Part shown: positions 1 to 20,077 of the stretch, one piece after another
Layout of the letters: every line of letters begins with the position of its first letter
Numbering within the stretch: the stretch's first letter is position 1
NCBI GenBank assembly: GCA_003707115.1
Contig: PPNB01000031.1
Coordinates: 62,001-82,077, forward strand
Direction: 5' to 3'
DNA from: Tortispora ganteri
Lineage: Eukaryota
DNA: 20,077 nt
The notes under the pieces: model-generated
What the model saw: only the letters and a program-made list of their open reading frames with translations
Databases searched by the model: none
Told to the model about the DNA's origin: nothing
Made by a program: the position numbers and the translations under genes

Positions 1-418
1 TTAATTCATCCGCGCGCACGATAAACATATACTTACAATTAATACCTACTCGTGGCGTTTTTAAATGTAAAATGATCTTTTATTTATTAGAAACGGATTA
101 TTAGAAGACATAAAATTGTAAATGGTTGTTTATGGCTCGTGGTTAACATTAGTGTAGCCACAGATAGCAGTGTAGCTGTATACGGTTGATCCATTGCAAA
201 CTGGTCAAAGTTGACGTGAAACTGACTGACCTCGCTTTAGTCTACAGCTAGCATGGTACTTTGCCTATTCTGTACCCATGTGTGACGTATATTTGCTGCA
301 TATTGAAATTATCGCTAAATGTTCGTACATACGCTACCCTTTTAAGGTTGAGGTACCTTGTTGGTCCGCACTCCTAACAAAACTATATAAGACCGAACAC
401 AATTGCGACAGCACCAGC

Positions 419-1570
419 TTAGTCAGAGCACTTGAGTACGACTCGGCCCACAATTTTACCCTGTTGCATTTCGCGGAACACAGTATCGAGCTCGTTAAGC
501 GGGCGGATCTCAATCGGCACCTTAACAAGTCCCCTGGCAAAGAAGTCAATGGCCTCGTCAGTATCAGCACGGTTGCCAACATATGAACCTTTAATACTGA
601 TCGATCTCACGACCTGATCAAAAACGTCAGCAGATATCTTTGCATCTGGAGGAAGTCCAACGACAACAACAGTACCCATAGGACGAACATATTTTACAGA
701 GGCATTCAGAGGTCCACTGGAAGCAGAAAGGTTAAGTACAGCGTGTGATCCTCCTTCGGTGTAATCGAGAACGTCTTGAACAATATCCTTAGACTTAGTG
801 AAGTCAACAAAATGTTCACCGCCGAGCTTCTTGACAAGAGCAGCTTTTTCATCACCTCCATCGATTCCAATGGGTCTGAGACCCATGGCCTTGGCGTATT
901 GAATAGCCAAAGAACCAAGCCCTCCTCCGGCACCAACAACGGTGACAAACTCACCAGGGCGAGCACCAGATGTCTTCAAAGCCTTGTATACGGTAATACC
1001 GGCGCATAGAATAGGAGCGATCTCAGCTAGATCGCAAGATTTGGGAATAGGAGCAGCGTGAACAGCTTTGGCAATGGCGTACTGCTGAAAAGAACCGTCA
1101 ACCGTATAACCAGACAATATAGCATCTGCACAGTTTGATTCCCCTCCATGTTTGCAATACTCGCAGCTAAGGCACGAGCCGTTGAGCCATTTGATACCAG
1201 CATAATCCCCAAGTTGGAAGTTGGTGACCAAATCGCCAGCAGCAACAACAACCCCTGCACCTTCGTGACCTCCGACCAAAGGAAGTTTGGTATCAAGAGG
1301 CCAATCACCATGCCAAGCGTGCAAATCAGTGTGGCATACACCTGAGTACTTGACATTTATCAAAATCTCATCAGGACCAGGAGTAGGAACTGGAATATCA
1401 CGATATTCGAGAGGGCCGTTGGGCTTATCGAAGACCATTGCCTTCTGCATCTTTGGAATGTTTGGCAACTCATGAATTTGACGTATCGCTTGTGATGCAA
1501 CCATGGGTGAAGCTTTGAGTGTAGGGAAAACTGGAGCTTTAAAAACCCGCAAAACTTTTGTTTTAAGCAT
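419..1570 (-). CDS. Zn-dependent alcohol dehydrogenase (fungal Adh1/2/3 family), predicted mitochondrial isoform, 383 aa
   Basis: Motifs [14 protein letters not shown], structural-Zn CxxCxxCx7C ([15 protein letters not shown]) and GAGGGLG. Start placed at ATG 1570 (ACAATG context); the N-terminal ~32 aa ([13 protein letters not shown]...IRQIH) are K/R/S-rich with no acidic residues. An upstream in-frame ATG exists at 1612. Stop TAA at 419-421. Confidence 0.93.
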
Positions 1571-2087
1571 TGTTGAGAGAAAGAAATGCCAAGTATCAAA
1601 GTTAGTGGACATTCCGATCTCGGCTTAAAGTTATTCCTTATTTGGGGTTGTTATAACAACAATAGATGGCTTGGAAGTATAAAGATATTACGCGAGACTA
1701 TTTTTGGGTGGGTAATATTTACATTTTAGTGACATTTTGACAGCGAGCGCATATTTTCATTACTACCATTTATCGCGATTGTGGAATCAGTTACTTGTTC
1801 TATGCCAAGCCAATGATCAGGTCATGTTGGGAGCACAATACAGCATGGGTTCCACCTGTGACAGTTACCAATAAATGTCCATTGTGGTGCACGGTGTTGT
1901 ATGCGCCATTGAAACCTTTAAGTTTATACAATTTCTAAACCTAAGGTTGAGGTCACATTGGAGCTCTGTACTAGGCTAATGACAGTATCATTGGTGTGCG
2001 TTATACTACTGTTGGCGTAAAGCTCTACATTATGCAGATGTACTGGTTTCCAATGATATACAAGTTTGAACCTGACGGTGGAAGTAC

Positions 2088-3140
2088 TTAATCGGAACAT
2101 TTTAGAACGACTCTTCCGGCAATCTTACCCTGTTCCATATCTTCATACACAGCGGGCAGATCTTTGAGTTCGCGAATCTGGATAGGCACATGGACTAGTC
2201 CGCGAGCAAAGAAATCAATGGCCTCGTCAGTGTCAGCACGGTTTCCGACATATGAACCTTTAATGCTCACGGATCGGATAACGTGGGTGAAAACATCAGA
2301 AGATATTTGCGCATCTGGAGGAAGTCCAACGACAACAACAGTACCCATTGGACGAACATATTTTACAGAGGCATTCAGAGGTCCACTGGAAGCCGAAAGG
2401 TTAAGTACAGCATGTGATCCTCCTTCGGTGTAATCCAAAATAGCCTGGACGACATCCTTAGTCTTGGTGAAGTCAACAAAATGTTCACCGCCGAGCTTCT
2501 TGACAAGAGCAGCTTTTGCGTCACCTCCGTCAATACCAATGGGTCTGAGACCCATGGCCTTGGCGTATTGAATAGCCAAAGAACCAAGCCCTCCTCCGGC
2601 ACCAACAACGGTGACAAACTCACCAGGGCGAGCACCAGATGTCTTCAAAGCCTTGTATACGGTAATACCGGCGCACAGAATAGGAGCGATCTCAGCTAGA
2701 TCGCAAGATTTTGGAATAGGAGCAGCGTGAATAGCTTTGGCAATGGCGTACTGCTGAAAAGAACCATCAACCGTATAACCAGAAAGCAAAGCGCTACCGC
2801 AGTTAGGCTCAGCGCCACGCTTGCAATACTCGCAGCTAAGGCACGAGCCGTTGAGCCATTTGATACCAGCATAATCACCAATCTGGAAGTTAGTGACCAA
2901 CTCGCCAGCAGCAACAACAACTCCTGCACCTTCGTGACCTCCGACCAAAGGAAGTTTGGTATCAAGAGGCCAATCACCATGCCAAGCGTGCAAATCAGTG
3001 TGGCATACACCTGAGTACTTGACATTTATCAAAATCTCATCAGGACCGGGAGTAGGAACAGGAATTTCACGGTATTCGAGAGGGCCGTTGGGCTTATCGA
3101 AGACCATGGCCTTTTGAGTCTTGGGAATTGATGGGGCCAT
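2088..3140 (-). CDS. ADH1: Zn-dependent alcohol dehydrogenase, cytosolic Adh1/Adh2-like, 350 aa
   Basis: Full-length yeast ADH (SIPKTQKA... [15 protein letters not shown]... [13 protein letters not shown]). No presequence. Tandem paralog of 419-1570. Confidence 0.93.
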
Positions 3141-4066
3141 TTCTTTAGTAGTGGTAAAAGAGTTTAGTGAGTTGTTTTCTGCTTGACTTTTTTCCTGCTA
3201 TTCTATAAGACAGAGCGCAGCTATGAACGCAAAAGCTGAGAAATTCCGGCTATTATATATTCTATTTCACGCTCCGGGTAAGGTGGGGTAGTTAAATCAA
3301 ACACAAATTCAAGGAGAATTTCACCGTCGTTCTGATACCATTGGTTTCAGAAACTCAATTACATATAAGGTTTTTTCTTCGGCGTGATATCAGCACAATG
3401 CCCCGGTAAAAAGAACAGGAAATTTTAGCCATGAGGGATAATCAATTGTGCGAATTGCACCAGTAATAAGACCAAACCTTTGCGATATTCAGGAACTTAT
3501 TTGGATGGTTTTGATGACAAATTTATGATGAAAAGAGGGAATGACTAAGAAAATGATTCTCGAAAAATCATCAAACTGGTCGCTGCACCGGGGTACGAAG
3601 CATAACTTTAACCGTGTTAAAGTGCCGGAGCATCGGAAGATCCGATATGGGCGAATAAGAGCATGAGATGAGGGTGGGGCGAAGCAAAAGTGGTTACCGA
3701 CAAAAGTGGGGTCCTAATCGACTAGTGTTTGTTTTTAGTGTGAAAAACGTGTTTATGCAGACACAGTTCGATCTTTCAGATGGAGATACGGATTTGGGCT
3801 TAAAATAAGGGGGCCAGTCTAACAAGGCAAACGGAAACTGGAGGGAAGTGTGGTTGTATGCGGCAAAAAAAAGTTCACTGTATCAGTGGTATATATTGGA
3901 CGATCGGATATCGCCAGCATTTGTGCGGTTTTCTAAGACATTCGGATGATGATCTGGATGTATTGACGTTTGAGATCTATTAGAAGTGCTACGATTAACG
4001 AAAATGCTATTTTGGTGAGGTGTCTATATAGGTATATAGTGAGCAGTAAGGGAAGTTTTTGATTCG

Positions 4067-5161
4067 TTATAGTTCATCATGCGACCATTTGTGAGGCATT
4101 ACTATAACGTACTCGACGTATGCGTTTCCTTTACCTTTATGATCTGGAAACCCCATCTTATGGAAAACCTCCACTTCGCCGAATTGAGTGACTTTTCCTT
4201 TAGGTTTTGAGATTGTTATTTTGTCGTTTCCAAAAGTTTGTATAGTTCTTGACCAGCCTCCGTTTAGCGCTTCTTTAAGGGAGATCGGTTCCTTTCTTAT
4301 AAGGTTAGATCCTTGGCGTCTCCAGCCTTTATTATCGCGGGATGACTCCTTAAGGCGAATATTGAGGTTTCCAGGATGGAAATCAGGGCTCTGATCTGCT
4401 TCGCCTTCTAGAGTGATGATGCCGTCTCTGGCTGTTCCTGGCTCGACGGTGACCTCGAAATTCACGTTTTCTCTAACAACTTTTGCTCCTCTGCACACCT
4501 TGCACTTGTTTGCTATTATCTGTCCCGTACCACCACAGTCTTGACAGGGCTGTCGGATTGTCTGATACATGTTCGGACCGAGTTGTAGTTTCACGACTGT
4601 GACGCCGTGGCCCCCACAGGTTCCACACTTTTTCATAGTGCCATCGGCACTACCAGTAGCGGAACACTTTGAGCACTTTCGCTGTAAATTAAGCTGAAAA
4701 GGTATAGTGTCTCCTGAATAAAACTGTTCTAGTGTAATTTCTAGTGATGCTTCTAGGTCATTTCCTCGACGTATTCCACCGCCGTGATGTCCGAAAAAGG
4801 CCTGAAAAGGGTCACCTCCCGCAGGTTGGCCTCGAGCCTGGTTATCGAGGCCTTCCTTGCCATATCTATCATAAACTTTGCGTTTTTCTGCATCATTTAG
4901 CACTTCGTAGGCCTCGCCTATTTCTATAAATTTTCTTTCGGCCTCCTCGTCGCCAGGGTTTTTGTCCGGATGGTACTTTTTACTCAGCTGCCGGTATGCA
5001 GATTTTATGTCTTTCTCAGATGCATCCTTCGCGATCCCCAATACCTAGCGTACTGTCAGTATATTGTTTTCAAACGCTTGAATCGATTTCAAGTGATCAC
5101 TTACCTCATAGTAATTCGCAAATACGAATCCGAACAAAAACAATATCAACAGCACCTGCAT
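4067..5161 (-). CDS. SCJ1: ER-lumenal DnaJ/Hsp40 co-chaperone Scj1; exons 5161-5105 and 5044-4067, intron 5104-5045
   Basis: Spliced N-terminus [27 protein letters not shown] gives a signal peptide plus J domain with HPD. Four CxxCxGxG-like repeats and a C-terminal HDEL. The 60-nt intron GTAAGT...TACTGAC...TAG keeps the frame. Confidence 0.93.
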
Positions 5162-5619
5162 ATGTCGACGTGTCAGGTTAGTTTGGGATGTTCTACTCGA
5201 AGTAAGTGTTCAGCCGCACGCGAGTCATCGCTTACTTCATGAGACAGTATTGTATTGTTTAGTTTTCCAATTTTGTGACTATAAAGCACTTATCATTATA
5301 TTTATCTTATTTATCTGCGCAAAAGGTGAGATTTGTCATGTTTGGTTTGTACCCTGAGTGTGTATGACAAATCACAGCTGTTCTACTGGTTTCGCTACTC
5401 TAAAGCCGACCTCAACAAAAAGGTCTGACTGCTACTCTGAGCGCGGCTGTTGAAGCAGTTAAGAAAATACAATTAGAACCAATTATAATCATTATATCTA
5501 CAATGTCATAATTGTCTAAAGGCTGCGAATCATAGCCGTATAATCATAATGTTACGACTATAACAATGACTACAACAATAAGATACTTATATTACAGTAC
5601 AACAAATGAATATATTACA

Positions 5620-6418
5620 AATTATATCACAAGCTTACTGTTTCATCGCAATTCGACTACTCATTAGGTTGCATGTTAGTGAATTAGCTTAGTATTGGTT
5701 TCAACATTGGTGTAATTCAATGTCTAGTAGTAACCTCAGTACCACCAGGTCAACTCTAATTAAAAGATAGCCAATCATATATAGGTGAGTGATGAATTAT
5801 CCTCATACGTAAGTAATACACTTATACCTTGGCCAAAGTTATTGTTATTATATGACATCAATATGATTCAATAACGTTTAAGGGAACGGTTTATTAGTTT
5901 TAAATTTCTGCTGGGTTCTGTATGCATAGACAATCTATGTCATCGTATTGCTTTCAAGCAATGTTACAGCGTAGATCTTTAGAGCCAGGCGCAACCACTG
6001 ACTGTTTCTCTACGTATCGCAGTACGTACATATATACACACATACATACAAATTCTCTCAGGATCTTTGGTTACAGTTGTTCCTGTTAATAGTACAAACG
6101 ATCATCTGTACTATAGTGGAAGTTCACAAGAAGGTAGCTCAAAGGGCACATATACATATATGTCTCTAGATCATCATCTTGTTCTGAACAGTCTAGATAG
6201 TTAGAATCGTCTTCAGTATTCTCAGCTGCACATTAGCCGTCTTCGTATTCAATCCCGCGCTTTACGACTATCCGAACCGGTTCCCTGCCTCTTATGTCGC
6301 GGCAGAGCTTTGTAAAGACATCTTCCCCGAAGTCGATTCAACCACCTTCCTTGTTATCTTTCAACTCCTTGTAGGACAACATCCAGTCCGCATGCGATCT
6401 GAAACAGACACAAAATGA
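5620..6418 (+). pseudogene. Probable decayed multi-pass (7TM, RTA1/DUF7702-like) membrane protein gene
   Basis: One + frame from 6053 to 6418 reads ...LWLQLFLLIVQTIICTIVEVHKKVAQRAHIHICL*IIILF*TV*IVRIVFSILSCTLAVFVFNP...YVAAELCKDIFPEVDSTTFLVIFQLL...*, with stops at 6167, 6185 and 6194. More hydrophobic fragments lie upstream (GLLVLNFCWVLYA*TIYVIVLLSS at ~5888-5960). The 5' boundary is uncertain. Confidence 0.45.
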
Positions 6419-6627
6419 ACGTCATACTGCCCAAATTAGACACATATAAGTAGCCATAAAATGCTGAATTACATTCTTTCCTTTACAAGTATTACGCGGC
6501 TCCCTAACCCTGATACTTAATTTAGTGAACCTCCAACTTTTGTCAATGCGTGACCCGATCCGTTTCTGCTTGACACGCCAAACTTTTTGCAACGCGATAT
6601 TTAATTAGTGTGATCGTCCTTTGCAAA

Positions 6628-7527
6628 ATGGATAGCAAAACATTATGGAAAATATTCTGTAGTATACTGCTTGGTGTGACCTCTGTTGAGCTGATTGCCT
6701 TCATACTGCTGGCATATGTCCGCAAAGCCGGCAGGTTAGTGACGATCTTTGTACTTTTCGCATTTGCCACCGGTATTGGTGCTTTGTGCTGCGCAATAGT
6801 GTATTCTGCTACAGAAACAAATTCCTATGCGCTATTATGGGCCTACGTTGGCTTGACTAGCGAAACGATAGTATTCGTATACATAGCGCTCTTCCAGTTC
6901 CTAATAGTATTTCAGCTGAGAGTGCACGGACAAAGCTGGACCGCTTTGTGGCCTGGGTCGCATATTGGCATCTCTTTGTTCGTGAATGACTATCACCTTT
7001 CATCGAAAGTTTCGTGGATTTTCAACTGGGCGATCGCTGGTGTAAATGTCATCATGGCTACCGGCGCTGCCTTTTTGCCTGACAATTCTAATACACTTAT
7101 AGAAGTGATCCAGCATAAGCAGCTTCTAGGCAGGTCTATGCTGCTTGCCTCTTATGCAGCTATGATATGTCTAGCGCTCATAAATTTTCTCATGTTTTTG
7201 TCAGAATGGAGCAATGTTGTTCGAATAGGCGTCGACAGTCAGTTTATGAATGTACTGCTAATCTGTGAAGGAGTCATGATTTTACAGTGCATTACTTCCA
7301 TTATTATGCTGGTAGTACCGACGTTGGACATCGCCTCTATCAGTATCCTGACGGCACCCATGACCACCGGAATAGCCGTGTGGCAATTTATAGTCATCTG
7401 GGGCTGCATACTGGTAGAATACGGACAGTGTATCTACCTTCTGTGGATCTGGAATAATTATGAGGAGTATGAAGACAACAAAATACCTGCAGATCCAACG
7501 ACACTTACTGAGGATACGAGCCTATGA
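6628..7527 (+). CDS. Uncharacterised integral membrane protein with ~7 TM helices (RTA1/DUF7702-like topology), 299 aa
   Basis: Open frame from ATG 6628 (AAAATGG context). Seven hydrophobic 20-25 aa segments and an acidic C-terminal tail. No family-diagnostic motif recognised with certainty. Confidence 0.8.
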   Translation: MDSKTLWKIFCSILLGVTSVELIAFILLAYVRKAGRLVTIFVLFAFATGIGALCCAIVYSATETNSYALLWAYVGLTSETIVFVYIALFQFLIVFQLRVHGQSWTALWPGSHIGISLFVNDYHLSSKVSWIFNWAIAGVNVIMATGAAFLPDNSNTLIEVIQHKQLLGRSMLLASYAAMICLALINFLMFLSEWSNVVRIGVDSQFMNVLLICEGVMILQCITSIIMLVVPTLDIASISILTAPMTTGIAVWQFIVIWGCILVEYGQCIYLLWIWNNYEEYEDNKIPADPTTLTEDTSL

Positions 7528-7589
7528 CAAGTTGTAACATGGTTCTTTCCATTCAATGCATTTTTCCCCCATTAAAGTGAGGCCCACAA

Positions 7590-8598
7590 TTAACGAGCTT
7601 TATCCATCTCTAGCCTTTCAAAAGTCTTCCGGGCAGCTTTAATATTTAATGACACAATATCTTCATCACCGGCATTTATATGTGATTCCTTTCTCTGAAC
7701 TTCCAACCGTGGCAGTATAACCATAATGAACATGTTGGAGGTCAAATTTTCTATAATGATAGTACATCCAGGACCGCGTAGTTGTAGCGATTGAAACTGC
7801 GACCTCATTTTCGAGCAGCTTTGTTTATAGGTCTTAATAATGTTCGATATTTTCTCGAACCTTTTAGGGTCCATTTCTGCAGTCTTGTATGACGCGTGTG
7901 ATATGACAAGAAACGTAGTTTTCTCAAACAATATGGCTTCCTGCGCCTCAGATATTTCAGCGAAATGATGGAGATGTGACTCAAATGCATTCATGTTGGG
8001 AATAAGCTCACATACTATGCTTGACCAGGCTTTATAGAGCGATTCGTCCCATATTGAAGTGGCGTATCCTTGTATAGGAAACCCGTATACTTTTGAGGTT
8101 TCACGCAACGCCTGCATCATGCTAGAGTAGACTTCTTCACGCTTACCTGGCTGAACGAGATCAATCTTATGTATTAAAACAAATATCTTTGCATTCGGAG
8201 AGTAGTCACTTAACTGACGAAGACAGAGTGCGAAGGTCTCGACATCTTTAGATATCTCTTCACTCTCTACGTCAAATACATGGATAAGTACTTCAACCAT
8301 TCTGAAGATATGGTCTTTCTGTGTTGTAAAATATGTCTCCATGAATGCATCTTGACCGGCACAATCCCACAAATTGAGAGTCATATTGCCTAGAAACCGC
8401 AAATTCGAATGCTCTACATCCATAGTGGCACCAAGTCGACGAGTATCGTAGGCGGAATAGTTCGAGAAGATTATACTTCTCATGGACGATTTTCCTGATC
8501 CGCTACGTCCCTTTACTGTTAGATTTTGAAATTCTTATTTATAAATCATATATACATACCATTAATAGTAGCTTCCTACGTGAACTTGTAGCTGTCAT
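7590..8598 (-). CDS. GTR1: Rag-family GTPase Gtr1 (RagA/B; EGO/TORC1); exons 8598-8560 and 8510-7590, intron 8559-8511
   Basis: Spliced N-terminus MTATSSRRKLLLM|GRSGSGKSSMRSIIFSNY restores the P-loop. WDCAGQ and HKID motifs present. The 49-nt intron reads GTATGT...CTAAC...AAG. Confidence 0.95.
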
Positions 8599-8714
8599 TG
8601 TCTGTTGATTGTCGTTGTCGTAGTGTAAGTAGTAAGACACCCCTGCCCGTTGCCCTAACACAAACCTTTCTTTTACCAGTCATTTTAAGTCTACCCTCTA
8701 AAAGGGCCCGCTAT

Positions 8715-8818
8715 GTAAGTATGATTACTATGATGATAATATTTTCTAGCTGATATTCTGTGGAGCGGTCTATTTCAGACTACAACGGTATCTGAGTTTC
8801 ATACTAACGCCGCCGCAG
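8715..8818 (+). other. Spliceosomal intron in the SEN2 5' UTR (snoRNA host)
   Basis: GTAAGT at 8715-8720, perfect TACTAAC at 8802-8808, CAG at 8816-8818 immediately before the SEN2 ATG at 8819. Confidence 0.85.
8727..8797 (+). ncRNA. SNR79: Box C/D snoRNA, snR79 homolog (guide for 18S rRNA Cm1007, S. cerevisiae numbering)
   Basis: Box C ATGATGA at 8730-8736, D' CTGA at 8750-8753, C'-like TGTGGA at 8759-8764, box D CTGA at 8792-8795. The guide AGACTACAACGGTAT before box D is complementary to the conserved 18S segment AUACCGUYGUAGUCU, and the D+5 rule points to the second C of AUACC. In S. cerevisiae snR79 also lies next to SEN2 (recalled, not checked). Confidence 0.88.
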
Positions 8819-9619
8819 ATGTCTCGTTTGCCTCGCGATGAAAAAATCGTGACCGTGACAATTCATCCACATGGAGCCGATGTCTACAACGAAAAGATGT
8901 GGTTTTGGAAAAATGGTTATTTCGGCAAGGGTACCCTCAGTAGAAGCGAACCTACATGGTTTCGTCGTCAGACTTCCACTACTCCACTTGCTGAAGACAT
9001 AACAGTCCTTCGCCGTCAACAAAGACTTCAAGCCAAAGGCGCCGCCGAACTCGATAGCCTGGCCGTGTCTTCACAGCAGACAAAATCAATAAGTATGGCC
9101 GTAACCACCATTCCAAAAGAATTAAACGATACCGAAAACATCGAAGACATTGAATCGTTGAGGCTTAGTCCGGATGAGGTGCTGTTTCTGTCGTACGGCG
9201 TGGGTTGCATCAATCCATTACTGGCTGGCCGACCGGCTACGCTGGACGATTTACTGGTCACTTTTAATATGCAACTAGGATCAGAACTTTTGAGCAAATA
9301 CATCGCCTATCATCATTTCCGATCTCTTGGCTGGTGTGCACGCGACGGCGTCAAGTTTGGCGCCGATTATGTACTGTACCGCAAGGGTCCACCACACTCA
9401 CACGCCGAATTTGCAGTGATAGTACAGCCAACGCTGAACTGGCGTTCGTTGTCTGCACGTAATCGTGTAATAACGAATGTACGCAAGACGATGATTTTAG
9501 CGTATGTTGAGCATCCCACAACAATTAAACCGTATACGGACTTGAGTCTGTTGCTGGAGCAGTTCTCTATCAGGTTACAAACCGTACAACGCTGGTCGCC
9601 GTCACGTAACCGAGAATAA
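8819..9619 (+). CDS. SEN2: tRNA-splicing endonuclease catalytic subunit Sen2, 266 aa
   Basis: WKNGYFGKGTLSRSEPTW, E.L.L...E..FL, YHHFRSLGW, GVKFGADYVLYRKGPPHSHAEF, RK and RWSPSRNR motifs; catalytic Y/H/K residues present. Confidence 0.93.
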   Translation: MSRLPRDEKIVTVTIHPHGADVYNEKMWFWKNGYFGKGTLSRSEPTWFRRQTSTTPLAEDITVLRRQQRLQAKGAAELDSLAVSSQQTKSISMAVTTIPKELNDTENIEDIESLRLSPDEVLFLSYGVGCINPLLAGRPATLDDLLVTFNMQLGSELLSKYIAYHHFRSLGWCARDGVKFGADYVLYRKGPPHSHAEFAVIVQPTLNWRSLSARNRVITNVRKTMILAYVEHPTTIKPYTDLSLLLEQFSIRLQTVQRWSPSRNRE

Positions 9620-9854
9620 CGCGAAATAAACTAACGATTTACGAACTACAATAACTAATTAAAATTAACAAATATTAATAATTAAAGAAATGAAAGCAAT
9701 ATACTTCCACTCTTATATACTTAGACATTGATGAGCTTAAAACACATTATTCATTAAGAGAGATATTTAAAAAAAAACAATAACAAGTAAGAGTAAATAA
9801 ATACACATAAAACATTCAAGTAATTATGCAAATTATGATTTCATGAGTTCATGA

Positions 9855-11411
9855 TTAATTGCTGACAGGAGCAGCAGTCTCGACATCTTCTTCGTGAGTA
9901 GCATGTTCAGACGACTTCTCGTTGGAATCCAAAGGAAGAACAGCCTCCTCGGTGACTTCAATATGAGCACTTGCAGTCTTCCAGGCGGGAATCTTCTTTT
10001 GCCACATAACCTCAATTTCCTCAAGGGATTTACTTTTGGTCTCGGGGAACATGAAGAAAACATGGAAAAACATAGCAATGCAGAAGACACCAAAGATAAT
10101 ATATGTTCTCCATTGAATGTTAGTGAAAGCTGGTGGGACAAAGAAAGCCAAAGCGAAGTTGAAGATCCAGTTAAATGAAGCGCAGAAACCGTTGGCGACA
10201 GCACGCTGGTGGAGTGGGAAGATCTCAGAGACGTATAGCCAGATTCCAGGACCCCAAGTAGGTGCAAAGGAGGCAGTGAAAAGGTAGCTGCAGGCAATGA
10301 TAGCGCGAGAGGCAGGAGCAGATGTAACGATCCATCTCAAATTAGTATTTCCATCTACTGAATCGACGTAATGACCATAGTTAGCCATAATACCTGCAGT
10401 TGCGAACATGAAAGTCATCATAAGTACAGCACCAAGAAGGAGCATGGGACGACGGCCCCAAGAATCGATAAAGATCAATGCAGGAATAGTCATGACAACG
10501 TTAATAACATATTGAATAGATGAAGAGACAAGAACAGTATTGCCTTGATAGCCAGCCATTTGGAAAAGGTTGACAACATAGTACATAGCGACATTCATAC
10601 CTGTTAGCTGCTGCCAGATCTGTGCAGAGACACCAACAAAGGTACGTGTGCGAGAACCTTTAGCGAAAAGGTCAATAATTGAGACGTTCTTAGATTGACG
10701 GTTGATTTCCACAGAGATACGTACTTCCTCAAGTTCAGCCTTGGTACGTTCATCATCGAGATTGCCGTTAGATTCAATTTTCGATACGATGAAAGCAGCC
10801 TCTTCCCAGCGGTCTTTAGAAGCGAGCCAACGAGGAGATTCGGGGACGAGGAATAAACTAGCCATAAGAACAATACCGGGGAGGATCATAATACCCCAGG
10901 CAGTACGGAATGAAGCTGGTCCATCAATATGTGTGCAGCCATAAGAAATGTAGAACATGATCATAATACCCCAGGTGACAGCCCATTGAAAGAGTGAGCC
11001 GAGTCTACCACGAATACGCTTAGGGGCGATCTCAGAGATATATACGGGGACTTGCGAAGAAGCTAAACCAATACCAATACCTGCAATAAAACGTCCAATG
11101 ATGAGCTGTGCGAGGTTTTGGGATGAGCTCTGGATAGCAGCACCGACGACCCAGAAGAAACCGGCAGTCTGAATAGCAAGTTTTCGACCTTTCCAATCAG
11201 AGAGGGTACCAGCAATAAGAGCACCAACAAAGGAGCCACCGGACATTGAGGCAGTAATTCCACCTTGAGTAACAGAGTCAGGGTAACCGAAGTAAGAACG
11301 ATAAGCATCTTCGGAGACGAAGGCAGAGACGGACGAGATGTCGAAACCGAACATCATGCCGCCCACCGTCGCTATGAGGGCAGCAAAGTATGGATTATAT
11401 ACCTTGTACAT
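9855..11411 (-). CDS. HGT1: High-affinity glucose/hexose transporter, MFS sugar porter family (HGT1-like), 518 aa
   Basis: GGMMFGFDISS, GGITASMSGGSFVG, DWKGRK, YISEIAP, PESPRWL, QIWQQLTGMN, GRR and PETK motifs; 12 TM pattern. Start placed at ATG 11411 because the track start is non-ATG. Confidence 0.9.
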   Translation of the reverse strand: MYKVYNPYFAALIATVGGMMFGFDISSVSAFVSEDAYRSYFGYPDSVTQGGITASMSGGSFVGALIAGTLSDWKGRKLAIQTAGFFWVVGAAIQSSSQNLAQLIIGRFIAGIGIGLASSQVPVYISEIAPKRIRGRLGSLFQWAVTWGIMIMFYISYGCTHIDGPASFRTAWGIMILPGIVLMASLFLVPESPRWLASKDRWEEAAFIVSKIESNGNLDDERTKAELEEVRISVEINRQSKNVSIIDLFAKGSRTRTFVGVSAQIWQQLTGMNVAMYYVVNLFQMAGYQGNTVLVSSSIQYVINVVMTIPALIFIDSWGRRPMLLLGAVLMMTFMFATAGIMANYGHYVDSVDGNTNLRWIVTSAPASRAIIACSYLFTASFAPTWGPGIWLYVSEIFPLHQRAVANGFCASFNWIFNFALAFFVPPAFTNIQWRTYIIFGVFCIAMFFHVFFMFPETKSKSLEEIEVMWQKKIPAWKTASAHIEVTEEAVLPLDSNEKSSEHATHEEDVETAAPVSN

Positions 11412-11473
11412 TATGCAAACTGGAAGATGTATGTCTTTTGCGAACAAACGAACAAATCAAATATTAGTATCAG

Positions 11474-12445
11474 AAAAAAGCGGGGAAATTGAATCAGAAG
11501 CTGTTATATTTATACTTAATGGAACACGCGCCTGTCTTATACGTATGCGGCGAAATTTTGAAAGTAGTACCCCAGAATTTTCCGATGTTAGAGTTAAAGT
11601 TAGAGTTTCTAAGCTCTCAGGAGCCTGAGAGAGTTTCCGCAAGCAAACTGAAAATCGCAAGAACCCGAAAGGTAAAAGAAGCCAATGACATCGAAAAGTG
11701 GGGGGATTAATGTGGCAATAATCGGCAGAAGAAATAATGAAGTCACACGGATCAACTAAAACGGTAATACTTAGAGTAACATGCCGATTGTGCTGAATGT
11801 ACTTGAAAAGAGGGAATTCTAGTAATATGTTGATGTGGGGTATAATGAGTTGCAGGGTTTAATTTAAACGAAATTAAACTAGTCTAAAGAATAGTGACAT
11901 AGCTCAACATACACAATATGTAATCAGTTTGTCAGCCAAGCCCATCGCCAAAATTAAAAAAAGGGCGCAGTAAGAGTAAACCGCACCTTAAACACTTTTT
12001 CGGTAGGACCCGCCCTTCCCCGGAAAAATACGCCTTTAAGCGAAAACTGAAACAGTAAGCATAAATAACGGAAAAAGTTCAAATTTTAAAGAAAGTTTCC
12101 TTAATAAAGTTACTAATACATCCCTTTTTTACCTCATTTTGAGGTCGCACAAATCTAATAAGCTCATATGAACTGTTTTTAACTTAAACCATTACTACCT
12201 TTTAGACTCTAGGAAAGCCGTACAAAGCTTATGGACCCTAATGCAAATTCAACTCATTACTTCCTTCGCATTACTGGTGGTATGCTTTTAGTATTGGTAG
12301 TAATCGGCAAATTGTTCTCCCGTTGCGCCTTTTAATTCTCAGCCGCTCGATCCCTCAAATCCCTATATCTTCCTGAATAGATCGATCCGATATAATCACT
12401 CTATACCACTGCGATTCACCAATATTTCGCATTTCCCCGCTTTTT
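11474..12445. promoter_or_regulatory. Glucose-regulation motif cluster upstream of HGT1 (Mig1/CreA-type and Rgt1-type sites, TATA)
   Basis: AT-flanked SYGGGG sites at 11474-11485, 11570-11580 (minus), 11694-11704 and 12435-12445 (minus). CGGANNA sites at 11578-11584 (minus), 11748, 12021 and 12069. TATAAA on the minus strand at 11514-11509. Confidence 0.5.
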
Positions 12446-13483
12446 TTTTTTATTCTCTCCTTAATGTAACCGGCCAAAACCATTTTGTACGAGCCCCAAC
12501 ATTTCACACGCGCTGCGCAGGTAGCCAATGTTCGTGTTCGATTACGACCCCGGCCTCCTAAACCGTGTCACGCAGTCACGCCCGCTCGCATCGCTATACC
12601 TTATAAAGAATTCTTCAATTCTATCCAATCGCAAGTCTTCTTCAGAAATTTTCGCATTGTTGATGTGATATCTATCAAGGTCTCGCGCTTTCTCGCGCTT
12701 TTCTTATAGGCTCCCCTCGATCAAAGTCGCTCGGCCGACATGTCCTTCTGTTGATTCTACTACATTGTTCGCTCTTTTCATGTCAAACTGAAACTTCTTC
12801 TCCTGAATGCAGTAGGTACTACTACCATTGTTAACGTTCATAATCTTTACGATTAAATGTTGACTGCTTATTCACTCTAGCCCTCTTCCGAACAAGGTTA
12901 CACTCTATACATGTGACAGCAGATCCGTAGACCCTCGGCCGCAAATCCCGGCTGCGAATGGACCGAGGTGAAGCAATCATTACATCGGCACCTCACTGTT
13001 ACATAATTAACTAGTTAATGTGCTATATACAAGTAACAAGTTCCAGATCTTTCACTTGTCTCTATATCTGATCAAATTTTCACTCGTCCGTTCAATTGAT
13101 CAGATCCCACGCGCCGACCCTCTATTATTTATCAGAAAACAATCGAATGCGATGAATTATTAACATAACTTTATTTCCATATATTATCCTTGTAATTTTT
13201 AGTTCAAACTATAGTCAGAATCTGTAAGAATTATTTGAGATTCATCTCATATCTCCAACTGTTAATGGAAAGCGATAAAACATTCAGCTCCACATTATCG
13301 CGGTCATTGTACCTTATTGGGCGTTCGCTACCTGACTTAGCGATCAGTTTGTCAATTGTTCGACATTATTCATCAATCCTGTCCAGCTTCGAAATGTAAA
13401 TATCTTATAGATGATTAAATAGAACTGGCAGGTGCAAAGCAGTACCGTTTGCGAACTTGAGAAACCAAAAAAATAACAATAAT

Positions 13484-13492
13484 AAAAAAAAA
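13484..13492 (-). terminator. RNA polymerase III oligo-T terminator of tRNA-Pro
   Basis: T9 run on the minus strand starting 2 nt after the discriminator base. Confidence 0.85.
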
Positions 13493-13494
13493 TT

Positions 13495-13566
13495 GGGCCG
13501 GGCCGGGAATTGAACCCGGGACCACTCGCACCCAAAGCGAGTATCATACGACTAGACCACACGGCC
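13495..13566 (-). tRNA. tRNA-Pro(UGG), intronless, 72 nt
   Basis: GGCCGTGTGGTCTAGTCGTATGATACTCGCTTTGGGTGCGAGTGGTCCCGGGTTCAATTCCCGGCCCGGCCC. Anticodon stem CTCGC/GCGAG, loop TT-TGG-GT, T-arm CCGGG-TTCAATT-CCCGG. Upstream TATATA at about -30. Confidence 0.93.
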
Positions 13567-13836
13567 AATTTAAGTTAAACCTGTCTTAGACCTATATAAG
13601 CCTATGACTTGAATACTACTGAAAAACAGTTTTGAAGTTTTTTTATATTTCTCACGATTCAGTAATTTGAGTGACTTATTAATTTATTTAAGGTACTAGA
13701 TAACCAAAAATACCCCATCACTACAACTAAATCTCTCAGAATACATCTTTATAACAATTTAAGACATATACATACATTTGAAACCTTTAACGCAAATACT
13801 CAACATTCACCTCTCCCAATCTAGCCACGTAACGAT

Positions 13837-14160
13837 ATGCGAGTATTACTCTTAGCCGGCCTAGCATACGCTCAGTTTGGCGATTTCTTTGGTTTTGGAG
13901 GAAACAGACAGCCGTCAAAAAAGGCTGCCAGTCACGATATATACCTGAACCTCAACAAAGACCTTGAATGCTCTAAATACCTTTGTCCTAATAGTTTCGC
14001 ATGTGTCGACAAACCCATCGACTGTCCCTGTTCCTTCCCTGATTCTGAAGTCAAATGCATACTACCTGATAAATCGTCGTTTGTATGTATATCAAAGCCA
14101 GATACAAACAATGGTAGAACTTGCGATTTTGTGAACAAAGCGTACAACGGCAAAATATAA
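13837..14160 (+). CDS. LCL2: Long chronological lifespan protein 2 (small Cys-rich ER/secretory protein), 107 aa
   Basis: Signal peptide followed by FFGF, then C..YLCP....CV..P.DCPC.FP..E.KC.L....FVCISKP....C.FV..AY.G. Confidence 0.88.
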   Translation: MRVLLLAGLAYAQFGDFFGFGGNRQPSKKAASHDIYLNLNKDLECSKYLCPNSFACVDKPIDCPCSFPDSEVKCILPDKSSFVCISKPDTNNGRTCDFVNKAYNGKI

Positions 14161-14373
14161 CTAATGCTAATACCTTTAACAAGTCTTCGAGGAAGACACA
14201 CATACACACAACCACACGAACAACTGCGTTCATTTCTTTCACTGCTTATTTCCACGCCGATTTATTATAAACTTATATCTAATAACATTTATTTAACATA
14301 CATTTTAATTTGTAGCTGTTCTTGCGTATTCCGTTTATACTCACCGAGATAGTCTAGCGTATGTGTCCAGTTA

Positions 14374-14415
14374 TAGGGTTTGGTTGTTATGTCAACTTAC
14401 GCCCTAACCAGTCAC
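14374..14415 (+). promoter_or_regulatory. RPS6 promoter: inverted TAGGGT...GCCCTAA (Tbf1/telobox-type) plus CAGTCAC (Homol-D-like)
   Basis: TAGGGT at 14374-14379, GCCCTAAC at 14401-14408 (21-nt spacer), CAGTCAC at 14409-14415, about 60-100 nt upstream of the ATG. Confidence 0.6.
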
Positions 14416-14471
14416 GTTTTACATCTACAACCACCCAACACAGACTCAATGATACCAATTCACCAGCGACA

Positions 14472-15331
14472 ATGAAGGTATGTATAATTTTTGGAGACAA
14501 AGCGCCCACGTATATGAGCGATATGTCGTGAAGTTACAGATATTTAAGAATTTCGTTAATCAAAATCATCTGAATAAAAATGAACGTAATACTAACGCCA
14601 ACTAGTTGAACATCGCATATCCCGCCAATGGCACACAAAAATTGATTGATATTGATGATGAGCAACGCGTACGCGTGTTTTACGAAAAGCGAATGGGACA
14701 GGAAGTTGCCGGAGATTCTATTGGAGATGAATTTAAAGGTTACGTTTTCAAAATCACTGGAGGTAACGATAAGCAAGGTTTTCCTATGAAGCAAGGTGTC
14801 ATGCATCCCACCCGTGTTCGTCTTTTACTGGCAAAGGGACACTCATGCTATCGTCCGCGTCGTACAGGTGAGCGAAAGCGCAAATCTGTTCGTGGATGCA
14901 TTGTTGGACCCGATCTCGCTGTTTTGTCCTTGGTTGTAGTCAAACAGGGTGACAACGAAATTGAAGGTTTAACCGATGCTTCAGTCCCCCGCCGTCTTGG
15001 ACCTAAGCGTGCCAACAAGATCCGTAAAATGTTTAATCTCGACAAGGATGATGATGTTCGCAAGTTTGTTGTTCGTCGTGAGGTCGTAAAGGGCGAAAAG
15101 AAATATACAAAGGCTCCTAAGATCCAACGTCTTATTACTCCTCAACGTCTCCAACGCAAGCGTCATGAGAGAGCCCTTAGAGAACGTCGTGCTGAAGCTG
15201 CTCGCAATGCCGCTGCTAATTACGCCGAGCTCCTTGCTAAGCGTATTGGTGAAGAACGTGCCAAGAAGGCTGAGATCCGCAAACGTCGTGCTTCTTCTCT
15301 CCGTGCTTCCCACTCAGTTGCTGCCAACTAA
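14472..15331 (+). CDS. RPS6: 40S ribosomal protein eS6; exons 14472-14477 and 14606-15331, intron 14478-14605
   Basis: [35 protein letters not shown] and the RRASSLR phospho-motif. Intron GTATGT...TACTAAC (14590-14596)...TAG. Confidence 0.97.
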
Positions 15332-15446
15332 TTACGGATAGTGATGTTTTCTCCCTGCTGAATAGCAAGTTTATGCCGGTCTATCTAGACAAAAAATGTA
15401 TTACACTCTATAAGATGCGTAGTTCTAGTAGTTTTTTGTTTTTCCC

Positions 15447-16343
15447 TTATGTTTTTGCTAGCAGATCTTTGTACTCGTTAGCTCGCAGAGGGTCCTTCTC
15501 CATGAGGTTCTGCAGCAGCTGCACAGCGCGAGTAGCACATGTGTTTGGCTGATACCTTCGGTATAGTTTTGTAAGAGTTTCCATGCACCATATAGCGTCA
15601 GGCTCCTCTTCCAGCAACTCTTCGAGCTCTTTAATTTCATTCTGTACAATTCTCAGTTGCTCATCGTCGTCGAAGTTCTGCAGCACCCACAGGTAGTAGT
15701 ACCAGGGCGACTCGTCGAACGGGTCCATGAAGATAACTTCCTTGATGAGTCCCAGCTCTTTTGTGAACAAAGCAGACCTGTCTTGTGCGTTTAAGGAGAG
15801 TTTCGACGTGAGTTGTGCGCGGTTGAACCAAGCAGAGTAGTTGCTAAGGTTTCGTTTAATGTGCTTTTCTGTGTATGCGAGTTCAGAATCAACGAGATTT
15901 GTTTTCTGGGTTTCCTCCATACACTGGATAACAAATCTGCGGTATGCCCATCCGTGGAAGTTGCGGCCGTCTGCTTCCAGAAGCATATCGACCAGTGCTA
16001 GCTCCTGGTCCCATGAAATCGCAGATGGGTCAACTTGAAGTAGCCACTTGCGGTAGTTCCAGAGCCAATACACTTTCGGTTTCGCTTTCAGTTTCAGTGT
16101 AATGTATGATAGCTCTTTGTTGACAATTTTAGGATTAAGAGACTTGCCATGTAAAGCGATTAAAATGTCTCTTCTCATGTTCCATGCTGTATACAGTTCT
16201 GGATTGAGATCAAGAATTGACGTAGTAAGAGCCAAAGTCTCATTATTGTACGTTCTTTTACTCCTTAAATCAAACAATTGTTCCTTCAATTCAATAAACC
16301 GATCGATTCTCTCCCGCTTTTTACTCTTTTGTTCGGAAATCAT
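15447..16343 (-). CDS. BET4: Rab geranylgeranyltransferase (GGTase II) alpha subunit, ~298 aa
   Basis: PFTA repeats NPELYTAWNMRR, PKVYWLWNYRKW, DGRNFHGWAYRR, NLSNYSAWFNR and DPFDESPWYY, plus C-terminal DPLR. Start chosen at ATG 16343; the upstream ATG 16451 is only 40 nt from the PRS stop. Confidence 0.88.
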   Translation of the reverse strand: MISEQKSKKRERIDRFIELKEQLFDLRSKRTYNNETLALTTSILDLNPELYTAWNMRRDILIALHGKSLNPKIVNKELSYITLKLKAKPKVYWLWNYRKWLLQVDPSAISWDQELALVDMLLEADGRNFHGWAYRRFVIQCMEETQKTNLVDSELAYTEKHIKRNLSNYSAWFNRAQLTSKLSLNAQDRSALFTKELGLIKEVIFMDPFDESPWYYYLWVLQNFDDDEQLRIVQNEIKELEELLEEEPDAIWCMETLTKLYRRYQPNTCATRAVQLLQNLMEKDPLRANEYKDLLAKT

Positions 16344-16427
16344 ATCGAGATCTAAGATTGTGGGGATATACTTGAGGTGTATTTCAGGTCCATAATAAGG
16401 TTTATGATAGAGACAATAGTAATAGGT

Positions 16428-16459
16428 TTTGACATTTAGGTATTTAGGCATTTAGGCAT
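16428..16459. repeat. Short degenerate 8-nt tandem repeat (ATGCCTAA x ~4 on the minus strand)
   Basis: Minus strand atgcctaa atgcctaa atacctaa atgtcaaa in the PRS-BET4 spacer. Confidence 0.6.
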
Positions 16460-16490
16460 TTTATTAAATGATGAATCATTTTCAAACCTT

Positions 16491-17447
16491 TCAAGGCGCA
16501 TGTGTAAACAAATACGAGACGGACTCGCCGTTGTGAAGACGGCGGATAGCTTCAGCGAGAGTCGCAGAGATATCGATCGTCGCAAGTTTAGGGCACATTT
16601 TCATCTTATCACCAAGCGGCACGGTATTGGTGCATATTACGTTTGTGAGTTTCGAGTTGTTGATACGCTCAATAGCATTTCCTGACAAAATGCCATGAGT
16701 GACAAGAGCAATGACTGCCTCGGCATTGTGCTGTGTCAGCGTCTCGGCAGCTTTCGCGAGTGTGCCGCATGTATCGGCCATGTCATCGACAAGGATACAT
16801 ATCTTGTTACTAACATCTCCTACAAGCACCATACGCGAAATTTCGTTGGCGCGAGGACGTTCTTTGTGAATAAGCGCAAAGTTCAGGTCCAAACGGTCAG
16901 CAAGTGCTGCAGCGCGTTTAGCTCCACCAGCATCAGGCGATACAATCACAGCGTTAGAGTAGTCGATATTCTCCTTGATATAACGGATCACACTTGGTTC
17001 AGCGTACAAGTTGTCCACGGGCACGTCAAAAAATCCTTGAATCTGAGAAGCGTGCAGATCCATAGTAATCACGTGGTTGCACCCAGCTGTCTGAAGCATG
17101 TTGGCCATAAGTTTCGCCGTAATCGGTGCCCGGCTCTTATCCTTCTTATCCTGTCGAGCATACGGGAAACTTGGAATCACACAAGTGATTCTTCTAGCTG
17201 ACGCCGTCTTACACGCGTTAATCATAATAAGCAGTTCCATCAAATGATCGTTGACGGAATTCGATCCCGTTTGTAGAATGAAAACATCCTCATCACGTAC
17301 TGATTCACCAATAGTCACTGCAGTCTCCATATTCGCGTAACGAGATACTTTGACCTTACATAGCGGAATACCTAGTTTCTCGCTTACAAGGTTTGCAAGC
17401 TCTGGATGCGAGTTACCTGCAAGCAGCTTGATTGAATTGGTAGCCAT
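16491..17447 (-). CDS. PRS3: Ribose-phosphate pyrophosphokinase (PRS2/3/4 clade), 318 aa
   Basis: [67 protein letters not shown] and [17 protein letters not shown]. The exact paralog assignment is uncertain. Confidence 0.93.
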
Positions 17448-17951
17448 ATCTGTTAATTGTACTTGGCACGGTTTGATCTTTCAGTGAAACTCAACCAGGC
17501 TTTCGAAAACTGTTAGTACCGCAAAAATAATAAACCAATAAATGACCACGAAATGAGCGTCAGGATCTCTTTTTAATTTGCTTCACAAGCTGATTAAAAG
17601 AGAAGAAAGTGTAGCTGGAAAAAATGGAGGGTCAGCTGGACAAATGGTAGGTATGATTTAGCCCCTCCCATTGGCCAGATATTTTTTTTCTTTTTTTTAC
17701 TTGGGATTAATATGTGCGGCTCAATATTACTACCCTGCCCGGAGAAGGCAAGAAACAGTACTGGTGCCAGTAATACGCACTATTAAGCAGTCTAGACTAA
17801 TTAATTAATATTCTTGAAATGCTATAGGGCCTTCCTATGAGCAACCGAGTTTTGAGATATGCTAAGTGTCATGTAGTCGTTAACGGGGCAAGATAGTCCC
17901 GCGAAGAATTGCAATCAAGTACTTATTAAGTACTCAATAATAAGAAAAGAA

Positions 17952-18176
17952 TCATACTGCAACTGCAATAGCCTGTGTTTTCTCGGCAATATATTCCGGC
18001 TCAAAAATTACTTGAATCATTAATGAGCAGGAAGGACACACAGCAGTGTCTTCGCCTTCAGCAAGATCCCATATAGTAATCTGGAACTTATCGCCACAGG
18101 GACATGGGTATGTGAATATCTGAAGGTCAGGATCGTACGTCATGTCTTCGATCTCTATTTCGTCGTAAAATGACAT
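17952..18176 (-). CDS. KTI11: Diphthamide biosynthesis / Elongator electron donor Dph3 (CSL zinc finger), 74 aa
   Basis: MSFYDEIEIEDMTYD...YPCPCGDKF...AVCPSCSLMIQV. True start is ATG 18176, not the track start. Confidence 0.95.
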   Translation of the reverse strand: MSFYDEIEIEDMTYDPDLQIFTYPCPCGDKFQITIWDLAEGEDTAVCPSCSLMIQVIFEPEYIAEKTQAIAVAV

Positions 18177-18444
18177 CCTGAATGCGAGTATAAAGGGTTT
18201 CGGATTCTTTACGGCAAATATTCTATTCAAAGGGTAGATAAAAAGAATGGTAAGTCGAAGGTTGTACTTGTATATAACCCTGAACCCAATTCTCAGCAAG
18301 ACGTTTATATGTATATAATAGCTATCTAAATATGTGAATTTCAATTTCAGCTGCAATGTATTCCATTAGAGCTTGAAAATTTATTCCTTATTGCAATATA
18401 GAAAGGTATATGTCCGCATCGAGTAACCCAATCACATTCCGCTA

Positions 18445-20077
18445 TTATCTGCCTTTAGGAAGGGGATCAATATCTGTCGATCCTCGAACAGAAATATCAG
18501 TACCAAAATCCAAAACAGCCGAACCTTGTCCAGCATATTGACCACTCGTGATCAGAGGTATAGCTATAATGATAAACCGCAGTGGATACCATAGGTTTCT
18601 TTGCATGTCGACGGATATGATATTTGCTCCTATCGGTGAAGGGACATCAATTTTATTGGTAAAGGATATGTTCGCAACCGTGCCGTCTTCGCCTATTTCG
18701 TTCATGCTATTGCAGGTCATTCCTAAGGGCCCTAACATGATATAACTCAAAATTTTATAGTCACTGAACTCTTCGGTTATATATGGTGTAGTGACTGATA
18801 ATGTAAGGTTGGTAATAGAATCCTGGAGAGAGACATAGGCCAACAATTCATTAAAAAAAATTTTATAAGTAACCATAGTTGAGTACGAGCACAGGATATT
18901 TATATGAATTCTGCTAGCGTGTATTGTCGCCGTCATTCGGGATATTGGATATCTTCTGTATATTCCATTAACAATGTCGCTGAATGAAGGCTCCAGATTT
19001 GTAGAGGTAACATAGGCTTGCATAAAAGCGACGTCTTCCGAGTAAGCTACTTTGCTGCAGGCATTTAAAGCCGAGTCAGAACTCGATAGTGGGATTTGAG
19101 AGCTTGTGACAGAGCTGGTACTGGATAAAGGTATTGAAGAAACAGGAGCAGAGGAGCTTTCCGAACTAGAGACAACAGAACTTCCTGAACTAGAGACAAC
19201 TGAACTCTTAGAGCTAGAGGCGCTGGATATAACAGAGCTAAGAGAACTTGCAAGACTAAGTGAGCTGACAGCACTACTCGCTGAAGGAGAACTAGGCGAA
19301 ACTGAAGGAATAATTAAGCTGCTTGATTTAGTCGAGTTCACATAGATAGATGAGTCAGTTGAACTCAATTCGGTATAAGAGCTAACATGACTAAAGGAGC
19401 TAAATGAAGTTTCAGGGTTCACTGAGCTAACTGAGCTTGTAGAACTCTGTGCTAATTCACCAACGATATCATATTGGCCAGTCATGTCAACAAACAGTTG
19501 TCCAACTTGCCGTTTTCTACCATTCTCAATAGCATGTAGAACAACTATTCTTATCGGATACCATTGACCGGTGAAATTCAGGTTAATATTCCAACCGCCG
19601 TCCAAGTATCCTTGATATACTTGCCCTCCAGAACCAATCTCATGTATATCATTGCATGACATTGCAGATTGGCCAATAAATATATATCCATATGCGGGTT
19701 CAACAGTGGAAAGAAGCTGTGAAATCTCAAATGTACCACTCGCATAAAACATTACTTCGATTAAAGGTTGATAAAGCATTTCTTCAACAAGTATTCCAAA
19801 ACTTTCGATTGATGTATCAAGAGGGGTAGATACAACTGCTCGATACTCACCATTAGCAATATATTCAAAATCTCTATTATCGGTATAATATGCAGCAGCA
19901 TATACCACACCAGCAGTGTATGGTGGAATAGAAACACACAGGTCTGAATCAAATGATTGTGTTGTAGTTGTAGTACTTGTTGTAGTACTAGTGGGTACAC
20001 TAGTTGTAGTACTAGTTGTAGTACTAGGGGGCACAATTGTATCAGTTGAACCAATTGTAGAAGTGACGACGGTCACT
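18445..20077 (-). CDS. Ser/Thr-rich cell-surface adhesin/flocculin-like protein with two PA14/GLEYA-like domains (5'-truncated by the window edge)
   Basis: Open frame runs off the window. Thr-rich TTTS repeats, a Ser-rich linker, and two homologous domains containing WYPIRIV and WYPLRFI. Stop TAA at 18445-18447. Confidence 0.8.
   Translation of the reverse strand, partial: VTVVTSTIGSTDTIVPPSTTTSTTTSVPTSTTTSTTTTTQSFDSDLCVSIPPYTAGVVYAAAYYTDNRDFEYIANGEYRAVVSTPLDTSIESFGILVEEMLYQPLIEVMFYASGTFEISQLLSTVEPAYGYIFIGQSAMSCNDIHEIGSGGQVYQGYLDGGWNINLNFTGQWYPIRIVVLHAIENGRKRQVGQLFVDMTGQYDIVGELAQSSTSSVSSVNPETSFSSFSHVSSYTELSSTDSSIYVNSTKSSSLIIPSVSPSSPSASSAVSSLSLASSLSSVISSASSSKSSVVSSSGSSVVSSSESSSAPVSSIPLSSTSSVTSSQIPLSSSDSALNACSKVAYSEDVAFMQAYVTSTNLEPSFSDIVNGIYRRYPISRMTATIHASRIHINILCSYSTMVTYKIFFNELLAYVSLQDSITNLTLSVTTPYITEEFSDYKILSYIMLGPLGMTCNSMNEIGEDGTVANISFTNKIDVPSPIGANIISVDMQRNLWYPLRFIIIAIPLITSGQYAGQGSAVLDFGTDISVRGSTDIDPLPKGR
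19960..20026 (-). repeat. Coding minisatellite (12-nt unit AGTACTACAACT = STTT)
   Basis: Repeated actagttgtagt / acttgttgtagt units on the + strand. A second 24-nt duplication (SSVVSSSG/SSVVSSSE) lies at about 19164-19210. Confidence 0.75.

What the first reader, a model, noticed from the sequence alone, without database searches (positions are those of the whole stretch)
8713..8821. snR79-like C/D snoRNA nested in a 5'-UTR intron of SEN2, with the 3' splice site abutting the start codon
Seen: GTAAGT...[box C, D', guide, box D]...TACTAAC...CAG|ATG. The 104-nt intron is barely larger than the snoRNA, and box D lies only 6 nt from the branch motif. The unspliced RNA carries a minimal ATG-TAA uORF across the 5' splice site (8713-8718) and an intronic uORF (ATG 8721 to TGA 8751-8753); splicing removes both. 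Established: C/D guides methylate the base paired at D+5, and yeast snoRNAs were ancestrally intronic. Inference: one transcript couples an rRNA methylation guide to a tRNA-splicing subunit. snoRNP assembly may compete with branch-point recognition and gate Sen2 translation.
Basis: partly seen in the sequence, partly recalled or inferred. Interest (0 to 1): 0.75.

Follow-up and report, generated by a model that had tools for sequence, protein, structure and literature searches.

The report
snR79 snoRNA inside SEN2 leader intron
A small guide RNA for ribosomal RNA methylation (snR79) sits inside an unusually tiny intron just ahead of the tRNA-splicing gene SEN2 in a Tortispora-like yeast; this layout is real but already described in Candida yeasts, so it is a compact example of a known arrangement.

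Summary
Every motif is at the stated place: GTAAGT 8715-8720, box C 8730-8736, D' 8750-8753, guide 8777-8791, box D 8792-8795, TACTAAC 8802-8808, CAG|ATG 8816-8821.

Rfam's snR79 model is the only snoRNA match with E below 0.01 in the window (38.1 bits, E 0.006, under the gathering score of 55). The guide plus box D equals its consensus at 19 of 19 positions. The ORF is a Sen2 homologue.

The layout is not new. Donovan et al. 2016 place snR79 in a 5'-UTR intron of orf19.2735, syntenic in four Candida-clade species. In my metagenome scan, 29 of 31 snR79-like loci with enough flank carry Sen2 downstream on the same strand.

What differs is compaction. The intron is 104 nt against 180-299, and box D lies 8 nt from CTAAC against 31-84.

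No RNA data or genome could be obtained, so splicing, expression and methylation are inferred. The competition or gating idea is sterically plausible but untested. The uORFs are by-products of box C, D' and the 5' splice site.

Verdict: a new member of a known kind, of modest interest.

The parts
8652..8683 (+). Candidate promoter module: GCCCTAAC (8652-8659) plus CAGTCAT (8677-8683)
   Evidence: The same composite, GCCCTAAC directly followed by CAGTCAC, lies upstream of the RPS6 start at 14401-14415. There are 2 occurrences in the window, and 2 of 2000 mononucleotide shuffles give at least one. Singly the motifs are not enriched. Homol-D = CAGTCACA comes from PMC4138321. The Tbf1 consensus is recalled. 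Function is inferred.
8684..8714 (+). Putative non-coding 5' exon. The start is unknown; the exon end at 8714 is set by the splice site.
   Evidence: No ATG lies on the + strand between 8607 and 8712. The GTR1 start codon on the opposite strand is at 8598, which leaves 116 nt. The transcription start is not measured.
8715..8818 (+). 104-nt 5'-UTR intron: 5' splice site GTAAGT 8715-8720, branch box TACTAAC 8802-8808 (branch A 8807), 3' splice site CAG 8816-8818
   Evidence: Read and scanned. Two homology-backed introns in the same window use the same signal types. RPS6: GTATGT..TACTAAC..TAG, 128 nt. GTR1: 49 nt. No RNA evidence.
8726..8797 (+). snR79-type box C/D snoRNA: box C 8730-8736, D' 8750-8753, C'-like TGTGGAGC 8759-8766, guide 8777-8791, box D 8792-8795
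   Evidence: Rfam RF01184 scores 38.1 bits, E 8.9e-5 on 301 nt and 0.006 on the window. Aligned with three loci that pass the Rfam gathering score: L050, L011 and L035.
8787..8787 (+). Guide nucleotide D+5, which pairs with the C predicted to be 2'-O-methylated
   Evidence: Counted from box D. In locus L016 the 19-nt guide plus box D string is the exact antisense of a eukaryotic SSU rRNA gene (Rfam 1818 bits). D+5 falls on a C about 1010 nt from that gene's 5' end (my arithmetic). The D+5 rule is established knowledge.
8718..8724 (+). 5' arm AGTATGA of a 7-bp external stem; overlaps 5' splice site positions +4 to +6
   Evidence: Pairs with 8799-8805. Kept in the MFE and centroid of the isolated intron. 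Absent from the MFE of the 191-nt pre-mRNA context. A stem of 7 bp or more arose in 94 of 20000 full shuffles and in 396 of 20000 shuffles with the splice signals fixed.
8799..8805 (+). 3' arm TCATACT of the external stem; overlaps the first four bases of TACTAAC
   Evidence: As for the 5' arm.
8819..9619 (+). SEN2 coding sequence, 266 aa; the first ATG sits immediately after the 3' splice site
   Evidence: Pfam tRNA_int_endo, E 1e-21. Named homologues are Sen2. The closest is a partial Tortispora caseinolytica model, 91% identical over aa 118-265. An in-frame stop lies at 8747-8749 with no in-frame ATG before 8819 (read).

Best explanation
The window comes from a budding yeast close to Tortispora caseinolytica. 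One RNA polymerase II transcript starts in the 116-nt gap shared with the divergent GTR1 gene. It carries a short non-coding first exon, a 104-nt intron and the SEN2 coding exon. Splicing joins 8714 to 8819, which removes four upstream AUGs and makes the SEN2 AUG the first in the mRNA. The excised intron is debranched and trimmed to a box C/D snoRNA of about 70-75 nt, the orthologue of snR79. As a snoRNP this guides 2'-O-methylation of the small-subunit rRNA cytidine paired with guide position D+5 (the Cm1007 site of S. cerevisiae, numbering recalled). This is the ancestral fungal snR79-in-SEN2-leader arrangement, squeezed to near the minimum in a compact genome. [quoted passage not shown] A folded C/D core therefore probably cannot coexist with an assembled spliceosome, so the snoRNP core most likely forms on the excised intron (splice first, assemble later). 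Shown: the motifs, the family match, the Sen2 identity, the conserved linkage and the geometry. Inferred: transcription start, splicing, processing, methylation and the order of events.
For: The Rfam snR79 match has E 8.9e-5 locally and 0.006 window-wide, and the guide plus box D equals the consensus at 19 of 19 positions. The ORF is Sen2. Box D is only 23 nt from the ATG, so a separate SEN2 promoter downstream of the snoRNA has no room. Of 109 metagenome loci that hold the 19-nt string, I class 50 as snoRNA-type, 58 as antisense SSU rDNA and 1 as a repeat (and by eye). Of the 31 snoRNA-type loci with at least 600 nt downstream, 29 have a Sen2 homologue downstream on the same strand. Two pairs among them are duplicates. 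Nineteen of those 29 show both a GTRNGT 5' site and a CTAAC/CTGAC/CTAAT + AG before the Sen2 ATG. L050, L011 and L035 pass the Rfam snR79 gathering score. [quoted passage not shown] The N. crassa snR79 homologue CD18 is intronic (PMC2780460). Two homology-backed introns in the same window use the same signals and short branch-to-AG tails. T. caseinolytica has a 9.2-Mb genome that is comparatively intron-rich for a budding yeast (PMC5499181).
Against: There is no RNA evidence of any kind: no RNA run was listed and no genome is held. The Rfam score is below the curated gathering score (38.1 against 55). This species' own 18S could not be read, so guide pairing is tested only against SSU genes of other organisms. 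There is no canonical terminal stem next to boxes C and D. The 7-bp offset stem is not in the MFE of the longer pre-mRNA context, and the intron's folding energy is ordinary (z 0.05). The spacing is far outside the comparators: box D to branch motif is 8 nt against 31-84, and 5' site to box C is 9 nt against 21-125. Efficient splicing of this intron is therefore not self-evident. A second GTAAGT at 8625 leaves the 5' exon structure open. My splice-site calls in the metagenome loci are motif heuristics, and 10 of 29 loci failed one of the two rules.
Confidence: 0.8

Rival explanations
1. Mutually exclusive processing that gates Sen2. On each primary transcript, one outcome is that the spliceosome wins, giving SEN2 mRNA plus an intron that later yields the snoRNA. 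The other is that the C/D core, or the 5' splice site/branch-box stem, forms first and blocks U1/U2. This leaves an unspliced RNA that carries four upstream AUGs and is poorly translated or decayed. Sen2 output would then track the availability of snoRNP core proteins.
For: Linkers between the splice signals and boxes C and D total 15-17 nt. In 19 comparator loci the total is 73-174 nt. Modelling of the S. cerevisiae A complex required at least 42 nt of linker beside an intron stem, and no pairing within 10 nt of the 5' site or 20 nt of the branch point (PMC12350175 passages). The 7-bp stem covers 5' site positions +4 to +6 and four bases of TACTAAC. Mammalian C/D snoRNAs do best about 50 nt upstream of the branch point (PMC8162545). 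Human precedents exist for snoRNA structures that control host splicing: SNORD2 sequesters a branch point, and NOP56 has SNORD86 (PMC11028025).
Against: Nothing here measures splicing or Sen2 level. The upstream AUGs are all explained by obligatory motif letters. The stem is weak, is partly given by the splice consensus (396 of 20000 shuffles with signals fixed) and is absent from the context fold. Compaction in a small genome explains the geometry without any regulation. The A-complex limits come from another species.
Confidence: 0.2
2. A different exon structure. Transcription starts upstream of 8625 and the GTAAGT at 8625-8630 is used. That would give either a separate 55-nt leader intron (8625-8679, branch CTAAC 8655-8659) or a 194-nt intron 8625-8818 that places the snoRNA 99 nt from the 5' site.
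For: A complete GTAAGT..CTAAC..CAG set lies at 8625-8679. A 49-nt intron exists in the neighbouring GTR1 gene. A 99-nt gap from the 5' site to box C would fall within the comparator range of 21-125.
Against: The first exon would have to start within 26 nt of, or inside, the GTR1 coding exon on the other strand. The CTAAC is part of a GCCCTAAC + CAGTCAY composite that recurs upstream of RPS6 and looks like a promoter module, which would put the start downstream of 8684. No RNA data.
Confidence: 0.1
3. No splicing. The snoRNA is cut or trimmed out of an unspliced SEN2 leader, or is made from its own start just upstream of box C. The splice-like motifs are relics.
For: Splicing-independent release of intronic snoRNAs is mentioned for yeast (PMC5033589 passage citing work on U18). 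One yeast-like locus, L011, has snR79 directly upstream of Sen2 with neither splice signal by my rules, so de-intronised forms exist.
Against: All three splice signals are perfect consensus and correctly ordered. Without splicing, SEN2 mRNA would either keep four upstream AUGs or lose its cap. Only 23 nt separate box D from the ATG, against 185 nt in L011.
Confidence: 0.07
4. Chance resemblance: no functional snoRNA.
For: The Rfam score is below gathering.
Against: E is 0.006 window-wide. The guide plus box D is identical to the consensus at 19 of 19 positions. The conserved position before Sen2 holds in 29 of 31 loci.
Confidence: 0.02

Closest known systems
snR79 in the 5'-UTR intron of orf19.2735 in Candida albicans, C. 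parapsilosis, C. orthopsilosis and Lodderomyces elongisporus (Donovan et al. 2016, PMC5033589)
   Same: The same snoRNA family sits in a 5'-UTR intron of a protein-coding gene, reported as syntenic in four species with RNA-seq shown for C. parapsilosis. Yeast-like loci L035 and L050 show snR79 (70 and 85.5 bits) with splice signals and Sen2 downstream.
   Different: That orf19.2735 is SEN2 rests on my recall. The text I saw does not name the gene, and a search for the identifier found no paper. In L035 and L050 the 3' splice site is 150-193 nt before the ATG and box D is 31-84 nt from the branch motif. Here these distances are 0 and 8 nt.
S. cerevisiae SNR79, an independently transcribed gene (Rfam RF01184)
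   Same: The guide plus box D is identical to the model consensus. Box C and the C'-like motif align. snR79 has unusual but protein-bound C'/D' motifs and an inactive D' guide (PMC3116282).
   Different: It is not intronic. Its position next to SEN2 on chromosome XII is recalled and not tested. L011 shows such a de-intronised but still Sen2-linked form. The window's RNA is shorter: 66 nt from box C to box D against 74-106.
Neurospora crassa CD18 and the Pezizomycotina-like metagenome loci
   Same: It is an intronic snR79 homologue guiding 18S Cm1004. Most of my loci have the snoRNA in a leader intron before Sen2.
   Different: Introns there are 180-299 nt, with about 50-60 nt between box D and the branch motif.
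Human SNORD2/EIF4A2 and SNORD86/NOP56 cis-regulation
   Same: An intronic C/D snoRNA, or its pairing with the intron, decides the splicing outcome of the host gene. SNORD2 does so by hiding the branch point.
   Different: Those cases act through alternative splicing and NMD in multi-intron genes and are shown by experiment. Here the idea is only a steric inference.

Membership tests
Box C/D snoRNA | Box C (RUGAUGA) near the 5' end and box D (CUGA) near the 3' end | tested here: met
   ATGATGA 8730-8736 and CTGA 8792-8795, aligned to boxes C and D of RF01184.
Box C/D snoRNA | Terminal stem bringing boxes C and D together | tested here: inconclusive
   There is no canonical stem directly next to the boxes. 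A 7-bp offset stem (8718-8724 with 8799-8805) is present in the isolated intron fold and absent from the context fold. Shuffles gave 94 of 20000 and 396 of 20000.
Box C/D snoRNA | Guide of 10 nt or more, complementary to rRNA and ending next to box D | tested here: met
   The 15-nt guide, plus box D, is an exact antisense of SSU rRNA genes in other organisms. I class 58 of 109 hits as antisense SSU rDNA. L016 is confirmed as SSU by Rfam at 1818 bits. This species' own 18S was not available.
Box C/D snoRNA | Stable RNA bound by core proteins; methylation of the target | not testable with these tools
   No RNA run was listed and no genome is held.
snR79 (Rfam RF01184) | Score at or above the curated gathering score (55 bits) | tested here: not met
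   38.1 bits. The E-value is still 0.006 for the whole window. Pezizomycotina-like homologues L018, L002, L047 and also L012 likewise fail the cut-off, so the model is narrow.
snR79 (Rfam RF01184) | Box D guide for the 18S Cm1007 site | tested here: met
   19 of 19 identity to the consensus guide plus box D. D+5 pairs with a C at about nt 1010 of the L016 SSU gene. The Cm1007 assignment is recalled; Cm1004 in N. crassa is.
snR79 (Rfam RF01184) | Position upstream of SEN2 on the same strand | tested here: met
   The window, and 29 of 31 snoRNA-type loci with enough flank. The exceptions are L005 and L014.
Budding-yeast spliceosomal intron | GTAWGT 5' site, TACTAAC branch box, YAG shortly after | tested here: met
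   The same types occur in the homology-backed RPS6 and GTR1 introns of this window.
Budding-yeast spliceosomal intron | Spliced junction observed in RNA | not testable with these tools
   No RNA holder was listed.
Sen2 (tRNA-splicing endonuclease catalytic subunit) | C-terminal catalytic domain PF01974 and best matches named Sen2 | tested here: met
   E 1e-21 at residues 158-236. Sen2-named homologues follow. The N-terminal domain PF02778 was not detected. Only 28 residues precede the conserved N-terminal block, about 45-85 fewer than in comparators.

The most novel reading that the evidence does not exclude
In this compact-genome yeast, the snR79 intron may have shrunk until a folded C/D core, or the 7-bp pairing of the 5' splice site with the branch box, cannot coexist with the spliceosome. 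SEN2 expression would then be set by a kinetic race between snoRNP assembly and splicing on every transcript. The unit also appears to carry an RP-gene-like promoter module. Together these would tie tRNA-splicing capacity to the state of ribosome biogenesis.
Probability: 0.15. Interest if true: 0.55.

Novelty: new member of a known kind. Interest (0 to 1): 0.3.

Why it matters
The finding adds an early-branching budding yeast (Tortispora-like) to the species in which snR79 lies in the SEN2 leader intron. With the metagenome loci, it shows that this snoRNA-host pairing is old and widespread in fungi.

The closest named relative's Sen2 gene model is only a partial C-terminal fragment. The full structure read here (short exon, snoRNA intron, ATG at the junction) would therefore correct annotation in this group.

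The extreme spacing (9 and 6 nt) makes this a natural test case for how close a C/D snoRNA can sit to splice signals. It could show whether the snoRNP must then assemble after splicing. This is a question studied in yeast and mammals with engineered constructs.

If the competition reading were true, it would be a simple fungal example of a snoRNA controlling its host gene in cis.

Tried and rejected
- RNA evidence: the look-up of sequencing runs on 6500-12000 listed no RNA holder.
- Whole genome: none is held. This species' 18S, other snoRNA introns and a second snR79 copy could not be examined.
- Papers not held: Mitrovich et al. 2010 and Vincenti et al. 2007. I know them only from titles and citing sentences and from recall.
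- Literature searches: 'snR79' + 'SEN2' found 0 papers. 'orf19.2735' found 0. 'Tortispora' + 'intron' + 'snoRNA' found 1 paper, with nothing on this locus. 'The fungal snoRNAome' has no occurrence of snR79, SEN2 or 'host gene' in its main text.
- Earlier notes of this scan: nothing for this place, sequence or words.
- N-terminal extension of Sen2 from the upstream exon, rejected: the frame is open from 8592, but there is no ATG before 8713.
- The uORFs as designed elements, rejected: they are made of box C, the D' box and the 5' splice-site consensus.
- Single promoter motifs: RCCCTAA and CAGTCAY are not enriched in the window, at 6 against 3.55 expected and 7 against 5.0 expected. Only their composite stands out.
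- Overall intron folding energy as evidence of structure, rejected: z is 0.05.
- A loose branch-motif rule gave false positives and was replaced by a stricter one.
Full report
**What is in the sequence**

- ATG 8713-8715 runs into TAA 8716-8718.
- GTAAGT lies at 8715-8720.
- Box C ATGATGA lies at 8730-8736 and a CTGA (D') at 8750-8753.
- The 15-nt guide AGACTACAACGGTAT lies at 8777-8791 and box D CTGA at 8792-8795.
- TACTAAC lies at 8802-8808, six bases after box D.
- CAG at 8816-8818 is followed directly by ATG at 8819.

The intron 8715-8818 is 104 nt. On the + strand, between 8607 and 8821, ATGs occur only at 8713, 8721, 8730, 8733 and 8819. The frame of the ORF has a stop at 8747-8749, so 8819 is the first possible start.

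**Is it a snoRNA, and which one**

At Rfam gathering thresholds the window yields only a tRNA. With E-value thresholds, the snR79 model RF01184 matches 8726-8797 at 38.1 bits. E is 8.9e-5 on 301 nt and 0.006 on the whole window against all 4227 families. There it is the only snoRNA match with E below 0.01; a weaker sR14 match has E 0.12.

The score is below the curated 55 bits. However, the guide plus box D equals the model consensus at 19 of 19 positions. Box C and a C'-like TGTGGAGC also align.

The model is narrow. In one search I scanned seven snR79-like loci and one rDNA locus. Three yeast-like loci pass it (L050 85.5, L011 83.9 and L035 70 bits). L012 and the Pezizomycotina-like L018, L002 and L047 do not.

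For S. cerevisiae snR79, passages of PMC3116282 describe unusual but protein-bound C'/D' motifs and an inactive D' guide. That fits a single working guide here.

**The target**

I could not read this organism's 18S, because no genome is held. The 19-nt guide plus box D string was used to scan metagenome contigs.

Of the 109 loci returned, I class 58 as antisense small-subunit rDNA, 50 as snoRNA-type and 1 as a repeat. The script gave 54 rDNA, 46 snoRNA and 9 others. I re-sorted those nine by eye.

L016 was confirmed as a eukaryotic SSU gene (1818 bits). In it, guide position D+5 (window 8787) lies opposite a C about 1010 nt from the 5' end. That is the region of Cm1007 in S. cerevisiae (number recalled) and Cm1004 in N. 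crassa.

Whether this species has U or C opposite guide base 8784 is unknown.

**The host gene and organism**

ORF 8819-9619 (266 aa) has the tRNA-intron endonuclease catalytic domain (E 1e-21), and its named homologues are Sen2. The closest is a partial 148-aa model from Tortispora caseinolytica, 91% identical over residues 118-265. All other homologues are at most 39% identical.

The window therefore comes from a close relative of that yeast. T. caseinolytica has a 9.2-Mb genome described as comparatively rich in introns (PMC5499181 passages). Sen2 here has only about 28 residues before the conserved N-terminal block, some 45-85 fewer than in comparators.

**Is the intron credible**

No RNA run was listed, so the junction is inferred. 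Four points support it.
- All three signals are perfect yeast consensus in the right order.
- Only 23 nt separate box D from the ATG, so SEN2 cannot have its own promoter downstream of the snoRNA.
- Unspliced RNA would carry four upstream AUGs.
- Two introns in the same window, backed by protein homology, use the same grammar.

The two comparator introns are these. RPS6 has ATGAAG|GTATGT .. TACTAAC .. TAG, 128 nt, with exon 2 reading the S6e N-terminus. The GTR1 homologue on the minus strand has a 49-nt intron between MTATSSRRKLLLM and GRSGSGKSSM.

**Comparison with other fungi**

Of the 50 snoRNA-type loci, 31 have at least 600 nt downstream. In 29 of those 31, a Sen2 homologue lies downstream on the same strand (tblastn E below 1e-3). 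L032/L070 and L055/L073 are duplicate pairs.

The two exceptions, L005 and L014, are near-identical. They have a small lysine-rich ORF downstream instead.

I used simple motif rules: GTRNGT within 150 nt upstream, then CTAAC, CTGAC or CTAAT followed by AG before the Sen2 ATG. By these rules, 19 of the 29 loci show a complete leader intron. L011 shows neither signal and looks de-intronised.

| Measure | 19 comparator loci | Window |
|---|---|---|
| Intron length | 180-299 nt, median 227 | 104 nt |
| 5' site to box C | 21-125 nt, median 53 | 9 nt |
| Box D to branch motif | 31-84 nt, median 54 | 8 nt |
| 3' site to ATG | 3-193 nt, median 39 | 0 nt |
| Box C to box D span (29 loci) | 74-106 nt | 66 nt |

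The layout is therefore ancestral and widespread, and this copy is its most compact form seen here.

**What is already published**

Donovan et al. [quoted passage not shown] Figure 2B shows RNA-seq coverage. Their supplement lists '5' UTR intron, orf19.2735, Syntenic'.

That orf19.2735 is SEN2 is my recall. Searches for 'snR79' + 'SEN2' and for 'orf19.2735' found no paper in the held library.

The N. crassa homologue CD18 is listed as intronic. The view that yeast snoRNAs were ancestrally intronic and later de-intronised is attributed to Mitrovich et al. 2010 by others. I could not read that paper.

**Mechanism**

The best-supported reading is the ordinary one. A single transcript is spliced to give SEN2 mRNA, and the excised intron is debranched and trimmed to the snoRNA.

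The unusual point is geometry. The linkers between the splice signals and boxes C and D total 15-17 nt. In the 19 comparators they total 73-174 nt.

Modelling of the S. cerevisiae A complex required at least 42 nt of linker around an intron stem. It also allowed no pairing within 10 nt of the 5' site or 20 nt of the branch point (PMC12350175 passages). About 50 nt upstream of the branch point is optimal for mammalian C/D snoRNAs (PMC8162545).

From this I infer that the folded C/D core and the spliceosome cannot occupy this intron together. Either splicing comes first, or the two compete.

**The stem**

A 7-bp stem pairs AGUAUGA (8718-8724) with UCAUACU (8799-8805). It overlaps the 5' site and the branch box. 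It is kept in the MFE and centroid of the isolated intron.

Stems this long arose in 94 of 20000 full shuffles and in 396 of 20000 shuffles with the splice signals held fixed. Against it, the stem is absent from the fold of a 191-nt pre-mRNA context, and the intron's energy is ordinary (z 0.05).

Human precedents exist for snoRNA structures that steer host splicing, so competition is plausible. Nothing here tests it.

The upstream AUGs are not independent evidence. Two lie in box C. The 8721 ORF ends in the D' box. ATG-TAA is exon-end AT plus the GTAAGT consensus.

I put the gating reading at about 0.15-0.2.

**Open structural points**

Only 116 nt (8599-8714) separate the GTR1 start codon from the SEN2 5' splice site.

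A second GTAAGT at 8625, with CTAAC 8655-8659 and CAG 8677-8679, could form a 55-nt intron or serve as an alternative 5' site. However, that CTAAC is part of GCCCTAAC, which is followed by CAGTCAT. The composite GCCCTAAC-CAGTCAC also sits upstream of RPS6. There are 2 occurrences in the window, and 2 of 2000 shuffles give at least one.

CAGTCACA is the Homol-D box of fission-yeast RP and snoRNA promoters. TBF1 sites serve both gene classes in Candida (PMC4138321 passages). This suggests an RP-type promoter and a first exon of 30 nt or less. It is a lead only.

**Verdict**

The feature is real and correctly read. It is a compact new member of a published arrangement. The regulatory inference remains untested. 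Interest 0.3.

Noticed in passing
window 7590-8598, minus strand: The Gtr1/RagA homologue has a 13-codon first exon (8598-8560), a 49-nt intron (8559-8511: GTATGT..CTAAC..AAG, skipping the AG directly after the branch box) and its main exon from 8510. It is divergent from SEN2, with only 116 nt between its ATG and the SEN2 5' splice site.
   Followed up: partly
window 14473-15331, plus strand: The RPS6 gene has a 128-nt intron right after ATGAAG (14478-14605: GTATGT..TACTAACGCC..TAG). It has the same branch-box context and short tail as the SEN2 intron.
   Followed up: partly
window 8652-8683 and 14401-14415, plus strand: The composite GCCCTAAC + CAGTCAY occurs upstream of both RPS6 and the snR79/SEN2 unit. 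At least one arises in 2 of 2000 shuffles. It is possibly a Tbf1-like plus Homol-D-like promoter module shared by a ribosomal protein gene and a snoRNA host.
   Followed up: partly
window 8625-8679, plus strand: A complete set of mini-intron signals (GTAAGT..CTAAC..CAG, 55 nt) lies upstream of the snoRNA intron. It could be a second leader intron, an alternative 5' splice site, or chance overlap with the promoter motif.
   Followed up: no
L005 and L014 (metagenome loci): An snR79-like snoRNA with the same guide is not followed by Sen2. A small lysine-rich ORF lies downstream of an apparent CTAAT..TAG intron end. This suggests a host switch in one lineage.
   Followed up: partly
L011 (metagenome locus): snR79 (83.9 bits) lies 185 nt upstream of a Sen2 start, with no 5' splice site or branch motif by my rules. 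It looks like a de-intronised but still syntenic form.
   Followed up: partly
L018 (metagenome locus), about 2070-2085: The leader intron ends CTAACAG only 3 nt before the Sen2 ATG, so a 3' splice site almost touching the start codon is not unique to the window.
   Followed up: no
window 419-1612 and 2088-3140, minus strand: Two tandem zinc-type alcohol dehydrogenase paralogues lie here. Elsewhere in the window are a sugar transporter (9855-11411, minus), a prenyltransferase alpha subunit, a PRPP synthetase and a tRNA at 13495-13566 (minus).
   Followed up: no
P0001 (closest named homologue): The Tortispora caseinolytica Sen2 gene model is a partial 148-aa C-terminal fragment. The N-terminal half and the leader intron appear to be unannotated there.
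   Followed up: no
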